64,000 bases of DNA from Candidatus Hodarchaeota archaeon (GTDB lineage: Archaea > Asgardarchaeota > Heimdallarchaeia > Hodarchaeales > Hodarchaeaceae): assembly GCA_016840035.1 (NCBI GenBank), contig JAEOTC010000076.1:9419-73418 (forward strand). Reading direction: 5' to 3'. Below the pieces are notes generated by a model. That model was not told where the DNA came from. It saw nothing but the letters and a program-made list of their open reading frames with translations, and did not search any database. Shown here piece after piece: positions 1 through 64,000 of this stretch. Every line of letters starts with the position of its first letter. Within the stretch, counting starts at the first letter, position 1. A program made the position numbers and the translations under genes.

Positions 1-1123
1 AGATAATAATTTCATCAGTTGTAAAATTTGGGCCAATTACAGTTCCTTCACTAAGCTGAGAACCTGCTGGGATTAACACACCATTACATACAACAGTATT
101 TTTCATCTTTACGTTTTCCTCGATAACTACATCATCCCAAATGACAGAAGCTTCAATTTCACAGTTATTCCCAATTGAAACACGATCCCCGATAACACTA
201 TGCCCTCTGATGGTTGTATTTGATCCAAGAGTAATTTCGTCACCCAATGCTGCAGGAGGTTCTATAACAGTACCACTGGGTAGGGATGGATATTTATGGT
301 TTATCCAGACATTATTTTCCTCGGAAGTAGCCCTAGGAAAATAAGGAAAAGCCCACCTTCGTAAGACATCCCAATTTGTGTATAAGTAAGTCTGGGGATT
401 TCCTGCGTCCATCCAGTAATATGAAAGATTCTCAGCCCATCCATAAATGCCATATTCACGAGCTAAATAAGGAAAAACATCTTTTCCAAAGTCCATCAGA
501 TCATCCAAGGATTCTAAAATCCCTAATACATCATGTTTGAACGCATAGATTCCTGTATTTACTAAATTGGATTGAAGTCGAATTGTTTCCTTTTTGGAAA
601 ACGTCAATGTTGCTAAACTTAATTCTTGAGGAATAGGCTTTTCGAGGAAGAGCAAAATTCGCGAATCCTGATTTAACATAATAACTCCAAAAGCTCTTGG
701 TTGAGCTACATCTTTCAAAGTTATACTAGCAATTCCATTCTTCTCCTGATGGAAAGCCATGAAATCTTGCAGAGGAATGTTGGTTACAATATCAGCCATT
801 GAAACAATAAAATTATCAGTATCGATATAATTTGCGGATTTGCGAACTGCATCCGCGGTATCTAAGGGATCAAATACGGGTAATACTATATCTAAATCAC
901 TGAAATGATCATTTTCCTTAAAATATTGAATGATTTCTTCCCGCATATATCTAGTAATAATTGCTATCTTACCAGTTATTCCAGCTTTTCGCAATAATTC
1001 CAAGTTATAATCAATCATTGGCTTATTGGCAACAGGAACTAGTGGTTTGGGAATATTATGAGTTAAGGGTCTTAATCGCGATCCGATTCCTCCTGCGAGG
1101 ACAATAGCACTCCATTCAGTCAT
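1..1123 (-). CDS. Sugar-1-phosphate nucleotidyltransferase with C-terminal left-handed beta-helix (GlmU/ST0452-like); 3' end runs off the window
   Basis: Own translation of the minus strand from ATG 1123..1121 gives MTEWSAIVLAGGIGSRLRPLTHNIPKPLVPVANKPMIDY (GxGxRL nucleotidyltransferase signature). The frame stays open to base 1, ending ..NTVVCNGVLIPAGSQLSEGTVIGPNF (hexapeptide-repeat style). It is absent from the ORF track because there is no stop codon in the window. Confidence 0.8.
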   Translation of the reverse strand, partial: MTEWSAIVLAGGIGSRLRPLTHNIPKPLVPVANKPMIDYNLELLRKAGITGKIAIITRYMREEIIQYFKENDHFSDLDIVLPVFDPLDTADAVRKSANYIDTDNFIVSMADIVTNIPLQDFMAFHQEKNGIASITLKDVAQPRAFGVIMLNQDSRILLFLEKPIPQELSLATLTFSKKETIRLQSNLVNTGIYAFKHDVLGILESLDDLMDFGKDVFPYLAREYGIYGWAENLSYYWMDAGNPQTYLYTNWDVLRRWAFPYFPRATSEENNVWINHKYPSLPSGTVIEPPAALGDEITLGSNTTIRGHSVIGDRVSIGNNCEIEASVIWDDVVIEENVKMKNTVVCNGVLIPAGSQLSEGTVIGPNFTTDEIII

Positions 1124-1262
1124 CCATGGTAAACTCCGACAAGACCGCGTTTAATCTGTGATTGATATTCTTACTCCTTCTATCAAATCTCTTGAAGGAT
1201 AAAAAATCCTCTAAGGTTAAAAATTCTACGTTGATAAACAAAAGAGATTCATTACTTATCAA

Positions 1263-1484
1263 TCAAAAATTCTTTCTGAAGTAGATCCTCCAGTGGCGTT
1301 GACACAAACGCTCTTCACAGGTAGAGCAGTCATATTCATCCCCACTGTCTGCGTGTTTTTTCTTATAACATGTATACGCGTTGCACATGGCTGGTTTCCC
1401 ACAGAATTGACACTCCTGTACATCAGCTTCAGGCCTTGGTTCGTCATGTAATGTTTTATTTTTTTGTATAATCAGTGTTATCAC
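1263..1484 (-). CDS. Small Cys-rich (zinc-ribbon-like) hypothetical protein
   Basis: 73-aa ORF with CxxC..C..C..CxxC..C spacing (CQFCGK..CNAYTC..CSTCEERLC). No family recognised. Confidence 0.3.
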   Translation of the reverse strand: MITLIIQKNKTLHDEPRPEADVQECQFCGKPAMCNAYTCYKKKHADSGDEYDCSTCEERLCQRHWRIYFRKNF

Positions 1485-1740
1485 CTAAATTGGTATTGTA
1501 TAGAAATAAGGCTTGATGATTCACAGAGTTTCTTCATTCTTCCCCCAGAGATTCATTCGTCCTTTATCCTCTTACATGGAGGGCTTAAATTAGAGGTTTT
1601 TAAGAGTTTTCTTAAATTCTTGGAAAAAAGAGTTCTTATGGGTTTGAAACCCTATGATTTAAAAATATCAAAAGATCTAAATTATTAACTAACGAGACTT
1701 GTCCAGATTAAATTCTCACAATCAATCTTAGTGGTTTTTC

Positions 1741-2484
1741 ATGCAAGAGGAAAAAGTTCCGATGAACGAAGGCAATGAAGACAAAAAACCCTCTCTCGAC
1801 CTTGATGAAAAAGATATTATCATCAATGATTTACGTGAAGAAATTGAGCGCATGAAAAACAAATCACAATCAAAACTCAATGAAGCTTTTGGTGATTCTA
1901 CTAATCTTGAAAAACAACTACAAGAAAGTCAAGATGTTCTCTGTAATGTCAAATCTGATCTTCAAACGGAGAAGGCAAAATCTGAAGTTTTAATTGCCGA
2001 GAAAGCAGATTTAGAAAAACAAATCGAAGAAATGACTGCGATTATTAATCAGAAAGAATCAACCGATGAGTCCTATCTCCAGCAAATTGCTAAAATGCAA
2101 CAACTGCTTCAAGATACGGAACAGGAGATAGAGAGCATCGAAGCCGGTCATATAGCTATCCAAAATCAGCTTCAAGAGGAAATAAAACGAACTGAAGATC
2201 GATATGGGCAAGTGAGTGAAGATTTGACTCGAGAATCATCTAGTACACACGCACAAGACATTCTCATTCGTACGGTTCTCCAGGAGACTGAACTAGGTAA
2301 AATTACAATGTTCATTGTAGATTATTTTGAAAATCCAAAGAGAAAAGTTCTTGCAAGAGAAACGATAGCCACAGAGTTACAAATTGCCCCAATAATAATC
2401 CGATCTCATCTTAGATTGCTACATGGGTTAGGTGTTTTAGCATTCAACGAAGTTAGTGGGGAAGTAAAACTCGTTAGACAATAA
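1741..2484 (+). CDS. Coiled-coil protein with C-terminal winged-helix-like domain, function unknown
   Basis: About 180 aa of E/Q/K-rich heptad-like sequence, followed by ..ARETIATELQIAPIIIRSHLRLLHGLGVLAFNEVSGEVKLV (HTH plus wing pattern). Confidence 0.6.
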   Translation: MQEEKVPMNEGNEDKKPSLDLDEKDIIINDLREEIERMKNKSQSKLNEAFGDSTNLEKQLQESQDVLCNVKSDLQTEKAKSEVLIAEKADLEKQIEEMTAIINQKESTDESYLQQIAKMQQLLQDTEQEIESIEAGHIAIQNQLQEEIKRTEDRYGQVSEDLTRESSSTHAQDILIRTVLQETELGKITMFIVDYFENPKRKVLARETIATELQIAPIIIRSHLRLLHGLGVLAFNEVSGEVKLVRQ

Positions 2485-2624
2485 TATCCGAGTTGTTTAT
2501 TTTCCTTTTTCATCCATTCATATTTTACTCATTAGGAGAATTACATGAAGAAAATATTACTATACAGCGAGATAAAAAATAATTTTCTCCACCCAAACTA
2601 ATTCGAATGAATTTGTTCCATGAT

Positions 2625-2972
2625 TTACTTTTTGGTAGAAGAATCAAGACGGATGGAATACACGCCATTATTTCCTGCTACCACGGGAGACTTTTCTTTC
2701 TTAGTTTTTCGTTTTAACAAGGTGTCTACGTTAATATCGTAAATCCCAATTTGCCTCTCTCTGATGGTGAGGAACTCCATATCTTCTTTTGAATACAGCG
2801 TTTTATCAGGAGTAAGTGAAGAAACCTTGGGTGTTTCGGGTTGCATTCGTAACCGAAAGAGTCGATGACCACAGGTACAACCAGTGAAGAGCTCATTCGC
2901 TTTTTCTGGAGTCCGATCGCATTTTGCGCATCGATACCGCGTTAAATTAACCTCTCCACTAGTTAAACTCAT
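2625..2972 (-). CDS. Zn-ribbon protein (COG3364/DUF2072-like), third gene of a GTPase triad
   Basis: CAKCDR..(13 aa)..CTCGH zinc ribbon near the N-terminus. It lies directly downstream of the DUF2073-like gene on the same strand. Confidence 0.65.
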   Translation of the reverse strand: MSLTSGEVNLTRYRCAKCDRTPEKANELFTGCTCGHRLFRLRMQPETPKVSSLTPDKTLYSKEDMEFLTIRERQIGIYDINVDTLLKRKTKKEKSPVVAGNNGVYSIRLDSSTKK

Positions 2973-2987
2973 TTATCCACCTTCAAA

Positions 2988-3350
2988 TTAGACAAGAGCA
3001 ATTGATAAGTGTTCATAATTATGGGGAGCAACGACAGTCATCTTGACGTTTTTGTGACTAAATAGGCCTTCTCTCATTCTAAGGGGTGCAGGATTCAGAA
3101 TTTTATATCCCAAGAACTCTTGATGATCGATTTGAGTCATAGCTTCTTCTATTAAGGCTGCTTCTTCTTCAGGACTCAAACCGCCTTCAATTATTACAGC
3201 TGCTTCTTCTTTTAGCTTTGAAATGATGAAGTCACATTTTTGGGTGGAGTTCATCTTCCGTGTGGTGTTTTCTGTCACGAAATTGATACGTAAGTCCACT
3301 TTTTGCACCTCACATTCCTGAAACCGATAGGATACTTCCATACAATTCAT
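2988..3350 (-). CDS. DUF2073-like archaeal protein
   Basis: Core ..KLKEEAAVIIEGGLSPEEEAALIEEAMTQIDHQEFLGYKI.. matches my memory of the DUF2073 pattern (LExGLxPeEExxLIexTM). The start is uncertain: ATG 3350/3341, or GTG 3308 one nt after the GTPase stop. Confidence 0.6.
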   Translation of the reverse strand: MNCMEVSYRFQECEVQKVDLRINFVTENTTRKMNSTQKCDFIISKLKEEAAVIIEGGLSPEEEAALIEEAMTQIDHQEFLGYKILNPAPLRMREGLFSHKNVKMTVVAPHNYEHLSIALV

Positions 3351-3993
3351 TCATTCCTGATCCGTCTTTTGCAGAGATTGGGATAATATCACTCTGAAAA
3401 GTTTCTTTGACAAGTTCTGGATCAGCATCAGCTAAATCAGATTTATTAGCGGCTACGATAATGGGTATCCTTCTAGCTTCAAGATTTCCTATTACTGTCC
3501 AATTTATTTGATCAAATGGGGCACGAGCTGCATCAACAACTACTATGGCTGCATCCATTTTATCTAAGCTTTGAATCGCCTTAATTACTCCACGAGTTGC
3601 TTCTTTTGCTCGTTGAATACTATCTTGTCTTGTTAGTCCGTGTTGTTGAAATTCACGGTAGTCTATTGAGGTAGCAATACCGGGGGTGTCAACAATCGTT
3701 AAATCGAGAGAACCATTCTGGTCACTAATAACACAATGTTCTAGAGCACTGCATTCACGAGTTTCGTGAGGAACAGGGCTTACAACCCCGAGAGGTTCAC
3801 CGTTTCCGCATTCATTTGAGATCCGATTAGCTAAAGTTGTTTTTCCTGCATTAGGTGCTCCTAATATTCCAATTGTAAGTCGACTTTTCCGACTACGGGC
3901 AAATAATCGTGATAAGATACTCAATTTACTATGCCTCCTATTAGGTGTGTAATGATAAACATATTGAGTTAGGTTAGATACTCCCCTTCCCAA
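3310..3993 (-). CDS. Era/EngB-like P-loop GTPase
   Basis: G1 GAPNAGKTT, G3 DTPG, G4 NKSD and G5 SAK all present and in order. Confidence 0.85.
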   Translation of the reverse strand: MGRGVSNLTQYVYHYTPNRRHSKLSILSRLFARSRKSRLTIGILGAPNAGKTTLANRISNECGNGEPLGVVSPVPHETRECSALEHCVISDQNGSLDLTIVDTPGIATSIDYREFQQHGLTRQDSIQRAKEATRGVIKAIQSLDKMDAAIVVVDAARAPFDQINWTVIGNLEARRIPIIVAANKSDLADADPELVKETFQSDIIPISAKDGSGMNELYGSILSVSGM

Positions 3994-4089
3994 TTAATAG
4001 ACAACATATTATGGAGATGTTACACAATTCCGAGAATGAAATTAGATTCTTAACAAGAGGAAGTTAAAATAAGGATCATCGTTCTCTGG

Positions 4090-5448
4090 TTAATCTACCT
4101 TATTAAGCTGTTTTTCTAGATCAAAATCAAGTGGATTACTATAAATGTACTTATGCAATGTTGCTCCGATTATTCTCAGAATTGTGATTAGAAGGAGAAC
4201 CGCTATTAATACTGATTCGAACTCAGGGTCTTTATCTGTGATACTAAAGATTATCAGAAGAATTTCTACTAAAAATCCCGCAGCCAAGGAACCTGTAAAT
4301 GCCAATACTCCCTCTAAAGTTAGTAATATTGAATAATAACGAGCGCGTGTTTCAGCAGTTGAACAATCCAGTGAATAAGAGGAAATTGCGGTATCTTCTG
4401 CACCAAATGCCAATCCACCTGGAATATTGACTAGGAGTAAAAACCACACGTTTCCTGTCACTAATCCAGCGGCATAACCAAAAGGTACGAGTGCATATCC
4501 AAATCGTGAAAAAATGATCACAATTTTCTTTCCATATCGATCTGCAAGAATTCCCCCAACCGATTGCCCAAATCCTCTCGGTAAATTAAAAACAGCCCAT
4601 AAAATTGCTACTACTAGCCATGTATTGGCTAATTTGAGGGTTACATAAGGTAAAAGAGGCCACAACATGCTCATACAAAATTTGAAGAAACTATTAATCG
4701 GGAGTAATCGACGAAATGGTTCATTTCGACGTATTAAGTCTTTTGTGGGAAGATGGAGTTCTTGTTCTATGAAAGTCTTTTTTCGAATGGAATATTTCTC
4801 TTTTAAAAATAATTCACTGACTAAAGCAATTGCAAAAATAACCCCGCCAGTTATAAAGGGTATGAAAAAAACTGGTTTACTTTCTGCATAGAATATCGCT
4901 TCTGATGGGAATGGAAGTGATGTACTGTCCATCCACCAACCTAATCCAAGAATTACAAAAAGAGAACTCCAGGTCCCAATAGAATTGATAAATCCAATAA
5001 ATGAGGCTCGTTTTTCTTCAGAGGTATAATCTCCAAGAAAAGCAATCCATGCTGGAATAAAACTGAATCCTAACGAAGTCATCACCATAGAGATCAAAAC
5101 GAGTTCAAAAGGATTGGTAACAAAAGGAGTAAGAATTATGGTTAAAGCTAATGTTGCTAATCCAATGGTCATGACTAGTTTACGTCCTTTCAAATCAGCA
5201 AGCCACCCCCATATAGATTGAAATAAATTAGATCCTAAATTCCTTACTGATGTCAAAATAGATAGCTCTAAAGGACTTGCTCCAATGACGACTCCGAAAT
5301 ACGAAAGATAAGTAAAAATTGATGATCTTCCAGCCGCCCACGCAATACTTGTTGTGTAGATTGGTATTTTCTCCCTTCTCTCTGATGGTTTTTTTTCTAA
5401 CTCTGAGCTTCCATTTTGTGAGACATTCAAAGCTTTATCGACACTCAT
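4090..5448 (-). CDS. MFS transporter
   Basis: About 12 predicted TM helices. MFS loop motifs LADLKGRKLVM and GGILADRYGKKIVI are present. ATG at 5448 is preferred over the TTG at 5556. Confidence 0.8.
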   Translation of the reverse strand: MSVDKALNVSQNGSSELEKKPSERREKIPIYTTSIAWAAGRSSIFTYLSYFGVVIGASPLELSILTSVRNLGSNLFQSIWGWLADLKGRKLVMTIGLATLALTIILTPFVTNPFELVLISMVMTSLGFSFIPAWIAFLGDYTSEEKRASFIGFINSIGTWSSLFVILGLGWWMDSTSLPFPSEAIFYAESKPVFFIPFITGGVIFAIALVSELFLKEKYSIRKKTFIEQELHLPTKDLIRRNEPFRRLLPINSFFKFCMSMLWPLLPYVTLKLANTWLVVAILWAVFNLPRGFGQSVGGILADRYGKKIVIIFSRFGYALVPFGYAAGLVTGNVWFLLLVNIPGGLAFGAEDTAISSYSLDCSTAETRARYYSILLTLEGVLAFTGSLAAGFLVEILLIIFSITDKDPEFESVLIAVLLLITILRIIGATLHKYIYSNPLDFDLEKQLNKVD

Positions 5449-5615
5449 GAGGTAGAACAAATCCCGTACAGTTATTTTTCCGTGTGTTAATGGAAAATCT
5501 AAATGGAAAATCAAAAACCCAGAACATTTTTTGCAGAAGTCAGAGGGATTAATCAATATTCGTATCTTGACAGATCTTAGTTTCTACAAACAAATTTCTT
5601 TTCGTGGAAATGAGA

Positions 5616-6767
5616 TTATCCATCATGACGTTCAAAAGCAATATCAAATGCTCTTTTGAGCTTTGACGTGAATCCCTCTGGAGAGCATTTTAGAGCAGAA
5701 GTTTTTGCAATTTTACCCATTTTGAGAATCTCAGATGGATTATCTAAGCAGTAAAGGATTGCTTCTTGAAATGCCTCAACATTATTCGACTCCACCAGGA
5801 GGCCATTCTTCTTATGCTCAATGTAATCTTTTACTCCACCCTCATTAACACCAATTACCGGTCGTGATTGGCTCATTGATTCTATTACAGTTAATCCTTG
5901 TGTTTCTGTATCACTAGGAGTTACCATGAACTCTCCGACTTGGTAATAATGCGGAAGTTTTGAATGGGCCACGAATCCTGTAAAGACCACATTTTTCAAA
6001 TCTAGATTTTCTGCTTGCTTCTTATATGCCTTTAGATGAGGTCCATCACCAATGATGAGAAGAGTAACATCTTTGTGGCGCTTCTCGATATCTTTATAGC
6101 CATCAAGGACTATTTCTAGCTTTTTCTCAAAAGAAACTCTACCACAGTAAGTAATAATGCGATTATTCTCAGGAATGGAATACTTTTGTCTTAGAGAGGA
6201 GTCAAATTCTTCTAATTCCGTTTTTGAAATTTTTGCGTTGAAGAATACCTCAGAAATCATATTTGGTAGTGAATAAACGGGTGGTTTCAGTCCATGTGCT
6301 ATAAGATCATGCTGCAATGTTTTTGATGGTGTTACCACTACATCTGATTGGTTGTAGTAGCGATTTATAAACCACCATACGGCTCCCGCAAAACCTTTAC
6401 TAAATTTTTCTGCTTGAAAACCCCCAACCAGATGTCCAGAATACTTTACCAGATCCGTATGATAAGTATTTACGAGAGGACATTTTTTCAACGACTTAGC
6501 AGCGAATAATGCATACCAACCAGCTGAAAAGGGACCATGTGAGTGAATAATATCAAGATCGTACTTCTTCATTGCCCTATTGAATTCTGAATCTATTAAT
6601 GCCAGATTGTACCCTGGATAATTTGGGATGGGAAAACTTCTAATTCTTACGATGGGTACACCCTTCATTTTGTAGGGAGTGCGTTCCTTCAATTTGGGAG
6701 TAACAAGAACGAATTCATGACCTTCCTTACTCAATGTTTTAATCTCATTTATGATTGAGATTGTCAC
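5616..6767 (-). CDS. GT4-family (GT-B) glycosyltransferase; true 5' end probably upstream of 6767
   Basis: C-terminal donor-binding motif ..TETQGLTVIESMSQSRPVIGVNEGGVKDYIEHKKNGLL.. The conserved N-terminal LRIGIFTDTFVPNINGV is encoded upstream of the first canonical start (see findings). Confidence 0.85.
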   Translation of the reverse strand: MTISIINEIKTLSKEGHEFVLVTPKLKERTPYKMKGVPIVRIRSFPIPNYPGYNLALIDSEFNRAMKKYDLDIIHSHGPFSAGWYALFAAKSLKKCPLVNTYHTDLVKYSGHLVGGFQAEKFSKGFAGAVWWFINRYYNQSDVVVTPSKTLQHDLIAHGLKPPVYSLPNMISEVFFNAKISKTELEEFDSSLRQKYSIPENNRIITYCGRVSFEKKLEIVLDGYKDIEKRHKDVTLLIIGDGPHLKAYKKQAENLDLKNVVFTGFVAHSKLPHYYQVGEFMVTPSDTETQGLTVIESMSQSRPVIGVNEGGVKDYIEHKKNGLLVESNNVEAFQEAILYCLDNPSEILKMGKIAKTSALKCSPEGFTSKLKRAFDIAFERHDG

Positions 6768-6969
6768 ACCATTAATATTGGGTACAAATGTGTCAGTAAA
6801 TATGCCTATTCTCAGGAAAATCGCATCCTACACGTTCTTCTTACCGATATACATATGGCCTGGCTTTCGACTCAGATTGTAGTTGACAAATATCACCTAT
6901 ATTATAACATTGGTGAGATAATATCTCAATAATGTATTATTGAAGAATTTATCCTCTTAGAGAAATCGC

Positions 6970-8754
6970 TTAGATATCCTGTCCAGCAAACTGCTTCTCA
7001 TATAAATCGGTAAAAATTCCTCCTTGAGACATTAATTCTTGAAAGTTTCCCATCTCTACGATTTTCCCTTGATCTAAAACAACAATTTTATCAACAAATC
7101 GAATGGTACTCAATCGATGAGCAATTACAAGAGCAGTTCTGTTTTGTAGAATGTTTTTCATACTTTGTTGAATTACAAGCTCGGTATGAGCATCAACGGA
7201 GGATGTAGCTTCATCGAGAATCAGTATCCTTGGATTAGCTAGAAGAGCTCGAGCAAAACATATGAGTTGGCGTTCTCCCATTGATAGTCGAGAACCCCTC
7301 TCTCCAACTTCGAAGTCTAGTCCTTTACTCATTGTGAAGTCATATGCACCTACTTTAAGAAGAGCTCGCTCAATTTCTTCATCAGAAGCGTTAGGATTCC
7401 CATATAGTAGATTATTCTTAATACTGTCACTGAATAAAAAACTATCTTGAGGAATGATAGCAATATTTTGACGATAATTTTCTATATTACATTCTCGTAT
7501 GTCGACATCATCTAGTGTTATAGATCCATCCTCAAAGTCATAGAATCGCAATAACAAACTAGCAAGAGTGGTTTTTCCTGCTCCAGTATGACCTACTAGT
7601 GCAAAAGTCTGTTGAGGAGGAATCAAAAGAGAAAAATCTGTTAAGACTGGTTCTGAGGTCGATAGATATCGAAAGGTTACATTCTCAAATTCCAGTTTAC
7701 CTGAAACCTCTGATAGAAACTTATTATCTCTGGAAATTACTTGAGGTTTACTATCTAAAATATCAAAGATTCTCTCTATAGCAGCCATAGAACTTAATAA
7801 ATTATTATAAAAGTTTGATAACACCATGATTGGTGTTGATAATCGTGTAATATACGATAGGAAAGCAACCAACGTTCCTGGAGATATCAATTCCTGACCC
7901 ACAGAATATCCGCCTACAGAAAGAACCAAGGCTGTTCCTATTGTTAATAATAAATCCATGAGAGGGAACATTATTGCAAAAAGGATTAATGCACGAATTC
8001 GTGCCTGGTAATTATCAAGATTAAGTGTATTAAATTCATCAGTGACAAAGTCTTCGGCTGAAAGGGCTTTCGTGACAGTTATTCCACTTATCGCCTCTTG
8101 ATAATAACCTGTTACTTTTGCTAATGTGCGTCTTGTCCGTTGCCATGCAGCTCTTGATTTAATTCGGAAATAAACAATTGCCACCGCAAGGAAGGGGAAA
8201 AATACGATGACAGTTAAGGTTAAAGCAACATCGAGTGAAAACAGGATAACAAACAAGAATCCTAGAAACATGAAATTTACAACGGCATCAATTATCCCAG
8301 TAGAAAGTAAATTTAGTAATCTCTCGACATCATTAGTCACCCTAGACACGATACGTCCAGTTGCTTCTTTGTCATAGTAATCCATACTGAGCTCTTGTAA
8401 TTGGTAAAAGGCTTCTTCACGAATCTGTGTAATTATCTTTAATCCTGTTATGGTAGTGATATAACTCGTAATTACGGCCAACAAAAATGAAAATACGGTT
8501 ACTGAGAAGTAAATTATGGCAATAGATCCTAACCCCCTTAAATCTGGCACAAGAACGTAATCATCAATAACAGATTTCAATAATAATGGTTGTACGATAG
8601 TCAAGAGTGTAGATAATAGCATACCCACTAATGCAATAGAGAAAATCTTTCGATGGGGCACTGTATACCCGAGTAATCTTTTGAATAACTCAAAATCGGA
8701 ATACTCGTGGTGCAATAAATCTCGTTGATCTTGCCTTTCTGCCATATTATTCAT
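6970..8754 (-). CDS. ABC exporter, fused permease/ATPase half-transporter (type I exporter)
   Basis: Six-TM N-terminal domain. Walker A GHTGAGKTT, signature LSMGERQ, Walker B ILILDEATS. Confidence 0.9.
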   Translation of the reverse strand: MNNMAERQDQRDLLHHEYSDFELFKRLLGYTVPHRKIFSIALVGMLLSTLLTIVQPLLLKSVIDDYVLVPDLRGLGSIAIIYFSVTVFSFLLAVITSYITTITGLKIITQIREEAFYQLQELSMDYYDKEATGRIVSRVTNDVERLLNLLSTGIIDAVVNFMFLGFLFVILFSLDVALTLTVIVFFPFLAVAIVYFRIKSRAAWQRTRRTLAKVTGYYQEAISGITVTKALSAEDFVTDEFNTLNLDNYQARIRALILFAIMFPLMDLLLTIGTALVLSVGGYSVGQELISPGTLVAFLSYITRLSTPIMVLSNFYNNLLSSMAAIERIFDILDSKPQVISRDNKFLSEVSGKLEFENVTFRYLSTSEPVLTDFSLLIPPQQTFALVGHTGAGKTTLASLLLRFYDFEDGSITLDDVDIRECNIENYRQNIAIIPQDSFLFSDSIKNNLLYGNPNASDEEIERALLKVGAYDFTMSKGLDFEVGERGSRLSMGERQLICFARALLANPRILILDEATSSVDAHTELVIQQSMKNILQNRTALVIAHRLSTIRFVDKIVVLDQGKIVEMGNFQELMSQGGIFTDLYEKQFAGQDI

Positions 8755-10558
8755 CTCTCTCCTTGATGATTTTCTCCAATGTTATCTTTATGTCGATTTG
8801 TCCATTCTCTTGAGTTTTCCACAGTAAAGGGTAGATTTCACCTGTTTTCATCAATTCTTCGTGAGTGCCCTGTTCAATTATCGCCCCACGATTTAAAATA
8901 ATGATTCTATCAACATTTTTTAATGTACTGAGACGTTGAGTTATGAATATAACCGTATGTTTGAGAGGAGAATCCTTTAACATCTTATCGAACGCATCTA
9001 GGAATAGAGCTTCTGTATAGATATCGAGGGATGATGTAGCATCATCTAATATCATTATAGGATTTCGTCGAAGTAGCATCCTAGCAATGGCCAACCTCTG
9101 TTTCTGTCCACCTGAAAGAGTTACACCTCGTTCTCCTACAAGTGTATCAACCCCTTCTGGAAGTGAATTCACAAATTCAGATAGTTGAGTAATAGCTAAA
9201 ACCTTGTTAAGCTCCTCAGATGGAATATCACCGAGTTCAAATGATAAGTTCTCTGCTATAGTCCTACCAAAGAGAAATGGCTCTTGATGTACAAAACCGA
9301 CTTGTTTTCTCCAGGTAGATAAATCAAGATCCTGTATATCATAGCTATTTTCTGCATACCGAATAGTTACCTTCCCGGAGGTTACATCTTGGAACCTGGG
9401 TATCAAGGAAATAAGCGTACTCTTCCCTGATCCAGTTGATCCTAATAAAGCAATTTTCTCTCCTGATCTAATTGTTAAAGATATATTGGAGAGTATCGGA
9501 CGTTCTGTGAATTTGAAACTTACTCGATCAAAACACACATCAGGAGTTTCATTTGCAGGAACACCATATCCTAGCATTTCTTGCTCTGTAAATGAACTAT
9601 CGTCAATTAAAGAGAACACTCGGTTTCCTGCTGCTACTACACGCTGATAAGTGATTAAAGAAAATGCTAAAAACCGTGTAGGAAGAGCTAGCATCGTAAA
9701 ATAAGTAAAAAGTGAAATAAGTATACCAACTGTTATTCGTTCTTGAATAGCTGCTGCTCCTCCTGCATAGATGAGAATTGTTACTAAGAGATTAACAACC
9801 AACACTATTGATGGAAGGAAGAGAGATCTGATCTTAAAAGCATATGCTCTGAGCTCCATATAGCCTTGATTCTGTTCGTCAAACTTTCTTTTTTCACGAG
9901 TTTCAGCACGGAAAGCTCTGACAATTTGCGCACCTGAGATATTTTCAGTGATTACTGCGGTTAATTCGCCATATTTTTCTCTCAACTCAAAGAATAGAGG
10001 CCCTAGGATCCTCGAAATCCAATATGAAAGGAGTAGAAGACTTGGGGTTACAATAGCTACTAGAATAAACAGTATAGGGTCAATAGATAAAAGTATGAGA
10101 TAAATTCCGGTATAAGTCAAAAATGCCTGTAATAAAATACGTTCTCCCCATACTAGGAATTCTCCGATTGGCTCGAGATCTGTTGTTGCACGCGACATAA
10201 GATCACCTGTCCTATGTCGATCGAAGAATCTCATAGAAGATGTTTCATATTTGATAAAAAGATCTGTTCGAATTTTTCGTATTATTGCTTCTCCCTGTAA
10301 GTACCCTGAGTATCTACCTAAGAAATGGGAAAGATTTCTGATAAGACTGGCAATGACAATTAATCCGACCCCCGAAAGGACTAATGAGGCCTTAAAATCA
10401 CCAGTTTCTAGTGATACCAAGATATTGTCAATGGTTAATCCGATTAATAATGGAATGGCTAGCTCGGCTATCTGAGAAATAAGAATTGACACTATCACAA
10501 TAGTGGCAAGAGCTTTTTGTGTAAGCACATAGGAGAAGAGCTTTTTTAAGACATTCAC
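8747..10558 (-). CDS. ABC exporter, fused permease/ATPase half-transporter (partner of 6970..8754)
   Basis: Walker A GSTGSGKST, signature LSGGQKQR, Walker B IMILDDATS. It overlaps the downstream partner by 8 nt, suggesting a heterodimer operon. Confidence 0.9.
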   Translation of the reverse strand: MNVLKKLFSYVLTQKALATIVIVSILISQIAELAIPLLIGLTIDNILVSLETGDFKASLVLSGVGLIVIASLIRNLSHFLGRYSGYLQGEAIIRKIRTDLFIKYETSSMRFFDRHRTGDLMSRATTDLEPIGEFLVWGERILLQAFLTYTGIYLILLSIDPILFILVAIVTPSLLLLSYWISRILGPLFFELREKYGELTAVITENISGAQIVRAFRAETREKRKFDEQNQGYMELRAYAFKIRSLFLPSIVLVVNLLVTILIYAGGAAAIQERITVGILISLFTYFTMLALPTRFLAFSLITYQRVVAAGNRVFSLIDDSSFTEQEMLGYGVPANETPDVCFDRVSFKFTERPILSNISLTIRSGEKIALLGSTGSGKSTLISLIPRFQDVTSGKVTIRYAENSYDIQDLDLSTWRKQVGFVHQEPFLFGRTIAENLSFELGDIPSEELNKVLAITQLSEFVNSLPEGVDTLVGERGVTLSGGQKQRLAIARMLLRRNPIMILDDATSSLDIYTEALFLDAFDKMLKDSPLKHTVIFITQRLSTLKNVDRIIILNRGAIIEQGTHEELMKTGEIYPLLWKTQENGQIDIKITLEKIIKERDE

Positions 10559-10601
10559 TAAAGAATGGCACCTCTAGGTATTCGAGTGATTAAAGAAGAT
10601 T

Positions 10602-11495
10602 TTATGCTGTAGATTCGTCAATTTTCTCCTCAAAAAACCCGAGCATATCACTTTTTAAATCAAAAATGATATATGGATTAGCTACAATCAGATTGAGCTG
10701 AAATAGCGACCTGGTTTTCATAAACCAGCTGATCTCGGTCACAACACGCGCACTGAACTCTTTGGATGTGGCTTCCAACGCATTTCTCACCTGAGTAAAG
10801 GAATATTTATCGGCACTTACATTGACCTCTAAAGGATATAGAAAGTATTTCTGGTCATCCTGATTAGCAAATTTTGTTCTCATTCCTTTCAGGATATCAA
10901 CAACGTCATCAACACTATCGAATTTATCACCTTCATGATCTTTCCATGTTATTGTACCTTTATCTATTGATTCTGATGGGATTCTTATTTCTGTATTCTT
11001 GATCATTGTTCCTAGGAGCTTTTGATTGGTAATTAGCATATGAACACCCTCTGGAGTGAGAATGCTTGTATAATTGATTGAAATTTCTTCCACAATTCCC
11101 TCTGTTTTAAAGTTTGGAAGAATTACGTAATCTCCTACACTAAAGGGATTGGTTATTAGTAAATACAATCCACTAATGAAATTCCCAATTGTGTCCTTTG
11201 AGGCAAAGCCAATAGCTGTTCCGAGTAATGCAGCTGCTCCAACGAATAATTCATTCCCACCTAACCATAACAATCCTAGGAGTAATATAGTAACTCGTCC
11301 TAGTATTTTAAGTGCGTTATGTTGAGTGGGAGTTAACTTTGACTTTGCTCTATCCAGTAAAATGCCCCAAAGAAGCCAGAAAAAAAGAATGATAATTATT
11401 CTGAAAATCACAAACTCCAGAATTGGGCGGGAATCGCTCAAGAATTCATAAATATAATCTAGGGTCTGAATAAGAGGATCTTGTAATACTGTCAT
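10602..11495 (-). CDS. MscS-family mechanosensitive channel
   Basis: Three TM helices followed by ..IGNFISGLYLLITNPFSVGDYVIL.. (MscS pore and beta-domain junction motif). Confidence 0.8.
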   Translation of the reverse strand: MTVLQDPLIQTLDYIYEFLSDSRPILEFVIFRIIIILFFWLLWGILLDRAKSKLTPTQHNALKILGRVTILLLGLLWLGGNELFVGAAALLGTAIGFASKDTIGNFISGLYLLITNPFSVGDYVILPNFKTEGIVEEISINYTSILTPEGVHMLITNQKLLGTMIKNTEIRIPSESIDKGTITWKDHEGDKFDSVDDVVDILKGMRTKFANQDDQKYFLYPLEVNVSADKYSFTQVRNALEATSKEFSARVVTEISWFMKTRSLFQLNLIVANPYIIFDLKSDMLGFFEEKIDESTA

Positions 11496-11656
11496 GTAAA
11501 TCACTTCTAATGACAAACGGATTTTTTATTTTTAATTATCTTACCTCTCCAATTCTCCCCTTCAGGATATTTGCGAAATCTTTTGATTCAGAGACACAAA
11601 GGAAATTTCTTAGGGGTCTCAGAAATATGTTCAGAACTTCTTTTAGAAACCAGATC

Positions 11657-12787
11657 CTATCCTTTGAATATCGATATAGATCCTGTAGTGGTTTCGAGAT
11701 TAGTAATATACTTTAAACTCGCTATACTAAAATTTGGACTAAAATATGGCAGATTAATTGATTCTGAAAACCCAGAAATAATTGTTTGTCCAGTAGTAAC
11801 CTGTGAATTCAGATAATATCCGATATCTCCTGAATCGTTGAAATTAAAGTTATAGTTGATCTGCCCCGTAACTGCTGCAAGATCCAAGTGATATGTTGAA
11901 TTATGTTGAGGAATAACTACCTGATCGAAATGTGCATAGATACTACCTGAAACAGTTTCAATATTCCAATATATGTCATTATCGCAGATTAAATTATTAA
12001 ACTGAGTATCAATATTTCCTGTGACGGTTTTTAGACTGTTCTTTGGATTCATGCCAGGAAAATAAGTATCTTCTAACGACGCATATATACTACCTGTTGT
12101 AGTTTCGAGAGAGAGCTTTTCTATTTTGTTATTTCCTCCCGCTTGAAAACCAATTCCCCCAGTTATCACCTGCACATCAAAAGACGCTACTAATAAAGTT
12201 GAAACTTGAATAAAGATATCATAGTTAAAATGATCATTTGAATAGTCATTAAAGGAGTCAAACATGAATAAGGTCCGATTTCCAAATTCTTGTGTTTCAA
12301 ACATATTTGCATCACCAATCGACTTGCCAGAAGGACCAAATACTTCTAATTCAATGAAAATAAGAGGTTCTGATTGGTTTTCTACAAAATCTATCTGGAT
12401 ATAACCAACGGAGTTATCAATAATGAACTCAACTTCAGTCATATTTGGGAGGTCAAGTCTCTCATACAGTGCAAAAGTACCTCCTAGATGTTCGTATGAC
12501 ATATCATTTGATATTAGAGCAACAAAAAGAGCTCCAGAAAGAGCAAGAATGACTACTATCGCCATAAATCCAAAAAAAACAGGTTTTCGTGAAGATGCAT
12601 GTCTATAGGGGGAGGAATAAAACTGAGGAGGGGAGGATGATTTACTATGTTTGTGTCTTCCCGAGATAACATTTCTTTCATGAAGATTTTTCGAACTGAA
12701 TGCAGGGAGTTTAGCACCACATTGTTCACAAAAAACTGAATCTACAGAGAGAATCTCAGAACCACAATTACTACAGTATTGAGTCAA
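11657..12787 (-). CDS. Zinc-ribbon / single-TM / DUF4097-like repetitive beta-domain protein
   Basis: N-terminal CSNCGS..(12 aa)..CEQCGA. One TM helix (VFFGFMAIVVILALSGALFVALI). The C-terminal domain carries a recurring [TV][TS]G[SNQ]I motif (TTGSIYASL, VTGNIDTQF, VSGSIYAHF, VTGQINYNF, TTGSISIF). Confidence 0.7.
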   Translation of the reverse strand: MTQYCSNCGSEILSVDSVFCEQCGAKLPAFSSKNLHERNVISGRHKHSKSSSPPQFYSSPYRHASSRKPVFFGFMAIVVILALSGALFVALISNDMSYEHLGGTFALYERLDLPNMTEVEFIIDNSVGYIQIDFVENQSEPLIFIELEVFGPSGKSIGDANMFETQEFGNRTLFMFDSFNDYSNDHFNYDIFIQVSTLLVASFDVQVITGGIGFQAGGNNKIEKLSLETTTGSIYASLEDTYFPGMNPKNSLKTVTGNIDTQFNNLICDNDIYWNIETVSGSIYAHFDQVVIPQHNSTYHLDLAAVTGQINYNFNFNDSGDIGYYLNSQVTTGQTIISGFSESINLPYFSPNFSIASLKYITNLETTTGSISIFKG

Positions 12788-12939
12788 GGTCTCATACCAC
12801 GCCTAATATTACATTGTAAATTGATTTTATAATAGGCCAGATAGGGGAGGAAAAAATGGTGTATAAATTCCAGAAAATTCCCAAAGCCAAATGAACAATA
12901 TTTAATCTTGTATAACTCTTAAGAGGATTCGTTTATCAA

Positions 12940-13863
12940 TCATCTAGAGGGGGAGAGATCATTCAAAGGATTGATTTCCCGTCTAAGAATGAATAATGCG
13001 ATAAGAATACCAAGTAAACCAAAAATTTTGTTGAAAGATTGAATGGATAGTTCTCCGGCCACTTGGAAGATTAATTCCTCATAAAATACAAAATATGCGC
13101 CAATAAAGGCAATAGTGACTGATAGGGCATTTGTAATCGGTGATACTATAGATAAACGTCCCCGCTCAAATGCTAATTGTTGAGCGATTGTTGCAAAACC
13201 GTAAGTGACAATAAGCATACACAAAGAGTAAATGATTAATCCATTCCTCGAAAGTATTCCTTGGAAATCATTATTAAGCCCGATTAATAAGCTTTTTGTG
13301 AAAAAAGTCCCCACTCCAAAAAACGATCCAGCAAAGATTGGCAGTATAAATTCTGCTGGTCCCCCTGTTTTTGTCACAAAGAGTATAATTATCATCATTA
13401 CGATAAGTCCAATGGTTACGGGGAATAATAATAATAGTAGAGGTTCGTTAATTTCGCTATTTGACTCAATACTAGGGGTCAAAGCAATCAGAAGAATGCC
13501 TATTATTAGTGTTCCAACCCCTACCCATTCAATGACTGATAACCGTTCCTTAAATACAACTGCAGCAAATATAAATGTAAATAATAAATTAGTATTTACC
13601 AACGGTTTAACAATGGATACATCATAAATACTTAGCGCAACAGTATAAACAATAAAACCTGTTAACGCTGCTATTCCCCCAATAAACCACATACGTGTGG
13701 TGAGTAAATTCCACGCAGCTGGAAGAACATCTCGAAAGAAATCATTTAGTTTAATCCCTCCAGATCTGAAAATACCGATTTTCATAATGATTGCAGAACC
13801 CCCCGAAATAATTCCATATATGAGCATGAAAACCAATACACCAATATTATTATCCAACGGCAT
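12940..13863 (-). CDS. DMT/EamA-like integral membrane protein
   Basis: About 10 hydrophobic helices in two similar halves. No soluble domain. Confidence 0.7.
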   Translation of the reverse strand: MPLDNNIGVLVFMLIYGIISGGSAIIMKIGIFRSGGIKLNDFFRDVLPAAWNLLTTRMWFIGGIAALTGFIVYTVALSIYDVSIVKPLVNTNLLFTFIFAAVVFKERLSVIEWVGVGTLIIGILLIALTPSIESNSEINEPLLLLLFPVTIGLIVMMIIILFVTKTGGPAEFILPIFAGSFFGVGTFFTKSLLIGLNNDFQGILSRNGLIIYSLCMLIVTYGFATIAQQLAFERGRLSIVSPITNALSVTIAFIGAYFVFYEELIFQVAGELSIQSFNKIFGLLGILIALFILRREINPLNDLSPSR

Positions 13864-13919
13864 ACGTATACCTCTCTGTAAATTTTTCTTCAGGGGTAAT
13901 TAGGGGGAGGATTATACCT

Positions 13920-14609
13920 TTATTCTTCTTCTTCCATACGAATTTCGGATAATTCCTTAATTTCGTCCTGAAATGGATTCGAACCATCTTCTTGAAGTAT
14001 TTCAGGGTTTTGTGTTAAGTAGGAAAGCTCATCGGGGGATAATTCCACAGGAGAATCAACAGAATTAGTTTGTTGTTCAGATTCAGTCGACTCCTCTAAG
14101 GAAGGGGAAGAGGAGGATTCTTCGTTCACATTTTCTTGGATTTCTTCTTCGGTCTTTTCTTCACCAAGAGTGAGATAGCGTAATTCCTGGGAAGAAAGCT
14201 GATGCGAAGTATCTTGCATAATCGGTTGTGGCAAATTTGTTATAGCACCAGGTTCATGAACCGCAGGTTCCTTTCGTGTCTTACCTGTAATTGATTCATA
14301 GGTTTCTTGGTCAACATAAGAAATTGTGGTCTCGTGAGTAATTCGATCATCTAATAAATCATTGTCTAATTCGATGTGAATAAAGAGTTTGCCATAATCC
14401 CGTAGAGGAATAACTGGTACGTGAACTTCCAAAAAATCACGATTAGAAGCCCCAGTATATTGGCTACGTACATGTTTTGTCTCATCTAAAATTTTCACGC
14501 GATATTTAGTAAGCCCTTCATTTAATTTGCAGCGAATGTAAAAAGGAATGGGGATATTCATAACAGAAAATTCGTCACCTGCATCATCTACAATTTCTAT
14601 TATTTTCAT
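13920..14609 (-). CDS. Hypothetical protein: beta-rich N-terminal domain plus acidic disordered tail
   Basis: 229-aa ORF with clean ATG. The C-terminal ~110 aa are E/S/Q-rich and carry a duplicated LS..EL.YLT motif. Confidence 0.55.
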   Translation of the reverse strand: MKIIEIVDDAGDEFSVMNIPIPFYIRCKLNEGLTKYRVKILDETKHVRSQYTGASNRDFLEVHVPVIPLRDYGKLFIHIELDNDLLDDRITHETTISYVDQETYESITGKTRKEPAVHEPGAITNLPQPIMQDTSHQLSSQELRYLTLGEEKTEEEIQENVNEESSSSPSLEESTESEQQTNSVDSPVELSPDELSYLTQNPEILQEDGSNPFQDEIKELSEIRMEEEE

Positions 14610-15258
14610 TCTTTTTTACCAGCTGGAACGGTAAGGATTTAGTGTTTCGTCTAAAATTTGTAGAGTAATATTTCAGAGATAAATATTAGCCTTTCAATTT
14701 TTTAATCATCTGATGGTGTAACTAGATTCTTTAGTAATGCCTTTTTACTTATATTCGATTTATTTCCTAATATTACACCAATTAGGGGAGATCAGTGGAA
14801 TATTTTTCATTCATTAAATAAAACCGAGAATGATCTGAATTCAATCGACCATCATCAAAAATGAAGTCGATAAAAAGCAGATTTCCTAATGAAATCTCAA
14901 AAGTAGTAATGTCTTGAAGTAATGGAGAATAGGAAGAAGGAGATGCCAAGTTATCTCCTTCATTCCAGAATGGGTTTGTTTTTGTTGAATTATGGGCAGA
15001 TAATTCGGATATATCTACTTCACTATAGTTTATTCTCAGTCTAAATACGTACTCTTTCGATCTTCAGATGTGGAAATTGAATACTTCAAGGTTAGAAGAT
15101 TATTAATTCATCTTTAGATTTCCTAATAATGGAATTCTGCTAAAAAAACAAACTTTCTGACTACCTGACTCCGTCATTCTCTTCATCTGTACATCATAAT
15201 CAGTAATATATAAATGTATAAAACCAAGAGTTGTTATCAAAAGACTAAGTGAGAAGTT

Positions 15259-17001
15259 ATGGTTCCGAGATTGAATAATGTAATCTCTAGAGGTTTTACT
15301 GCTTATCCAACTAGATTAAAAACCGTCTTAGTAATAATATTTCTTTGTTTCAATATTAGTCTTTTTTTTGGTACTTTTTCAGGAAATGTTGGTATGGTTG
15401 AAAGTACTGATGTACTCTCCAGCATAAATATGTCATCTAGTGTATCTGATTCTGTCAATCTCACCATTTTACACATCAATGATCTTCATGGATGGCTTAA
15501 TCCACGTGATGGCATTGGAGGAGTTGCTTCGTATATGGGATACTTCCAACAGGAAGGATTTGACCCCAATGAAGAGAATTCCTCATTTTTACTTCTCTCA
15601 GGAGGAGATCAAAATACTGGTCCTGCAACCGCGACTTTAAGCAAAGGTGAAGCAGTAATTGACGTAATGAATGCCATGGGATTTGATGCGGCTTGTATTG
15701 GTAATCATGAATTTGACTACGGCGTAGAATGGATATATAAACGAAAAACTCAAGCTAATTTTCCCATTCTTTCCTCCAATATTTATAATGTGGGTACCAT
15801 GGATTTAGCGAACTTTTCCGTTCCTTGGACTCTTCAAAACCATTCAGGAGTCAATGTGGGGATCATTGGACTCACAACTCAATCAACCTATACTTCTGCC
15901 CATCCAAAAGTAACGAGTAACTTCGATTTTGGAGATTATGAAGCCGCATTAAGAGCTCATATACCTGTTATGCGTGCGGCAGGAGCAGAACTGGTCATTG
16001 TACTCGCTCATTGCACTCCCAGTGAGTTATCCTCCTTAGCCTCTGACGTCTCTGATCTTGATATCAGTGTTTTCTTAGGTGGTCATGGTGGAACTGCAAC
16101 TGTTACAGATGTAGGAGAATCAATTGTTGCAATGGCTGCTCATAAATCCAGACAGTATGTTAAGATCGAATTATCAGTCAACCGCAGTACAGGAGAAGTT
16201 TTTGCTAGCACAGGGGAGCTTATTGATAATACCGATGGGGGCGTAACTCCTGATACTGGCATTCAGACAACTGTGGATCAATGGGATGCTCAAATAAACG
16301 CAGGTGAAATTATTACTTACACCAGTGAAGATATTTATGACTCTTCAACAAATTCTGGTATAAGTGCACTTGTAACTGATGCATTCATTCATTATTTTAA
16401 TTATACATACAATTTTGGGATAACAAATCGTGGAGGGGGATTTCGGGATTATTTCAGGCAAGGAAATATTTCTATTGCCGATATAGTGTCAGTTATTCCT
16501 TTTGAAAATAACTTAATGATCTTTAATATCACAGGTGAAGATCTAGCACAATATACTTACTTCTCTGGGTATGCCCGTTCTGGATTGAAACAGATTGGGG
16601 ATGATTATTATATTCAGGAGAATGGAGTATTCACCCCTCTAGATCCTTCAAAGAATTATACGGGAATTATCTGCGATTATCCTTGGTATGTCAATTATCA
16701 AAGTGTCTTTAATGCATCTGATACTGGAATACATTATCGTGATACTGTATTTTCATACTTCAGAGAATTAGATGATCTCGCATTGCATGAAAGTGAAAAT
16801 CGGACCTTATTCCCGCTATATAATCCTCCGAGCACGAGTACTACTGATACGACTTCCCAGGAATCCACCGAAAATACTAGCTCTACAAATCCAACAACCA
16901 CAAATACTACTTCTGCAGGTTCTACAGGAGTGGATAATGCTTTACTGTTGATTATAGTGTCTCTATTCATATTTTCGCGAAAAATGACAAAAAAGAATTG
17001 A
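15259..17001 (+). CDS. Secreted, membrane-anchored 5'-nucleotidase / metallophosphoesterase (UshA-like)
   Basis: Signal/TM helix at the N-terminus. Calcineurin-like motifs ILHINDLHG and GNHEFDYG, followed by a 5'-nucleotidase C-terminal-type domain. Ends in a Thr/Ser-rich stalk plus a C-terminal TM helix and basic tail. Confidence 0.85.
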   Translation: MVPRLNNVISRGFTAYPTRLKTVLVIIFLCFNISLFFGTFSGNVGMVESTDVLSSINMSSSVSDSVNLTILHINDLHGWLNPRDGIGGVASYMGYFQQEGFDPNEENSSFLLLSGGDQNTGPATATLSKGEAVIDVMNAMGFDAACIGNHEFDYGVEWIYKRKTQANFPILSSNIYNVGTMDLANFSVPWTLQNHSGVNVGIIGLTTQSTYTSAHPKVTSNFDFGDYEAALRAHIPVMRAAGAELVIVLAHCTPSELSSLASDVSDLDISVFLGGHGGTATVTDVGESIVAMAAHKSRQYVKIELSVNRSTGEVFASTGELIDNTDGGVTPDTGIQTTVDQWDAQINAGEIITYTSEDIYDSSTNSGISALVTDAFIHYFNYTYNFGITNRGGGFRDYFRQGNISIADIVSVIPFENNLMIFNITGEDLAQYTYFSGYARSGLKQIGDDYYIQENGVFTPLDPSKNYTGIICDYPWYVNYQSVFNASDTGIHYRDTVFSYFRELDDLALHESENRTLFPLYNPPSTSTTDTTSQESTENTSSTNPTTTNTTSAGSTGVDNALLLIIVSLFIFSRKMTKKN

Positions 17002-17023
17002 AAAATTCTGTAGATATTCAATA

Positions 17024-17494
17024 TTACGATTCTGGTCTTAGTCGTTTGGAAAAGTAGCAGACTTCTTCCCAGTTTTCATATCCATTACTCTCAAAACAAT
17101 GCTTACTCGTAATATTATCCTTAAAAATCAATGCACCAAAGACTTCGATCCTTTTTTCGGTAAGTAGATATTCCTCTGCAGCTAATAACAATTCTTTCCC
17201 TATCCCCTGGTTTTGATCAGCTGGATTTACGGCTAATCTATTAATCCAGCCTTTACGTTCATCGTGAGATACTAATACGACACCTATCAAACGATTATTC
17301 TCATACTTTCCAAGTAATATTACATTCCCAGTCTTTAATTGGTCTTTCATGAGATCAGGATGATCACGTCCATCCACCCGGGGATTCAATCCGACTTTTT
17401 CCCATAATTCTAGCACATCAGAATAATGAGCGAGTGAAAGTTTCTGAATCACGTAATCCGCCTTCTGTACTATATTTCTTTGAAAGAATTCCAT
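17024..17494 (-). CDS. GNAT N-acetyltransferase
   Basis: Acetyl-CoA-binding motif RLAVNPADQNQGIGKELL. Confidence 0.85.
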   Translation of the reverse strand: MEFFQRNIVQKADYVIQKLSLAHYSDVLELWEKVGLNPRVDGRDHPDLMKDQLKTGNVILLGKYENNRLIGVVLVSHDERKGWINRLAVNPADQNQGIGKELLLAAEEYLLTEKRIEVFGALIFKDNITSKHCFESNGYENWEEVCYFSKRLRPES

Positions 17495-18264
17495 TTAGAC
17501 ATAAAATCGGTAGCTTTTTCCAGATCAATAGGTGAATGTAGATTTGAAGTGTCGTATTTTAAGGAACTTCCTATAATTACACCTGAAATATGAGGAAATA
17601 CTGTATCAACATTTTCTACAGTTACCCCGCTTCCTAGTATTGGTTTATACTTGGTTTTGTCCACGAATTGGGTCAATGAATCGAGTGAAAGAAGTGATCC
17701 AGTTTCTCTTCCAGACAATATAACAGCATCAGCACCTCCGCGGGATAACGCGTTTCTTGTAGCTTCCTCTAAAGAGAATTGGCCTAGTGGAGTAGCGTGT
17801 TTTACTCCAACATCTGCTAATATGAGCACCCCAGAGTTAAGTAACTGTTTTTCACGAACCACTTCTTCAGCTAATCCCTCAATAATTCCCTGATCAGTGA
17901 CATAAGCTCCTTCCCAGATATTACAGCGTATAAAACTCGCAGAATTCATAGTTGCGATAGTTAATGCTTGTAAACAAGCATTTCGAAGGATATTCACCCC
18001 AACAGCGATTGCAGGTACCGCATCAATTATTTTAGTGACGATTTTACTCATTAATAGGAATTTAGAATCAGAAATTCGTGTTTTAGCAAAAGGGATGTCA
18101 TGAAAATTTTCTATAAGTATGGCATCAAATCCTGCCTGCTTCAAAGTAAGTGCATCCGCAAGACTGATACTGAAGGCTTCATCAAATTTGAAATCAGGAG
18201 AATAAGAACTTTCAAAGGAAGGAAGATGTATCATTCCAATTGCTGGTTTAGCTTCAAGATCCAA
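17470..18264 (-). CDS. BtpA/SgcQ-family TIM-barrel protein
   Basis: IGMIHLPS.. and ..ILIENFHDIPF.. match the BtpA family pattern as I remember it. Confidence 0.75.
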   Translation of the reverse strand: MDLEAKPAIGMIHLPSFESSYSPDFKFDEAFSISLADALTLKQAGFDAILIENFHDIPFAKTRISDSKFLLMSKIVTKIIDAVPAIAVGVNILRNACLQALTIATMNSASFIRCNIWEGAYVTDQGIIEGLAEEVVREKQLLNSGVLILADVGVKHATPLGQFSLEEATRNALSRGGADAVILSGRETGSLLSLDSLTQFVDKTKYKPILGSGVTVENVDTVFPHISGVIIGSSLKYDTSNLHSPIDLEKATDFMSKWNSFKEI

Positions 18265-18408
18265 TGGATGGTTAGGTACTGGTAATCACTTCACTTCCAA
18301 AAAATTTTATCATGTGAACAATAGCATAGATATTCTTAAGTTCCCCTCCACTAACAATCCTGCTCGAGAAGTTTAATTTTTCACGAATCATTTCCCTCTT
18401 TTTGAATG

Positions 18409-18475
18409 TGATGACGGTTTTACCGGCTGAACTAAATAGTTTACTATTTAGAGATGATGAGTACTGGCAACCTGA
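18409..18475 (+). ncRNA. Candidate C/D-box sRNA (2'-O-methylation guide) with an internal D'-C' hairpin
   Basis: C box GTGATGA (18409..18415), then 11 nt, then D' CTGA (18427..18430). A 23-nt spacer follows, containing a perfect 9-bp inverted repeat (18432..18440 / 18443..18451). Then C' (A)TGATGA (18454..18460), 11 nt, and D CTGA (18472..18475). A TATA-like TTTAATTTTT sits at 18373..18382, about 27 nt upstream. Confidence 0.55.
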
Positions 18476-18493
18476 TCATATAGATGAAATTAA

Positions 18494-19423
18494 ATGAGTA
18501 CATGTAATTGTGGATCCATGGCAGTATATTTTGACCCGTTCAATCCTTATTCTCGCCACTTTTGTTCCTCTTGTTTTGTCAAATATATTGAGAGTAAAGT
18601 ATTAAAAAGAGTGCCCCGTAAAGTCCGTGGCCATCCAATTGCTGTTGCAGTCTCGGGAGGAAAAGATAGTCTAGCACTGCTTAATGTTTTATACACCTAT
18701 CGAAGTGAGATGAAAATTCCTTCGATAAGTGTATTCATTCTTGAAGAAGAAATCCCAGAAATTCACCAAGAAAGGCAGTTAATGCTTGAGTTTATCCATA
18801 AAAAATATCCAGATCTTCCGGTCCATTATGTAAAATACTCAGATATCTATGATTACAACCTTCCAGATCTCGTAAATCTGAATGATGTAAAAGGTCTCGG
18901 TTATACCCCATGTACTATCTGTGGAATCCTTCGTAAACACGCTCTTTTCAATCTAGGAATTCAATTTGGAGTTGATTTTATCGCTCTCGGCACAACACTA
19001 GAGGATGAGACTGCTACATCGATATTGAATATTATTCGAGGAATTTCGCTTCAAAGAAATAAACAAAGTTCACAACTGGAAGAGAAACCCACACAAAAAC
19101 TTCCTCAACGCATTAAACCTTTAGTCCGTGTATCAGAAGATCTGATTAATGAGTATATTCGGATTATGGATATCCCCATAATTTCAAGCTCTTGCCCATA
19201 TGCAGATCGGTCTTTAAGATCAGACATATCATCATTCATTTCAAAATTAAAAACTCGCGATCCCCAAGGATCATTTCTTTATAATATCCTGAAAACTAGA
19301 TATCGCTTCACAAAAACCGACAATCAAAGACAAATTTATCCCTGTAATCGGTGCCAGATGGTCTCCCACCAAGTTCTTTGTCCAAGTTGCACTATAATAT
19401 CAAAATTAGAAGACTCGAGCTGA
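18494..19423 (+). CDS. TtuA/Ncs6-type PP-loop tRNA 2-thiolation enzyme
   Basis: PP-loop SGGKDS. N- and C-terminal zinc fingers (CNCG..CSSC; CNRC..CPSC). Internal CTIC..C cysteines typical of the Fe-S TtuA/Ncs6 group. Confidence 0.85.
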   Translation: MSTCNCGSMAVYFDPFNPYSRHFCSSCFVKYIESKVLKRVPRKVRGHPIAVAVSGGKDSLALLNVLYTYRSEMKIPSISVFILEEEIPEIHQERQLMLEFIHKKYPDLPVHYVKYSDIYDYNLPDLVNLNDVKGLGYTPCTICGILRKHALFNLGIQFGVDFIALGTTLEDETATSILNIIRGISLQRNKQSSQLEEKPTQKLPQRIKPLVRVSEDLINEYIRIMDIPIISSSCPYADRSLRSDISSFISKLKTRDPQGSFLYNILKTRYRFTKTDNQRQIYPCNRCQMVSHQVLCPSCTIISKLEDSS

Positions 19424-19540
19424 TATTCTTCTTACCGATACAGAATTTATTTTAGAGAGGGGGTGCAAATCTATATTAGCGGGATTTTTCGTTACAGAAT
19501 CATACAACTTCAATTAAATTATCCTTTAATCGAACAATAA

Positions 19541-21427
19541 ATGGTAAAATCTATGCAAGAACAGCTCTTTTTAGATTTAAGAAAAGCCATAGCCAATAGG
19601 AATATACACCGGGTTAACGACATACAAAAGAAACTTCTATCACTAGATTCTGACCAAAAAGATGAGGATTTGTTTTGGAAACTTCGCATAGAAGCAGAAA
19701 TCCATCATTTCAGACGAAATTATTCCCAAGCAATTTCAATTCTTGAAGAAGCTCAAAATCTGCAAGTGAATCTTTCATTGACTGACAATCAGCTTAGTAG
19801 TCTAAGAGGTAGATATGCCTCCTGTTTATATTCAATAGAAAACTATGAAAAAGCTCACGAGGAGTTTTCCAAAGCCAAAGATTTGAGTGGCCACGATATT
19901 CCAAGATCTTTCTATTACAGATTAAGGATACTTCAATGCTTGCTTAAATTAGATAGAAAATCAGATTATTTTACCTATTATTTTGAGATAATTGAATGTT
20001 TCTTTACTAATCCGTTAGAAAAAGTGTGGAATCACCACTTAGATTATGCTTGGAATCTGATTTCAAGTATCCAGACGAGTAACTGGTTTGGAGAAATCAA
20101 AAAGCTCACATTTGAATATTCCCCTGACAAAACAGAGAATTATACCTCATCACTTTTATATTTTCTTTTTGCCCTTCTCTCCCGGTCTGAAAGCAAATAT
20201 GATGAGATGATCACACATATGAACTCTAGTCTTGCAGCTTTCAGGGAGGGATGGAACGTTAATGATCATAAAAACCTATTACTTAATTGTGCAAATCTTG
20301 TTAGATACCCGTTCAGTGATTTCGCTACCGCTCAAACATTGTTGGAAAAGGCGTTGGCTTTAAGTCCTGATCCTGATGGGTGGAGAGCACAAATTTTAAA
20401 TTCCTTAGGGTCTGTCTCACGATTTACAGGAAATTATCCTCGGGCTATTCAGGTTCTCGAGGAATCTATTGATATTAGTAGGAAATTTCCTTACTTATAT
20501 CAATTAGGATTCGCATATAACACATTGGGAATGGTTTATACACTCTTAGGAGAAAACTTCAAGGCTAAAAAAGCTTTCGAATCAAGTCTTGATTGTAATA
20601 TCAAAGAAAACAATTTCACTGGGCAGGGATATACATTTGGATCAATGGGATGGCTTGAATCTGTGCTGAATAACTTTAAATCAGCTAATGTGTACTATTC
20701 CAAGAGTATAGATGCGTTTGAGAAGTTTGGGAACACACCCCCGATCATTCTTCTCGCAAAAGCGGAAGTCTTATCTCAAATTCATAATTTCATGACTCCT
20801 GATATAGAGAAGTTGCTAAAAAACGCACATGAGCTAATTTGGAAACGTAAAACACGATTAGATAAAGGCAGATACTATATCACATTAGGACATATCTATT
20901 TCAACTTCAAGGATTACTCTAGAGCTGAAGAAAATTATTTAGAATCGCTAATATTTGATGATATTTACGAAGTTTATTCTCAAGGTCTTTTAGGCATAAT
21001 AAAGGTAAAAACATTTCTTTATATCGAATCTGATGACATCAATTTCATGAACCAAGTTAAAACAAGACTATCAAGCCTCAACTCTCTAACTCAAGAGAAT
21101 TCATTGTTGTGGGCAGAGATGAATTTAATTTCATCAATTATTGATATATCGGAAGGAAAATTTGGACAAGCTACCAACAATTTAAAATTATTACGTACTT
21201 ATTCAGAGAATCATGGATTGATCGGGCTTCAATCCCGAATATTAAAGCAAGAAGACTACCTAGCTATATATCAGAAGTACGTACAAATTCAGGATCAAAT
21301 TCAGGATCAATCAGAGATAGAAGATGCAAAATCACAGTCCTTAATGGATGTATTGGATTACTTAAAGGCAATTTCACGCCTATTGACTACTCATTCGACT
21401 GACACCAAGTCTAAAGACCCTAAATGA
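19541..21427 (+). CDS. TPR-repeat protein
   Basis: Many 34-aa A/Y/L-patterned helical repeats (e.g. YNTLGMVYTLLGENFKAKKAFESSL). Confidence 0.75.
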   Translation: MVKSMQEQLFLDLRKAIANRNIHRVNDIQKKLLSLDSDQKDEDLFWKLRIEAEIHHFRRNYSQAISILEEAQNLQVNLSLTDNQLSSLRGRYASCLYSIENYEKAHEEFSKAKDLSGHDIPRSFYYRLRILQCLLKLDRKSDYFTYYFEIIECFFTNPLEKVWNHHLDYAWNLISSIQTSNWFGEIKKLTFEYSPDKTENYTSSLLYFLFALLSRSESKYDEMITHMNSSLAAFREGWNVNDHKNLLLNCANLVRYPFSDFATAQTLLEKALALSPDPDGWRAQILNSLGSVSRFTGNYPRAIQVLEESIDISRKFPYLYQLGFAYNTLGMVYTLLGENFKAKKAFESSLDCNIKENNFTGQGYTFGSMGWLESVLNNFKSANVYYSKSIDAFEKFGNTPPIILLAKAEVLSQIHNFMTPDIEKLLKNAHELIWKRKTRLDKGRYYITLGHIYFNFKDYSRAEENYLESLIFDDIYEVYSQGLLGIIKVKTFLYIESDDINFMNQVKTRLSSLNSLTQENSLLWAEMNLISSIIDISEGKFGQATNNLKLLRTYSENHGLIGLQSRILKQEDYLAIYQKYVQIQDQIQDQSEIEDAKSQSLMDVLDYLKAISRLLTTHSTDTKSKDPK

Positions 21428-21888
21428 TCCTGGGTCCTCCCTCCCCAGAGTCCCTATTTGACTCCCAGGCACACCACTCTTCTCATGTTTCCATGAAATT
21501 CATTCTACTATTGCCAAATGTAGTAGAAAGTCATTAATCGTTAATATTATTGTATCGAGTTTATCTACCGTGGTCGTATATCTTCTTTCTAGGCTTCTTT
21601 CGAACCAGAGAAGATAACCACCAAACTTTAGATGGTAATCTAATATATCTTTTGGTAGTTTTTATACTCCTTAAAAAAAAAGACTATTAATTCGTGTACA
21701 GTATAATAAACACTTAATTATGGCCAATCCTCCCTATTCAATAACAGATTTTTAATCTAAGCACAATTTATGTGATTTAAACAGATTTTTGTAGTTAGAT
21801 AGTCTGATCTCATCAGAAAATGATTGATCAAGTAACCACAAAATTGAAGATTGCATCCTATCAATATTGAGAATAAGAGGTAAAACAG

Positions 21889-23040
21889 TTGAAATCATAT
21901 ATTCGAGACCATTTTCCAGTAGTAGATAAGGCCGTTTATCTCAATCACGCTGCTATCGGCCCTTCACCGAATCCTGTAACACAAGAGGTTCAAAAATGGA
22001 TGGTACATCACAAATCTTATGGTGATATGTATTTCTCGCCTTTAAACAAAATGTATGAAGATATAAATAAAGACCGTGATGTTCTGGGAAGACTAATCAA
22101 TGCAAAATTTCCTAGAGATGAGATATCATTTACTTATAATACGAGTTATGGGTTAGCTGCAATAGCTGAGGCAATTCCCTGGAAGAAGGGAGATTCTATT
22201 ATTCTGAATTATTTGGAATATACATCAAATTCTTATACGTACCAAGCTTTAGCTCGTAAATTCGATCTCAAAGTAAAGACAATACCTCACATAAATGGGG
22301 TTTTACCCTTAGAAAAATTTCAAGCAGCTTTAGATCACACAACTAGGTTAGTGGCAATCTCACATGTTCAGTTTAGCAATGGTTTTCGTATTGATCTTGA
22401 GGAATTGGCTAATCTTGTGCATGAAGTAGGAGGAGAAATAATCGTTGATGGTATTCAGTCTTTGGGAGCAGTTCCTCTGGATGTTCAAAAGACTAATATT
22501 GATTATTTGGCTGCAGGAGGATATAAATGGTTATTGGCCCCGATGGGAACTGGATTTCTCTATGTTCGCAAGGATTTAACAGACACTTTGCAACCCTCTT
22601 TTATTGGGAGTATGTCAGATTCTTCCCCAATGAACCTATCGCATCACTACTATAGACCTGGCCCTTCTGCCAAGCGTTTTCAAGCTTCTCTAGGTCCTAA
22701 TTCATATCTTCTTTCTGTAGCTGTAAAATTTCTTCTAGATATCGGCATTGAGAATATATTTAAGCATCTACTAAACTTAACCAATATTATTATCGATTTC
22801 GTTGCAGACTCTCCCAATTTTGACTTAAATTCTCCCGTGGCCGAGATTAAACAAAGAAGTGGAATTATTAATTTTTCATGTCCTAACGCAGAGAAGATTG
22901 TGACTCAATTACGAAAGTTAGACAAACCCATCGCGGTCTCATACCGTGAAAATGGTATTAGGGTTTCCCCACACTGTTACAATACAGAAGAAGAGGTTCA
23001 AAGTTCTCTAGAAACTATTAAGAAATTAAGTTCCTCATAA
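21889..23040 (+). CDS. Class V PLP-dependent aminotransferase / cysteine-desulfurase-like
   Basis: ..VYLNHAAIGP.. N-terminus and ..AAGGYKWLLAPMGTGFLY.. (PLP-Lys region). TTG start is preceded by GAGGT. Confidence 0.85.
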   Translation: MKSYIRDHFPVVDKAVYLNHAAIGPSPNPVTQEVQKWMVHHKSYGDMYFSPLNKMYEDINKDRDVLGRLINAKFPRDEISFTYNTSYGLAAIAEAIPWKKGDSIILNYLEYTSNSYTYQALARKFDLKVKTIPHINGVLPLEKFQAALDHTTRLVAISHVQFSNGFRIDLEELANLVHEVGGEIIVDGIQSLGAVPLDVQKTNIDYLAAGGYKWLLAPMGTGFLYVRKDLTDTLQPSFIGSMSDSSPMNLSHHYYRPGPSAKRFQASLGPNSYLLSVAVKFLLDIGIENIFKHLLNLTNIIIDFVADSPNFDLNSPVAEIKQRSGIINFSCPNAEKIVTQLRKLDKPIAVSYRENGIRVSPHCYNTEEEVQSSLETIKKLSSS

Positions 23041-23064
23041 TTTCATGATTAAAAAATTGAAAAA

Positions 23065-23751
23065 CTAGTTTTGTTTTTCCTCTATCTTCCAAACACTCTC
23101 TCCTTGCCAATCTCGAATTCGCTTAACTGGACTCCCAGCGTAAATCGAATTTGGTTTAAGCACTCTATTTGCAGGGATCACGGAGTTACTAGCTACAATA
23201 ACATTATCTTGAATCGTAACTCCAGGTAATATTATGGTTCCTGCTCCTATTGTACAATTTTTACCAATGATTATTCTCTTACGAAAAAGTTCCCCCTGTG
23301 AAATAGCATGGGCGCCAATAATACACCCAGTTCCGATTGAGGTGTTCTCCCCGATCTCCATTAATTCTACATCCCAGATTCGTGTATAAATTGCTGCTCC
23401 TTTTCCTATTTTTGCACCAAATAATTTATAGAATAATGAGGGGAACATCTGGTTGATAAACATCTTATTTACAAAATAATATGCTGTATCGGCCGCAGTC
23501 ATACCCACACCCCAAAGTATTTGGTCACGGCCAGTTAAAATACCTTCCTCATTTTTCATGAGCATTCTAGCTGACTTATGTATAGCTGCTAGAACAAACA
23601 AACCAGTAAATAAGGTTAATGTTATAGCAGATATTAAAGACAAGAACAAATTATTGAAAAACAAGTCATTATAAAATAAATCGAAGTAAAATACACCTAC
23701 AAAGATAACTGATGCGAGTAAGACGATCTGAAAGAGAACCCAGGCAGCCAT
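23065..23751 (-). CDS. Membrane-anchored hexapeptide-repeat (LbH) acyltransferase
   Basis: Two or three N-terminal TM helices, then IGENTSIGTGCIIGAHAI..IGKNCTIGAGTIILPGVTIQDNVIVASNSVI. ATG 23751 lies 10 nt after the upstream gene's stop. Confidence 0.75.
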   Translation of the reverse strand: MAAWVLFQIVLLASVIFVGVFYFDLFYNDLFFNNLFLSLISAITLTLFTGLFVLAAIHKSARMLMKNEEGILTGRDQILWGVGMTAADTAYYFVNKMFINQMFPSLFYKLFGAKIGKGAAIYTRIWDVELMEIGENTSIGTGCIIGAHAISQGELFRKRIIIGKNCTIGAGTIILPGVTIQDNVIVASNSVIPANRVLKPNSIYAGSPVKRIRDWQGESVWKIEEKQN

Positions 23752-23761
23752 TATGTATCCC

Positions 23762-25420
23762 TTAGATATCAATATTTTTGGAGGGGGACAAGTGGCCAAA
23801 GACCTCTTCTGCGATATCTACCGCTCCATCAAAGACACTTCGTGCTCCATTCCAAGTTGCAAGATATTTGCCGTACTGGGCACAAAACTTTGTTTGAAAT
23901 TCGTGTAAGGCTTTCTTTAATTCTAAATCGTGCTTATTACTGAAAATTACTGCAGAAATTCCACTACTACTATCCTTATCGGTTATTATAAAGTGATTAC
24001 CGTGCCTAACTAAATTTAGGTCTCCTTTTTCTCTCATCATTTCAGACATGAATGAGGAGACTGCAGTTAAAGCTCCTGACAAGAGTGTAAGTTCAATATC
24101 CGTATCAAGTTCCTTTTGAAAGGCATAATCAAATAATGGTAATCCCCCTTCTTCAATTACCATTAGTAGGGTAAAATCCAGTGGTTCATAGCTATCAGTT
24201 GTCCAAAATAGGGGGAAAGCAGCAAAAAATGCCAATATGATAAGAACGTATGTTACATAATCTAGATTTTCTAAGAGAGGGACCAATAACCAATGCCCTA
24301 CACCATATCCCGCCCCAAGTCCAAATGCGAGTGAAATAAAACCTAACGCAAAGTAGCGACCTAATCCATCCCGCGGAGAAAGATCAGCCCACAAAGAAGA
24401 GTCCAAAGTCGGATGAATTAGAGCAAATGAGAATCCAATTGTCAATGCAGAAATTGCGAAACTTAGCTCTGAATGTTCTAATCCAAGGATCATGGCAGAT
24501 AAAACGATACCGTACAAAGCAAGGACCATAAGATTCTTCCTTCCTATTCGATCAGCTATGATTCCAGCGGGTATGACTAGTATTAAATCGCCAATTAACA
24601 CCAAAACCCAGAAAAGCTTGTCAATGGTAAATTCTAATTCCCCAAGTGCGGGAATCTCATAAGTTTCCGAAATATTTAGAACAGATCCAATTAAAGGGAA
24701 AATAGCGATGGATATACCTAGCATACAATACAATAAGAAGTGAGTACTCAAGTATGCTTGAACAGACCTTCGTCCTACAATTTTTGTAAATTTGGTGGGC
24801 CAAGCATCCGGAATCCAATATTTCAAGTCTCGTGAGAGAACGAAGAAGATAACAGTTAATATAAGTCCTAATATACCAATTCCAGGAATTATTACAGCCC
24901 AGCTATTACTAAGTGGATCCGAAGTAGCAAAATTAGAGGAGATTTCGTCACCAACTACAATACAGATGAGTACTAAGATTATAAACATGAATATCGATGC
25001 TGAATATGTTTTTCCACGAGCAGTTGTGTCAGTCAAACCTGCGAAGATTGTGCCGCTACTAGTAAGAAGAATGGCAAAGGAAAAGGCCAAACCTACGAGA
25101 GAGAGGGAAAACAATATAGTAGAATTAATAAAAACGATAAATAGAATTGAAGTTATTGACGCACCCAGCATCCCGATTACAACACCTTTCTTTAGGAACT
25201 CTGGGTGTGAATCAAGGTAATGGCCTGTAAAATACAGTACTAGGATGACAAGAAGAAGAAGGACCCCGAGAATAATAATTCCAAAACCCATGAAAGGGTT
25301 ATCTTCCGATTGTTCAACATAATCCAATATATCAAAAGAGTAAATTAGCAATAATGTCGCAGCTAAGCACCATGTGAACGTACTGGGGATCAAGATTAGA
25401 AAAAATCTTTTTATATTCAT
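23762..25420 (-). CDS. MFS-like permease with C-terminal cytoplasmic longin-like (SNARE-like fold) domain
   Basis: About 12 TM helices with the ADRIGRKNLMV loop motif. The last ~130 aa (LLMVIEEGGLPLFDYAF..LTAVSSFMSE..ISAVIFS..QYGKYL..EEVF) align by eye with the N-terminal domain of the 29534..30304 product. Confidence 0.75.
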   Translation of the reverse strand: MNIKRFFLILIPSTFTWCLAATLLLIYSFDILDYVEQSEDNPFMGFGIIILGVLLLLVILVLYFTGHYLDSHPEFLKKGVVIGMLGASITSILFIVFINSTILFSLSLVGLAFSFAILLTSSGTIFAGLTDTTARGKTYSASIFMFIILVLICIVVGDEISSNFATSDPLSNSWAVIIPGIGILGLILTVIFFVLSRDLKYWIPDAWPTKFTKIVGRRSVQAYLSTHFLLYCMLGISIAIFPLIGSVLNISETYEIPALGELEFTIDKLFWVLVLIGDLILVIPAGIIADRIGRKNLMVLALYGIVLSAMILGLEHSELSFAISALTIGFSFALIHPTLDSSLWADLSPRDGLGRYFALGFISLAFGLGAGYGVGHWLLVPLLENLDYVTYVLIILAFFAAFPLFWTTDSYEPLDFTLLMVIEEGGLPLFDYAFQKELDTDIELTLLSGALTAVSSFMSEMMREKGDLNLVRHGNHFIITDKDSSSGISAVIFSNKHDLELKKALHEFQTKFCAQYGKYLATWNGARSVFDGAVDIAEEVFGHLSPSKNIDI

Positions 25421-25667
25421 TTTAATTGTATCCTAGAAAGTTTAGTGATTTTTAGGGCGAGTTTTCCTTGTTTACTAAGAAGTCGACTGTTAATGTTATA
25501 AATATCTAAGGAGGATAAAGAGATTAAATTCTTTATTCAGGTTCACAGCATTATTGTAAGAGAAGAAATCAATAACTATTGAACCTAAAGGGATGAAAAT
25601 CTTTTTGGAAAAACTGTAATTGATACAGATTATTATATAGGTGCCTGTAAAAGTGACCATAAACAAA

Positions 25668-26702
25668 ATGTACAACTTACTTTCGGAACTCGTTGTTATT
25701 CCTGGCCCAGTTGGGAGAGAAGAGCAAGTGCAGCAATTTTTAGCTGATAAATGGGAAAAATTCAATCTGAAAACTGAAATAGATAGGATAGGAAATCTTT
25801 ATGGCCATATTTCCGGTGAAGGGCCTCATTGGGCAATCGTATCCCATGCAGATACCATTGGATTTCTAGTGCAACAGATCCTAACAGACGGTTTCTTAAA
25901 GATGGCATTTAACACCGCAGCAACCACACCAGATGCACGTTTTCTTGCAGGATCAACGGTTAGATTTCTTACTGATAACTCAGAAGAAGTCCTTGGATAT
26001 TTTGGTTTAAGAAGTGGGCATTTAGCAGGAATTGAGGGAAAGAAAAAACCAATCCTATTTGATGAGATGTTTATCGACTTGGGAGTAAAATCAAGTGAAG
26101 AGGTTACAAATTTAGGCATTGATATTGGTACCCCTGCAGTTTTTAATTCCCCCTTAGTTCAAATTCAAAATAATGTCGTTGGTCCCTCCATGGATAACCG
26201 AGTAGGATCCACAATTCAAACCATTTTAGCAGAAAACTTAATGAAGAAGAAAAACAAACCAAATCTCACGTTAATTTCTACAGTTCAAGAAGAAATTGGT
26301 ATGAAGGGAGCTGCTGCTGCAGCTGTAGCTGAAAAAGGTAAGTTTGATGGAGTAATTAATTTGGATGTGGGATTGACAGGAGATATTCCATCATCTAAAA
26401 ACGACTTTCTACCAACTAAGTTGAGTTCTGGACCCATCCTTGTCGTAAAGGACTTTTCCATTCACTATTCACATTCATTGTTAACTTCACTGGCGAAATT
26501 AGCAAAAGAGAAGAATATTCCCGTCCAGAAGGCCGTATTCAAAAATTATAACACTGACGGAATGTATTTCTTTATGAACGGGCATCCTACCCTAACTGTT
26601 TCTATACCGTGTAGATATACACACACAAACTTTGAAACAATTAATTTATCAGACATTCAATATACACTAAAGCTCTTGGAATCACTATTTACATCTTCAT
26701 AA
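25668..26702 (+). CDS. M42-family (TET/FrvX-like) aminopeptidase
   Basis: N-terminal LLSELVVIPGPVGREEQV, then HADTIGFLV and ..DNRVG.. motifs typical of M42. Confidence 0.85.
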   Translation: MYNLLSELVVIPGPVGREEQVQQFLADKWEKFNLKTEIDRIGNLYGHISGEGPHWAIVSHADTIGFLVQQILTDGFLKMAFNTAATTPDARFLAGSTVRFLTDNSEEVLGYFGLRSGHLAGIEGKKKPILFDEMFIDLGVKSSEEVTNLGIDIGTPAVFNSPLVQIQNNVVGPSMDNRVGSTIQTILAENLMKKKNKPNLTLISTVQEEIGMKGAAAAAVAEKGKFDGVINLDVGLTGDIPSSKNDFLPTKLSSGPILVVKDFSIHYSHSLLTSLAKLAKEKNIPVQKAVFKNYNTDGMYFFMNGHPTLTVSIPCRYTHTNFETINLSDIQYTLKLLESLFTSS

Positions 26703-26731
26703 TACCTAATGACCAGGTGTGTACGCAAATT

Positions 26732-28435
26732 ATGAATCAGAAGAACGTAATTCTAGTAAAACTAGGTGGAAGTTTAATAACGTATAAACAAGATGAGGAC
26801 CGTATCAATAAATATTTATCTGTGATAGATCAATTTCGAGGAGGAACAGCGTCCTTAGAAGATTTAACTACCACAATAGCCCATCTCTTAAATACGAGTA
26901 CGTTGAAAGAAATTTTTAGAACTCTTAACATATATATAAAGAGTAATCCCATGTCAAAAGTTATTATAGTACATGGAGCTGGATCCATTGGACATTCTCT
27001 TGTATTACACTTGTTGAAATCGGAAACAGACTTAGAATACGTTTATCCGATTATCAAGCTCGCTGTTTCCATTCAGAATCATCTCATTGCTGGTTTAGGG
27101 ATACAATTTGGAATAAACGCAATCTCCTTCTCCTCACATCAAATCATGCTTGGATATCCTACTGATCGAACATCCTCTCCCCGAATTGATGCAGCTGATC
27201 TTTCCACCCTTGAAACAATGATTACGAACACAGATTCTGTTCCAATCTTTTTTGGAGATGTAGGGTTTGCTCAAGGAACACACGCGGATCTACCTGGAGA
27301 ATGGAAGGTTTTTTCTGGAGATTTAATCCCAAATGCACTAGCACGTAGTTTTTCTTACCTGCAAATTGATAAAGCGATCTTTTTGACACAAGTTCCAGGA
27401 AAAATGACTGGGATCTATTCTAAAGATCCATCATTGCCAGACTCTCAGCTGATTCGAAGGATTGAAGTTGGCCCTCGAACAAATCGTTACTATAATTCGG
27501 AGAATAATGAAATCCACTTTCAGCAAGAGGGTACTCAGTCAAAATTTGATGTAACTGATGCAATGGAAGGGAAACTAAGAAATTTAATTGGTTTAGCTCA
27601 TGAAAACGTTACTAGCTGGGTTATTGGATTCGAGGAATTTGATAAAGCATTACAAGGAGAAAATGTTGGGACAAGAGTCATTCCCGAGAAGGACCTTAAC
27701 ACCAATGTAGTATTCCTAGGAAGAGGAGATGCATTTGGATCAGGGGGGTATAAGAGCGCATCAATTCTCCTAGAGTTGGAAGTAAAAACGATATTGTTAG
27801 ATTGCGGTCCTCATACACTTCAAGCACTCAAAGCATCTGGCAGAGAAACTACTCAAGTTGATTGGATAGTCATTTCTCATTTTCATGGAGATCATTTTGG
27901 GGGGATCCCCTATTTACTCCTAGAATTGACGTTTCAACACCAAAGAACACATCCTTTGAAGATCATTGGCCCTCCAGGAATAGAGAAAATTGTGAATGAT
28001 CTTTTTACCGTACTTTATGAACGAGAATCATCAAAAACTCGTCCCTTCCCTATTGAATATACAGAAATTACCCCTGATACACCTTATGAGAACAACGGTA
28101 TTAAAATAAAAGCTTTTTCAATGAACCATACACCAGAGGCACAAGGATATAGAATACAATCGCGTTCGGTTACGATTGCTTATACAGGTGATACTGGTTG
28201 GACTGAGAACCTTATCCCGTTAATTTCTGACACACAGCTAGCGATATTGGAATGTAATTTCTACCAAAGCCAATTTGAAACCCATTTAAATTGGCAAGAA
28301 GTGCTTAAACTTTATAATCTTGCAGAAAAAACTGCCGTAATTCATCTTGGTGCAGAAATGGTTACAGAGGTTCACAGACTAATTGGCCAAAAGGGCCTAT
28401 TGATTCCACTCGAAGGCCAAATCATCCGAATTTAA
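26732..28435 (+). CDS. Fusion: isopentenyl-phosphate-kinase-like (amino-acid-kinase fold) N-domain + metallo-beta-lactamase-fold C-domain
   Basis: N-domain: VILVKLGGSLITYK, IIVHGAGSIGH, SGD, DVTDAMEGK (IPK-type motifs). C-domain: HFHGDHFGG (HxHxDH), later ..MNHT.. and ..YTGDTG.. (MBL/RNase Z-like). Confidence 0.8.
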   Translation: MNQKNVILVKLGGSLITYKQDEDRINKYLSVIDQFRGGTASLEDLTTTIAHLLNTSTLKEIFRTLNIYIKSNPMSKVIIVHGAGSIGHSLVLHLLKSETDLEYVYPIIKLAVSIQNHLIAGLGIQFGINAISFSSHQIMLGYPTDRTSSPRIDAADLSTLETMITNTDSVPIFFGDVGFAQGTHADLPGEWKVFSGDLIPNALARSFSYLQIDKAIFLTQVPGKMTGIYSKDPSLPDSQLIRRIEVGPRTNRYYNSENNEIHFQQEGTQSKFDVTDAMEGKLRNLIGLAHENVTSWVIGFEEFDKALQGENVGTRVIPEKDLNTNVVFLGRGDAFGSGGYKSASILLELEVKTILLDCGPHTLQALKASGRETTQVDWIVISHFHGDHFGGIPYLLLELTFQHQRTHPLKIIGPPGIEKIVNDLFTVLYERESSKTRPFPIEYTEITPDTPYENNGIKIKAFSMNHTPEAQGYRIQSRSVTIAYTGDTGWTENLIPLISDTQLAILECNFYQSQFETHLNWQEVLKLYNLAEKTAVIHLGAEMVTEVHRLIGQKGLLIPLEGQIIRI

Positions 28436-28440
28436 ACAGG

Positions 28441-28719
28441 TCATCGAACTTTTCCTAGTGATTCCAATCGCCATACAATATTTTTCCTTTTTCCATCCAC
28501 CATTGTAACTACTCGATAGGAAACCTTCCCCTCGACTCGCATTTGAGTTAATACCATTGGAATTCTATCAGCACAGTCTTGATTAAACATACTTACACGA
28601 TCAACAATCTCAGTTGTACTTGCTTCTTGGAGCTCTCGCAAAACAACCTCTATCCATTTTTCCGTTCCAGAGGTATCAGAGTTATCCATTTTGAGTGAAT
28701 CTCCAGTTTCATTCTTCAT
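28441..28719 (-). CDS. Small winged-helix-like protein, divergent from the GTPase gene
   Basis: 92 aa. ..STTEIVDRVSMFNQDCADRIPMVLTQMRVEGKVSYRVV.. shows an HTH plus beta-wing pattern. Confidence 0.5.
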   Translation of the reverse strand: MKNETGDSLKMDNSDTSGTEKWIEVVLRELQEASTTEIVDRVSMFNQDCADRIPMVLTQMRVEGKVSYRVVTMVDGKRKNIVWRLESLGKVR

Positions 28720-28968
28720 AAAACAAGGGAAAAAACATCTATTTCAGTATCAGTCTGTTTTGGTCAGGAATACGAATTTGTATTTATTTCAGTTACCTTA
28801 TATTTGAAAGAATTTATGAGATTAAATTGTATTCTATCATCATACGATATTTTAAGATTAACAAGTAAAGAAATGGGGATTAAAAGTATCTTCATCCTAC
28901 CATGCCTCCAAGTATAAAACTTAAAAATGTCGAACTCGGATAAGAACGCAAGTTTTAGGCGGAAAATC

Positions 28969-29529
28969 ATGACAAATAAAGAAATTAAGCATGTATTAAA
29001 AATACTCTTACTTGGGGACGGAGCTGTAGGTAAAACTTCGTTAATTTTGAGATTTATAGAAAATAAATTCAAGGATGAATATTCAGTTAGCTTAGGCGTT
29101 GATTTTCTAACTAAAACAATTGAATTCATTGATGAAGATGATATTAAGCGAACTGTTTCTCTACAGGTCTGGGATATCGCAGGACAGGCCCGACATGTCT
29201 CCTATTCACATCTATATTTGAAAGGGGCATTAGGTGCTTTCTATGTATTTGATTTAACAAGAAAGGAGACTCTCGCCCATATTCAGAATCGTTGGCAACT
29301 TCAGGCTCTCAAAGCATCGCCCAACCATCTTGGAATCCTTATTGGAAATAAGGCTGACCTAGTTAAGGAACGAGATATTCCAAAAACACAATTAAAGAAA
29401 ATAATTGATAGTATGCACGTCTTTGATTTCATTGAGACCTCCGCGAAGACCGGCAGGAACGTTAACAAGGCTTTCCGAGTGTTAACCACAGAAATCCTTA
29501 ACGTAAAACCAAAAAAATTCCTGAAGTGA
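28969..29529 (+). CDS. Rab/Ras-like small GTPase
   Basis: G1 GDGAVGKTS; switch I YSVSLGVDF (Rab-like TIGVDF); G3 WDIAGQ; G4 GNKADL; G5 ETSAKTG. No C-terminal Cys prenylation motif; the tail is basic (KPKKFLK). Confidence 0.9.
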   Translation: MTNKEIKHVLKILLLGDGAVGKTSLILRFIENKFKDEYSVSLGVDFLTKTIEFIDEDDIKRTVSLQVWDIAGQARHVSYSHLYLKGALGAFYVFDLTRKETLAHIQNRWQLQALKASPNHLGILIGNKADLVKERDIPKTQLKKIIDSMHVFDFIETSAKTGRNVNKAFRVLTTEILNVKPKKFLK

Positions 29530-29533
29530 GAAC

Positions 29534-30304
29534 ATGTCCCCTTTAACTGAATTTAAAGCTGTGAAAGCATTTTTTATTTTTGAGAAGGATCAAGGTACAA
29601 CACTCTTCACACGATCATACGAACGAAGCTCTACTGCTCCCGATGCACATCTAGTGGTGGCATTTCTAACCGCAATGTTTTCCTTTGCTAAAACAACTTC
29701 ATTAAGTGACCTCCGCGTTGTTGATATGACTGATATTCGGTTTTCTTTTATTGAGAAAAATGGGCTAATTTTTGCAGTTTTAGTCTCCCCATTAGTATCT
29801 CCGCTAGATATCCAATTTAAATTGTCCACTATTGCGAGTTTATTTTTTTCTGACTACGGGGCAAAATTAGAATCAATAGATATTGTCGACACGGAAATGT
29901 TTTCAAGTTTCAATGATTGTGTGGATGAAGTATTTACTGGGGAAACACGACAGATGCTTAAATCTTCAAAAAATGCGGCACTGTTTTACCTAAAAAAATT
30001 AGTTTCTAAAGAGGAAACGGGGGCGCGTGGTGCAATGATTTTATCTTTCACTGGTGATATACTCTTAGAATATAAGATGGACCAACCACGTATGGCTGCT
30101 GCTATTCGTATACTAAATGTTGGAACATACATGACAAATCTCCGATATCTAGTTGTAGCTTCGGAGTCAACTCATTTAGTGGCGTATAAAATAAGTGAAG
30201 GATTACTGCTTGCCGTTGATGGTCACCCCTCATATGGATTAGAAGATCTTGTGGTAAATGTTTCAGAAACAGTCAAGCAGATTAAGGAAATAATCCCTCA
30301 TTAG
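29534..30304 (+). CDS. Two-domain longin-like + Roadblock/LC7(MglB)-like protein, putative GTPase regulator
   Basis: Starts 4 nt after the GTPase stop. N-half pattern is beta-beta-alpha-beta-beta-beta-alpha (FFIFEKDQGTTLFTRSY..AFLTAMFSFAK..LRVVDM..RFSFIEKNGLIFAVLVS). C-half (GARGAMILSFTGDILLEY..AAAIRILNVG..LRYLVVASESTHLVAYKISEGLLLAV) has a roadblock-type pattern. Confidence 0.75.
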   Translation: MSPLTEFKAVKAFFIFEKDQGTTLFTRSYERSSTAPDAHLVVAFLTAMFSFAKTTSLSDLRVVDMTDIRFSFIEKNGLIFAVLVSPLVSPLDIQFKLSTIASLFFSDYGAKLESIDIVDTEMFSSFNDCVDEVFTGETRQMLKSSKNAALFYLKKLVSKEETGARGAMILSFTGDILLEYKMDQPRMAAAIRILNVGTYMTNLRYLVVASESTHLVAYKISEGLLLAVDGHPSYGLEDLVVNVSETVKQIKEIIPH

Positions 30305-30458
30305 CCTTGAGACTTAAAAAATATCGGAACTAATAGGATAATTTTGATATCTTTAACAAAACCCTCAAGTAATGAGATCGATCAGCATAAATTAGAACGA
30401 TAAACAAGGTTCCTATCACCTTATATGTGAACTAACTAAGATTTAAAGGTGTACCCAG

Positions 30459-30935
30459 ATGGAAAATGCTTCTTTTTTTCAACAACCCCCATTCAGTGAA
30501 TTTCCGTTCAATACATTCCCCCAAATAATGGACAAGCTAGAATATCTCGGCCGTGATGAGGAACAAACACCATATGAAATTTCTCCAGGAACTGACCTGT
30601 GCATCAGTGATACATATTATTCATTAGGGTTTTTAACCTTTCTTTGCTCCTTTGGTAGGGTGAAAACCAATGATGGCAAATGGTTTTTGGATCCCAAAGG
30701 AAAACCTATTGCTGAAAAGCCGTATCGGTATGCCTTAATTTCTGATGCAGTCTCAATCCTAAAAGAACTATTGAAGGGAGCCAAAACTATAAAAGAGCTT
30801 GATGAATCGTTATCTACCTTGTCTACGGATGATATAACATTATATCTCAAGATTCTAAGTTTAATTACTCAAAAGGGGAAGGTTATTCAAGAAGCAAAGG
30901 GTTGGGACGCTACCTATGTACTTAAAGATTGGTAA
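30459..30935 (+). CDS. Hypothetical protein with F/P-rich N-terminus and two winged-helix-like halves
   Basis: 158 aa; AGGTG lies 8 nt upstream of the ATG. QQPPFSEFPFNTFPQ is followed by two HTH-plus-wing-like segments (..FLTFLCSFGRVKTNDGKWFLD.. ; ..ITLYLKILSLITQKGKVIQEAKGWDATYVL). Confidence 0.55.
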   Translation: MENASFFQQPPFSEFPFNTFPQIMDKLEYLGRDEEQTPYEISPGTDLCISDTYYSLGFLTFLCSFGRVKTNDGKWFLDPKGKPIAEKPYRYALISDAVSILKELLKGAKTIKELDESLSTLSTDDITLYLKILSLITQKGKVIQEAKGWDATYVLKDW

Positions 30936-31060
30936 GATTAATCTTTGAAGTTCCTCACATTAGCAATACTTACAATCACATTAGTCTAACTCCTTCAATG
31001 TATCCTAGTTCCTTTCAAGAGGAAATAAAAACACAATTTTACTTCAAATTTGGGATTATC

Positions 31061-32125
31061 ATGACCGATGTTGACTTAAATTCATTAAAACAAACCCAAC
31101 GCGAACTTTCTGAAATTATTGGAGTCTCAGGATTTGAATTGCCTGTAGTTGAATATATTCAATCCAAAATTGAGAGCTTAGTTGATAAAGTTTGGATTGA
31201 TCCCTTAGGTTCATTACTAGCTGTAAAAGAAGGAGAAAATCCTACGGAAAGGATTCTTCTTGATGCGCATGTGGATGAAATTGGATTTATGATTAGTTAT
31301 ATTGAACCAAAGGGATTTTTACGTTTTGTACCTATCGGAGGATGGGATACTCGAATTTTACTTGGACAATCAGTGAAGATCATTGGAAAAAATAACCAGA
31401 TATATGACGGAATAACGGGTTCTAAACCTCCTCATCTAACAACACAGAAGGAACGAGAAACAGCGGCAAAAATATCTGAGATGTATATTGATACAGGAAT
31501 GTCATCAGAACAGATTAAAGAAGCAGGAATTGATATTGGTTCCGTAGGAACCTTATATGATCCATTTCTTGAATTTCCCAATGGTATGATTAGAGGGAAA
31601 GCTTTTGATGATAGAACGGGAGTGAATGTCCTGATTCATATCATCAAAGAATTTTCAAAACGAAATCATAATGATTCACTGCTTTTCAGCTTTACTATGG
31701 GAGAGGAAGTAGGAGGACGAGGCGCGGGTCCCGCTGCTTTTTCATTAGATCCAACAATGGCTGTAGCAATTGAAAATACAACCGCGGCTGATGTTCCAGG
31801 AATTCGGGATTCCGAATGTCCAGCTTATATTGGTCGAGGGCCAGCGATTTCTATCGCAGATCGTTCGATGATTGCGCATGCTAAAGTCAATAAACGGTTA
31901 ATTGAGAATGCAAAATACGAAAATATTCCATACCACATGAAAAAGCCAATTTTCGGGGGAACTAATGCTGGAATCATCCATAAAACACGAGCAGGTATTC
32001 CATCCTCCGTTGTTTCTGTACCGTGTCGATATATTCATTCACCAACATCCTTATTATTACTTAAGGATATTTATCACACAGTACAGTTGCTATCAGCATT
32101 TATTAGAAATCCTAAATCGGTATAA
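31061..32125 (+). CDS. M42-family (TET/FrvX-like) aminopeptidase, paralog of 25668..26702
   Basis: ..LSEIIGVSGFE.., LDAHVDEIGFMI, FDDRTGV and PCRYIHSP motifs. The track's TTG at 30929 overlaps the upstream gene, so ATG 31061 is preferred. Confidence 0.85.
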   Translation: MTDVDLNSLKQTQRELSEIIGVSGFELPVVEYIQSKIESLVDKVWIDPLGSLLAVKEGENPTERILLDAHVDEIGFMISYIEPKGFLRFVPIGGWDTRILLGQSVKIIGKNNQIYDGITGSKPPHLTTQKERETAAKISEMYIDTGMSSEQIKEAGIDIGSVGTLYDPFLEFPNGMIRGKAFDDRTGVNVLIHIIKEFSKRNHNDSLLFSFTMGEEVGGRGAGPAAFSLDPTMAVAIENTTAADVPGIRDSECPAYIGRGPAISIADRSMIAHAKVNKRLIENAKYENIPYHMKKPIFGGTNAGIIHKTRAGIPSSVVSVPCRYIHSPTSLLLLKDIYHTVQLLSAFIRNPKSV

Positions 32126-32227
32126 CGGATAGAATTCGAATAAGGGCAATTTACGAGTTAATATGGGATGCAAAGGATCATAAGTAGTGAACAGACTTAA
32201 ACTGGTAGTGAATGGAGATTAGCTGGA

Positions 32228-34594
32228 ATGACTGAAGAATCGGTAATTTGGGATTTAAAGGATATTAAGAGTAAAGATACGGAAATAAAGTGGACTGCTG
32301 TTAATAATCTGAGTAAATTCTTAACTGATAACCCCGAAAATTTTCGTTCCCGGATGATCATTAAATCATTTCTAACCATGATAAATGATCCTCATGATGG
32401 AATCCGTGAAACCATTTTCTCAACTTTAATGCGAAAACTTCAACCAAAGCAAATTGAGGGACTCATTAAGCGTGGGTTGGAAGATTCAAGTCCAAGTATA
32501 CGGTCCTTAAGTTTAGAATGGTTAAATACGACAAATCACAATACTATTACTACTCAAGCTATAGCTAGCTTACAAGATCCAAGTGAAGCAGTACGGAAAA
32601 TCGCTTTAGATATTGTAATAGCACGGGATATAAAGGGAGTTGAACAGAGATTATTGGAACTCCTTAGAAAGGAGAAAGGTGGATTACGTAGGACTGTTAT
32701 TTATGCTTTAGGGAAAATGCAGACTGTTGAAGCAGTAGGCACTCTTGTTGAAATAATGAGAAATCAAGAGTTTGATGATTGGACTAGAAATCAAGCTAGT
32801 TCGGCATTGGAGCATTTAGGAGGGAAAGAATTAATAATTCCCTTTATTGGAAATTTAATTGACGAGAATGATTATGTTCGTCAAACTGCAGCCGCTTTTT
32901 TAAAGAAGAATGAAGCTGATGTGCTTTCCGTCATCTTGAATCAAGCTAAATTGGATTATGTTGCTCTTCTTCAGCATGCAACGTCAACTACAAAGCAGGA
33001 CTTTAGTGGAGTGATAAAAACTCTAACAACTCAAATGGCTACTACGATACTTTCTCTTACAGATCAGCTTCAGGGGCGCGAGCAATTCTCAATACATACT
33101 TTATCTGAAGAATGGGGGGCCTCACCAATTGCAGTACGTATTATTCTTAGCAATTTCCTTGATCTTAGACTCTTTCCCCAACAAGAAGACAAATTTTACA
33201 CTGAATTAGGATTAAAGAACATTCTAATCAAGGAAGTTCAAGAAAGAAATTCTCTTGATCTTAAAAGTATAAAGAAAGAGTCTCCTTTTGATACAATAGA
33301 ACTTGAGGTTATTAAAGAAATATTAGGATCCATTGATACTATTCAATGTGTTTTCATGAATTTATATGTCAGTAGACAAACGTTTATGGAGATTTCCGAA
33401 GAATTCAAAGCTAGCGGCCAATTACCCCTCAAAACAATAAGTGACAAAGTGAATCAACCTCTAGAAATCGTTACAGAGGAATTTACAAAAGGTTTGATTC
33501 CCTCCGATGAGGGATGGATTAATAATCAAGGCGAATTTCTTACTCTCAAATTTATCGGTCAAAAGGTTCAAGAATCTCTTTCAAAATATCATATTATTGG
33601 CATAAAACCATTCTTACATAGCTTAGGGGAACCTAATGTTGATCATGCTGTATTGAGGAGGATTATTGAACGACATTCTGCTGGAAAGTGGTTAAATGAC
33701 ATTCAAGTTTATATCACTGCAGATGAGTTCAAGGAGATTGAAGAAAATTCGGTTAGAATTGATGAAGAAATTGTTAGGCATCTACTCGAGCCTATAGACA
33801 TGAAATTTCCAGTCTTTCTGGAAAGCTTACAAAAAGTTCTTGAAATAAGCACATATCAATCTTCAGGGGGACAGTTAATATCACTAGAAAGTCTTTACCC
33901 CCTTATTCAGCAGGAAATCAAGGAGAAGAGATATTTACCTCTAGATGGGTTTTTGGAGAGTAATGCTTTGGAATTAAATGTAAAACCTGTGATCCTTGAG
34001 TATTTAAATCAGAATTACCAGGGTAGGACTGATAATAATTCCGTCTACTTCTTTACAAATGATGTTTTAAGGGATGTACAAACAGAGTTTCAAAACAAGA
34101 CCCGTGTAAATTATAGTGTACTTGGGTTTAAACTGAATTTACCTATTGAGATTTTACAACAAATTATTATTGAAATTCTTAAAATTTCAGGAATTCACAA
34201 TAACCTTGGAGAATTCATTACTCTTGACGGTGTTAGGAACGAATATAAGCAAATTATCACCCATAAAGCAGAGTTCCCTTTAATCACCCTCCATGAAATC
34301 TTAGAAGTTATCGAGAATCAAAAAGCAATCAAAGCAATCGCCGACATTATAAAAAAGGATCCAGCAATTTATTTGTCTGTAAATGAAAAGCAAGTCTGGA
34401 CAAATCGTCGTGCGATCGAAATTGTCAACAGATTTTTGAAAAATCCCTCAAATTTAACCAGAAAGTCAATTTCTCTTTCAGAAATTAGCCAAGAAACAGA
34501 AGTATCTCGATCTGACCTCGCCAATATCATTAATACGCTCACAGAGAAAAATCTAGTGCGTGGAAGAATAAAGAAGAATAAATACGTCCAATAG
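32228..34594 (+). CDS. HEAT (PBS-lyase-type) repeat protein followed by an array of winged-helix-like modules
   Basis: The N-terminal ~230 aa hold at least 6 HEAT-like repeats (DPHDGIRETIFSTL, DSSPSIRSLSLEWL, DPSEAVRKIALDIV, RRTVIYALGKM, DWTRNQASSALEHLG, DYVRQTAAAFL). The remaining ~550 aa are a repetitive run of ~60-75-aa HTH/wing-like segments, ending ..SLSEISQETEVSRSDLANIINTLTEKNLVRGRIKKNKYV. Confidence 0.75.
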   Translation: MTEESVIWDLKDIKSKDTEIKWTAVNNLSKFLTDNPENFRSRMIIKSFLTMINDPHDGIRETIFSTLMRKLQPKQIEGLIKRGLEDSSPSIRSLSLEWLNTTNHNTITTQAIASLQDPSEAVRKIALDIVIARDIKGVEQRLLELLRKEKGGLRRTVIYALGKMQTVEAVGTLVEIMRNQEFDDWTRNQASSALEHLGGKELIIPFIGNLIDENDYVRQTAAAFLKKNEADVLSVILNQAKLDYVALLQHATSTTKQDFSGVIKTLTTQMATTILSLTDQLQGREQFSIHTLSEEWGASPIAVRIILSNFLDLRLFPQQEDKFYTELGLKNILIKEVQERNSLDLKSIKKESPFDTIELEVIKEILGSIDTIQCVFMNLYVSRQTFMEISEEFKASGQLPLKTISDKVNQPLEIVTEEFTKGLIPSDEGWINNQGEFLTLKFIGQKVQESLSKYHIIGIKPFLHSLGEPNVDHAVLRRIIERHSAGKWLNDIQVYITADEFKEIEENSVRIDEEIVRHLLEPIDMKFPVFLESLQKVLEISTYQSSGGQLISLESLYPLIQQEIKEKRYLPLDGFLESNALELNVKPVILEYLNQNYQGRTDNNSVYFFTNDVLRDVQTEFQNKTRVNYSVLGFKLNLPIEILQQIIIEILKISGIHNNLGEFITLDGVRNEYKQIITHKAEFPLITLHEILEVIENQKAIKAIADIIKKDPAIYLSVNEKQVWTNRRAIEIVNRFLKNPSNLTRKSISLSEISQETEVSRSDLANIINTLTEKNLVRGRIKKNKYVQ

Positions 34595-34620
34595 ATTCTC
34601 CTGAAGGGATATTGAAGAAA

Positions 34621-35337
34621 ATGAGTACACCTCTACATATAATTGTCGATCATCGAGAACCTCCAGAAATCAAAAAGAGATTAAAAAAACTAGGCATGGA
34701 GATAAAGGAAGAGCAGTTGGATATTGCGGATTACGTCCTTTCTGAAACTGTTGCTTGTGAACGAAAAACAGGGGTAGATTTAATTTCTTCAATTATGGAT
34801 AATCGCCTGTTTGAACAAATAGATCGGTTAATTGACACCTATGAGCAGCCTGTATTAATTTTAGAAAATCTAGAATTAGCTTTCGAGCGTACTGAATGGA
34901 AAAAAAGAAAAAAGCATGTTTTTGGCGCGTTAACATATATTTTTTTGCGGAGACAAGTTCCTGTTGTACCCACAACACGAAAAAGTGAAACAGCGATTCT
35001 ATTAAATCGAATTGCATCATGGACTCAGGAGGAGAAGACTGATCCACTAATCGCACGTAAGTCTCCAAAAAAACGTACTCTAAGAGATGATCAGCTTTTC
35101 TTTCTTCAAGGATTGTATAACACTGGCCAAAAGAAGGGAGAAATTTTATTAGATTCATTTGGAAATAGTCCGGAAGAAGTATTAAATTCAATTCTTACAA
35201 CTGATGTTTTATATACTAAAACAGGTAATCCTAAAGGGCTTGAAGGGCCAATGAAAGGAATTGAGGGATTTGGACCAAAATATGTTTTGAGTAATCAGCG
35301 ACTACTCCGTACATCAAACAATGAAAAATCGGATTAA
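34621..35337 (+). CDS. Short-form ERCC4/XPF-family structure-specific nuclease with (HhH)2
   Basis: IIVDHRE..., nuclease motif ADYVLSETVACERKTGVDLISS (GDx(n)ERKxxxD type), and two C-terminal HhH elements (LQGLYNTGQKKGEILL; IEGFGPKYVLSN). No helicase domain. Confidence 0.8.
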   Translation: MSTPLHIIVDHREPPEIKKRLKKLGMEIKEEQLDIADYVLSETVACERKTGVDLISSIMDNRLFEQIDRLIDTYEQPVLILENLELAFERTEWKKRKKHVFGALTYIFLRRQVPVVPTTRKSETAILLNRIASWTQEEKTDPLIARKSPKKRTLRDDQLFFLQGLYNTGQKKGEILLDSFGNSPEEVLNSILTTDVLYTKTGNPKGLEGPMKGIEGFGPKYVLSNQRLLRTSNNEKSD

Positions 35338-35356
35338 CTCCCAAATTCTCTCATTA

Positions 35357-35620
35357 TCAATCCCAAACGTACCGAGCAGAGTCATATCTTGATCCTTGTG
35401 TACTTAATTCCTGATTAACAAAATGAAACATGCTTAGAATACATTCCTGCGGTTGATTTTCGGTACAAATTGATATCCATGTGCAATCTAATTCACAAAA
35501 AGGAAAAGGAATGATCTTTAACTTTTTCCTAAGTCGTTTTAATTCAGATAACAGAAGACTGTGTGTTGTACTTTGAGGCCTAGCTGTTTCCCTAAAATCA
35601 AGTTTTAAATCGGTATGCAT
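35357..35620 (-). CDS. Possible small hypothetical protein
   Basis: 87-aa ORF in a 400-nt convergent spacer, 120 nt downstream of panB on the same strand. No recognisable family. Confidence 0.25.
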   Translation of the reverse strand: MHTDLKLDFRETARPQSTTHSLLLSELKRLRKKLKIIPFPFCELDCTWISICTENQPQECILSMFHFVNQELSTQGSRYDSARYVWD

Positions 35621-35740
35621 TACACAATCAATACTATAGAGAAATCTAGGGTTTATAAAAACTCCTATGATTCTTATATAGGATCAAACAGAGAGAGATC
35701 ACCGATTATGACGAAAATGAACTTATCCTATCTTGAAAAT

Positions 35741-36547
35741 CTACTTGGGCATTTCATAGCTATAGCTAAGATCAGGAAAAGTACCCTCGCGAACCTCTTT
35801 GTTATATTCCTTAACTGCGGACAAAATTTGTTCTTTAAGATTCGCATATCTCTTAACAAACTTCGCCTTGAAGTCAAAGTAACCTAGCATATCATAAGTT
35901 ACAAGCACCTGGCCTGAACAATGAGGACCAGCTCCAATCCCGATCGTTGGGATAGAGATAGCTTCAGTTATTTCCTTGGCCACTTCCCATGGTATTGCTT
36001 CTAATACTAACGAAAAAATACCTGCTTCCTCTAATATACGAGCTTCCTCCACTAGCTTGTTTGCGGTTTCTTCTGATCTCCCTTGAACTTTGAATCCGCC
36101 GAATTTGTGATAAGATTGGGGAGTTAATCCTAAATGCCCCATTACGGGAATCCCCGCGTCAAGTATACCCTCAATCGCGGAAACTCGTTCGCTTCCCCCT
36201 TCTAGTTTGATAGCTTCAGCATTCCCTAATTGTACTAATTTTATCGAATTTTTTATTGCTTCTTCACGAGAAACTTGAAATGTACCAAATGGGAGGTCTC
36301 CCACTACCATTGCAGACTTCGCTCCTCTTGATACAGCCTGCGTGTTTCGAATTGAATCTTCAAGAGTGACTTTAAGAGTAGTCTTTTGACCATAAACCAC
36401 CATTCCAGCAGTATCTCCTGGAAGTAAGATATCAGTACCTGCTTCGTCAAGAATAGAAGCCATCACATAATCATACGCAGTTAACATTGTAATTTTTGCA
36501 TCAGATTCATACAAATCCATTATATCTATTACAGTTTTCTTTTTCAA
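35741..36547 (-). CDS. panB: 3-methyl-2-oxobutanoate hydroxymethyltransferase (ketopantoate hydroxymethyltransferase)
   Basis: ..ITMLTAYDYVMASILDEAGTDILLPGDTAGMVVYG.. is the PanB signature region. TTG start is preceded by GAGGTGA. Confidence 0.9.
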   Translation of the reverse strand: MKKKTVIDIMDLYESDAKITMLTAYDYVMASILDEAGTDILLPGDTAGMVVYGQKTTLKVTLEDSIRNTQAVSRGAKSAMVVGDLPFGTFQVSREEAIKNSIKLVQLGNAEAIKLEGGSERVSAIEGILDAGIPVMGHLGLTPQSYHKFGGFKVQGRSEETANKLVEEARILEEAGIFSLVLEAIPWEVAKEITEAISIPTIGIGAGPHCSGQVLVTYDMLGYFDFKAKFVKRYANLKEQILSAVKEYNKEVREGTFPDLSYSYEMPK

Positions 36548-36556
36548 TTTGTCACC

Positions 36557-37339
36557 TCACTTTAACATTAGATCACTTGTAGCAAGAGCTTTTAATCGCT
36601 CAGACATAAACAGCAGCGCCTCCTGTAACAGTTTTTCATTATTATACTGTTCTAATCTCTTCTTTAACTCTGTTTTAGAGAGTAGGGTCATGTCCTTAGT
36701 AATCTTGATCATCTCAGGAACAGAACGTATGATATTATTAGTAATGGAAACGGTAGCTGTTAACGATGTCCTAGATAATGGGTTAAGGTCGACAGTCACT
36801 ACCGATTTACCTAAGCGTTTCAAGGCTTGAGCGCGGTCTCCATCTTCCAATGGAACAAAAACACAATCTGAAGTCGATATACCCCGAGAATCGACTATAC
36901 GTCTAAGATGAGATAATTCTTCAATGGTATCTTGATAGTCTGGATCCAGACCTAAGATTATATCAGCCCCCGCATCAATTAATGTCTTCTTAATGGCTTG
37001 TTCCCTTTCCTGTGACCGATAAAATAAATTAATCTCGAGTGGAGCGTTAAGAAGCTTACCAAGAACGACCGTTTCCTCGGGGCACATTGCTGCAAGATTA
37101 CCATTAACAGAAATTATTGGATTCTCAGCTTGAAGCATTGTCAAAACGGCAAATTCCTGTTGTCGCATCGCAAAAGGGGGTGATCTTTCACCTAGTAAAT
37201 AATCAAATGCTTCGCCTCTTCCATGAGCTATTAATCCGGCTTCAGCAACCACTTTTTGATGCATTCCTTTTATGATAGCTTCTCGAATGGTTAATGATAA
37301 ATATCTTGGATGATCTTTCGGTATTTCATGATCTGGCAT
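36557..37339 (-). CDS. Archaeal 4-phosphopantoate--beta-alanine ligase (phosphopantothenate synthetase, PPS)
   Basis: ..HPRYLSLTIRE..GLIAHGRGEAFDYLLGE.. matches the archaeal PPS (COG1701) pattern as I recall it. Operon context also supports the call. Confidence 0.8.
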   Translation of the reverse strand: MPDHEIPKDHPRYLSLTIREAIIKGMHQKVVAEAGLIAHGRGEAFDYLLGERSPPFAMRQQEFAVLTMLQAENPIISVNGNLAAMCPEETVVLGKLLNAPLEINLFYRSQEREQAIKKTLIDAGADIILGLDPDYQDTIEELSHLRRIVDSRGISTSDCVFVPLEDGDRAQALKRLGKSVVTVDLNPLSRTSLTATVSITNNIIRSVPEMIKITKDMTLLSKTELKKRLEQYNNEKLLQEALLFMSERLKALATSDLMLK

Positions 37340-38223
37340 CAGTTTAACCTCAATAATGTCTGCTCACAAATCTCCTCTGGTTGAATTGAATTTGACATCT
37401 GAGCGACTTCTTCTAGCTCTTCTTTCCTATGATAAAATAGCAATAATCCGTCTCCAAGCATTATCTGACCACCAATCACACCTGGTGGTAGATTATCGAC
37501 GAGGGATTGAACCTGTGGAGACCATAATTGCACTTTTCGAGAGAATTCCGCAATATATTGAATAAATAGATCAAATTCTGGATTTTCAATTAGACTATCT
37601 ATCAGTTTAGAACTTGCTGTATTAATCAATTCCCGCCTTTTTGGATTAGTAATAACTGATGCAGTTGAAAGTGTTCCAAAGGAAATAGTAGCGATTTTCC
37701 AATCATCATTTTTCTGCATACCAATGGTCTTCCCGTAACCTGGAGCTCCCTCTTTAGTACGAATTTCCAATCCTCCTTGATATAATCCAATCACATCACC
37801 CAATCCTGATCGTGTTAGGATTTCAGCCTCATGTGCAACTTGAAATAGTTTAAGATCACTGAATCCAAGGTTAAAATATTTATTGATACAAAAAGCAGTT
37901 CCCAATGCACCCGCAGCAGAAGCTCCAAAACCACTACTCAGGGGAACATCAAATTTATGATTTATACAAAAATTCATCTGGTCTTTTTTTGAGAGTAGTA
38001 AATCAATTACCTTTAGGGTTATTATAGCATTAGATATGGGTTGTAAGTTTCCATTGAATTTTACTTTAACAGAAGGACTTTCAGATTCCTGTATAGACGT
38101 TGTTACACCCCTTTGTATGGATAGTCCAGCACCTCTTGATCCAATCTCAAGAGAATTGGTATACTGGTCATTTATTTCAAAGAGGCCTGTTATATGGGAT
38201 GCAACCCAGAATTCTGTACACAT
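37339..38223 (-). CDS. Archaeal pantoate kinase (PoK; GHMP-kinase superfamily)
   Basis: GHMP motif PLSSGFGASAAGALGTA. Sits between panE and PPS, with a 1-nt stop/start overlap with PPS. Confidence 0.8.
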   Translation of the reverse strand: MCTEFWVASHITGLFEINDQYTNSLEIGSRGAGLSIQRGVTTSIQESESPSVKVKFNGNLQPISNAIITLKVIDLLLSKKDQMNFCINHKFDVPLSSGFGASAAGALGTAFCINKYFNLGFSDLKLFQVAHEAEILTRSGLGDVIGLYQGGLEIRTKEGAPGYGKTIGMQKNDDWKIATISFGTLSTASVITNPKRRELINTASSKLIDSLIENPEFDLFIQYIAEFSRKVQLWSPQVQSLVDNLPPGVIGGQIMLGDGLLLFYHRKEELEEVAQMSNSIQPEEICEQTLLRLN

Positions 38224-38240
38224 CGTATTATTAACCCAGT

Positions 38241-39158
38241 CTATGGATGATTTCGCTCAAGATGCCTAATAATATCTGTAATAGCTAAATTAACAGGAGC
38301 GTTCATTCCATGAACTCGACTTGCATTGGCAATATATCCATTAATGTAATCAATCTCTGTTCGTCGCCCTCGTTCAATATCTTGAAGCATACTACACTTA
38401 TTATCTTTTGTCTTATTAATAACTTCTTTTATAAAGTCAGGAGAGCTAGAAAAATCTTCATTTGGAAGAAGATGTTTGGCCAGTACCATACCCTCTTCTA
38501 GAATGGCATCAAAGATTCGTACAAAGGAGGGTCTATTTAAAATTTCCCCATTCTTTGCGTGAAGTATTGTTCCAAGAGGGCAGATTGCAGCGTTTGCTAG
38601 AAGCTTATACCACATTTTTCGTTGAATATTCTGAGTTTCTTTTATATCGAAACCCGATGAGGATAGAATTTTTTCCACCTGACGGCTAAATCCGTTTCCT
38701 TCTCCAGAAACAATTCCAAAAGAAGTCTTTCCAAATGCGACATGTTTAACTACTGCTGGTTGTAACAGTTCTGCCGCTTCTGTGGTAACAGCGCGGTAAA
38801 TTGGATTCTCAGGCAATGTTTCCTTGAACACTTCTTCATTTCCCATCCCGTTTTGAATTATAAATATTGGAGTTTCTCTACCTATATTATTAGATAAGGA
38901 TTTAGCAACTGTTTGATTATCGTAAGCTTTAGTGGTTACGAAAAGAGCATCCGAATTGTGTTTACTTGGATGGAATTCTGTGTCAGCAGGGAAAAATGAG
39001 ACAATATTTGAATCATCTTCTAAGATTGTAAGTCCTTTCTCCTGGATTGTTTTCACATGATCCTTTCTCCCCACTACGTCTACATCAAAGCCCGAAAACG
39101 CCACTCTCCCTGCAAATAAGGAACCAATGCTTCCTGCACCAATCACAGATATATTCAT
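38241..39158 (-). CDS. panE: 2-dehydropantoate 2-reductase (ketopantoate reductase)
   Basis: N-terminal Rossmann ISVIGAGSIGSLFAG, plus the ApbA/PanE C-terminal helical domain (..CSMLQDIERGRRTEIDYING..). Confidence 0.85.
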   Translation of the reverse strand: MNISVIGAGSIGSLFAGRVAFSGFDVDVVGRKDHVKTIQEKGLTILEDDSNIVSFFPADTEFHPSKHNSDALFVTTKAYDNQTVAKSLSNNIGRETPIFIIQNGMGNEEVFKETLPENPIYRAVTTEAAELLQPAVVKHVAFGKTSFGIVSGEGNGFSRQVEKILSSSGFDIKETQNIQRKMWYKLLANAAICPLGTILHAKNGEILNRPSFVRIFDAILEEGMVLAKHLLPNEDFSSSPDFIKEVINKTKDNKCSMLQDIERGRRTEIDYINGYIANASRVHGMNAPVNLAITDIIRHLERNHP

Positions 39159-40408
39159 TAGGTACTTTTCCTCCTTTCAAACTCTTCTGCAATTATATTG
39201 GCAAGATCACTTCCAATAGACTCTTTTGACCCCTTTAATTCAATGGCTTCGAGTTGATCTCTTATAACAAATATTTCATTAGATTTAGATACAAATCCCT
39301 TATCTGATTCACCAACCCAATTTGCACAAACAAGATTGACCTGATTTTCATTTAAAAAGTGAGTAGCCCTGGATATTAACTCATCCACACTAACTCCAAC
39401 CTCTGCTTTATAAGTAACAATGAATAATGAGGGAAATTCACTTCTAATTGTTTTAACTATTTTTATAGTGGGCTTGAGCTCAATAAACAACCCATCTTGG
39501 CGAGAGGGAATCTTTCCTTTTTGTGAGATTGGTTGATAATCCGAAACTGCAGCAACAGAAATTAATCCATCTACTTTACCATTTGTCAGTTGTTTCCTAA
39601 TCATATCATACATATCAGATGTGGATCTCACAACAGTTACAGCTGGTGGGATGAGATTACTATCTAATGTATTTCCTTCTCCCAGTATAAAGGACACTTC
39701 TGCTCCAAGATTTTGAATTGCTTTTACCACGTATAAGGCAGATAAACCACTGGAGGGATTTGATAAAAATCTCACATCATCAAAATATTCTCGAGTCGCT
39801 CCACCTGTTACAACGAACTTTTTACCTTCTAGAGGTTGAGGTTCAGTAAGTATTTCAAAAATTCGATTCATTAGTTTATCCATAGGAGGAAATTTGTACT
39901 TTTTCTCTTCTTTATCACTTGATAGAAACTGGACATTTAATTGTTTGAGATAATCTATATTTTTCTGGGTGATTGGATTGTCAAGTAACACATTATGAGC
40001 CGCAGGTACTATCAAACAAGGAATGTCAGCTCCAATACATGCTAATGCTGTTAAAGGGACTGGCCCATCAGCTATACCTGAGGCAAGCTTAGAAATTGTA
40101 TTTGCTGTAGCAGGACAGAGTAAATAAAGATCAACACGATTTTCTGGATCCACACTCCATTTAATATGTTCAGAATGTCCAGAAATTTCGGAATATGGTT
40201 CTTCTCCCATTGACCATGTTATTGAATCAGCAGTAACAAATCTTTGAGCTTCTTTCGAGAGGACAACAATCGGTTTCCCAGAATAACGGAGTATCTCGCG
40301 TACCAGATGTGGGATTTCTATTGCTGCTATAGAACCTGTAACGCCTATTAGGATACGCTTACCTTCCAGTAGCTTGCCCTTTGTACCATAAATTTCGGCG
40401 ATACTCAT
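39158..40408 (-). CDS. coaBC: Bifunctional phosphopantothenoylcysteine decarboxylase / synthetase
   Basis: Flavoprotein N-domain (ILIGVTGSIAA..PATANTISKLA) and a CoaB C-domain (..VVTGGATREYFDDVRFLSNPSSG..). Confidence 0.9.
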   Translation of the reverse strand: MSIAEIYGTKGKLLEGKRILIGVTGSIAAIEIPHLVREILRYSGKPIVVLSKEAQRFVTADSITWSMGEEPYSEISGHSEHIKWSVDPENRVDLYLLCPATANTISKLASGIADGPVPLTALACIGADIPCLIVPAAHNVLLDNPITQKNIDYLKQLNVQFLSSDKEEKKYKFPPMDKLMNRIFEILTEPQPLEGKKFVVTGGATREYFDDVRFLSNPSSGLSALYVVKAIQNLGAEVSFILGEGNTLDSNLIPPAVTVVRSTSDMYDMIRKQLTNGKVDGLISVAAVSDYQPISQKGKIPSRQDGLFIELKPTIKIVKTIRSEFPSLFIVTYKAEVGVSVDELISRATHFLNENQVNLVCANWVGESDKGFVSKSNEIFVIRDQLEAIELKGSKESIGSDLANIIAEEFERRKST

Positions 40409-40724
40409 AGTAGAGACCTTAGCTAAAGTTCAATTTCCTTGGAGCTCTATTAAAAATCTAACGGTAATTTCTTTTAAGAATCAGGGTTATGCATGGAAAA
40501 TATGAATATACAAAATATACTTGCATTCTGTCATATCGTATCTACAATATATCCTAGATGAGTAAGAACAGAAACTACAACGGATTAAAAGAATACCAAT
40601 TATTCACTATTATAATTCTGAGAAAAATAATGAATCCTATTAAATAAATAGTACGGACTTGTTGGTACATAGTATTTTGCTATTATTTCAAGGATTGAAA
40701 GCTTAAATCTTAGAGACGATTTCT

Positions 40725-41552
40725 ATGACCCTTCTTCAGTTTATCGGTGAACCAATCATAACAGATCCTATTCAGGCCATCTTTGCGATTATTTTTTCAT
40801 TCTTTGTTGGTATAATATCTGCTGCTTTAGGTGTTGGAGGAGGATTTATTACTACTCCCGCTTTAATAATTGGAAGAATCGAGCCACCATACGCTGTTGG
40901 CACTGCTCTTTTCATGATAATTTTTACGGCATTATCCTCAACTCTTGCTTATTCTCGTCAGGGAGGATTAATACAATATCGTTCTGGATTACTAATTGCT
41001 GTTTTTACAGTTTTAGGGTCAATAACAGGAAGTGAAATAAGCTCAATATTAGGGGTTGAAGATCCACAACTCTTTAAGATAATTTTTGCAATTTGTTTAA
41101 TTCCAGTTGCCATTAAAATGATTGCTTATCCAAAAGAGAAAAAAAAGACTTTGTTAGAAGAAGAAGTCATTTCTGGAGATTTACTTCTGCAGGGAGAGAG
41201 AAAACGTGCGATTTCCACAATTGTACTTGGTTTAGTTGCAGGATTTTCTTCAGGATTATTAGGAATTGGTGGAGGAGTGGTTATGGTGCCAATTCTTGTT
41301 ACAGTTGGAGACATACCCATGCACAAGGCAGTGGCTACCTCTATGTTCATAATGATTTTTACAAGTATTGGTGGGGCAGGAGTTAAGCTTGCATACGGGC
41401 ATACACATCCAGATTTAGCGATTTTTCTGATCATAGGTATCGTAATAGGGGCTCAGGTCGGTGCTAGAATTGTAAAACGAATAAATACCGTTAATTTGCA
41501 AATTATATTCGGTTTCATGATGGTTATTGCTCTCGTTTCCATAGTATTATGA
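40725..41552 (+). CDS. TauE/SafE (DUF81) family anion exporter
   Basis: Two internal repeats, each with LG(V/I)GGG(F/V).. followed by TM helices. Confidence 0.8.
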   Translation: MTLLQFIGEPIITDPIQAIFAIIFSFFVGIISAALGVGGGFITTPALIIGRIEPPYAVGTALFMIIFTALSSTLAYSRQGGLIQYRSGLLIAVFTVLGSITGSEISSILGVEDPQLFKIIFAICLIPVAIKMIAYPKEKKKTLLEEEVISGDLLLQGERKRAISTIVLGLVAGFSSGLLGIGGGVVMVPILVTVGDIPMHKAVATSMFIMIFTSIGGAGVKLAYGHTHPDLAIFLIIGIVIGAQVGARIVKRINTVNLQIIFGFMMVIALVSIVL

Positions 41553-41766
41553 AATCCTCTCATCATCTAGCGAAAACAACGGTTATTTTGTTAAGATATT
41601 AGTGGAATCATCCACTTTTTGTAGTTCTAAAAGCCTATGAATATAAAGCTGGATTGTATTCGATACCTGAGGACTGCACAAATCCGTCTGTGTGTAGCTT
41701 CTCAATATATCCAAGAAAGTTTGTGACTTAAAAGCACAAATCAGTTTCAACTTTAGGTGTATTTTC

Positions 41767-42153
41767 ATGAAGGGTGATTCTATTCTAGTTGTAGACGATG
41801 AAGAGGATACAGTCGAATTAGCTAGAATGGTTTTAGAGTTTGAGGGCTACAAAGTCTTTTCTGCGAACAATGGCCAAGAAGCTATTGATTTTTTGAAATC
41901 ACAAGAAGAAAAGCCAAATTTAGTTTTATTAGATGTTCTTATGCCCAAAATGGACGGATTAAAAGTATGTAAATGGATAAAAGATAATCCAAATCTTAAG
42001 GATATTCCTGTCCTTTTATTCACGGCAAAAGTAGGGAATAAAGATCGAAAGGAAGGAGAGAAAGTAGGTGCTGATGCCTATATTGCAAAACCGTTTAGTG
42101 CAGACGATTTGTTGAACCTAATTCAGACTCATATTGATAAATCCAAAGCGTAA
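41767..42153 (+). CDS. Stand-alone CheY-like response-regulator receiver
   Basis: ILVVDDEED..LVLLDVLMPKMDG..T(A)K..; 128 aa with no output domain. Confidence 0.85.
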   Translation: MKGDSILVVDDEEDTVELARMVLEFEGYKVFSANNGQEAIDFLKSQEEKPNLVLLDVLMPKMDGLKVCKWIKDNPNLKDIPVLLFTAKVGNKDRKEGEKVGADAYIAKPFSADDLLNLIQTHIDKSKA

Positions 42154-42169
42154 ATTGTGATAAAGTACG

Positions 42170-42493
42170 TTATTCGGAATCACTTAGATATAAAGTGGCG
42201 GAAGGGAAGAATTCCACTAATTGCGAATTGAAATCATCTGAAAGATTGTCTAGTTGAAATGTCAAGTGTAAATTGCCATATTCATTGGTAAAGAAAAGAT
42301 GAATTAACAGATTTGGGGCTTCTTTCTCTTCCAAAAAGCGAAATCGAAACTTCTCACTGATTGGATGATTCAAAATTTTGATAAAATCTTCTCCAGAATA
42401 GGTCAGAAACAGCGTATCAGGGGTTTGTTGATGACCTGATTTAAGAGTAATTTCTTCTGGTAAATACGTAAGAAATGTATCCAAAGTAGTCAA
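42170..42493 (-). CDS. Hypothetical protein
   Basis: 107-aa ORF abutting the FAH gene (stop of 42494..43288 is directly adjacent). No family recognised. Confidence 0.45.
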   Translation of the reverse strand: MTTLDTFLTYLPEEITLKSGHQQTPDTLFLTYSGEDFIKILNHPISEKFRFRFLEEKEAPNLLIHLFFTNEYGNLHLTFQLDNLSDDFNSQLVEFFPSATLYLSDSE

Positions 42494-43288
42494 TTATTCG
42501 ACTCCTACGGTTAAAGTTCCGATCTTTTCTATAGAAGCGTGTATTGTATCTCCGTGATTAAACTGCGCTACTCCTTCAGGTGTACCAGTAGCAATTATAT
42601 CGCCCGGTTCGAGCGTGGTTATACTACTGCAGTACTCAATGATGCGGTCAACCTTGTGGATCATATTTCGCGTGTTCCCATTTTGACGTACTTTATCATT
42701 TACTTTCAACATTATAGAAAGTGAATGAGGATCCTTAATTTCGTCTGAAAAGGTAATTGCAGGACCTATTGGACAAAATGTATCAAATCCTTTTGACACA
42801 AACCACGGATGTCTCTTTTCTTTTGCTTTCGACTGAATATCACGAGCTGTGATATCTAACAGAATTGTATATCCAAAGACATGCTCATATGCCTCTTCTA
42901 GAGGAATATCCTTTCCATATTTCCCAATGATAATTGCTAACTCAACCTCATGGTGTACTTCTTGGGTTTGTTTAGGAATTATGATTTTATCCCCATGTCC
43001 AATAACAGAGGAAGGCGGTTTTAAAAACAGTGGGGGAAACGGGGGTAATTCCTCAGGATCAATTCCCATCTCTAGCGCATGAGCTGAATAATTTCTTGTC
43101 AGGCAAATGATCTTTGGAGGTATATAAGGCAAGTCTAATTTCGGAACTTCAGATAACGTGATGCTCCCTGTATTTTCTAAAAGATGTTTATCTTTAATAC
43201 AGGGTAATAGATTATCAATGGTAGCAAATTTTTTAATTTCAGTGTCATTCCATACTATTACCGATCCTTCACTTACTCCAATCTTCAT
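42494..43288 (-). CDS. Fumarylacetoacetate hydrolase (FAH) family protein
   Basis: ..HHEVELAIIIGK.., ..FDTFCPIGP.. and ..GDIIATGTPEGV.. are FAH-family motifs. Confidence 0.85.
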   Translation of the reverse strand: MKIGVSEGSVIVWNDTEIKKFATIDNLLPCIKDKHLLENTGSITLSEVPKLDLPYIPPKIICLTRNYSAHALEMGIDPEELPPFPPLFLKPPSSVIGHGDKIIIPKQTQEVHHEVELAIIIGKYGKDIPLEEAYEHVFGYTILLDITARDIQSKAKEKRHPWFVSKGFDTFCPIGPAITFSDEIKDPHSLSIMLKVNDKVRQNGNTRNMIHKVDRIIEYCSSITTLEPGDIIATGTPEGVAQFNHGDTIHASIEKIGTLTVGVE

Positions 43289-43515
43289 AAATTACCCATC
43301 CTTTTCTGTGATAACGAGTTTGAGCATTCCTGGATAGTTTTTTCCCTAGATACTTGATAGGAAGGTATTCTTCTAACTCTTATGAATCAATTTCTGAAAT
43401 TTAGATCTCTAGTCTATCATTTATTTCGGGAAGAAAATACAAGAATTCAATTAAATGGGAGTATTAACTTGAAGACCAGTGTGATAATTCTCAATGATTA
43501 CGTTTTTGAGGTTGA

Positions 43516-44445
43516 ATGATGAAAATTCTTGTAACTGGAGGAGCTGGCTTTGTAGGCAGCCACTTAATAGAGGAATTATTGGTAGAAGGGCATGAAATTG
43601 TTTGTTTGGATAACTTTTCTACTGGAAAAAAGAATAATCTTAACCAATTTCAAGAACAAATAACCCTTGTTGATGGTGACATTGTAGATACAAAGGATCT
43701 CCAAACAGCTCTTGATGGGGTTGAATCTGTCTATCATTTAGCAGCACAAATATCAGTATCTCATTCTGTTCGAGATCCATTATTTGATGCATCCATAAAT
43801 ATAAACGGATTTATTAATCTGTTAAACGCTCTCCTAAAAAGTTCTGTAAAGCGAATTGTATATGTCTCTACCGGGGGAGCCATTTATGGTGAACCTCCTA
43901 AAATTCCGGCTTCAGAAACGACACCTGAAGCACCTATTTCTCCGTATGGACTAAGCAAATTAGTTGGAGAAAAGTATCTTAGATGGTATTCAACAAATCA
44001 TGGTCTTTCCTATGCCATTATCCGTCCAGCGAATATCTATGGACCGAGACAAGATCCACTAGGAGAAGCAGGAGTAATTTCGATCTTCTTAGGACGAATT
44101 TTGAACCAAGAACCTTTAGAAATTTTTGGTGATGGCTCTGATACTCGAGATTATGTGTATGTCAAAGATATCGCTTCTATTTGTATGGCGGCTATGGATT
44201 CGAAGAAAAATGACACATATAATGCGGGAACTGGCATTCAGATAACATTGGAGGATTTGGTAGACACAATTGGAGAAGTCACATCTCTTCCATATAAAAA
44301 AGAATACAAAGAACCACGACCTGGAGATGTAAAGAAAATCGCTTTGGATATTACAAAAGCGAAAACTGAACTAAATTGGACACCAAGGATATCATTGAAG
44401 GAAGGAATTCAGTATACTTGGGATTGGTTCAAAAATGAAACCTAA
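43516..44445 (+). CDS. NAD-dependent sugar epimerase/dehydratase (GalE-like SDR)
   Basis: [14 protein letters not shown] Rossmann motif; catalytic YGLSK (YxxxK). Confidence 0.9.
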
Positions 44446-45449
44446 GCATTAACCAATGAGCGAATAAACCCCATTTTTTCTGTTAACCATTCTTCATTTA
44501 TCTCGTCTCCACCAAACCATTTCCAAAACGATGCAACTACCCATGGATCTAATTTCACTTCCGTTCTAGGGCTTTGAGCCACCAAGAAATAAGCTTGCCA
44601 GAGTTCCCCTATCGCAGTTTCAAATAATCGACTCGACGGAGACATTGCATCATCCACTGTTTTTGAACTCAAACTTTGGTTAAGCCGTCGTTCTGATTCA
44701 TTTATTGAAACGAAAGCTGACAAGATCCACATCTCTCTATCAGTACGTAGGTGTTGCTGGTATAAACGATCTGCTAAAAGTTCCAATTCTTGACGTGCTT
44801 TGAGCAACAAATCAGGATTAAATTGTGAGATCCTCAAAAGAGAATGGAAAAAATCATAAAGAGTTACATCAGCATTTCTTATTGAATCAAGTAAAAATGG
44901 AGCAGTTCCTAAAATAAATGCGTTTTGTGTCATTAATGGGACGCAAATTGCCTCCTCGGCAGCCTTAATTAACCAGATGAGGGCATCAGCAATCATATCT
45001 TCTTGAATACGATTTTTTACTCTATCTAACAACATCCTTGTAGTATCTTTTTTTAACTCAATAATCTCAGAGGACCAACTAACATTATCAGCTTGGGCTT
45101 TCCACTCATCTATCTTACCTCGCGGGTCGTAAACAATATCACTTGACTGTAGGAGTCTCATAACTGTTGCTACTTGCCAGAAGGGAACATTTTTTCCTAT
45201 AAGAACGTCTTCAAAAAAAGCACGAGGTGCAAACGTCAGTTTAATTTCAAGATGTGAATAATTTTCTAAATCTGTAACAGTGGTCTCTTTTAAATCACGG
45301 AGTTTCTCTTTAATTGCCCAATAAGAAATTCGAGAATCCATGAAATCATATTTGTCTTGGACTAATAATCTCCCAATCTCCTGATCTTCAGAAGTTATCC
45401 TAGCAAGTAGTAATTCTGTAATCTGGGTTATAATCTTCTGATCTACCAT
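44442..45449 (-). CDS. Hypothetical all-helical protein
   Basis: 335-aa ORF with clean ATG; overlaps the convergent neighbour by 4 nt. No family recognised. Confidence 0.55.
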   Translation of the reverse strand: MVDQKIITQITELLLARITSEDQEIGRLLVQDKYDFMDSRISYWAIKEKLRDLKETTVTDLENYSHLEIKLTFAPRAFFEDVLIGKNVPFWQVATVMRLLQSSDIVYDPRGKIDEWKAQADNVSWSSEIIELKKDTTRMLLDRVKNRIQEDMIADALIWLIKAAEEAICVPLMTQNAFILGTAPFLLDSIRNADVTLYDFFHSLLRISQFNPDLLLKARQELELLADRLYQQHLRTDREMWILSAFVSINESERRLNQSLSSKTVDDAMSPSSRLFETAIGELWQAYFLVAQSPRTEVKLDPWVVASFWKWFGGDEINEEWLTEKMGFIRSLVNA

Positions 45450-45560
45450 GATTTTCCCTACTAATATTTCATGAGTTTCTTAGTCTACTTCTATTTCAAT
45501 ATGATCCTTCCCAAATTATTTTAAAAAATCATTTATCTATGTACTAATCGACGAATATAG

Positions 45561-47936
45561 GTGTACTCTATGCCCAAAGTTCCCACAATTCAATTAATGA
45601 TAATTCTACTCTGTTTCCCAATTTCTATGATGATTAGCAACTCACATATTAGTGGATCTGCATTCATTTCCTCCCAAGAAGCGATTCCAAACGAAATTAA
45701 TGCGGATATTACTCTAACCGTTCTAGTTGTCTTGATGGAATTATCTGATGATCCACACCATCCGACTCATACTGTTCAACACTTTAATGACTTGTTTTTC
45801 TCTCAGGAACCATTCAGCATACGTCAATACTACCTGAATGTATCATATGGTTCTGTGGATTTAACAGGAGATGTCCTTGGGTGGTATCAAGCAGATGAAC
45901 CACTCGCATATTATGGAGAGGGGACACGAATACCCCCTGGACAGGATGTAGCTCCCAACCTGCTAGCAGAAGAAGCACACAATCGCTCAATGGAAGCGGG
46001 GAAAAACCCAAATCTGTATGATCTTTTTGTTGTTATCCATTCTGGAGATGGACAAGAATATTCGGGAAATTCTAATGACCTATGGAGTCATCAATGGTAT
46101 GTAAGTACTGAATCAGGATGGGTAGCGTACTCAATGAATCATGAATATGTCGATTATGCCACACCATCTCATGAATTAGGACACGCCTTGCTTTTCCCAG
46201 ATTTATACGATTATCGCTTTTACGAACACACTTTTGCTGGACCTTACGGCATGATGGGCCGCGGAGATAGCCATTTTTCAATCTGGAATAAGTATTATAG
46301 CAAACTCTCCCAAGAAAATTCCGCACAATTCCTTACTTCAGATTACAGATTACAGATTGCAGATTATTCAACGGATACATATGCAACAGTTACTCCTATA
46401 GGTGTAGAGTCTCCCCAAGGAATTATGTGGCTAGAAGTAGGATGGAACTCAACTGGATATGCGGATCCTAATCATGGTAAAGGATGGACCATCAGCATCC
46501 GTGAAGATTTGGATTATGATAAATTACTTCCCAAATTCGGAATGGTCGTAGCAGAGATTCAAGTAGGCCCCCGAACATATACCCAAGTTGATGCAGAATA
46601 TCCTCCTTGGAACGTAATTGATGCTCATCCAGAAACGGAGGAAAACAAAGATGATGCTCCTTTTTCCCTAGCATCTGGCGATATTGGAACATTTGTTTCT
46701 GGTGTGGGATGGGCAGCTCAAATATTAGACACATATACCAATAAGTCTTATTACATCAGAATAACTAACGAAAGTAATATCCCCGTAGTTAGTTTACCTG
46801 ACCCTGCTGAACCCATTAAAGGAGAATATGACATAACTTTTACAGTTAGCCATTTAGACGACTCCAGTATTACTTCAGCCCAAGTTTCAATTGATAATGG
46901 TCCTTGGGAAGATGCCTCACCAGATCCATTAACAACTGATGGCTTTACCTTCGTTTGGGATTCTTCTTTAGAACGAGAAGGAAGCCACTTGATTAGAGCT
47001 CGAGCAGCAGATAATGCCAGTGATCCATATATTGGCTATTCCTCATTTAGAACAGTCGAAGTCGATAATAGAAACGGCTCAATTCTTGTAATAGATGATG
47101 ATTTAGGTCGTGATGCAGAAGTATGTGTATTGGAAGCTTTAGATTCACTTGGATTCACAGAAGAATATGAAATAATGCGAACATCATCCTTTACTGAGGC
47201 TGAAATAACTGCAGAGGAACTTGCTAAGTATACTTCCATTTTATGGATCGGAAATCCCGAAATTTCTCCACTCAGTAACTCTCACATCAATTATAACGAA
47301 TTCAAAGAAATAAAACGATATTTCAATATGGATCTTGGTGAAGATCGCTCACCTGGTATCATCTTTATGTCTTCATATACCATCTTTGATTTTAGTAACC
47401 AAGGAGCTATATATCAAAATGAGTATATTGAAACGTTTCAAGCAGAGTCAGTAAGAAATTTTAGAGCTCCTGCTACTTTATTACAAGGATCTCTGTTCTT
47501 AAAAGACCTTCCTCTATTTACTCTAGGTAGTTCTGAGACACTACGCGCTACTAGAGGAGCTGATGGAGAATTAGTCACCCTTCGGCCTGGAGCTACAGCG
47601 ATCCTTATCGATATTGATCCTCAATTTTCTTCTTACGACACCAAGGGATTTATTGTTGATAATGGACAATACAAGTTAATCAACTACCAATTTCAACCTG
47701 AAATGGTACCTGAAGCAATTCTACCTGAACTCTTGGAACTTTCCATGGGTTATATGAGTACTCCTGCAAATGGGACTAAGATTACTACAACTTCCGTCCC
47801 AATACCGACAGTTATTGATCCTGTGGCTATTTTCGGGGTTGTTTCGGTCGGAGGACTGATAGGGGCGACTCTCTACATACGATTCAAACCGAAACCTCGT
47901 AAAGGGGAGTCAATTTGGATCAAGAATAATGATTGA
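45561..47936 (+). CDS. Secreted M6 (immune-inhibitor-A-like) metalloprotease with C-terminal membrane anchor
   Basis: N-terminal signal/TM helix. ..DLWSHQW.. and the zinc motif HELGHAL are present. C-terminal TM helix (IFGVVSVGGLIGATLYI) is followed by a basic tail. Confidence 0.8.
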   Translation: MYSMPKVPTIQLMIILLCFPISMMISNSHISGSAFISSQEAIPNEINADITLTVLVVLMELSDDPHHPTHTVQHFNDLFFSQEPFSIRQYYLNVSYGSVDLTGDVLGWYQADEPLAYYGEGTRIPPGQDVAPNLLAEEAHNRSMEAGKNPNLYDLFVVIHSGDGQEYSGNSNDLWSHQWYVSTESGWVAYSMNHEYVDYATPSHELGHALLFPDLYDYRFYEHTFAGPYGMMGRGDSHFSIWNKYYSKLSQENSAQFLTSDYRLQIADYSTDTYATVTPIGVESPQGIMWLEVGWNSTGYADPNHGKGWTISIREDLDYDKLLPKFGMVVAEIQVGPRTYTQVDAEYPPWNVIDAHPETEENKDDAPFSLASGDIGTFVSGVGWAAQILDTYTNKSYYIRITNESNIPVVSLPDPAEPIKGEYDITFTVSHLDDSSITSAQVSIDNGPWEDASPDPLTTDGFTFVWDSSLEREGSHLIRARAADNASDPYIGYSSFRTVEVDNRNGSILVIDDDLGRDAEVCVLEALDSLGFTEEYEIMRTSSFTEAEITAEELAKYTSILWIGNPEISPLSNSHINYNEFKEIKRYFNMDLGEDRSPGIIFMSSYTIFDFSNQGAIYQNEYIETFQAESVRNFRAPATLLQGSLFLKDLPLFTLGSSETLRATRGADGELVTLRPGATAILIDIDPQFSSYDTKGFIVDNGQYKLINYQFQPEMVPEAILPELLELSMGYMSTPANGTKITTTSVPIPTVIDPVAIFGVVSVGGLIGATLYIRFKPKPRKGESIWIKNND
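46339..46366 (+). repeat. Four tandem heptamers (CAGATTA x3, CAGATTG x1) inside the M6 protease CDS
   Basis: Read directly: cagatta cagatta cagattg cagatta, translated as ..SDYRLQIADYS... The unit length is not a multiple of 3. Confidence 0.8.
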
Positions 47937-47952
47937 GGTTATCATTTCCTGA

Positions 47953-48867
47953 TTAGGTTTCCTCTGTTACAACAGCTAACACTATACCTACACCAATGAA
48001 AATTCCCCCGAGAATGGTGGTTAAAGGTAAGGATTGCGAAAGAAAAATAAATCCGAGGACTGAAGCCCCTGCGGCTTCACCCAATACGGTCAAAGATACA
48101 ACTTGAGCAGATATCTTTTTCATTGAATAAGTGTAGAGAGCATGACCTAACAAACTTGGACCTATCGCTAGAGCAAGAAACCACACCATATCAAACGCTG
48201 GAAAGATCCACACTTTCTCTGATAATCCAAGAGAATAGAGAAACAGAAAAATCGTACAAAACCCATTTACAAAATACGTATAAGCAATATTTGAGACCTC
48301 AAACCGAGTCCGCATTTGTTTACCAATAATGAAGTAACAAGCTACCATAATTGCACCAAATAATGCCAAGACTACTCCTTCTTGAAAGGTACCGAAAATT
48401 TGGTCTGGATCTCCACCTGTAGCTATTAGAATAATTCCAATAAAGCATAAAACCAGCCCGAACACTTGGTAGCGAGTAATTGTTTCGCGAAGTAAAACGA
48501 AAGAGAGGAAAATTACCCAAAGTGGAGAGGAATTAACAACAATAACAGAGGCTGCAACTGTAATATACTCTAAGCTTTGCATCCATGAAAAAAAGTGGAG
48601 AGATAAGAAGAATCCTGCGAGAATGAAAAAAAACATATGATTACTGGTGAAAACGACCCGAAATTGTTCTCGTATTCCTGAGAAAAGTAATAATGGTGTA
48701 AGAAGGATAACAACCAGAAATAATCTCCAAAACGCAATAAGAATGGGAGGAGATTCACATTTCACGATAAAAATCGAAGCTCCAGAAACTGCAATAGTAG
48801 CAATTATCAACGCTAAATATTCGTATCTAATTGGAAAATTGGTTTTAAATTGGGATTGTTCTTTCAT
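47953..48867 (-). CDS. EamA/DMT-family transporter
   Basis: Ten TM helices in two EamA-like halves. ATG 48867 is preferred, because the track start at 48951 would overlap the divergent nfo start. Confidence 0.75.
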   Translation of the reverse strand: MKEQSQFKTNFPIRYEYLALIIATIAVSGASIFIVKCESPPILIAFWRLFLVVILLTPLLLFSGIREQFRVVFTSNHMFFFILAGFFLSLHFFSWMQSLEYITVAASVIVVNSSPLWVIFLSFVLLRETITRYQVFGLVLCFIGIILIATGGDPDQIFGTFQEGVVLALFGAIMVACYFIIGKQMRTRFEVSNIAYTYFVNGFCTIFLFLYSLGLSEKVWIFPAFDMVWFLALAIGPSLLGHALYTYSMKKISAQVVSLTVLGEAAGASVLGFIFLSQSLPLTTILGGIFIGVGIVLAVVTEET

Positions 48868-48949
48868 TATCTGATTGTAGCGAATAAACACTAATAACTC
48901 TTCTGGAGGATGGGAGTTAAAGGTATTTAATACCTCCAGGAGTTGAATC

Positions 48950-49825
48950 ATGGTATCAGTCGATGAAAATATACTACCCCGAATTGGAGCGCATAAATCT
49001 ATTGCAAAAGGAGTAGATCAGGCAATTGATCGTGGATTAAAAAGCACGTGCGAATGCCTTCAAATATTCACCCGTCCACCAAGACGTTGGGAACCTGGGA
49101 AGACAGCTCTTAATGAAAATCGAGTGAGAGCTTTTATTCATAAAGCCAAGGAGGCTAATTATTATGATACAGCAATCCATATGCCATACCTTCCTAATCT
49201 CTCCTCTCCAGACGATGATCTATATTTCAAATCAATCAAAGTCCTCCAAGAGGAAATTACTAAATCTGATCTTCTAAAAGCACCATACGTGATAACACAT
49301 CTTGGGAGCCCTAAGGAAGAAACACGAGAATTTGCTGTTAAAAGAGTTGCTGGGGCGATAGATAAAGCTATGGAAGTCCGAAATAGTTCTACTATGGTCC
49401 TATTGGAAAATTCGACGGCAAAAAGAAGAAAATGGGGAAAATCTGTCGACGATATTGTTGAAGTTATCAACACAGTTAAAGAACCTCAGCATGTAGGTAT
49501 TTGTTTTGACACCGCTCATGCTTACGCTTCTGGATACGATATTTCGAGACCTGAAGTACTGCACGAGGTATTCGACACAATAGACTCACTTTTAGGAAAA
49601 GAAAAGGTACGAGTTATTCATTTAAATGATTCAAAAGGACAATTGAACTCAGGAATTGATCACCATGAACACATAGGAAAGGGAAACATTGGAATTCAAT
49701 GTTTTCAGGAATTAATGCAACATGCTAGATTTAAGAAGATTTCAATGATCCTAGAAACTCCGAAAGATGACCACATCAATGATAAAACTAATCTCGATCT
49801 ACTTAGAAGGCTCAGAAAAAGATAA
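48950..49825 (+). CDS. nfo: Endonuclease IV (AP endonuclease family 2)
   Basis: Motifs ..ITHLGS.., ..VLLENSTA.., ..CFDTAHAYASGYD.. and ..IHLNDSK.. (metal ligands of Nfo). Confidence 0.9.
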   Translation: MVSVDENILPRIGAHKSIAKGVDQAIDRGLKSTCECLQIFTRPPRRWEPGKTALNENRVRAFIHKAKEANYYDTAIHMPYLPNLSSPDDDLYFKSIKVLQEEITKSDLLKAPYVITHLGSPKEETREFAVKRVAGAIDKAMEVRNSSTMVLLENSTAKRRKWGKSVDDIVEVINTVKEPQHVGICFDTAHAYASGYDISRPEVLHEVFDTIDSLLGKEKVRVIHLNDSKGQLNSGIDHHEHIGKGNIGIQCFQELMQHARFKKISMILETPKDDHINDKTNLDLLRRLRKR

Positions 49826-49863
49826 ATCTCAAGTCGATTCTCCTAAATTGAGGTGACAATCAA

Positions 49864-50424
49864 GTGAAAACATCAGAAATTGATTTAACGACTGCATATC
49901 GTTTTATGTATCCACGATTTACAATTATTGTGTCATCAGGAACTCTTTCCAAACCAAATGCTTTAGCGGTCGCATGGTCAACTCCTTTATCTGCAGATCC
50001 TCCTTTAATTGGCATTCTCATTGCAGAAAAACGATTTTCTTATGAAACAATTAAGGAAGGAATGTGTTTTGTCGTAAATATTCCAAATTATGATCTAATT
50101 GAAGAAACTCACTATGTAGGACGTATTTCTGGTCGTGATAAACCGAATAAAATCCTAGAAGCAGGATTAACCTTGGAAGCATCGAATATGATAGCAGCTC
50201 CTCGTATAAAGGAGTGTAAAATTAATTTAGAATGTAAACTTGTAGATATCATTACTACAGGTGACCATGAAATGTTTATCGGAGAAATTGTCGATATCGC
50301 TGTTGATTCGAGCATTCGGGATGATTGGTCTTACGATGTAACAAAACATGAATCTATTTACTGGCGACAATCAAAATTTAGTTCTGATGTTTATCGATTG
50401 AATGTAAACCTTGAGGATGATTAA
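49864..50424 (+). CDS. Flavin-reductase-like (FMN-binding split-barrel) protein
   Basis: ..PNALAVAWSTPLSADPPLIGILI.. and ..GDHEMFIGEIVDI.. are typical of the flavin reductase-like domain. Confidence 0.8.
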   Translation: MKTSEIDLTTAYRFMYPRFTIIVSSGTLSKPNALAVAWSTPLSADPPLIGILIAEKRFSYETIKEGMCFVVNIPNYDLIEETHYVGRISGRDKPNKILEAGLTLEASNMIAAPRIKECKINLECKLVDIITTGDHEMFIGEIVDIAVDSSIRDDWSYDVTKHESIYWRQSKFSSDVYRLNVNLEDD

Positions 50425-50426
50425 TT

Positions 50427-51449
50427 TTGAACCAATCCCCATCTAAGCTGGTCGTAGAAGATCAAGAAATTTACTTCCAATCTGCTGAAAAAATGGAAAG
50501 TGTGGATTCTAATTCTGTTACTCTCGTTGTTACCTCTCCTCCCTATTGGAATGTAAGAGATTATGGCAATGAGCAGATAGGGTTTGGTCAAAGTTATAAA
50601 GAATATATCAACTCACTGAATAAAGTATGGAAGGAGTGTGAGCGGATTCTTCAGCCAAATGGAAAAATAGCTATCAATGTTCAACCATTACCAATAGATA
50701 GTAAACATTCTGGGTTTGGACGACGAATCATATTAAATATCATGTTTGATATCGAAAAATTTTTCCGTGAAAACCATTTCTATTTATCTGGAATGCATTA
50801 CTGGGATAAAGCTCCTTATATTTCTAATGTTTCCTGGGGTAGTTACCCTAAACCTACAAATATTGCATCAAACACAAGCTTTGAGCAGATTTTTGTATTC
50901 GTGAAGAAGGGGAAAACACGGAAGGTACCACCTTCGGTTATGCAAGAAAGCATCATATCCAAAGATGAGTGGAGGCATTTCGCCGTACGAGGAATTTGGG
51001 ATGATATCGCACCTGTCATCAAAATTGACTCAAAAGGGGTCAACAGGTTTGGCCATTCTGCACCGTTTCCAGAAGAAATTCCATACCGTCTAATAAAAAT
51101 GCATACTGCTATCGGGGAAACAGTTCTCGACCCTTTTCTAGGATCAGGAACAACTTTGAAGGTTTGTCGCATAACTGGGAGAAAAGGGATTGGTTTCGAG
51201 ATTAATCCCGAATATAGAGAGTTGATAAAGACACGAATCCTTGAAGATTGGCAGACACCGTTAATAGAATCGCAGTACAAAACAATAGGGACAGGTCTTT
51301 TTTATGAAACTCTTCAGTACGTCTACAATAGGATGAAAAGTGATCCTATGGTACCCTTCAATGAAATATTATCCGAGCTCCAGAAAAAATTTCCAAAAAA
51401 GTATACAAAGTCCTGGATATCACATCTAAAAACAATATTGGAACAGTAA
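50427..51449 (+). CDS. Beta-class N4-C/N6-A DNA methyltransferase (orphan)
   Basis: Motif IV VVTSPPYW lies N-terminal to motif I DPFLGSGTT (circularly permuted beta order). TTG start is 2 nt after the upstream stop. No nuclease gene is adjacent. Confidence 0.85.
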   Translation: MNQSPSKLVVEDQEIYFQSAEKMESVDSNSVTLVVTSPPYWNVRDYGNEQIGFGQSYKEYINSLNKVWKECERILQPNGKIAINVQPLPIDSKHSGFGRRIILNIMFDIEKFFRENHFYLSGMHYWDKAPYISNVSWGSYPKPTNIASNTSFEQIFVFVKKGKTRKVPPSVMQESIISKDEWRHFAVRGIWDDIAPVIKIDSKGVNRFGHSAPFPEEIPYRLIKMHTAIGETVLDPFLGSGTTLKVCRITGRKGIGFEINPEYRELIKTRILEDWQTPLIESQYKTIGTGLFYETLQYVYNRMKSDPMVPFNEILSELQKKFPKKYTKSWISHLKTILEQ

Positions 51450-51679
51450 GTAAGACATTCATTAATATTGAATGTTCTACACAAAACCTATCTCTTTTTG
51501 GTAAATTCAACCCTATTCGGGGGATTTGAGAAATGATTTCTTATAACAAAAACAAGTCTGTGAGATGTGCACATCTACTATACTATCCAATACCTGAACT
51601 GAACTTCATTTCATGAAGATCTCATATATGGAAAGTACACATCTTAGGTTAAATTAAATCCCAAAATAAACGATTAAGT

Positions 51680-51687
51680 TTATAAAG
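51680..51687 (+). promoter_or_regulatory. Candidate TATA box of the histone gene
   Basis: TTTATAAA is preceded by a purine-rich BRE-like AAG. It sits ~67 nt upstream of ATG 51754, and an AGGTGA Shine-Dalgarno lies at 51740..51745. Confidence 0.4.
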
Positions 51688-51753
51688 ATAAGGAATTTCA
51701 TGGTATATGTCGATATATCTTCGACAAATTTTTGAGAAAAGGTGAAAATAAAA

Positions 51754-51957
51754 ATGGCAGGATTTGCAAGTGCTCGCGTAGAGAAGCTTATTCGTAATGC
51801 TGGTGCCCGCCGTGTATCCGCAGGCGCAATTTCTCGTCTTAACGAAGTTTTAACTGACTATAGCATGAGTTTAGCTAAATACGCAGTCGAAATTGCTCGT
51901 CACTCTGGTCGTAAGACCGTTAAGGAAAATGATGTTAAATTAGCCGCAACCAAATAA
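51754..51957 (+). CDS. Archaeal histone (HMf family, single histone fold, no tail)
   Basis: MAGFASARVEKLIRNAGARRVSAGAISRLNEVL..AVEIARHSGRKTVKENDVKLA aligns by eye with the HMfB hallmarks (AGAxRVS; ARHAGRKT; D(I/V)xLA). Confidence 0.9.
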   Translation: MAGFASARVEKLIRNAGARRVSAGAISRLNEVLTDYSMSLAKYAVEIARHSGRKTVKENDVKLAATK

Positions 51958-51993
51958 AGGTTAATCTAATTAAATATCATAAAATCCTTTAAA

Positions 51994-52008
51994 CCCCCTT
52001 TTTTTTTT
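51994..52008 (+). terminator. C5-T10 tract, candidate oligo-T terminator after the histone gene
   Basis: cccccTTTTTTTTTT lies 37 nt after the stop codon. Archaeal RNA polymerase terminates at oligo-T runs. Confidence 0.45.
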
Positions 52009-52088
52009 AAAATAACAGATTGTATTTCCCTTTTTATATCAAAATAAGGCCGATACAAACTTAGAACATGAGATCTAATCCTGAATCA

Positions 52089-52502
52089 TTAATTTTCGAT
52101 TGGTCGTTCCTCTCGAGGCACCGATTTGAGTTTTTCCGTTTGTAACTCTTGGATTCGATCTATTTCAGCCAATAAGTTGCGTATGCTTGTGGGTTTCGTA
52201 AAAAAACCAATAGCTCCTGATTCAAGTGCCTCTTTTTCAACTCTCTTTTCTGCAGAAACGAATAAAACTTTAGCTTGAGGAGTTTTTTTCAATATTTCCT
52301 TCATTGCTACAAGTCCATCAAGTACGGGCATACGATAATCCATGATTATGATATCAGGTTTTATAGGCAACTCTGAAAACTTTTCAATAGCTTCCTTTCC
52401 GTTACTGGCACTATCAATTACATCATGACCTTCCATCATTAATAATTTGGAATAGATCATGAGTAGATCTCTCTCATCATCAACTAAGAGAATGCGTGCC
52501 AT
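52089..52502 (-). CDS. Stand-alone CheY-like response-regulator receiver
   Basis: ILLVDDERD..IIIMDYRMPVLDG..SA(E)K..; 137 aa. Confidence 0.85.
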   Translation of the reverse strand: MARILLVDDERDLLMIYSKLLMMEGHDVIDSASNGKEAIEKFSELPIKPDIIIMDYRMPVLDGLVAMKEILKKTPQAKVLFVSAEKRVEKEALESGAIGFFTKPTSIRNLLAEIDRIQELQTEKLKSVPREERPIEN

Positions 52503-52691
52503 TATTAATCCTCTAAACGATTAGATTCATCAAATCAAATTGAATTTCCAGACAAAACCTTTCTAGCTGGTGATTTGTGTAGTAATTTCTATACTACCCC
52601 ACCTTATTTATTAAACTCACTATATAAATTCAGATCTGCAAAATGAGGAATATCCACTCTTCAAACTGAAATCGCTCTAAAAATTAAAAAT

Positions 52692-53291
52692 TTAAATTAG
52701 ATCAAGAGCATCTTTCAATTGATCTTTCTCGCTATCTGTAAGTCCTTCTTTACTTGGGATTAACAGATCGGATTCTCCAGTTAGGGACATAGATATCTGA
52801 AGGGATTTATCAAGATAATATGTGGCTTTTTCTTCCATTTTTTTATGTTTATATGCTGCGGAAATGATGTATAAGCTTGTAGCAATCCCCTTAATATAGC
52901 CAATATCTTGAGTTACTTCCAAAGCTTCTTCAGTAAAATCAAATGCCTTGATGAAGTCTTTTCTCTCCATAGCTAAAACCCATGCTAAATTCAGCAAGGC
53001 CTCAGCCGTCCCCTTCTTGTATTTGTGTACTCGCGCATTTGCAAGGGAGGTAGCAGTGATTTCAAGGAATTTCTCGAATGCATTGTTCTTCCAATGGAGA
53101 ATCCCTAATGCATTCTGTACATCGATTTCTGGTTGGACATAATCTAATTTGGCAGCCTCTTTGAGGGTCTCTTCCAAAAGTAATATGGCTTTTGAATATG
53201 CACCATCTTCTGCAAGGGAAACAGACTTTTGTAATATCGCCTTGAACTTTTCGATTACCTTAGGATCGATTTTTTTCATATGGTCGGCCAT
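52692..53291 (-). CDS. TPR-like helical-repeat protein
   Basis: Repeating A/L/Y-patterned helix pairs (..AILLLEETLKEAAKL.. ; ..ALLNLAWVLAMERKDFIKAFDFTEEAL..). Confidence 0.6.
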   Translation of the reverse strand: MADHMKKIDPKVIEKFKAILQKSVSLAEDGAYSKAILLLEETLKEAAKLDYVQPEIDVQNALGILHWKNNAFEKFLEITATSLANARVHKYKKGTAEALLNLAWVLAMERKDFIKAFDFTEEALEVTQDIGYIKGIATSLYIISAAYKHKKMEEKATYYLDKSLQISMSLTGESDLLIPSKEGLTDSEKDQLKDALDLI

Positions 53292-53541
53292 TTTGCTCAC
53301 TTTACGAGTTCTGTGAAGCAATCAGTAGCTTACTTCTGTATTCCTTTGCAATTCAGTGAAAATCGTCTGAAATCATTAATTGAATATTTTCATAGGACAC
53401 TGCCTAAATAATATTTCCCATTGAAGTGATGACAAATACTCAAACAAGAAGTGTAATTCAGTGTAACATGAAATATTTTTGTTAATGTTTTATTTAACGG
53501 AATTAAGAACTTAAAATCTCTTATCTGAAGGGTAGTAAGGA

Positions 53542-54258
53542 ATGCAGTGTTCTCAACAGATTGTTTTAGGGCAATTTCTTACCCGACCAAATCGATTTCT
53601 TGCCCAAGTTAGAATAGCTGATTCTCAACAAGAAGAATTAGCCCATGTTCCTGATCCTGGACGTTTGCGTGAGTTATTAATTCCGAATGCGGAAATTGTT
53701 CTAGAACAACATGATAATCCAAAGCGAAAGACTCGCTATTCATTGATTGGAGTAAAATATGGCTCTACATGGGTCAATATCGATTCACAACTAAGTAATC
53801 GGCTTTTTAAAGAAGAATTTAAAACGATTACTCGGTATAGGAATTTTAAACTTATAAGACCAGAGTTTACTTTTCAAAATTCAAGAATTGATTTTCTCAT
53901 GGAAAACCATTCAAATCCTTCAAAACCACAAAAAACACTCATCGAGGTAAAAAGTGCCACCTTAGTAAAAGATCATATTGCAATGTTTCCAGATGCCCCA
54001 ACAATAAGAGGCACACGCCATATAAAGGAATTAACTGAGGCATTATCCACTGGATATCAAGCCGAAATCGTTTTTATTACGAAACGGAACGATGCAAAGA
54101 ATTTTACTCCTCATCGAGAGATGGATCCCCAATTTTATGCTGCTCTAGTAAAAGCAAAAAAAGCTGGGGTAAACTTATGTGCAATTCTCTGTAATTATGA
54201 CCCCTTAGTAAAACATGAGCTCTCCATCTTAAAAGAAATTCCAATAATCGGAGTATGA
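53542..54258 (+). CDS. sfsA: SfsA-family protein (sugar fermentation stimulation protein homolog; nuclease-like fold)
   Basis: ..FLTRPNRFLAQV..AHVPDPGRLRELL..IEVKSATL.. matches the SfsA pattern. Confidence 0.85.
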   Translation: MQCSQQIVLGQFLTRPNRFLAQVRIADSQQEELAHVPDPGRLRELLIPNAEIVLEQHDNPKRKTRYSLIGVKYGSTWVNIDSQLSNRLFKEEFKTITRYRNFKLIRPEFTFQNSRIDFLMENHSNPSKPQKTLIEVKSATLVKDHIAMFPDAPTIRGTRHIKELTEALSTGYQAEIVFITKRNDAKNFTPHREMDPQFYAALVKAKKAGVNLCAILCNYDPLVKHELSILKEIPIIGV

Positions 54259-54441
54259 TTCGGTATTGACAAAACACAGTAAGGAAAACACAGTGCAATG
54301 AATTTTTTCTAAATCTCATTAATGTACATTTAATAATCTCTTGTTTAAGGAGATAAAAATCAAGGAAAACACTTTTCGAGTATGAACTACTTAAATTGGA
54401 GCTTTTCTTAGATTTATAAAAAGGTAAATTTCTTGTTTTAA

Positions 54442-55566
54442 TTGAAGGTTTTCCGATTGTGGGAACACGTAATAGCACATGTAGATCTTGATGCCTTTTT
54501 TGCTGCTGTTCACATTAAAATTAACCCTTTTTTAAAGAATTATCCAGTAATTATTGGTTCTGATCCCCAGGCAGGAAAAGGCAGGGGAGTTGTTTCCACA
54601 TGTTCATATGAAGCGCGTAAGTTTGGGTTACATTCTGGTATGCCTATTTCCACTGCATATAAACAATGTCCAGACGGAATATATATCTGCTCAGGACGAG
54701 AAGTGGCGTTTGCAAATTACCACACCGAATCAGAAAAAGTCATGAATATTCTAAAAGAATATAGTCCCATCTTCCAAAGTGCAGGTTTAGATGAGGCTTA
54801 TCTTGATATAACAGAGGAGTGGGAGAAATATGGGGATACTCCCGAAGGAATAGCTCGCGATATACAATTACGGATACAGAGAGAGGTTTCCTTACCAATC
54901 TCTGTGGGGATTTCAGAGACGAAATCTATTGCTAAAATTGCCTCAGATCTCAACAAACCGAATGGAGTAGCAATTATTAGTAATGCTGATATTTCTGACA
55001 AGTTATATTCATTACCAGTGCGAAAAATAATAGGCGTAGGTAAGAAAACAGAACAAGCGCTAATTAAAAAGGGTTTGAAGACAATAGGTGATATTGCACA
55101 AACCTCTAGAGAAAAAATATTCCTTCTACTGGGAGATTATGGATTACATTTGCAAACGGTAGTCCATGGCAAAAATTACCGTCCGGTGGGTTATTTTCGT
55201 GGAGAAAGAAAATCTATTAGTTCAGAACGGACTTTCAGAACCGATCAAAATGACTGGAGAATCATTAATACTAGGGTGAGAGAGATTACAACAAAACTAG
55301 TAAATAGACTCCAAGAACATAATCTCTTAACCAGAACAGTTAGTATAAAGATCCGTTTTGAGGGTTATATTACCTATACGCGTAGTTCCAGTTTTACTAC
55401 CCATTTAAGTAATGAATCAGCTATTCTGAAAAAAACCAATTCTTTATTAGACGAATTCCGATCATCAGAGAAGAAAGTTCGTTTAATTGGCGTAAAAGTT
55501 TCTAATTTGAAGAAACAGGGTGGCCAGACTGTTTTAACTCAATTTCTTTCTAACAAAATCCCTTAA
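54442..55566 (+). CDS. dinB: Y-family DNA polymerase IV (Dpo4/Dbh/DinB-like)
   Basis: ..IAHVDLDAFFAAV.., ..SAGLDEAYLDIT.. and ..SVGISETKSIAKIASDLNKPNG... There is no in-frame ATG before the catalytic DLD, so a TTG start (54442 or 54457) is implied. Confidence 0.9.
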   Translation: MKVFRLWEHVIAHVDLDAFFAAVHIKINPFLKNYPVIIGSDPQAGKGRGVVSTCSYEARKFGLHSGMPISTAYKQCPDGIYICSGREVAFANYHTESEKVMNILKEYSPIFQSAGLDEAYLDITEEWEKYGDTPEGIARDIQLRIQREVSLPISVGISETKSIAKIASDLNKPNGVAIISNADISDKLYSLPVRKIIGVGKKTEQALIKKGLKTIGDIAQTSREKIFLLLGDYGLHLQTVVHGKNYRPVGYFRGERKSISSERTFRTDQNDWRIINTRVREITTKLVNRLQEHNLLTRTVSIKIRFEGYITYTRSSSFTTHLSNESAILKKTNSLLDEFRSSEKKVRLIGVKVSNLKKQGGQTVLTQFLSNKIP

Positions 55567-55683
55567 TTTAGCCTCGATACTAATTTCTTCATTATCTAGC
55601 TCTGGGTATTCAAGAACATTAAAAATATTGGTTCTTCCAGAGAATATTATACAAAATCTACTGTTCTTAAGAGGTTTTCAAAA

Positions 55684-57246
55684 ATGGTTTATCGACTTTC
55701 AAAAATGCGATTTAAGACTAAAGTTCTATTTTTTTGTGTGATTTGGATTTTTTCAGCTATAGTAGCTACTCTAGGGGCGATGTTCATTACAACCGCCGCT
55801 ATACTACCGAGTACCCCTTATAATATTCAAGAAAATCAACTTATCAGGGATATTCGGGAAGATATGGGTCCTTGGGAACAGTGGAATTATTTTAATGAAG
55901 AAAATGGGGACTGGTATCCCGATGTTACCATCCAAGAACAAGAGGGTAAATTATATGTTTTAGATGATTCTCAAAATCGTATTCCAGATTTTAGACCTTA
56001 TCGACTTGAAGAACAAAGGGAAAATGGATGGGTTTTTTTCTTTGCAGAAGCAGAAATACTTCATTTCTCTTATCATGACCCCCTTAGTAATAATATCACT
56101 ATCTATAATGTTGACATTGGTTTCAAGGAAGCAATTTGGGTAGATCTTGAAGGTCATAAGATAATTCCCCATTACCAACCTCAGAAAGCTTTTCCAATTT
56201 TCTCACAAAGTGAAGATGGAACAGCAACAGGTTCTGATCGTGCTGACAGTTTTTTGGGAAATTACTACATCGTTCGGAATAGGCCAGTCCTTGAATGGAT
56301 TAAGCAAATATTCATTGCTATCCGAGAGAACTTTCTTACAGAATTTTTGTTTGTAGGCAATTTACTGCTCTTAACAGTAGCGGTTGGAGGTGGTGTGTGC
56401 ATACTAACTGCATTCATTTTGATTATATTCCGTATAGTTCGTTTGATAGGGGGACGTTACTGGACATATATGGTACTAAAAATGTTGAACGGTAAAACAG
56501 GAAGATTAATCAGTCTAATTCCTGTTTTTGATTTTGATGGAGAAAATTACATCGAGGAAAGTTTCGTTAATATTATTAATTTATCAAGTGTTCGATCTAC
56601 GATAGGAGAGCTGTATCGTCAGAGAGCTTACGATATTTTATTCTTTCCGACCGCATTGGCTGCAATTTTCACTATCGTTTTTGTACAAAATTCTCCCTTT
56701 GATGATAAAGTAACGGCTCTCATCTGGAGTCCAATTTTATCACCCATTGTCCTACTTGTCCTTTTATTCTACATTCCAGTTATTTGGAGTTTTAATGAAG
56801 GTGGATTTAAACGGATCCAATCGAGTCCTCAGGGCGATCTAGTTGCTGTAAAACCGCTTGGAAAGATTTTACGTGATGGTTTAGGTATCATAATTGGTTT
56901 TTCTGGTATTATTTCTCTTGGTGCTCTTGCTGTTGATATAACGGAAAGTTTTGCAGGCCAAGCTACATCATCGGAGGGTATTCAGGTCGCAGGATTTTCG
57001 TTGGATCTTTTTAGTATTACTCTCCTTATCTTTTGGACAATTGGCCTTTTTTTGATCTTACTCGCAAGTGTTCTGGTAGGTGCTTCCTTAATTGCAGTAT
57101 CATACCTTCAATCCTCTCATTTACATACTATTAAAGAGCTACGCGAACGATCGGAAAAAGATAACGTGATAAGCAACTTTGGATCCCTATCAACCCAATT
57201 TAAACCCAAAGGAATCGAAACTATTTATTCTATCGATAATGAATGA
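55684..57246 (+). CDS. Polytopic membrane protein, function unknown
   Basis: N-terminal TM helix, a ~190-aa extracytoplasmic segment, then at least 6 TM helices. No family recognised. Confidence 0.6.
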   Translation: MVYRLSKMRFKTKVLFFCVIWIFSAIVATLGAMFITTAAILPSTPYNIQENQLIRDIREDMGPWEQWNYFNEENGDWYPDVTIQEQEGKLYVLDDSQNRIPDFRPYRLEEQRENGWVFFFAEAEILHFSYHDPLSNNITIYNVDIGFKEAIWVDLEGHKIIPHYQPQKAFPIFSQSEDGTATGSDRADSFLGNYYIVRNRPVLEWIKQIFIAIRENFLTEFLFVGNLLLLTVAVGGGVCILTAFILIIFRIVRLIGGRYWTYMVLKMLNGKTGRLISLIPVFDFDGENYIEESFVNIINLSSVRSTIGELYRQRAYDILFFPTALAAIFTIVFVQNSPFDDKVTALIWSPILSPIVLLVLLFYIPVIWSFNEGGFKRIQSSPQGDLVAVKPLGKILRDGLGIIIGFSGIISLGALAVDITESFAGQATSSEGIQVAGFSLDLFSITLLIFWTIGLFLILLASVLVGASLIAVSYLQSSHLHTIKELRERSEKDNVISNFGSLSTQFKPKGIETIYSIDNE

Positions 57247-57287
57247 GTATTATAGGAATTAATTATTGTTAATTCGACTCTCATTCC

Positions 57288-57296
57288 TTTTTTTTT
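57288..57296 (+). terminator. T9 tract, candidate terminator
   Basis: ccTTTTTTTTTa lies 42 nt after the stop of 55684..57246. Confidence 0.35.
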
Positions 57297-57418
57297 ATCT
57301 AAATGCTAGTATAAATGCTGATTACGATTATCAAAAACAATCGAATTCTGAGCTTCTGCGAGGGCCGAAAGCAAGTCATATTAAAAGTTAAAGCTTCACG
57401 GCTATATAGGTAAGAACT

Positions 57419-57949
57419 GTGGACAAGAGACAACGTCAAGCATTCTATGAAGAATATGAACAGGTAGACCCAAACAACTATTCTGAGCTATTCGATATAA
57501 TCCGAAGAATAGTAAGTTTCGTTAAACGAAAATCACGAGTAGGTATCTTATTAGGATTAGAAGACCTTGGATTCCATCCACAAGGGTTTGTGGGTGGATA
57601 TCATAGAGTAGGTACAAATGAAATTTACCTAAATCGAAATGTACTTCAAATTATGCGCGAAGAAACTCCTAAAGATCATTATAAGGCATTTCTATTCCAT
57701 TTACTACTTCATGAATATATACATTCAACCGGGGAAGTAAATGAGATGGAGACTAGAAGACAAACTACACGCATTTCGAATCTAATATTTCATACAAAAC
57801 ATCCCGTTTTTAAGATTGCCAATTGGGGATTAAATGCCCTCTTCCCTCACGAATTTTATGAAGGCCATTATGAACCTGAAGACCATATCCCAAGAAATAT
57901 CGAGTTTATTCAGCTAGAACATCATGACAGCCGATTAACTTATATCTAA
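57419..57949 (+). CDS. Small soluble HExxH protein (putative minimal zinc metallopeptidase)
   Basis: ..FLFHLLLHEYIHSTGE.. is the only recognisable motif. GTG start. Confidence 0.5.
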   Translation: MDKRQRQAFYEEYEQVDPNNYSELFDIIRRIVSFVKRKSRVGILLGLEDLGFHPQGFVGGYHRVGTNEIYLNRNVLQIMREETPKDHYKAFLFHLLLHEYIHSTGEVNEMETRRQTTRISNLIFHTKHPVFKIANWGLNALFPHEFYEGHYEPEDHIPRNIEFIQLEHHDSRLTYI

Positions 57950-58171
57950 ATAACTAATTATTTATCAATACCAATTTTAAAAACTATTTTTCTTTTTGAT
58001 CATTATTGACACCTGAAACTCCGTCTATCTGAGGTATACGGAGAATTAAGGAGAGATACACAACTGCAATATAGACCAAGAGAGAACTTTTTTAACTGAA
58101 TATACTGATACGACAAGTAATTGGATTCAAGATTGGGAAATACATAGTATAGACAATAATGAGCGGATATT

Positions 58172-58411
58172 ATGAAAAAAATTGGTGGATTGGCTAAAGG
58201 TGCAGCAAAAGGGGTAGTTAAAGAGGCAATGAGTACAGCACTACAAACAGCTGTAAAAGAAATCGTTGTAGAAACAGGAGCGAAAGATATCGCAAAAGAT
58301 CAGCTACTAGAGGTCGGAAAAAAGGTCTTGGGAGACAAATCGATACCCAATAAACAAAAGGTAGAAAAAGAAATCTTAAAAACCCTAATCAAGAAAGAAT
58401 TAGGGCTCTGA
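58172..58411 (+). CDS. Small Lys-rich amphipathic-helix protein
   Basis: 79 aa, about 24% Lys, no Cys/Trp/His/aromatic residues, with periodic hydrophobic residues (GLAKGAAKGVVKEAMSTALQTAVKEIVVE..). Confidence 0.4.
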   Translation: MKKIGGLAKGAAKGVVKEAMSTALQTAVKEIVVETGAKDIAKDQLLEVGKKVLGDKSIPNKQKVEKEILKTLIKKELGL

Positions 58412-58418
58412 ATTAGAG

Positions 58419-60581
58419 TCACGTTTCTCCAGGAATGCTCCTTTCGTTTGTATTTGTAGAATTTTGGTCTCTGGTTATTGTTTCATTTGTCTCATTGGAA
58501 CTACTCCTGTTCCAGGTTCTTCTTTCTAAACGTATTTTCAAGCAAGAAAGTTCCAAATACAACGTTAATATTAGTAAACTGATGATTCGTAGTATTGCAT
58601 AGCTATCACCAACTAGCACTTGATAGAGTGCGCCAAGGAACATAATAATTAGTAGAATACGACTAAAATTTCTGAATACTATAGTAATGAAACCCTCAGG
58701 GTGTTTTCTTAGAAACTGGAACCATTGAATTACAACAATAATAAACACTTGAACTACGAGTAAGCCTAATAAGTACCAACTCCAGATTGTAAACCCTCCA
58801 ATCCGGTAAAGACTGTAGCTATCATTAACAGCTGAAAAAGAGAAGACAGGGATAACATAAGAACCATCTAATGTTGTACTAGTTAGAATTGTCAGAATAA
58901 GAAGAACACTTTCATAAATCATACTCAGAAAAAGGAAGAGAGCAATCCCAATTGCCTTTAGGAACGAATACACAGGTGTAAGGAGGGTAACTAACAGCGA
59001 TGTCAGCTGGACCAAGAATGAGTATAAACCTCTTGAAATCGTAACTATTCCTGATTCACTCGGTGAGGAGGGAGGGGGAGTCTGAGAGTCTTGAATCTGT
59101 GGACTAACCATTGAGGTACTTTTGATCTCTCTGGGAACTTCACTTAAAGATTCAGTAGCATTTATGGCTCTACTTGGAGACGAAGATTTTCGAGGTTCCA
59201 AAGCGGGTCGATAATTCGACACATGTAAACTGCTTTGCCCAAACGATTGTAGACTAGCTACAAGCGATTTTTTTAAGGCTTGATGCCTCTGGAATCCTAC
59301 CGTAGCTTCGTAAAAACCATAGATAATGAAGAAAAAGAGGGTAAGAAACACTTCAAATGAATAAAGATATCCATAGTCGAACGCAAATATCATCAATAAG
59401 GAACGTATTCCAATCATTCTTCCAATCCAGAAGCTAGTGCTATCCAATCTTAACACGGAATGTGCTTGCTTAGCTTCTGATGAAAAACTTGTTATAATAA
59501 ATGCAATTAAAACTATACTCGCCAAGAATAGATGGGTTGCAAGATAAACCACTAAATAGTGGGTTTCGAAAGTGCTATAATAGGTAGTGAATAAATTTCC
59601 GTCCCAACCATAACCCCAGGGATAAAAGAAACTAAAGAAGAGAGAAATTCCTCCAAAAACAAGAGCCACTTTCTGCTTAGTTGTTAATTGTTGTATGGAG
59701 AGAATCCTTCCATTAAATTCCCTTTTAAAATGCGAATACACTGTATTTTCCTCTATAGATTTCGCAATTGTAATTAAAGCTGGAGATAAGGTATGGTTCC
59801 ATAGATTGCTTTTTAATTGCCTTTCCATTAGAATTTGGATAACAATCAATGATGGAAAGATAACATAAGCAATCCAAGGTATTGGAAGTAATGATGCTTT
59901 GAAGAATAGGCCAAAAAAACCCACCCGGGAAATTGTGTTTATAACTCCGTCATCTAAGCTCCTCCTGAATCCCCTAGAAGATAAACGGTTCTTCCATTTA
60001 GGTATTATCCACCCCTCAAGAATAAAGAACATAACAATCCATACATAAGTAACAGCCAGATAACTATTAATCAGGTCAAGAACATCCTCATAAGAGAAGT
60101 TAGTTTGATATGGATTTCCAAAAGGTGAAAATATTGCCATTAGGATTGCAGGAAGAAAGAACATTCCAAAAATAACACGATAGAGGGCGAAAACCTTGAA
60201 TTTCCTGAGCTGCCCAAAGAAAGTGTCAGAACTAGAAGGAAATTTCTTTCCTGCTAATCGAGCCTTATCCATTCCTGATTTCTTCTGTTTTGGTGTAAAT
60301 GTGGATTGAGATTTAGGTGTTGGGACAAATTCTTCGCTATCAGACTCGTAATACTGATCACATATTTCAGAGGGAGAACCACATTCCTCCATGGCCTGTA
60401 AAACGTTTGAATGAGTAATTGTATTTCCTGTAGCTAGTTCATTACTTCTAATATACATAAAATCATTAATTTCATTGAGTAACGTATCAATTTCATTGGG
60501 ATGCATTTTGCAGGTGGATTTTAGGTACTCCTCAATACTATCAACATAAGATCGGATTAACACCTTTGCATCTTGATTCAT
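58419..60581 (-). CDS. Large polytopic membrane protein with DUF1700-like N-terminal domain (PadR partner)
   Basis: N-terminal MNQDAKVLIRSYVDSIEEYLK..HPNEIDTLLNEINDFM resembles the DUF1700 proteins usually encoded after PadR. It has at least 14 TM helices, split by an S/P-rich linker. Confidence 0.7.
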   Translation of the reverse strand: MNQDAKVLIRSYVDSIEEYLKSTCKMHPNEIDTLLNEINDFMYIRSNELATGNTITHSNVLQAMEECGSPSEICDQYYESDSEEFVPTPKSQSTFTPKQKKSGMDKARLAGKKFPSSSDTFFGQLRKFKVFALYRVIFGMFFLPAILMAIFSPFGNPYQTNFSYEDVLDLINSYLAVTYVWIVMFFILEGWIIPKWKNRLSSRGFRRSLDDGVINTISRVGFFGLFFKASLLPIPWIAYVIFPSLIVIQILMERQLKSNLWNHTLSPALITIAKSIEENTVYSHFKREFNGRILSIQQLTTKQKVALVFGGISLFFSFFYPWGYGWDGNLFTTYYSTFETHYLVVYLATHLFLASIVLIAFIITSFSSEAKQAHSVLRLDSTSFWIGRMIGIRSLLMIFAFDYGYLYSFEVFLTLFFFIIYGFYEATVGFQRHQALKKSLVASLQSFGQSSLHVSNYRPALEPRKSSSPSRAINATESLSEVPREIKSTSMVSPQIQDSQTPPPSSPSESGIVTISRGLYSFLVQLTSLLVTLLTPVYSFLKAIGIALFLFLSMIYESVLLILTILTSTTLDGSYVIPVFSFSAVNDSYSLYRIGGFTIWSWYLLGLLVVQVFIIVVIQWFQFLRKHPEGFITIVFRNFSRILLIIMFLGALYQVLVGDSYAILRIISLLILTLYLELSCLKIRLERRTWNRSSSNETNETITRDQNSTNTNERSIPGET

Positions 60582-60601
60582 AGACTTCATTTCTTTCAAC
60601 C

Positions 60602-60913
60602 TCAATTCCTCTTAGAGGAATGAATTTCATTATACCAACTTTGAATGGATTTATGATAAGTAAAATATGTTTGAATCATGGATTCAATCATTGATTCACC
60701 AGCATTAGTAATAGTATAGATTCTTCGGGGCATCCCTGGAGATTTCAAGTCTTCCGCAATTACAGAGGTGATCAAACCATGTTCTTCCATTCGATTAAGC
60801 AATGGATAAACGGTACCAGCCTTTAACGGAATATCAGTTTCCCTAAGCAATTTGATTAGCCCATAACCATGTGCATCTTGCGTACGTAATCGAATTAGCA
60901 ATAGAATCATCAA
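60602..60913 (-). CDS. PadR-family transcriptional regulator (5' end probably extends upstream, up to 61015)
   Basis: ..AHGYGLIKLLRE..LKAGTVYPLLNRMEEHGLI.. is the PadR wHTH. The conserved helix-1 residues (RRGLLKL) are encoded upstream of the track start. Confidence 0.8.
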   Translation of the reverse strand: MMILLLIRLRTQDAHGYGLIKLLRETDIPLKAGTVYPLLNRMEEHGLITSVIAEDLKSPGMPRRIYTITNAGESMIESMIQTYFTYHKSIQSWYNEIHSSKRN

Positions 60914-61065
60914 TTTGAGTAGCCCACGCCTGAAATCACGTTCCCAATCTTGAATAATCTTGGGTTTTTCTTTGGATTTCTTGTTTAAATGTTCAAAGTT
61001 ATCGTTTGACAGATTTCATGCCCCAATAGTTTTTATTATGCGAAATATGCTATTGTGACCCTTAT

Positions 61066-61091
61066 CAGTACATCTATATATAGGTGTACTG
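61066..61091. promoter_or_regulatory. 26-bp near-perfect palindrome centred on TATATATA; candidate PadR operator overlapping a TATA box
   Basis: CAGTACATCTATATATAGGTGTACTG is self-complementary at 24 of 26 positions. It lies 50-75 nt upstream of the PadR reading frame, in the spacer shared with the divergent thpR. Confidence 0.45.
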
Positions 61092-61178
61092 ACACTTTAA
61101 AACCTTGTATTTAAGGCAAAGGAAAAATCTTTAAATCTTGAGCCTCGACTCAAACACTATAATTATTAACTTTCAAGG

Positions 61179-61766
61179 ATGATTGACTTGGTAAGATGCT
61201 TCGTATGTGTAGAAATAGCGAAAACTGCTAATATTCAGATAATTGATGATGTTCTCCAAAATTTGAAACAGATTAAAGGAATCAGGCCTGTTAAAACAAC
61301 CCAGTTACATCTAACATTGAAGTTCCTTGGTGAGATCCCCGAAAAGAAGCTCCCTGACATAATTCAACAACTCCAAACAATCAAACTTCCCTCCTTCTCA
61401 CTGCAATTTTCAAGTATTGGCACATTTCCGAATAAAGCCCGACCACGGGTCATTTGGACGGGTTTAGTTCTAGGTCAACAAAACTTAATCACATTGGCAA
61501 AAGAAGTTGACCAAAAACTTTCAATGATTGGTATTCCAAGAGAAAAACGACGGTTTTCCCCTCATTTAACGCTTGGACGGGTAAAAAGATTGACTGATGA
61601 CACAAACCAGCAATTAAACGCCTTTTTCCAAGAAATGGAAGGTTTAATTGGGCAGGAAGAAGAAATTCTTCATTTTATATTTAAAGAAAGTACGCTCACT
61701 CCCTCTGGTGCTATCTATAAAGACCTAGCTACCTTTCCCCTAGTTGAATCAAGGAACTCAGAATAA
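61179..61766 (+). CDS. thpR: RNA 2',3'-cyclic phosphodiesterase (2H family, ThpR/LigT)
   Basis: Two HxTx motifs: HLTLKFLGE and HLTLGRV. Confidence 0.85.
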   Translation: MIDLVRCFVCVEIAKTANIQIIDDVLQNLKQIKGIRPVKTTQLHLTLKFLGEIPEKKLPDIIQQLQTIKLPSFSLQFSSIGTFPNKARPRVIWTGLVLGQQNLITLAKEVDQKLSMIGIPREKRRFSPHLTLGRVKRLTDDTNQQLNAFFQEMEGLIGQEEEILHFIFKESTLTPSGAIYKDLATFPLVESRNSE

Positions 61767-61775
61767 AGTAAGAAG

Positions 61776-61964
61776 CTAAATCATCTTTTGATTATTTTTC
61801 TTTTGTGCAATAGCCGAGATATTCTCAAAATAGACTTCTTGTTTGCATGGATCACATAAATGCTTGTTCTTATCATTTGGATGTTCGTATATCTTCAGTT
61901 TATTAGATTCAATACGTCCACATGTATCACAGACGTTTCTATTGCCCAATTTCATCGAATGCAT
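61776..61964 (-). CDS. Small zinc-ribbon protein
   Basis: 62 aa with CDTCGR..(22 aa)..CDPC. Confidence 0.4.
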   Translation of the reverse strand: MHSMKLGNRNVCDTCGRIESNKLKIYEHPNDKNKHLCDPCKQEVYFENISAIAQKKNNQKMI

Positions 61965-62137
61965 CTCTTAGAGTAATGTAATTTATTTCTTTATTGATGT
62001 AATTTCTTTATGTTACATCTACAATGTATTTATGTAATAAAAGCTTAACTAACCAATGTATCCGTAGGTTAGCAAAAATAAACAAATTTTCTGGTTTTAG
62101 GCTAGTTACGAAAGAGGAAAAGGAGAAAAATAGATTA

Positions 62138-62485
62138 TTAGAGGACTTTTTTCAATTTCAACAAATCTACCATTTTCCCCTTAATTTTTAAATCACCTGC
62201 AGTGAAAGCATTCATTGCTTTGATTTCTTTATTTAAAACTCCCAGCCAAGTGGTGGAATTTGTTATTAAAAGAATATCATACTTCTTTGATTTATCAATT
62301 GGGCCCTCTACGAGATCTCCAGGTACACCTGCTGTCAATGTGGTCGTCCACGTTTTATCATATTCTTTAAAAGAAAAGGCTACAGTTTTGTTCCATTTCT
62401 TAAACCGCTTTCGATTTTCTTCTTCAGAAAGCTTTCCTAGTACTTTATTTATTCCGTTCACTACTTGGGCTTCAGTTTCAGACAT
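62138..62485 (-). CDS. SCP2 (sterol-carrier-protein-2-like) lipid-binding domain protein
   Basis: 115 aa ending ..AFTAGDLKIKGKMVDLLKLKKVL, the characteristic SCP2 C-terminal pattern. Confidence 0.7.
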   Translation of the reverse strand: MSETEAQVVNGINKVLGKLSEEENRKRFKKWNKTVAFSFKEYDKTWTTTLTAGVPGDLVEGPIDKSKKYDILLITNSTTWLGVLNKEIKAMNAFTAGDLKIKGKMVDLLKLKKVL

Positions 62486-62549
62486 AATTTCACCAAACCG
62501 TGGGAGTACTTTTATCTATATCCGAGCAAAAATTTGAGAGAAAAAAAGA

Positions 62550-63899
62550 TTATGCTGCTTTCGTAGCCTTTGCCGCAGCTCTAGCTTTCTTCTTTCGTGC
62601 TTTTTCGCGTTTCAACGCAATATCAAGTTTATTCTTTCGAGCCTGAAGTCCGTAATGGATCCATAATCCAAACGCACGATACCAGACGTGTGCGAATTTC
62701 CCAAAAGGTGCTAAAACCATCAATTCCATAACAGCAATTATATGGATTACAAAAAACCAATAACCCCAGATAGAGGGAATGGATGTGATGTAATAAGTCA
62801 ATGTAATTAAAAATCCAGTCAAACCTACAAGGAATAGATTCGTAAGAAAAAGCCAATCACAGGTAAGACTATGACTGGCATAACGACTATCTTTTCGTAA
62901 CCGAGACGAGAAAGCCATTATCACTCCAACCATTAGAGAAATTCCACTGATAATTCCCAATAAGCGTATAGGATACGTGATTTCCACGAATTGGTTCGCA
63001 TCAGGTTTTAAAAACATATTCAGCGTTGTAGCAATTCCTAAACCGAAAAATCCCCACAAAATGAGAAGATGCATCAGCCATCGTGTCCGAAGGAACTGCG
63101 ATTTAAATTCTGGCCGGTGTGGGGGAAGAGCACACTCAAGTTGGCGATATTGAAGAAAAACTTCTTTGAAAATCACAACAAATGCTTGTTTTACCATGAT
63201 AAAAGGAGAGAAGAGTAAGTGATAGGTTGTATTGAGCTTCTTGTCAGTTTTTCGTGTGTTATACGCGATCTTGACTCCATTTTGTAAATTTGGATCATAC
63301 TCTTTTGATACCTGCCGATACATGTTTAGAATTGAGAAACCAATGATAAGTAATAGGATAAGTGCGATCCCAATTCCCACGATCTCGATAATTTCTTTTG
63401 ATACAAGGTCAAAAAGTCTCACAGGTCGTCCATCAATGATATTTTCAGGAGAACCTAAAAGGTTTAAGAGAATCAGGGCAAAAATAGCCACAAATCCCAT
63501 AAGGAAAAAACTACCGAAACGATTCTGATTGATAAAGCGGGAAATGCCCGTAACATCATATTGACCCATTGCCCATCTTCGGGCTGCCATAACAAACTCT
63601 CCAGGTTCAGCATCGCGAGGGCAAGTATCTGAACAATCGTTACAATAGGAGCATAGCCACATCTGGTCACTACCCACAATCTTCTCCTTTAGTCCAACAC
63701 TCGCATATCGGATGAGATTTCGTGGAAAAGGATCCGCATCATCAGATAATGGACATATTGCTGTGCAATTACCACAATTAAAACACGCACTGACATTAAA
63801 GTCACTGGTAGAATAATTCTTGATTTCATCGATTAAATAAGGATCTATAATGGTCATTTCTTTACACCCTAAATTGGAACACGTGAAACAAGAGCCCAC
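62550..63899 (-). CDS. Fe-S membrane oxidoreductase: 2x[4Fe-4S] helical-ferredoxin domain fused to a NarI/TcuB-like polytopic domain
   Basis: CFNCGNCTAICP and CSYCNDCSDTCP clusters, then ~6 TM helices with conserved His and ..APFGKFAHVWYR... Ends in a Lys/Ala-rich tail. GTG start. Confidence 0.75.
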   Translation of the reverse strand: MGSCFTCSNLGCKEMTIIDPYLIDEIKNYSTSDFNVSACFNCGNCTAICPLSDDADPFPRNLIRYASVGLKEKIVGSDQMWLCSYCNDCSDTCPRDAEPGEFVMAARRWAMGQYDVTGISRFINQNRFGSFFLMGFVAIFALILLNLLGSPENIIDGRPVRLFDLVSKEIIEIVGIGIALILLLIIGFSILNMYRQVSKEYDPNLQNGVKIAYNTRKTDKKLNTTYHLLFSPFIMVKQAFVVIFKEVFLQYRQLECALPPHRPEFKSQFLRTRWLMHLLILWGFFGLGIATTLNMFLKPDANQFVEITYPIRLLGIISGISLMVGVIMAFSSRLRKDSRYASHSLTCDWLFLTNLFLVGLTGFLITLTYYITSIPSIWGYWFFVIHIIAVMELMVLAPFGKFAHVWYRAFGLWIHYGLQARKNKLDIALKREKARKKKARAAAKATKAA

Positions 63900-64000
63900 T
63901 TGTGGTATTGACCCTCACGATTAGGTGTTTCCACGGCAATACTATACTTTCTCATACTAGTAAGATACCAATGAACAACATGATTTGGTTGTCCAATTTC
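63869..64000 (-). CDS. 3' end of an unidentified gene running in from beyond the window
   Basis: This is the only open minus-strand frame at the window edge (..EIGQPNHVVHWYLTSMRKYSIAVETPNREGQYHKWALVSRVPI*). The stop at 63871..63869 overlaps the next gene's start by 31 nt. Confidence 0.3.
   Translation of the reverse strand, partial: EIGQPNHVVHWYLTSMRKYSIAVETPNREGQYHKWALVSRVPI

Follow-up and report, generated by a model that had tools for sequence, protein, structure and literature searches.

A small element directly upstream of a tRNA thiolase gene in the window, that is, the whole 64-kb stretch of DNA analysed here, is very probably a genuine guide RNA of the box C/D class, from an Asgard archaeon of Heimdall type, judging from its sequence and that of its homologues. 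We consider it likely that it is a bona fide C/D guide sRNA of a new family, so far seen only in Heimdall- and Hermod-type Asgards, which carries a guide for U531 of 16S rRNA and serves as the leader of the thiolase mRNA. The Heimdall-type lineage would then possess a conserved guide whose predicted target, a uridine of the decoding centre, is methylated in yeast, plants and humans, and the fixed fusion to a gene for tRNA wobble thiolation provides a model for an sRNA and an mRNA on one transcript. Even if the U531 prediction fails, the element yields a useful first covariance model for C/D sRNAs of Asgard genomes, which Rfam leaves uncovered.

Layout of the element and its surroundings

All features described here lie on the + strand. 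Read from the sequence, the element begins with box C GUGAUGA (DNA GTGATGA; 18408-18414), followed by the 12-nt D' guide CGGTTTTACCGG (RNA CGGUUUUACCGG; 18415-18426) and box D' CUGA (18427-18430). The second half-unit lies 23 nt further on the same strand and consists of box C' AUGAUGA (DNA ATGATGA; 18454-18460), the 11-nt D guide GTACTGGCAAC (RNA GUACUGGCAAC; 18461-18471) and box D CUGA (18472-18475). Between D' and C' stands a perfect 9-bp inverted repeat with the arms CTAAATAGT (18432-18440) and ACTATTTAG (18443-18451) around a tt loop. The sequence-only reading had described this arrangement of four boxes, the inverted repeat and a TATA-like stretch upstream of box C, and all of them are present at these coordinates; its first spacer of 11 nt needs correction to the 12 nt of CGGTTTTACCGG, as one T had been missed. 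Spacers of 12 and 11 nt in the window, and of 12 nt and 10-11 nt in the homologues, compare with a class expectation of about 12 nt (10-13).

The pattern RTGATGA-N10-13-CTGA occurs twice on both strands of the 64-kb window taken together, and both matches fall within the element. Dinucleotide shuffles contain 0.52 such half-units per window on average, and the tandem unit was reproduced in none of 300 shuffles of the window, which bears out the earlier estimate that a chance origin is very unlikely.

The element sits in a 250-bp intergenic region between the divergent BtpA and thiolase genes. The latter (18494-19423) codes for a PP-loop tRNA thiolase of the NcsA/Ncs6-like type (Pfam PF01171; TIGR00269 according to source names), and its invariant N-terminal CxC motif shows 18494 to be the true start, leaving 18 nt between box D and the ATG. 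The thiolase mRNA leader (18476-18496), which includes the 3' flank of the sRNA, in relatives the 3' strand of the terminal stem, contains a Shine-Dalgarno-like GAUGA at 18483-18487 and the ATG at 18494-18496; relatives have GGAGG, GAGG or GGTGA at this place, 3-15 nt after box D. Upstream lies a putative archaeal promoter (18366-18381) composed of a BRE-like purine-rich GAGAAG (18366-18371) and the TATA-like TTTAATTTTT (18372-18381), 26-36 nt before box C; at each homologous locus an A/T-rich, TATA-like stretch recurs some 25-37 nt ahead of box C. We only infer a promoter of the sRNA here, because the intergenic DNA is AT-rich, and a sigma-70 promoter scan is not applicable to archaea.

Covariation of the internal helix and conservation among relatives

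In the RNA, the inverted repeat corresponds to a 9-bp helix CUAAAUAGU/ACUAUUUAG with a UU loop (18432-18451), defined by both the repeat and covariation. Compensatory, two-sided changes are found in 8 of its 10 modelled pairs and 91.6% of the cells are paired; neither the covariation score nor the percentage paired was reached in any of 500 shuffles, and slid controls gave 28-43% paired. Because several of the pairs are G-U, only the RNA of the + strand can form the structure. At the base of the helix A18431 and A18452 form an A-A mismatch, followed by G18453-A18454-U18455 as the 3-nt bulge of an internal kink-turn. The spacer is 23 nt long in the window, and since a covarying 9-10-bp helix is found in every homologue, the internal motif amounts to a full kink-turn: C'/D' is, by covariation, a true kink-turn with a stem, replacing the usual archaeal K-loop. 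The norm for the archaeal D'-C' loop is about 3-9 nt, and the element does not fit the short, stem-less K-loop expected of the archaeal class. A eukaryotic snoRNA layout with an internal stem joining D' and C' was reportedly described by Kiss-Laszlo and co-workers in 1998, and the earlier remark that the stem looks eukaryote-like is borne out. Lui et al. (2018; PMC6009581) give the K-loop as the typical archaeal internal motif. The minimum-free-energy fold is not significant (z = -1.66) and pairs box C with the 3' flank; it is uninformative, because it models naked RNA and the element would act as an RNP.

Across the 11 distinct homologues compared, all four boxes keep their tandem GA dinucleotides unchanged, and no locus departs from either guide core, whereas stems and flanks vary, a pattern typical of a guide RNA. 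The D' core, GGUUUUACCG (DNA GGTTTTACCG), spans 18416-18425 and the D core, ACUGGCA (DNA ACTGGCA), 18463-18469, both as delimited by homologue comparison; the D guide positions flanking the core vary among loci. In box C the GA at positions 3-4 is fixed and U5 is replaced by C in L083 and L001, the change in L083 being matched by a box D that reads CCGA. Box D' appears as CCGA, AAGA or UGGA in relatives, with the GA retained. The outer positions of C' degenerate jointly with D' in L085 and L089 (GUGAAAU or GUGAUCU with AAGA), and both boxes are degenerate beyond the GA core in L085, L089 and L241. Distant homologues carry terminal stems of differing sequence (TTACGA/TCGTAA, ACGA/TCGT, AAGG/CCTT and TATGG/CCATA), each leaving a 3-nt bulge ahead of the GA; stems of 4-6 bp are seen in L088, L085, L089, L083 and L241. 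In the group of the window, L081, L082, L086 and L242 the terminal stem has at most 3 bp and none is convincing, and the absence of a terminal stem noted earlier for the window holds, with TGA/TCA (3 bp) at best. Taking all loci together, 62% of the terminal-stem cells pair, and compensatory changes affect 2 of 4 pairs.

The element lies directly 5' of a TIGR00269-type tRNA thiolase gene, always its immediate 3' neighbour, in each of the 12 related loci for which upstream DNA exists, and thiolase protein identity across these loci falls as low as 39-46%. Every relative examined keeps the boxes and both guides in its orthologous spacer; loss of the boxes there was one of the outcomes that the sequence-only reading had said would count against its proposal. 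Covariance-model scores at the related loci range from 52 to 105 bits (E 1e-10 to 1e-24), and L083, L001, L241 and L242/L243 still match a model that was built without them. The same search found a single copy in the window and no match in 79 thiolase loci from elsewhere among archaea and from bacteria (taken from the matches listed), and a pattern search for the sRNA in viral contigs gave no match. The matches listed from a scan of genome contigs were mostly distant thiolase loci, which served as negatives; they included the Hermodarchaeota locus and, among those listed, no close relative. A thiolase with 61% identity falls in the same 90% cluster as a protein of Candidatus Heimdallarchaeota archaeon B3_Heim, and the locus whose thiolase is 39% identical carries the label Hermodarchaeota (MAG); the Asgard origin that the sequence-only reading had considered is right.

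Guide segments, predicted target and alternative readings

The D' core GGTTTTACCG agrees base for base with the last 10 nt, at the 3' end, of heim1-526, a published FISH probe for Heimdallarchaeia 16S rRNA, CACTCGCAGAGCTGGTTTTACCG (PMC7392546), and hence gives an unbroken run of 10 Watson-Crick pairs with C528-C537 (CGGUAAAACC) in the helix 18/530 loop of a 16S sequence that is read from the probe (heimdall1 lineage, AB_125) and could differ in the B3_Heim-like lineage of the window. The probe matches 95.5% of 107 heimdall1 16S sequences, and competitor-probe data in the same paper show that Odin, Thor and a part of the Bathyarchaeia share the sequence (PMC7392546). The sequence-only reading had suggested an rRNA match for the D guide; it lies instead in the D' guide, for which a check against rRNA returns one 10-bp perfect match to published Heimdallarchaeia 16S. 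The duplex has an energy of -16 to -17 kcal/mol, the 10-bp complementarity leaves out precisely the two guide positions that vary, 1 and 12, and 0.9% of random 12-mers reach at least 10 contiguous pairs with reference archaeal 16S and 23S rRNA. Counting by the N+5 rule, A18422, the fifth nucleotide upstream of the D' box, is placed opposite U531 (E. coli numbering), and the D' guide is predicted to direct 2'-O-methylation of this decoding-centre uridine. Since yeast G577 equals E. coli G530 (PMC4896748), U531 equals yeast U578; Um578 is guided by snR77 in yeast and conserved as Um627 in human (PMC2794176, PMC3511168). Helix 18 is also a hotspot of sRNA-guided methylation in archaea (PMC4644070). 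In viral contigs a 14-mer variant of the 530 loop gave chance matches only and a 22-mer 16S pattern no match, and literature string searches with both guide target sequences returned unrelated primers only.

The D guide reached at best 7 contiguous pairs with reference archaeal rRNA, which is the random level, and it is 1 nt shorter in L083 and L001, a change that would shift the N+5 site. The target suggested earlier, SSU around 1120 (GUUGCCAGC), was dropped, as it offers only about 8 bp at most with the wrong base following CCAG, and leaves the invariant U after UGCCAG unexplained. Three other candidates were set aside: the SSU 515 region (6-7 bp only), the SSU 5' end CCUGCCAG, which could not be supported, and the anticodon loop of tRNA-Gly(GCC), where N+5 would land on position 35 or 36. 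A metagenome scan with CAGCMGCCGCGGTAAAACCG, a pattern that requires G538 and therefore excluded Heimdall 16S with its A538, brought up 20 genes for archaeal 16S rRNA, among them DPANN-like ones and one from a GC-rich thermophile; not one of the 20 contains the D-guide target or is attributable to Heimdall. ARAGORN found no tRNA gene in the window or the related loci.

In the mechanism that we propose, the sRNA would have a TATA/BRE promoter of its own, from which transcription would start slightly, by a few nucleotides, ahead of box C and read through into the tRNA thiolase gene, making the sRNA the 5' leader of the mRNA, a co-transcription that we infer. Boxes C and D would form a terminal kink-turn. 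Boxes C' and D' form another, a true kink-turn with the covarying 9-10-bp D'-C' helix as its canonical stem. L7Ae, Nop5 and fibrillarin, whose assembly on C/D motifs is established knowledge of C/D RNPs, would by analogy bind both. The D' guide would pair through its invariant 10-nt core with C528-C537 and direct the methyl group to U531, the position that eukaryotes methylate as yeast Um578 (snR77), human Um627 (SNORD65) and its Arabidopsis equivalent.

The strict linkage to a thiolase start is unusual, since archaeal sRNA genes are generally mobile, and could mean that the element acts in cis, in place of guiding or alongside it. Under such a reading, which we regard as unlikely, the two kink-turns in the thiolase 5' UTR bind L7Ae, possibly with Nop5 and fibrillarin, and control translation or stability, in the manner of the translational regulation by L7Ae and k-turns that has been proposed for archaea, the guide-like segments having no trans function; a milder version assigns a dual role as guide and leader. 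The linkage, which holds firm at 12 of 12 loci in spite of deep divergence, agrees well with a leader, and so do the Shine-Dalgarno sequence 3-15 nt from box D, the 3' strand of the terminal stem abutting the ribosome-binding site, and the lack of room 3' of the sRNA for a separate thiolase promoter; mRNA leaders that carry L7Ae-bound k-turns are on record (Daume et al., 2017; PMC5539422). Pure protein binding, however, leaves two invariant single-stranded spacers of guide length unexplained, as well as the exact complementarity of the D' core to the 530 loop with its coinciding edges. No conserved complementary cis site for either guide was found within about 3 kb of the loci, the one 9/10 match of a guide, in the BtpA leader, being window-specific.

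Very improbable is a substrate mimic, in which a small hairpin in the first spacer, CGGU-UUU-ACCG, resembles with its U-rich loop the anticodon arm of tRNA-Lys(UUU) and the thiolase represses its own mRNA by binding it. The first spacer is indeed self-complementary in the window group, and the thiolase presumably acts, as known from the NcsA/Ncs6 family, on U34 of tRNAs with U-rich anticodons. Yet the 4-bp stem loses its outer pair in L088 and L001 (A-G) with no compensation, the loop has 3-4 nt against 7 nt in an anticodon loop, the C/D boxes and the second half of the element find no explanation, and the hairpin potential is fully accounted for by the near-palindromic 16S target. Scarcely credible, finally, is a DNA operator or chance, in which the palindrome would bind a transcription factor serving the two divergent genes, BtpA and thiolase, and the boxes would have arisen by accident. 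Its location in a 250-bp divergent intergenic region and the perfect, AT-rich palindrome of the window would suit an operator, but it is the pairing potential that is conserved while the palindrome sequence changes, G-U pairs included, which are A-C mismatches on the opposite strand, and the boxes are both conserved and statistically unexpected. This covariation pattern effectively refutes the operator or chance origin.

Comparison with known guide RNA systems

At the gathering thresholds of Rfam 15 no family was reached in the window. The best sub-threshold match is sR21 with 19.1 bits against a threshold of 45, and 20 of the 23 sub-threshold matches on the element are C/D-box families on the + strand; for RF01181 and RF00571, neither is listed on the 83-nt element even at E up to 10. 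As no Rfam C/D family attains its gathering score, we place the C/D guide sRNA in a new family within the C/D class.

In its position the element resembles the sense C/D sRNAs at the 5' ends of protein genes (Lui et al., 2018, PMC6009581; Tripp et al., 2017, therein), which lie directly upstream of or overlapping the start codon and are presumed to share a transcript with the mRNA and to be cut out of it afterwards. Most such guides in Pyrobaculum are without an rRNA or tRNA target (2 of 17), and sRNA locations there are fluid, in contrast to the element, whose linkage is kept across class-level divergence and which has one strong rRNA match. The L7Ae-bound leaders (PMC5539422) likewise place k-turns beside the ribosome-binding site, but those leaders are without conserved spacers of guide length, whereas the element has a complete double-guide C/D layout.

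Closer in target is the archaeal helix-18 family (Sac sR115, Pca sR28, Tte sR114 and Iho sR21; Dennis et al., 2015, PMC4644070), double guides whose D' guide pairs with the 530 loop as here, with spacers of about 12 nt and presumably the same L7Ae/Nop5/fibrillarin machinery. This family selects A535 (D') and G515 (D) and has a short D'-C' K-loop; the element selects U531, has a 9-10-bp helix instead, and its D guide does not suit the 515 region, with which it makes no more than 6-7 bp. At alignment position 508 (E. coli U531) the supplement text of PMC4644070, as far as it is searchable, lists no entry, and the surveyed archaea offer no counterpart at this site.

The same target nucleotide as predicted for the element is shared by snR77, SNORD65 (HBII-135) and AtsnoR77Y of Rfam clan CL00057, whose sites, yeast Um578, human Um627 and Arabidopsis Um580/582, equal E. 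coli U531 in the decoding centre of helix 18. CL00057 is a C/D snoRNA clan among those examined for LECA ancestry, and snoRNA families have not been convincingly traced from eukaryotes to archaea, with only weak similarities reported (Hoeppner and Poole, 2012). Clan and element differ in that no sequence or covariance-model similarity is detectable, the guide base opposite 534 is A in Heimdall and U in the eukaryotic snR77 clan, and the element lies in an mRNA leader while the clan members lie in polycistrons or introns. By prediction only, then, the element would work like the clan, and we do not file it as a member; shared ancestry and convergence on a conserved site cannot be told apart. 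It seems rather unlikely that the element is an archaeal orthologue of snR77/SNORD65 whose RNP may stay on the 5' end of the thiolase mRNA as a protective "sno-cap". If it were, Um531, its guide RNA and the stem-closed C'/D' layout would be pre-eukaryotic, present already in the Asgard ancestor of eukaryotes; that layout would suit a Snu13-like protein incapable of K-loop binding, and a sno-cap would tie two modifications together, the methylation of the decoding centre in 16S rRNA and the thiolation of the wobble base in tRNA. The element sets beside the snR77 clan a concrete case for the question of which rRNA modifications and guide architectures predate eukaryogenesis.

Box layout and conservation of the element

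Reading of positions 18100–18700 bore out the succession of boxes C and D', hairpin, and boxes C' and D that the sequence-only reading had proposed on the forward strand. Box C (GTGATGA, 18408–18414) is followed by the first spacer or D' guide, CGGTTTTACCGG (18415–18426), box D' (CTGA, 18427–18430), the perfect 9-bp inverted repeat CTAAATAGT-tt-ACTATTTAG (18432–18451), box C' (ATGATGA, 18454–18460), the second spacer or D guide, GTACTGGCAAC (18461–18471), and box D (CTGA, 18472–18475). The sole error in the proposed layout was the length of the first spacer, given as 11 nt, which is actually 12 nt with four T's. A regular-expression scan of both strands for RTGATGA-N10-13-CTGA returned exactly two units in the 64 kb, both within the element. 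Dinucleotide-preserving shuffles of the window carry 0.52 such units each and none of 300 contains the tandem arrangement, which agrees with the earlier estimate that this layout is unlikely by chance. When the scan was loosened to admit degenerate boxes, it brought up no further convincing C/D unit in the window, in which no tRNA and no Rfam family reaches threshold and G+C is ~36% throughout.

Conservation in the orthologous spacer, by which the first reading had proposed to judge the element, was assessed in close thiolase homologues among the matches listed, plus a Hermodarchaeota locus. The element is present in 12 of the 12 loci with upstream DNA among the matches listed (11 distinct sequences), in each case between the BtpA and thiolase genes; at the thiolase locus L087 the contig starts inside the element and its 3' half is present. 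A covariance model of seven of the sequences recovered the remaining loci at 52–99 bits and finds a single copy in the window, and gave nothing credible in 79 other thiolase loci among the matches listed (Bathyarchaeia, Nitrososphaeria, methanogens, Thermoplasmata and bacteria). One thiolase homologue, 61% identical, falls in the same 90% cluster as a Candidatus Heimdallarchaeota archaeon B3_Heim protein, and a locus 39% identical comes from the Hermodarchaeota MAG. The conservation is a mosaic: no change is seen in the GA of any of the four boxes, in a ten-nucleotide core of the first spacer (GGTTTTACCG) or in a seven-nucleotide core of the second (ACTGGCA), and the hairpin arms, flanks and outer spacer positions vary. 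At locus L083 box C carries U5-to-C and box D U2-to-C, the partners of the 3b-3n pair, and at L085 and L089 boxes C' and D' decay jointly outside the GA core.

The internal helix and the terminal motif

The D'-C' hairpin is constant in geometry and differs in sequence between lineages, its arms being CTAAATAGT / ACTATTTAG in the window and, as variants, TCCTTATTA / TAATAAGGA, TCCTACAAT / ATTGTAGGG, TCCGTGCGA / TCGCGTGGA and GCTGAACAAT / ATTGCTTAGC. In a model-guided alignment, which was fitted to the structure and thus somewhat favours the helix, both-sided changes occur in 8 of 10 modelled pairs, with pairing in 91.6% of cells. Neither its covariation score nor its degree of pairing is reached in any of 500 column shuffles, pairing falls to 28–43% when the partners are slid by 1–3 columns, and the compensatory changes are plain in the raw sequences too. 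Several of the pairs are G-U, therefore the helix exists in the forward-strand RNA, and the reading of the palindrome as a symmetric DNA site is effectively refuted. In the more distant homologues the helix adjoins the 3' end of D' and is separated from the GA of C' by exactly three nucleotides (A-A/G-U); in the window group (the window, L081, L082, L086 and L242) an A-A mismatch lies at the base of the stem. A canonical stem, a 3-nt bulge and tandem sheared G-A pairs make up the geometry of a kink-turn, and by this geometry the internal C'/D' motif is a full kink-turn.

Terminal C/D stems of 4–6 bp, with differing sequences and again a 3-nt bulge, are found at L088, L085/L089, L083 and L241; in the window group the stem is 3 bp at best, as the initial remark that no terminal stem is evident would have it. 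In the naked-RNA fold, AUGUGAU (18406–18412, overlapping box C) pairs over 7 bp with AUCAUAU (18477–18483, past box D). With z = -1.66 the fold lacks statistical significance, and such a pairing of box C with the 3' flank could be an alternative to the kink-turn, relevant before protein binding.

Candidate ribosomal RNA targets of the two guides

The sequence complementary to the D' guide core, CGGUAAAACC, resembles the universal 16S 530 loop (GCGGUAAnACC), given A at position 534. A scan of metagenomes turned up archaeal 16S genes that do have A534, without a link to Heimdall. The contig L211 (Ga0116200_10001977) carries an archaeal rRNA operon at 1991–6986 (16S, tRNA-Ala, 23S) with the A534/G538 variant of the loop; RNase P RNA is encoded only 35 nt beyond the 23S gene. 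The CARD-FISH probe heim1-526 (CACTCGCAGAGCTGGTTTTACCG), designed for the Heimdallarchaeia lineage heimdall1 including MAG AB_125, matches 95.5% of 107 sequences, and its 3' part is shared by Odin, Thor and some Bathyarchaeia, as the competitor probe shows (PMC7392546). The invariant guide core equals the final ten bases of this probe, therefore the Heimdall 16S reads 5'-CGGUAAAACCAGC. With this 16S, which is that of a related Heimdall lineage and not of the window's own genome, all D' guide variants form 10 Watson-Crick pairs (C528–C537; -16 to -17 kcal/mol), and those with U at position 12 gain a G-U pair with G527. The guide's variable positions are exactly 1 and 12, which face A538 and G527 outside the Watson-Crick duplex. 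At least 10 contiguous pairs with complete reference archaeal 16S+23S are reached by 0.9% of random 12-mers. A18422, the fifth nucleotide upstream of D', pairs with U531, the predicted methylation site.

In the numbering of Dennis et al., G507 is E. coli G530, which equals yeast G577 (PMC4896748); U531 is therefore yeast U578. In yeast, snR77 guides the known decoding-centre modification Um578, which is conserved in human (Um627) and Arabidopsis (PMC2794176), and HBII-135/RF00571 and snR77/RF01181 (clan CL00057) stand in the table of conserved C/D target sites by which Hoeppner and Poole examine LECA ancestry (PMC3511168). Helix 18 is a recognised hotspot of archaeal sRNA-guided methylation, with sites reported at A532, A535 and G515 (Dennis et al.); the searchable part of their supplement holds no entry for the U531 equivalent, and a recent cross-kingdom table gives no Pyrococcus abyssi counterpart (PMC11542601).

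The D guide implies a target (nn)UGCCAGU(A/U)(C/A/U), and in two complete reference operons for archaeal rRNA its longest contiguous match is 7 bp, no better than random. The segment near SSU 1120 suggested earlier, GUUGCCAGC, fails, as it pairs over at most 8 bp and has C at the position where every guide needs U. Two leads would remain from sequence matching, neither significant. Helix 40 of 16S, which varies among archaea, reads ACUGCCAGUGC in several archaeal 16S genes and in E. coli 1157–1167, and would pair over 7–9 bp with every D guide variant, N+5 falling at C1161. In L211, 23S helix 1 has a 5' strand (GUGCCAGUUU) that matches the L083 guide at 9/10 positions; this helix is GUGUGUGCCAGUUU / AAACUGGCACACAC, and its 3' strand resembles the D guide of the element family. 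Neighbouring genes hold no conserved cis site. In the BtpA leader (18276–18285, minus strand), just past a Shine-Dalgarno-like sequence, TTACCAGTAC is complementary to the D guide at 9/10 positions; the match is absent from relatives and is probably chance.

Proposed leader arrangement, gene neighbourhood and known systems

The downstream ORF (18494–19423) encodes a PP-loop, TIGR00269-type tRNA thiolase, and because the N-terminal CxC motif is invariant among 14 aligned homologues, ATG 18494, 18 nt past box D, is the true start. The recorded protein P0001 (301 aa) begins at the second ATG, 18518, and drops eight residues (18494–18517) including this motif. At each locus a TATA-like A/T-rich element lies ~25–37 nt upstream of box C, preceded in the window group by a purine-rich BRE-like GAAAAG/GAGAAG, and the thiolase Shine-Dalgarno (GGAGG, GAGG, GGTGA or GATGA) follows box D by 3–15 nt. 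Since it lies so close and no conserved promoter fits between them, the sRNA would most simply be the 5' leader of the thiolase mRNA, an arrangement that Lui et al. describe where sRNAs adjoin an ORF at its 5' end (PMC6009581). The RNP may be excised from this mRNA or may stay on it as a 5' cap, and it may affect translation, which forms the main rival to the guide reading or a complement to it. One may speculate on a shared theme, as the guide targets rRNA that monitors codon-anticodon pairing and the thiolase acts on the wobble base of the tRNA.

A second conserved block, ATTCTTAAGTnCCCC(T)C, is present ~60 nt upstream of the sRNA (window 18334–18352; L081 ~2853–2870, L082 ~2851–2868, L086 ~1790–1807). 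Its minus-strand reading, GGGGAACTTAAGAAT, resembles a BRE/TATA for the divergent BtpA gene; a conserved Shine-Dalgarno-like block, GGAAGTGA (18288–18300), follows this putative promoter. A BtpA-family gene and a GNAT acetyltransferase lie upstream of the element on the opposite strand, and a TPR protein and a class-V aminotransferase (cysteine-desulfurase-like) lie downstream of the thiolase gene. This neighbourhood is kept in the window (17024–23040), L082, L085 and one JGI contig, with acetyltransferase and BtpA on one strand and C/D sRNA, thiolase, ~625-aa TPR-repeat protein and aminotransferase on the other, and may form a unit that relays sulfur for tRNA thiolation. A gene at 28927–29529 (forward strand) codes for a Ras/Roc/Arf-family small GTPase (Pfam Ras, E = 1e-40), a typical Asgard eukaryotic-signature protein. 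With the B3_Heim and Hermodarchaeota matches of the thiolase, it places the window in a Heimdall-type Asgard archaeon.

In sequence, spacing and conservation, together with a predicted target for one guide, the element has the defining features of archaeal C/D sRNAs. The exception is the K-loop: in archaeal C/D sRNAs the internal C'/D' position is typically a K-loop (PMC6009581), whereas the element has a full kink-turn with a stem. It matches no curated Rfam family. With snR77/SNORD65 it shares a site at the level of predicted methylation only; their models have no similarity to the element, and it is not assigned to that clan. It is the Asgard–eukaryote parallel, in both predicted target and architecture, that gives the element its interest.

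Follow-up and report, generated by a model that had tools for sequence, protein, structure and literature searches.

Longin and roadblock domains are part of the core eukaryotic machinery that places small GTPases on membranes and switches them, and the expansion of these domains in Asgard archaea represents a central clue to the origin of this machinery. The longin fold consists of a five-stranded antiparallel sheet with one helix on one face and the C-terminal helices on the other. It has no N-terminal helix, a feature which distinguishes it from the roadblock domain, where one is present. Eukaryotic longins of the GEF type, including TRAPP Bet5/TRAPPC1, Trs23/TRAPPC4, Mon1-Ccz1 and Fuzzy-Inturned, are soluble subunits of multi-protein GEF complexes. 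The longin SNAREs Sec22b, Ykt6 and VAMP7 unite an N-terminal longin domain, a SNARE motif and a single TM anchor in one polypeptide. Transporters with an additional cytoplasmic domain are exemplified by E. coli YajR, a 12-TM secondary transporter with a small soluble C-terminal domain, and, by analogy, by the SLC26-STAS proteins. The YAM domain of YajR adopts a fold that differs from longin, and YajR has no relation to longins or GTPase regulators.

Dimers of longin and roadblock domains act as GTPase platforms (reviewed in PMC10933270). Longins of the GAP type carry a GP dipeptide at the beginning of strand b2 or immediately ahead of it, as well as a conserved catalytic arginine finger (PMC12290439). 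In two described systems, a transporter is physically coupled, on the cytoplasmic side of a membrane, to a module of the longin or roadblock type: PQLC2 recruits the longin GAP C9orf72-SMCR8-WDR41, and SLC38A9 works with Rag-Ragulator (PMC12290439). In Asgard archaea, longin domains have undergone extensive domain shuffling and have been described in fusions with Rag/Arf-like GTPases, TRAPPC3, Vps28 or adaptin appendage and two-component signalling domains, the last of these in the Liu et al. preprint (PMC10933270; PMC10936438; Liu et al. preprint). The literature searched on Asgard longins mentions no fusion to an MFS transporter or other polytopic membrane protein (the asCOG supplementary tables of Liu et al. 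lie outside that search), in line with the initial annotation of the locus treated here, which knew of no described transporter-longin fusion in prokaryotes.

Such a fusion is encoded in a 64-kb stretch of Asgard DNA (hereafter the window; G+C ~36%), where an MFS permease ends in a longin-like domain. The nearest relatives of this permease (86–88% protein identity) occur in MAGs of the Heimdallarchaeia and of the Hodarchaeales, a lineage for which a close relationship to eukaryotes has been proposed. What appears to be new is the covalent fusion of a longin domain to a transporter, together with a large unannotated family of membrane-anchored longins, whereas the longin fold and Asgard longin fusions as such were already known. 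The structural and evolutionary description of the protein can be given with high confidence.

Architecture of the permease

The protein had initially been divided into ~415 aa of polytopic membrane domain and a soluble module of ~130 aa, and family searches and models bear this division out (Table 1). The membrane part matches Pfam MFS_1 (E=3.2e-12; 46.5 bits, gathering score 33.4). The sole addition made by NCBIfam on the whole permease is a sub-threshold MFS superfamily match, the tail being left unmatched, and public annotation of the homologues is just “MFS transporter.” In the full-length AlphaFold model, which was built on 36 orthologues (pLDDT 84.2, pTM 0.83), the last TM helix ends at residue 405 and is followed by a linker of 10 residues and a compact alpha/beta module. 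Foldseek searches with this model retrieve LmrP, YajR, VMAT and GLUT with E~1e-8 and TM-scores to the target of 0.7–0.8, YajR being the second-best match. Judged by the model, the membrane part is structurally a generic DHA-like MFS domain of the kind seen in LmrP, YajR and VMAT. The model also contains a small extracellular beta-hairpin.

Table 1. Features of the permease and of neighbouring genes, with window positions, supporting evidence and, for regions of the permease, conservation among orthologues.
Feature	Position	Strand	Evidence	Mean pairwise identity	Identity to four most distant orthologues
Whole gene, MFS permease with C-terminal longin-like domain, 552 aa	23762..25420	-	ORF check, orthologues, AlphaFold		
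MFS membrane domain, residues 1-405, 12 TM helices (6+6)	24206..25420	-	Pfam, DSSP, Foldseek	56%	33%
Linker, residues 406-415 (WTTDSYEPLD)	24176..24205	-	orthologue alignment, AlphaFold model		
Cytoplasmic longin-fold module, residues 416-544	23789..24175	-	AlphaFold, Foldseek, family search		
Linker plus longin tail, residues 406-545				67%	46%
Cytoplasmic TM10-11 loop, residues 336-352				89%	69%
Membrane-anchored hexapeptide-repeat acyltransferase, immediately downstream of permease	23065..23799	-	Pfam Hexapep E=8e-12		
Ras/Rab-like small GTPase, 4 nt upstream of 256-aa longin protein gene	28927..29529	+	Pfam Ras E=1e-40		
Longin-like N-domain, residues ~8-136, of 256-aa protein (29534..30304)	29555..29941	+	hmmsearch, HHalign, weak Pfam		

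MFS motif A (G-x3-D-R/K-x-G-R-R/K) is found as G286-x3-D290-R-I-G293-R294-K295 in the TM8-TM9 loop (residues 286–295), with G286, D290, G293 and K295 invariant in the orthologue alignment, while the copy in the TM2-TM3 loop is degenerate (G66-x3-D70). Within the linker, D409, P413 and L414 are invariant among orthologues. Seven lysine and arginine residues lie in the loops that face the same side as both termini, as opposed to none in the loops of the other side. Together with the 12 TM helices, this count places the termini and the tail in the cytoplasm, as in canonical MFS proteins and as initially proposed, and rules out an extracellular tail.

Fold of the cytoplasmic module

Modelled alone (AlphaFold; pLDDT 77.6, pTM 0.76), the tail shows the order b-b-a-b-b-b-a-a, with strands b1 (416–422) and b2 (428–433), helix a1 (444–461), strands b3 (470–473), b4 (476–482) and b5 (489–494), helix a2 (499–520) and short C-terminal helices at 527–530 and 533–544. 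DSSP assigns the order E-E-H-E-E-E-H-H-H in two independent models, that of the tail alone and that of the full-length protein. The pattern beta-beta-alpha-beta-beta-beta-alpha, which had been read from the sequence, is thereby recovered and extended by the two short helices after it.

Against the PDB, Foldseek finds 57 matches to the tail at E<=1e-3. The best are TRAPP Bet5/TRAPPC1 (TM 0.64–0.71), Trs23, Mon1-Ccz1, AP-2 sigma, Sec22b, SR-alpha SRX and Fuzzy; the initial annotation had noted that the terminal helix recalls sigma-adaptin and longin-type SNARE-like folds. Overall, longins match the tail with TM 0.55–0.71, as opposed to 0.45–0.5 for MglB and roadblock proteins. The lower score for MglB and the lack of an N-terminal helix rule out a roadblock identity. 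Sec22b and its relatives share with the permease the combination of longin domain and membrane anchor in a single polypeptide; the arrangement is reversed, however, with the longin domain at the N-terminus of the SNAREs, and the permease has neither a SNARE nor a coiled-coil motif.

Of all structural matches, the GEF-type longins TRAPP Bet5/TRAPPC1, Trs23/TRAPPC4, Mon1-Ccz1 and Fuzzy-Inturned are the best (TM 0.6–0.7, E~1e-5), and they also share the order of secondary-structure elements with the tail, which differs from them in that a covalent bond joins it to a 12-TM transporter. At the sequence level, the tail and these longins are about 13–16% identical. When a broad family profile is compared with the sequences of the PDB, the best and only near-significant match is Trs23 (E=0.008, partial); the narrow tail profile yields nothing meaningful in the same search. 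The tail alone has zero Pfam matches even at E<=10, and members of its family have weak, sub-threshold matches only, namely to Fuz_longin_1, Intu_longin_1, Robl_LC7 and Sybindin. No Pfam model of the curated longin families (Fuz_longin_1, Sybindin, Longin, Clat_adaptor_s, SRX) reaches its gathering score. Since the fold is matched without a match to a curated family, the tail is a longin at the level of the fold or superfamily and lies outside any curated sequence family.

At the start of b2, the tail reads G426-L427-P428, a position where many family members have D-G-R instead, and its alignment contains no invariant or near-invariant arginine. FLCN, NPRL2 and SMCR8 are absent among the top 50 structural matches. 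A GAP-type longin is ruled out by the lack of a GP motif and of a conserved arginine finger. The comparison with PQLC2 and SLC38A9 is one of functional analogy only: coupling is non-covalent in those systems and involves longins that possess both motifs, whereas it is covalent here and both motifs are missing.

Ligand binders of the GAF/PAS type are structural relatives of the longin, roadblock and profilin-like folds. The tail might accordingly be conceived as a small-molecule sensor through which a cytoplasmic metabolite gates transport allosterically, and its strongly conserved polar loop motifs R-H-G (472–474) and S-N-K-x-D-P-E (494–500) would fit this idea, as would the Asgard longin fusions to two-component signalling domains reported by Liu et al. 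(preprint). These motifs are equally compatible with a protein interface, however, and the structural matches found by Foldseek include no precedent for a ligand-binding longin, so that a sensor is considered very improbable.

Relatives of the module in the window and across Asgard archaea

The initial annotation had aligned the tail by eye with residues ~10–135 of a 256-aa protein which is encoded next to a small GTPase in the same window. The motifs LF, LTA.SF, DL..V,.AV..S, YG..L and EVF noted there are recovered in Smith-Waterman and HMM alignments, but the pairwise similarity does not exceed chance: BLASTP finds nothing between the tail and the 256-aa protein, and the Smith-Waterman score of tail and N-domain (z=1.86) is reached by 58 of 1000 shuffles. 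A shallow profile-profile test (P=0.003) is suggestive at most. Pairwise tests hence left room for chance similarity, which is ruled out by deeper profiles. A family HMM was built from 148 domains of diverse relatives, which were collected by an exhaustive profile search and include no orthologue of the 256-aa protein. Among the 205 ORFs of the window, this HMM finds the N-domain as its only other match, over the whole domain and with E=6.6e-13, the next best value being 0.88 (hmmsearch). When six sequences with weak similarity to the 256-aa protein were left out, the N-domain was still matched (E=3.6e-12). This control and the absence of partner orthologues from the HMM exclude a circular profile.

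These findings are corroborated by HHalign, which aligns the leave-out family with the family of the N-domain over 127 columns (probability 97.1%, E=5.3e-11), as opposed to a probability of 0.5% for the control comparison with the C-domain. Furthermore, the family profile matches 13 of 13 orthologues of the 256-aa protein from related loci. By these sequence comparisons, the tail and the N-domain are homologous, as had been supposed. The N-domain itself has a weak Pfam match to Fuz_longin_1 (E=9e-4). For the C-domain, which the initial annotation took for a roadblock half, there is no Pfam match at E<=10 and no PDB sequence match with its family profile, and its sole roadblock label in annotation records is the JGI annotation of homologues as “Roadblock/LC7/MglB family.”

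The permease itself is widely conserved. A word-indexed search retrieved 58 homologues, about 50 of which are full length (540–567 aa), the full-length orthologues having 33–88% identity and 97–100% coverage. In a scan of GTDB species genomes, 31 loci were found, all of them in Asgard MAGs that are mostly labelled Hod- or Heimdallarchaeota. Each genome carries two unlinked paralogue groups (A and B), and up to three paralogues are present per Hodarchaeales genome, most group A loci holding a tandem third copy which likewise possesses the tail. The fusion recurs in more than 50 full-length orthologues from independent contigs and at the 31 loci of the genome scan, which rules out a mis-assembly or a one-off event.

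A survey of domain architectures places the fusion within a much larger family. Searches with the tail profile recover 2120 cluster representatives at E<=1e-3, of which 230 reach E<=1e-10. Among the 146 best of these, 88 carry the module C-terminally, behind TM helices (usually 5–15); others are soluble fusions or stand-alone modules. When the portions outside the longin domain are clustered, they separate into no fewer than 30 unrelated groups, the largest being an uncharacterised 9–12-TM family of ~715–750 aa and the second largest the MFS, and the soluble partners include KaiC-type and ParA-type ATPases as well as HTH, PCI and Ig domains. Every family member with an organism name is from Asgard archaea. 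On this sequence evidence, the tail of the permease exemplifies a large Asgard longin family that has so far escaped annotation and whose members mostly have the domain at the C-terminus of a polytopic membrane protein. A new HMM profile would re-annotate proteins on the order of thousands, the label “MFS transporter” hiding a conserved domain.

Described Asgard longins come from the same phylum and have the same fold as the tail. The 256-aa protein belongs to this known repertoire, as does a protein of one related locus (L005) where a related longin module is fused directly to an Arf/Rag-like GTPase; a fusion to a membrane transporter goes unmentioned in the literature searched.

Gene neighbourhood and possible function

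The genes for the GTPase and the 256-aa longin protein are tightly paired, with a gap of 1–4 bp in 13 of the 13 related loci that hold the pair. The permease gene lies 3.5 kb away from this pair on the opposite strand, and three unrelated genes, which encode a peptidase, a kinase-lactamase fusion and a wHTH protein, are situated in between. In 13 of ~20 group A loci from Hodarchaeales, the permease and the pair are 4–9 kb apart, some of the other loci being too short to reach it. Synteny in group A loci extends over an entire block of ~15 kb, and the linkage between permease and GTPase is therefore not specific. No GTPase pair is present nearby in L015, L023 and L005 (which are group A-like), in any group B locus or near more distant orthologues, and a small GTPase occurs within 6 kb in one of five sampled members of the wider family. 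These locus comparisons rule out an operon of permease and GTPase, and none is seen in the five wider-family contexts either. The absence of linkage is weak counter-evidence to a functional connection, because Asgard GTPases have been reported generally not to lie in operons with their putative regulators (PMC10933270). Co-occurrence does not discriminate, since each of these genomes holds members of both gene families.

It had been suggested that the permease recruits or reports to the GTPase encoded ~4 kb away. In its specific form, the tail would heterodimerise with the 256-aa protein and thereby recruit or report to the Ras-like GTPase. The homology of the two longin domains and the common pairing of longins with paralogues, as in Bet5-Trs23 and Mon1-Ccz1 (PMC10933270), are compatible with this arrangement, as is the proximity of the genes in group A loci. 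However, the opposite strands, the three intervening genes, the block synteny that is confined to group A, the loci which lack a nearby pair and the uninformative co-occurrence all speak against it. The suggestion is thus not upheld by the genomic context, and such a heterodimer appears improbable.

According to the best explanation of the data, the tail is probably a membrane-tethered module for docking or dimerisation, possibly serving GTPase machinery. The permease is a 12-helix MFS secondary transporter whose last TM helix leads, via the conserved 10-residue linker, into the cytoplasmic longin-fold domain, and this domain would be held as a protein-docking module at the cytoplasmic face of the transporter. 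There, as other longin and roadblock domains do, it would pair with a second domain of either type, contributed by the other subunit of a transporter dimer or by a soluble protein, and the pair may serve small-GTPase machinery as a platform or act on the transporter in a regulatory manner. The fold, the topology, the homology to the GTPase-linked longin protein, the conserved fusion and the size and architectures of the family are established by the analysis, whereas docking or dimerisation, a link to GTPases and a coupling with the transport cycle are inferences. The tail is more conserved than the membrane domain, and the conservation pattern of the tail, the linker and the cytoplasmic TM10-11 loop (Table 1) suggests docking of the longin domain against the transporter from its cytoplasmic side.

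The same pattern would also suit a purely autoregulatory or oligomerisation domain that has no GTPase connection and dimerises the permease or gates it from the cytoplasmic side. Analogues for such a tail are the STAS domain of SLC26/SulP proteins, the CBS domains of ClC and the YAM domain of YajR. The very short, conserved linker and the adjacent loop with its 89% identity suggest intramolecular docking, the pTM of the two-domain model is high, the top structural matches include YajR, an MFS protein that carries an additional cytoplasmic domain at its C-terminus, and there is no operonic link to a GTPase. Nevertheless, at least 30 unrelated proteins bear the module, soluble KaiC-type ATPases and HTH, PCI and Ig-domain proteins among them, and this breadth points to a general-purpose interaction module rather than a gate peculiar to transporters. 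The homology to the longin of the GTPase operon likewise speaks against autoregulation alone, which is regarded as rather unlikely.

Whether the docking module preferred here involves small-GTPase machinery is a separate matter, and a tentative answer in the affirmative draws on several hints: the homology to the GTPase-operon longin, the GTPase fusion in L005, the closest structural resemblance, which is to GEF-type longins, and the established part of longin and roadblock dimers as platforms for GTPases (PMC10933270). Some longin domains have roles unrelated to GTPases, which counts against such a role of the tail, and a GTPase connection is hence viewed as possible rather than probable.

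In a broader and doubtful proposal, Asgard archaea would possess a large family of membrane-integral longin platforms at which small GTPases or the proteins that regulate them dock, so that their activity is tied to transport or to the state of the substrate, and the MFS-longin fusions of Hodarchaeales would be a covalent forerunner of eukaryotic nutrient sensing by transporters and longin or roadblock modules, as seen in PQLC2-C9orf72/SMCR8 and SLC38A9-Rag-Ragulator. Asgard small GTPases are not known to carry the lipid anchors used by eukaryotic Rabs. If the proposal is true, membrane-integral longin platforms could be how these GTPases reach membranes. Independently of this proposal, the longin family, fused mostly to transporters and other polytopic membrane proteins, offers concrete candidate membrane receptors for GTPase machinery, and the MFS-longin fusion could represent an early version of transporter-coupled nutrient signalling.

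On its other side, the permease gene is adjoined by the gene for the hexapeptide-repeat acyltransferase, which is co-directional with it. This adjacency is kept in most group A loci, and the acyltransferase is likely the operon partner of the permease.

Carriers of the longin module

The longin domain that forms the C-terminal cytoplasmic tail of the permease is also carried by proteins of quite different architecture. Its commonest carriers, accounting for 34 of 111 N-terminal parts, are proteins of about 715–750 aa with 9–12 TM helices (represented by P0130 and P0146 among the clusters matched by the longin-tail profile), which are uncharacterised, have no Pfam family and constitute a second "dark" family of membrane longins, larger than the first. 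Some very large proteins that lack TM helices (P0128, with 2171 aa, P0230, and P0253) each contain two to three spaced longin modules, the copies in proteins of this type lying at about residues 665–800, 1175–1305, and 1681–1808. Furthermore, an Arf/Rag-like GTPase in L005, one of the Asgard loci holding an MFS-longin orthologue, ends in a module which partially matches the longin family of the permease tail (E~3e-6); this protein is a direct GTPase-longin fusion.

Genes adjoining the permease

In L001 and L010–L020, a second MFS gene lies in tandem, is 34–41% identical to the permease of the window and likewise encodes the longin tail (E~1e-28). This gene is missing in the window and in its closest relatives (L006–L008 and L022), and was therefore either lost in recent times or acquired elsewhere.

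The stop codon of the permease is directly abutted by a hexapeptide-repeat acyltransferase gene, with an in-frame ATG near 23751, ~11 nt downstream of the stop. This adjacency is present in most loci of group A, one of the two unlinked paralogue groups of MFS-longin genes, and the order of the pair recalls lacY-lacA, where a permease is followed by a hexapeptide acetyltransferase. By analogy, the acyltransferase may hint at the permease substrate.

The GTPase pair and the surrounding block

The genes for a Ras/Rab-like GTPase and a 256-aa longin protein are separated by 4 nt in the window and are adjacent (1–4 bp) in all 13 related loci containing the pair (13/13), and therefore represent a conserved two-gene operon, whose products are a good candidate GTPase-regulator pair. 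For the C-domain of the longin protein, neither Pfam (at E<=10) nor a family-profile search of PDB sequences gave a hit that would identify it as roadblock. The kinase-lactamase fusion gene, whose Pfam families were taken from a 50%-identical homologue in L001 (4904..6598), is kept across the syntenic block, and the 628-aa flanking protein is conserved in group A loci (28–59% identity).

Coordinates of genes in the window and in related loci
Feature	Location	Strand	Remarks
Arf/Rag-like GTPase	L005 1664..2803		379 aa; C-terminal b-b-a-b-b-b-a module
Second MFS gene, tandem	L001 8125..9771		equivalent position in L010–L020
628-aa protein	window 19541..21427	+	flanks block; TPR-like by eye
Hexapeptide-repeat acyltransferase	window 23065..23799	-	hydrophobic segments at N-terminus
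Amino-acid-kinase-fold + metallo-beta-lactamase fusion	window 26717..28435	+	572 aa
Ras/Rab-like GTPase	window 28927..29529	+	
256-aa protein	window 29534..30304	+	longin N-domain + unassigned C-domain
788-aa protein	window 32228..34594	+	flanks block

L004, the locus of the most distant of the MFS-longin orthologues, encodes an actin homologue of 361 aa (12013..13098; Pfam Actin) two genes away from it, a proximity which probably reflects coincidental Asgard ESP content.

Follow-up and report, generated by a model that had tools for sequence, protein, structure and literature searches.

A conserved gene pair of a Rab-like GTPase and a predicted longin-roadblock partner in Hodarchaeales archaea

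Which regulator belongs to which small GTPase in the Asgard archaea? Matching the two is a recognised obstacle, with their genes usually unlinked (Tran et al., 2024). The locus described here raises this question for a Rab-like GTPase whose gene is directly followed by that of a protein with predicted longin and roadblock domains, and Rab activation by longin platforms is at the core of endolysosomal identity. The locus lies in a window of 64,000 nucleotides, the whole stretch of DNA that was analysed, from a Hodarchaeales (Heimdallarchaeia, Asgard) archaeon, a close relative of eukaryotes. An ORF check of the window sequence located the four ORFs considered here where an earlier reading, made from the letters of the DNA (the sequence-only reading), had placed them.

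The first gene of the pair is a 200-amino acid ORF (28927..29529, forward strand) in which all five G motifs can be read directly, specifically GDGAVGKTS, SLGVDF, WDIAGQ, NKAD and ETSAK. It matches the Pfam Ras family with an E-value of 1.1e-40 (139 bits against a cut-off of 21.6 bits), while a weak match to Gtr1_RagA reaches 24.4 bits versus the 139 for Ras. In a PDB sequence search its nearest solved relatives are Rab1B (3e-32), then Rab5, Rab14, Rab11 and a Thorarchaeota Rab, and the best 60 matches consist of 59 eukaryotic Rabs and the one Thor-Rab. Judged by these best 60 matches, the GTPase appears nearer to Rab than to Ras, Rho, Arf, Ran or Rag, in agreement with the Rab-like identity first proposed for it. 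The orthologues are 184 amino acids long and their alignment with the window ORF begins only at about residue 17. The true start is probably Met15 at 28969, giving 186 amino acids, because the orthologues align from about residue 17 and because a TATA-like element (GTATAAAA, 28912-28919) and a Shine-Dalgarno-like AGGCGGA (28957-28963) are found 5' of this ATG. Both belong to an AT-rich divergent intergenic region (28720..28968) that, as judged from the sequence, is likely to hold the promoter elements of the GTPase operon. At the other end, there is no prenylation cysteine in the C-terminal tail of the GTPase, which finishes ...ILNVKPKKFLK as the sequence-only reading had it; the orthologues end ...KKFL, so that the conserved form of the tail is [KT][PA]KKFL.

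In the GTPase the catalytic glutamine is present (WDIAGQ), and the Mg-binding switch-I threonine is replaced by serine throughout the orthogroup (YSVSLGVDF versus YISTIGVDF in Rab1). The tri-longin RabGEFs of eukaryotes push a switch-I lysine or arginine of their substrate into the nucleotide pocket, and the Y-K/R motif is needed for catalysis. This motif is absent from the window GTPase, which has YS instead of YK, and its orthologues likewise have Y-S, except for Y-H or Y-Q in three. The Y-K is, however, kept by four of the six divergent partner GTPases (L002, L004, L006 and L028). We count these four YK clients in support of an exchange-factor reading of the locus, and the YS, YH and YQ of the window GTPase and its orthologues against it.

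The second gene of the pair begins after a spacer of 4 nt (GAAC, 29530..29533, forward strand) between the GTPase stop codon and its own start codon, and encodes 256 amino acids (29534..30304, forward strand), so that its length and spacing are confirmed. Translation of the two genes is probably coupled, because they are just 4 nt apart. An AlphaFold2 model of this partner protein has a pLDDT of 72 and a pTM of 0.56. The latter value, together with an rmsd of about 14 Å to tri-longin subunits, makes the geometry between its domains uncertain. The predicted topology nevertheless agrees with both Foldseek and profile searches that the partner is a longin N-half followed by a full roadblock C-half, and the proposed fusion of these two folds is thus upheld. 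Over about 280 columns, Foldseek ranks Mon1, Ccz1, Fuzzy, Inturned, HPS1 and HPS4 highest (E = 1e-7 to 1e-4). The matches to a single domain include MK-D1 Roadblock3, MglB, zeta-COP, the sigma-adaptins and Bet5/Trs23, as well as the C-terminal roadblock domains of Rag GTPases.

The longin domain spans residues 8-135 (29555..29938, forward strand) and is modelled with the canonical longin topology β-β-α-β-β-β-α-α over residues 10-135, from strands at 10-17 and 23-28, a helix at 38-52, strands at 62-64, 69-75 and 78-84, and helices at 90-114 and 120-135. Its best-conserved helix is α1 (AFLTAMFSFA). The window partner matches the Pfam family Fuz_longin_1 (PF19036) over profile positions 1-100 of 125 with an E-value of 0.0032 and 18.1 bits, below the 26.1-bit cut-off, and 11 family sequences scanned individually score 18-22 bits versus this same gathering score. 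Fuz_longin_1 is matched at E < 0.01 by 16 of 27 family members, the best at 8.9e-6, and Intu_longin_1 by two of the 27. These two are the sole longin families matched, and for one relative a PF19036 assignment had been precomputed. When the family profile was compared with the PDB, no solved longin protein other than Drosophila MON1, matched in its LD1 at 1.7e-4, scored below E = 0.01. The PDB matches required a profile built from the diverse alignment A2; a profile of close homologues alone (A1) gave no match to PDB sequences. Taken as a whole, these weak but reciprocal matches link the longin half with LD1 of Mon1, Fuzzy and HPS1. A longin GAP of the FLCN/NPRL2/SMCR8 type was also considered for this half and set aside, as its β1-β2 segment has neither a GP motif nor an arginine finger and Pfam gave no match to those families.

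The roadblock domain, its C-terminal helix included, spans residues 145-253 (29966..30292, forward strand) and is modelled with the topology α-β-β-α-β-β-β-α. Foldseek superimposes it on MK-D1 Roadblock3 (9jue) with a TM-score of 0.71 and on MglB with 0.63-0.68. The family profile matches 9jue at 1.3e-5, a Thor Robl protein (7f8m) at 5e-4, dynein LC7 at about 4e-3 and MglB at 0.016, while the Pfam Robl_LC7 model has no match to the single window partner sequence. The roadblock half is thus linked to archaeal Roadblock/LC7 proteins, dynein LC7 and MglB, again by matches that are weak but reciprocal. In the 27-sequence family alignment it is the less well conserved of the two halves. Between the domains is a linker with a G-E-T-R motif (residues 136-144; 29939..29965, forward strand) modelled with low confidence (pLDDT < 50 at residues 137-142). 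G136 and R139 are invariant in an 8-sequence divergent alignment; in the 27-sequence alignment only G136 ranks with the best-conserved positions.

It could be argued from the roadblock half that the partner is an MglB-like GAP, that is, a roadblock-containing dimer that binds the GTP form of the GTPase and speeds hydrolysis by means of the intrinsic glutamine or of R139 acting as a finger. The resemblance to MglB fits this possibility, as does the fact that mglA-mglB, the classical prokaryotic operon of a GTPase and a roadblock protein and the sole one studied in depth, encodes a GAP. The GTPase keeps its catalytic glutamine, the invariant Gly-x-x-Arg of the divergent members is in a flexible loop and could serve as an arginine finger, and eukaryotic longin-domain GAPs with arginine fingers exist, with similar longins reported in Asgard archaea. 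[quoted passage not shown] On balance we consider a GAP somewhat unlikely.

The two genes are found together well beyond the window. Synteny of the pair in relatives had been set beforehand as a test that could refute the proposed relationship, and the GTPase gene proved to be directly upstream, on the same strand, in 31 of the 31 clade loci having upstream DNA, with the two genes overlapping by 4 nt at one extreme and standing 28 nt apart at the other. Seven of the 31 loci, one of them from Helarchaeota, hold pairs that are just 28-45% identical and sit in unrelated neighbourhoods (the divergent pairs L002/L003, L004, L005, L006, L007 and L028). Divergence of the GTPase and of the partner is correlated, with r = 0.97 over 13 pairs and r = 0.59 (permutation p = 0.003) over the 7 divergent pairs. 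The adjacency is not due to chance, and the pairing is conserved and co-inherited across Hodarchaeales and into Helarchaeota. As to the scope of the sampling, a scan of a genome collection with alignment A4 reached mainly orthologues, a metagenome scan gave just 4 loci, all close, and a second word-indexed protein search (A2) added few distant members. Paralogs are also found in the same genomes. More distant longin-roadblock paralogs have no adjoining GTPase, and a stand-alone Robl_LC7/MAPKK1_Int (LAMTOR3-like) gene is directly 3' of two paralogs.

These data bear on the possibility that the GTPase and its partner are mere neighbours, the partner acting on other GTPases or on none. Such an arrangement would be consistent with the distant paralogs that have no GTPase beside them and with reports that Asgard small GTPases are generally outside operons with roadblock or longin genes, as is the case for those of MK-D1 (Tran et al., 2024). 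Nevertheless, because of the synteny, which extends to every clade locus including the seven with divergent pairs, and given the correlated divergence, the idea is effectively refuted and we regard it as highly improbable. A strict, conserved and co-inherited pairing therefore names one GTPase and one regulator for co-expression and assay.

The flanking ORFs differ in how closely they follow the pair. Divergent from the GTPase operon is a small conserved protein of 92 amino acids (28441..28719, reverse strand), with its core from about Met11, for which tblastn finds the same divergent position at nearly all orthologous loci (57-85% identity); it was not found by tblastn beside the divergent GTPase-partner pairs. 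It has no Pfam or PDB sequence match, and its sequence is possibly that of a winged-helix regulator. Downstream is a 158-amino acid protein of a Hodarchaeales-only family (30459..30935, forward strand), which the sequence-only reading took to complete the locus. This did not hold, as of 19 orthologous genome loci just 8 contain the protein and, by locus tags, it is far away in other genomes; it is a neighbour rather than a stable part of the GTPase-partner module. Its AlphaFold2 model (pLDDT 92.4) comprises two H-H-H-E-E units and confidently predicts a tandem winged-helix protein, as had been suggested, but the accompanying, tentatively drawn likeness to ESCRT-II Vps25 was not borne out. There is no Pfam match to support it and Vps25 is absent among the best 50 Foldseek matches, all of which are winged-helix proteins, the best being SelB at E = 0.09. 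ESCRT-II is represented in the list by 3cuq_A and 2zme_B alone (E = 0.68-0.9, probability about 0.1 or less).

We hypothesise that the locus encodes a co-transcribed GTPase switch and its cognate regulator, with an exchange factor (GEF) as the probable form of that regulator, and we give this reading a rough probability of 0.45. Nucleotide exchange is the most likely activity of the partner because its longin half is nearest to LD1 of Mon1, Fuzzy and HPS1 and because its domains follow the LD1-LD2 order. The better conservation of the longin half and the related longin domains fused to Arf-like GTPases also favour this reading; the lack of a third domain and of a second subunit, the Pfam scores below the cut-off, the uncertain geometry between the domains and the MglB precedent weigh against it. 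Physical binding of the two proteins, their oligomeric state, their cellular role and whether the partner acts as GEF or GAP are inferred here. To our knowledge, all solved longin and roadblock platforms dimerise through sheet edges. The partner would likewise form a dimer by way of its longin sheet edge, its roadblock sheet edge or both. This dimer would turn the conserved α1 helix face of its longin domain towards the GTPase switch regions, and it would in this way set the nucleotide state. The less conserved roadblock half might serve for dimerisation or for the docking of further partners.

A stable complex of this kind need not be catalytic. If the partner were instead a platform, effector or anchor comparable to Ragulator or LC7, a stoichiometric complex would couple the GTPase to a membrane or to proteins such as a stand-alone roadblock, and the kinetics of the nucleotide would be unchanged. 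Operon coupling this tight is suggestive of a stoichiometric complex, the stand-alone Robl_LC7/MAPKK1_Int gene after some paralogs suggests larger assemblies, the Foldseek matches to Rag C-terminal domains point in the same direction, and a role in docking or at the membrane is conceivable for the conserved KKFL tail of the GTPase. No observation speaks specifically against such a platform, but by sequence the longin half is nearest to a family that is catalytic in eukaryotes, and we consider a non-catalytic role unlikely. Even if the partner were a GAP or a scaffold, this would remain the first case in which a regulator of such architecture is assigned on genomic grounds to a Rab-like GTPase of Asgard archaea.

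An exchange factor built in this way leads to a broader suggestion, which we hold to be doubtful. The GTPase-linked longin-roadblock family could be a surviving archaeal precursor of the tri-longin RabGEF subunits, in other words an LD1-LD2 'di-longin' exchange factor whose Rab-like client was ancestrally YK and to which a lamtor-type LD3 was added later. The LD3 may first have come in trans from the stand-alone roadblock/LAMTOR3-like genes 3' of two paralogs. If so, the mechanism of Rab7, Rab23 and Rab32 activation would be older than eukaryotes. No eukaryotic protein was recognised among 101 profile matches in 1.84 billion representatives, of which the 10 longer matches were scanned with Pfam, and the label 'ancestral' thus rests on remote similarity. 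The long matches (412-696 amino acids) were considered as eukaryotic Fuzzy or HPS1 and rejected, as Pfam gave fusions of Asgard type, of longin with LRR or of longin with an Arf-like GTPase, or nothing; the Arf-like GTPase fusions carry related longin domains. Together, the LD1-LD2 layout and the YK of some partner GTPases make it a testable question whether Rab activation by longin platforms arose before eukaryotes.

How does the pair compare with known systems? The tri-longin RabGEFs (Mon1-Ccz1, Fuzzy-Inturned and HPS1-HPS4/BLOC-3) are heterodimers of two paralogous subunits joined via LD1-LD1 and LD3-LD3, each subunit having a longin LD1, a roadblock LD2 and a lamtor-type LD3. The partner is alike in the order of an N-terminal longin followed by a roadblock, its putative client is Rab-like too, and a YK switch-I is found in some paralogous clients. 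It differs in having two domains in 256 amino acids, with no LD3 and no αX helix assigned, and in being one gene in an operon with the GTPase, with no second Ccz1-like subunit there; its similarity to these GEFs also lies below Pfam thresholds. The sequence-only reading had seen in the partner the domain grammar of the tri-longin RabGEFs, and this stands for the LD1-LD2 order, the top Foldseek matches and the Fuz_longin_1/Mon1 LD1 similarity, but not for the third domain or the YK switch-I. With two domains and not three, and a window GTPase that lacks the catalytic switch-I lysine, the partner is not a tri-longin GEF.

MglA-MglB resembles the pair described here in that one operon encodes a small GTPase together with a regulator of roadblock fold, and the roadblock half superimposes on MglB, C-terminal helix included, with a TM-score of about 0.65. 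However, the window GTPase is Rab-like with DxxGQ and has its best matches among Rabs and not MglA, its gene comes first, and MglB is a single-domain homodimer whereas the partner adds a better-conserved longin domain. Rag/Ragulator (LAMTOR) is comparable as a roadblock platform bound to small GTPases, and the partner matches RagC C-terminal domains in Foldseek, but each Rag GTPase has a roadblock domain of its own and forms heterodimers, whereas the window GTPase is a bare Rab-type G domain. The ArvA/ArvB/ArvC vesiculation GTPase operons, considered as well, proved to be unrelated.

Further company is found in the same organisms and the same fold superfamily, namely the longin and roadblock families of Asgard eukaryotic signature proteins and their GTPase fusions (Klinger et al., 2016; Liu et al., 2021; Eme et al., 2023; Tran et al., 2024). 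These include an operon of a LAMTOR1-like protein, a Rab-like GTPase and a DENN protein (Liu et al., 2021) and longin-GTPase-roadblock fusions (Tran et al., 2024). The fusion in the partner had been presented as a departure from separate genes; it is indeed present, but its newness is weakened by the earlier cataloguing of Mon1-like longin proteins in Asgard archaea (Eme et al., 2023). Measured against the literature that we found, in which none of them is described, the new elements are the longin-roadblock family of 250-270 amino acids, its strict pairing in an operon with a Rab-like GTPase, the LD1-LD2 match and the YK in partner GTPases.

All four open reading frames proposed from the sequence alone are present in the window (G+C ~36%), namely a 92-aa frame at 28441..28719 (-), the 200-aa Rab-like GTPase at 28927..29529 (+), its 256-aa partner at 29534..30304 (+) and a 158-aa frame at 30459..30935 (+), which has two winged-helix units in its model. 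The GTPase matches Pfam Ras (E=1.1e-40), with Roc, Arf and Gtr1_RagA far weaker, and its best 60 solved-structure matches are 59 eukaryotic Rabs and one Thorarchaeota Rab, led by Rab1B (3e-32) and then Rab5, Rab14 and Rab11. Each G motif quoted in the sequence-only reading is there, as is the reported lack of a C-terminal cysteine, and [KT][PA]KKFL is kept at the extreme C-terminus among orthologues. In this orthogroup the Mg-coordinating Thr of switch I is replaced by Ser, preceded by the dipeptide Y-S. Since orthologues are 184 aa long and align to the window frame only from residue ~17, and the ATG at 28969 follows a TATA-like element (28912-28919) and the SD-like AGGCGGA, translation probably begins at Met15 (28969) rather than at 28927. 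An antisense, low-complexity, AT-rich 121-aa frame (28764-29129, -) overlaps both the promoter region and the start of the GTPase gene; relatives give it no support, and it is unlikely to be a gene.

Wherever an orthologous locus includes upstream DNA (L001, L008-L025, L027, L031, L032 and L034), the GTPase gene immediately precedes the partner gene on the same strand. The same holds in seven divergent-pair loci (L002/L003, L004, L005, L006, L007 and Helarchaeota L028), where the pairs are only 28-45% identical to that of the window and the neighbourhoods are unrelated. Spacing ranges from -4 to 28 nt, the genes of L028 overlapping by 4 nt. Synteny in relatives, which had been set as a check on the proposal, is thus seen in orthologous and divergent loci alike. 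Pairwise divergence of GTPase and partner is correlated (r=0.97, 13 pairs; r=0.59, exact permutation p=0.003, for the 7 divergent pairs), which is consistent with the two genes being inherited and duplicated together, although linkage by itself gives genes a partly shared history. One MAG holds several longin-roadblock paralogs, and the most distant family members (P0061, P0075 from Baldrarchaeota, P0226, P0228 and P0229) have no adjoining GTPase. Upstream of each of two such orphan paralogs (L035 1289-1705; L037 2341-2748) lies a divergently oriented thioredoxin gene, suggesting a separate conserved context for an orphan subfamily. At L006 a second Rab-like GTPase with a YK switch-I motif (691-1218, -) lies divergently beside the pair.

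Almost every orthologous locus keeps the 92-aa frame in divergent orientation, and it is absent beside divergent pairs; its product may regulate the operon. The 158-aa frame had been taken to complete the locus and, loosely, to resemble Vps25. Its family (66 relatives), in which an N-terminal PF..FP motif and W75, W149 and W158 are invariant, is confined to Hodarchaeales, and its model (pLDDT 92.4) predicts a tandem winged-helix fold with high confidence, one without a close solved relative. Foldseek found no significant PDB match for it (best E 0.09, to SelB) and Vps25 is missing from the top 50, and the Vps25 reading is rejected. Nor does the gene belong to the module, being present in only 8/19 orthologous genome loci, where it adjoins the M42/HEAT genes rather than the partner gene; elsewhere, locus tags put it a long way from the pair.

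Genes flanking the module look like housekeeping genes and include an ERCC4 nuclease, an MFS transporter and two M42 glutamyl-aminopeptidase paralogs (25641-26702, +, upstream; 30929-32125, +, downstream). A gene for a 572-aa fusion of an amino-acid-kinase-family domain, isopentenyl-phosphate-kinase-like at its N-terminus, with a metallo-beta-lactamase-fold domain (26717-28435, +) adjoins the module on its upstream side in nearly all orthologous loci. In most of them the downstream M42 gene is syntenic too, followed by a gene (32228-34594) for a 788-aa HEAT-repeat protein whose C-terminus is MarR-like. The spacer between partner and M42 genes (window 30305-30928; equivalents in L001 and L008-L027) varies from ~0.6 to ~2.6 kb with differing cargo, a hexapeptide transferase and GNAT acetyltransferase in L001 and the 158-aa gene in 8 loci. 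Within it, a 28-aa piece at L027 (4660-4743), 79% identical to the longin-roadblock C-terminus and lying ~0.9 kb 3' of the intact copy, looks like a partial-duplication remnant.

The partner is 95-96% identical to proteins from B3_Heim and other MAGs that carry a Hodarchaeota or Heimdallarchaeota label, which places the source of the window in the Hodarchaeales, within the Asgard archaea. Among 5.8 billion proteins 40 relatives were found, 35 of them near-full-length (253-259 aa, 63-100% identity); those labelled are all Hodarchaeales or Heimdallarchaeota, and some carry the JGI name 'Roadblock/LC7/MglB family'. In an AlphaFold2 model built from an alignment of 24 relatives (pLDDT 72, pTM 0.56), residues 10-135 (b-b-a-b-b-b-a-a) are predicted to form a canonical longin domain and residues 145-253 (a-b-b-a-b-b-b-a) a full roadblock domain, joined by a linker of low confidence. 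The proposed longin-roadblock fusion is therefore borne out by the model, by Foldseek and by profiles. The top PDB matches are tri-longin RabGEF subunits (~280 aligned columns, E=9e-8 to 1e-4) from Mon1-Ccz1 (9rs7, 8c7g, 9lol, 7qla), Fuzzy-Inturned/CPLANE (7q3e, 9rs9) and BLOC-3 (8zwc). These two-domain alignments have an rmsd of ~14 A, so that domain order agrees while mutual orientation differs or is unreliably predicted. Single-domain matches include MK-D1 Roadblock3 (TM 0.71), MglB (TM 0.63-0.68), a Thor roadblock, zeta-COP, sigma-adaptins, Bet5/Trs23 and Rag C-terminal domains.

Sequence profiles give a similar, if remote, link to the eukaryotic tri-longin proteins. The sole Pfam match of the partner is Fuz_longin_1 (E=0.0032; 18.1 bits, under the 26.1 cut-off), the first longin domain of FUZ, MON1 and HPS1. 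Among 1.84 billion representative proteins a profile search gave 101 relatives, many of 250-270 aa matching end to end, with no eukaryotic protein recognised among them. Fuz_longin_1 matches 16/27 diverse members (best 8.9e-6) and Intu_longin_1 2/27, with no other Pfam longin family matched in this set. Against solved proteins, the N-half of the 27-member profile finds Drosophila and human MON1 LD1 (1.7e-4 to 0.006), and the C-half archaeal Roadblock/LC7 (1.3e-5, 5e-4), dynein LC7 (~4e-3) and MglB (0.016). Of ten longer matches, six are Asgard-type (longin with LRR, longin with Arf-like GTPase, or sub-threshold longin-type) and four have no Pfam match; window-related longin domains are fused to Arf-like GTPase domains or leucine-rich repeats in P0113, P0078, P0084 and P0063. 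In published structures LD1 of tri-longin subunits is a canonical longin, LD2 of roadblock type and LD3 of lamtor type, and the partner thus corresponds to LD1-LD2, in keeping with the domain grammar suggested earlier. Stand-alone LAMTOR3-like (Robl_LC7/MAPKK1_Int) genes lie immediately 3' of the L004 (2643-3032) and L029 (3746-4171) relatives, overlapping the paralog by 17 nt in L029, and nearby in L036 (4272-4646); a third longin-type domain could be supplied in trans.

Given the pairing and the Rosetta-stone fusions of longin with Arf-like GTPase, and since longin and roadblock dimers are known to serve as platforms for GTPases, the partner is very likely a direct regulator and the GTPase its client. 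Across the family, conservation is clearly higher in the longin half (mean BLOSUM sum-of-pairs 1.07) than in the roadblock half (0.45), with helix a1 and the strands of the longin domain kept best. This suggests that the functional surface is the longin face, just as the LD1 pair forms the active site of tri-longin GEFs. On this basis we favour a GEF role, in which the partner would promote nucleotide exchange through its longin face, with an activity, stoichiometry and interface that we infer. Tri-longin GEFs require a Y-K/R motif in switch I of the substrate; Y-K occurs in the partner GTPases of L002, L004, L006 and L028, and the Y-S of the window GTPase is a real point against a tri-longin-type mechanism for the window pair. 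An Arg conserved in the linker (G-E-T-R) would suit a GAP, acting through this residue or in an MglB-like manner, a role we consider less likely than that of a GEF; a purely scaffolding partner seems a little less probable still. The partner lies outside the tri-longin RabGEF family as defined, yet plausibly works like one of its members, or like MglB.

Longin and roadblock proteins of Asgard archaea are well documented, as are their Rab-like GTPases and fusions of these, including Mon1-like longin proteins and sigma-adaptin-type domains that in some cases are joined to Mon1 and Roadblock/LC7 domains (Eme et al.) and an operon of LAMTOR1-like protein, Rab-like GTPase and DENN (Liu et al.), and so this kind of protein, even its Mon1-like label, is not new. 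The searchable literature yielded no account of the 250-270-aa longin-roadblock family, nor of the operon that it strictly shares with a Rab-like GTPase, the match of its two domains to LD1-LD2 of tri-longin GEF subunits or the YK motif in its partner GTPases. The sequence-only interpretation is partly supported: fold, domain grammar and synteny stand, the activity and the ancestral standing of the module are putative, and the Vps25 idea falls. The main value of the locus is that it gives experimenters a clean Asgard system in which GTPase and regulator are paired in the genome.
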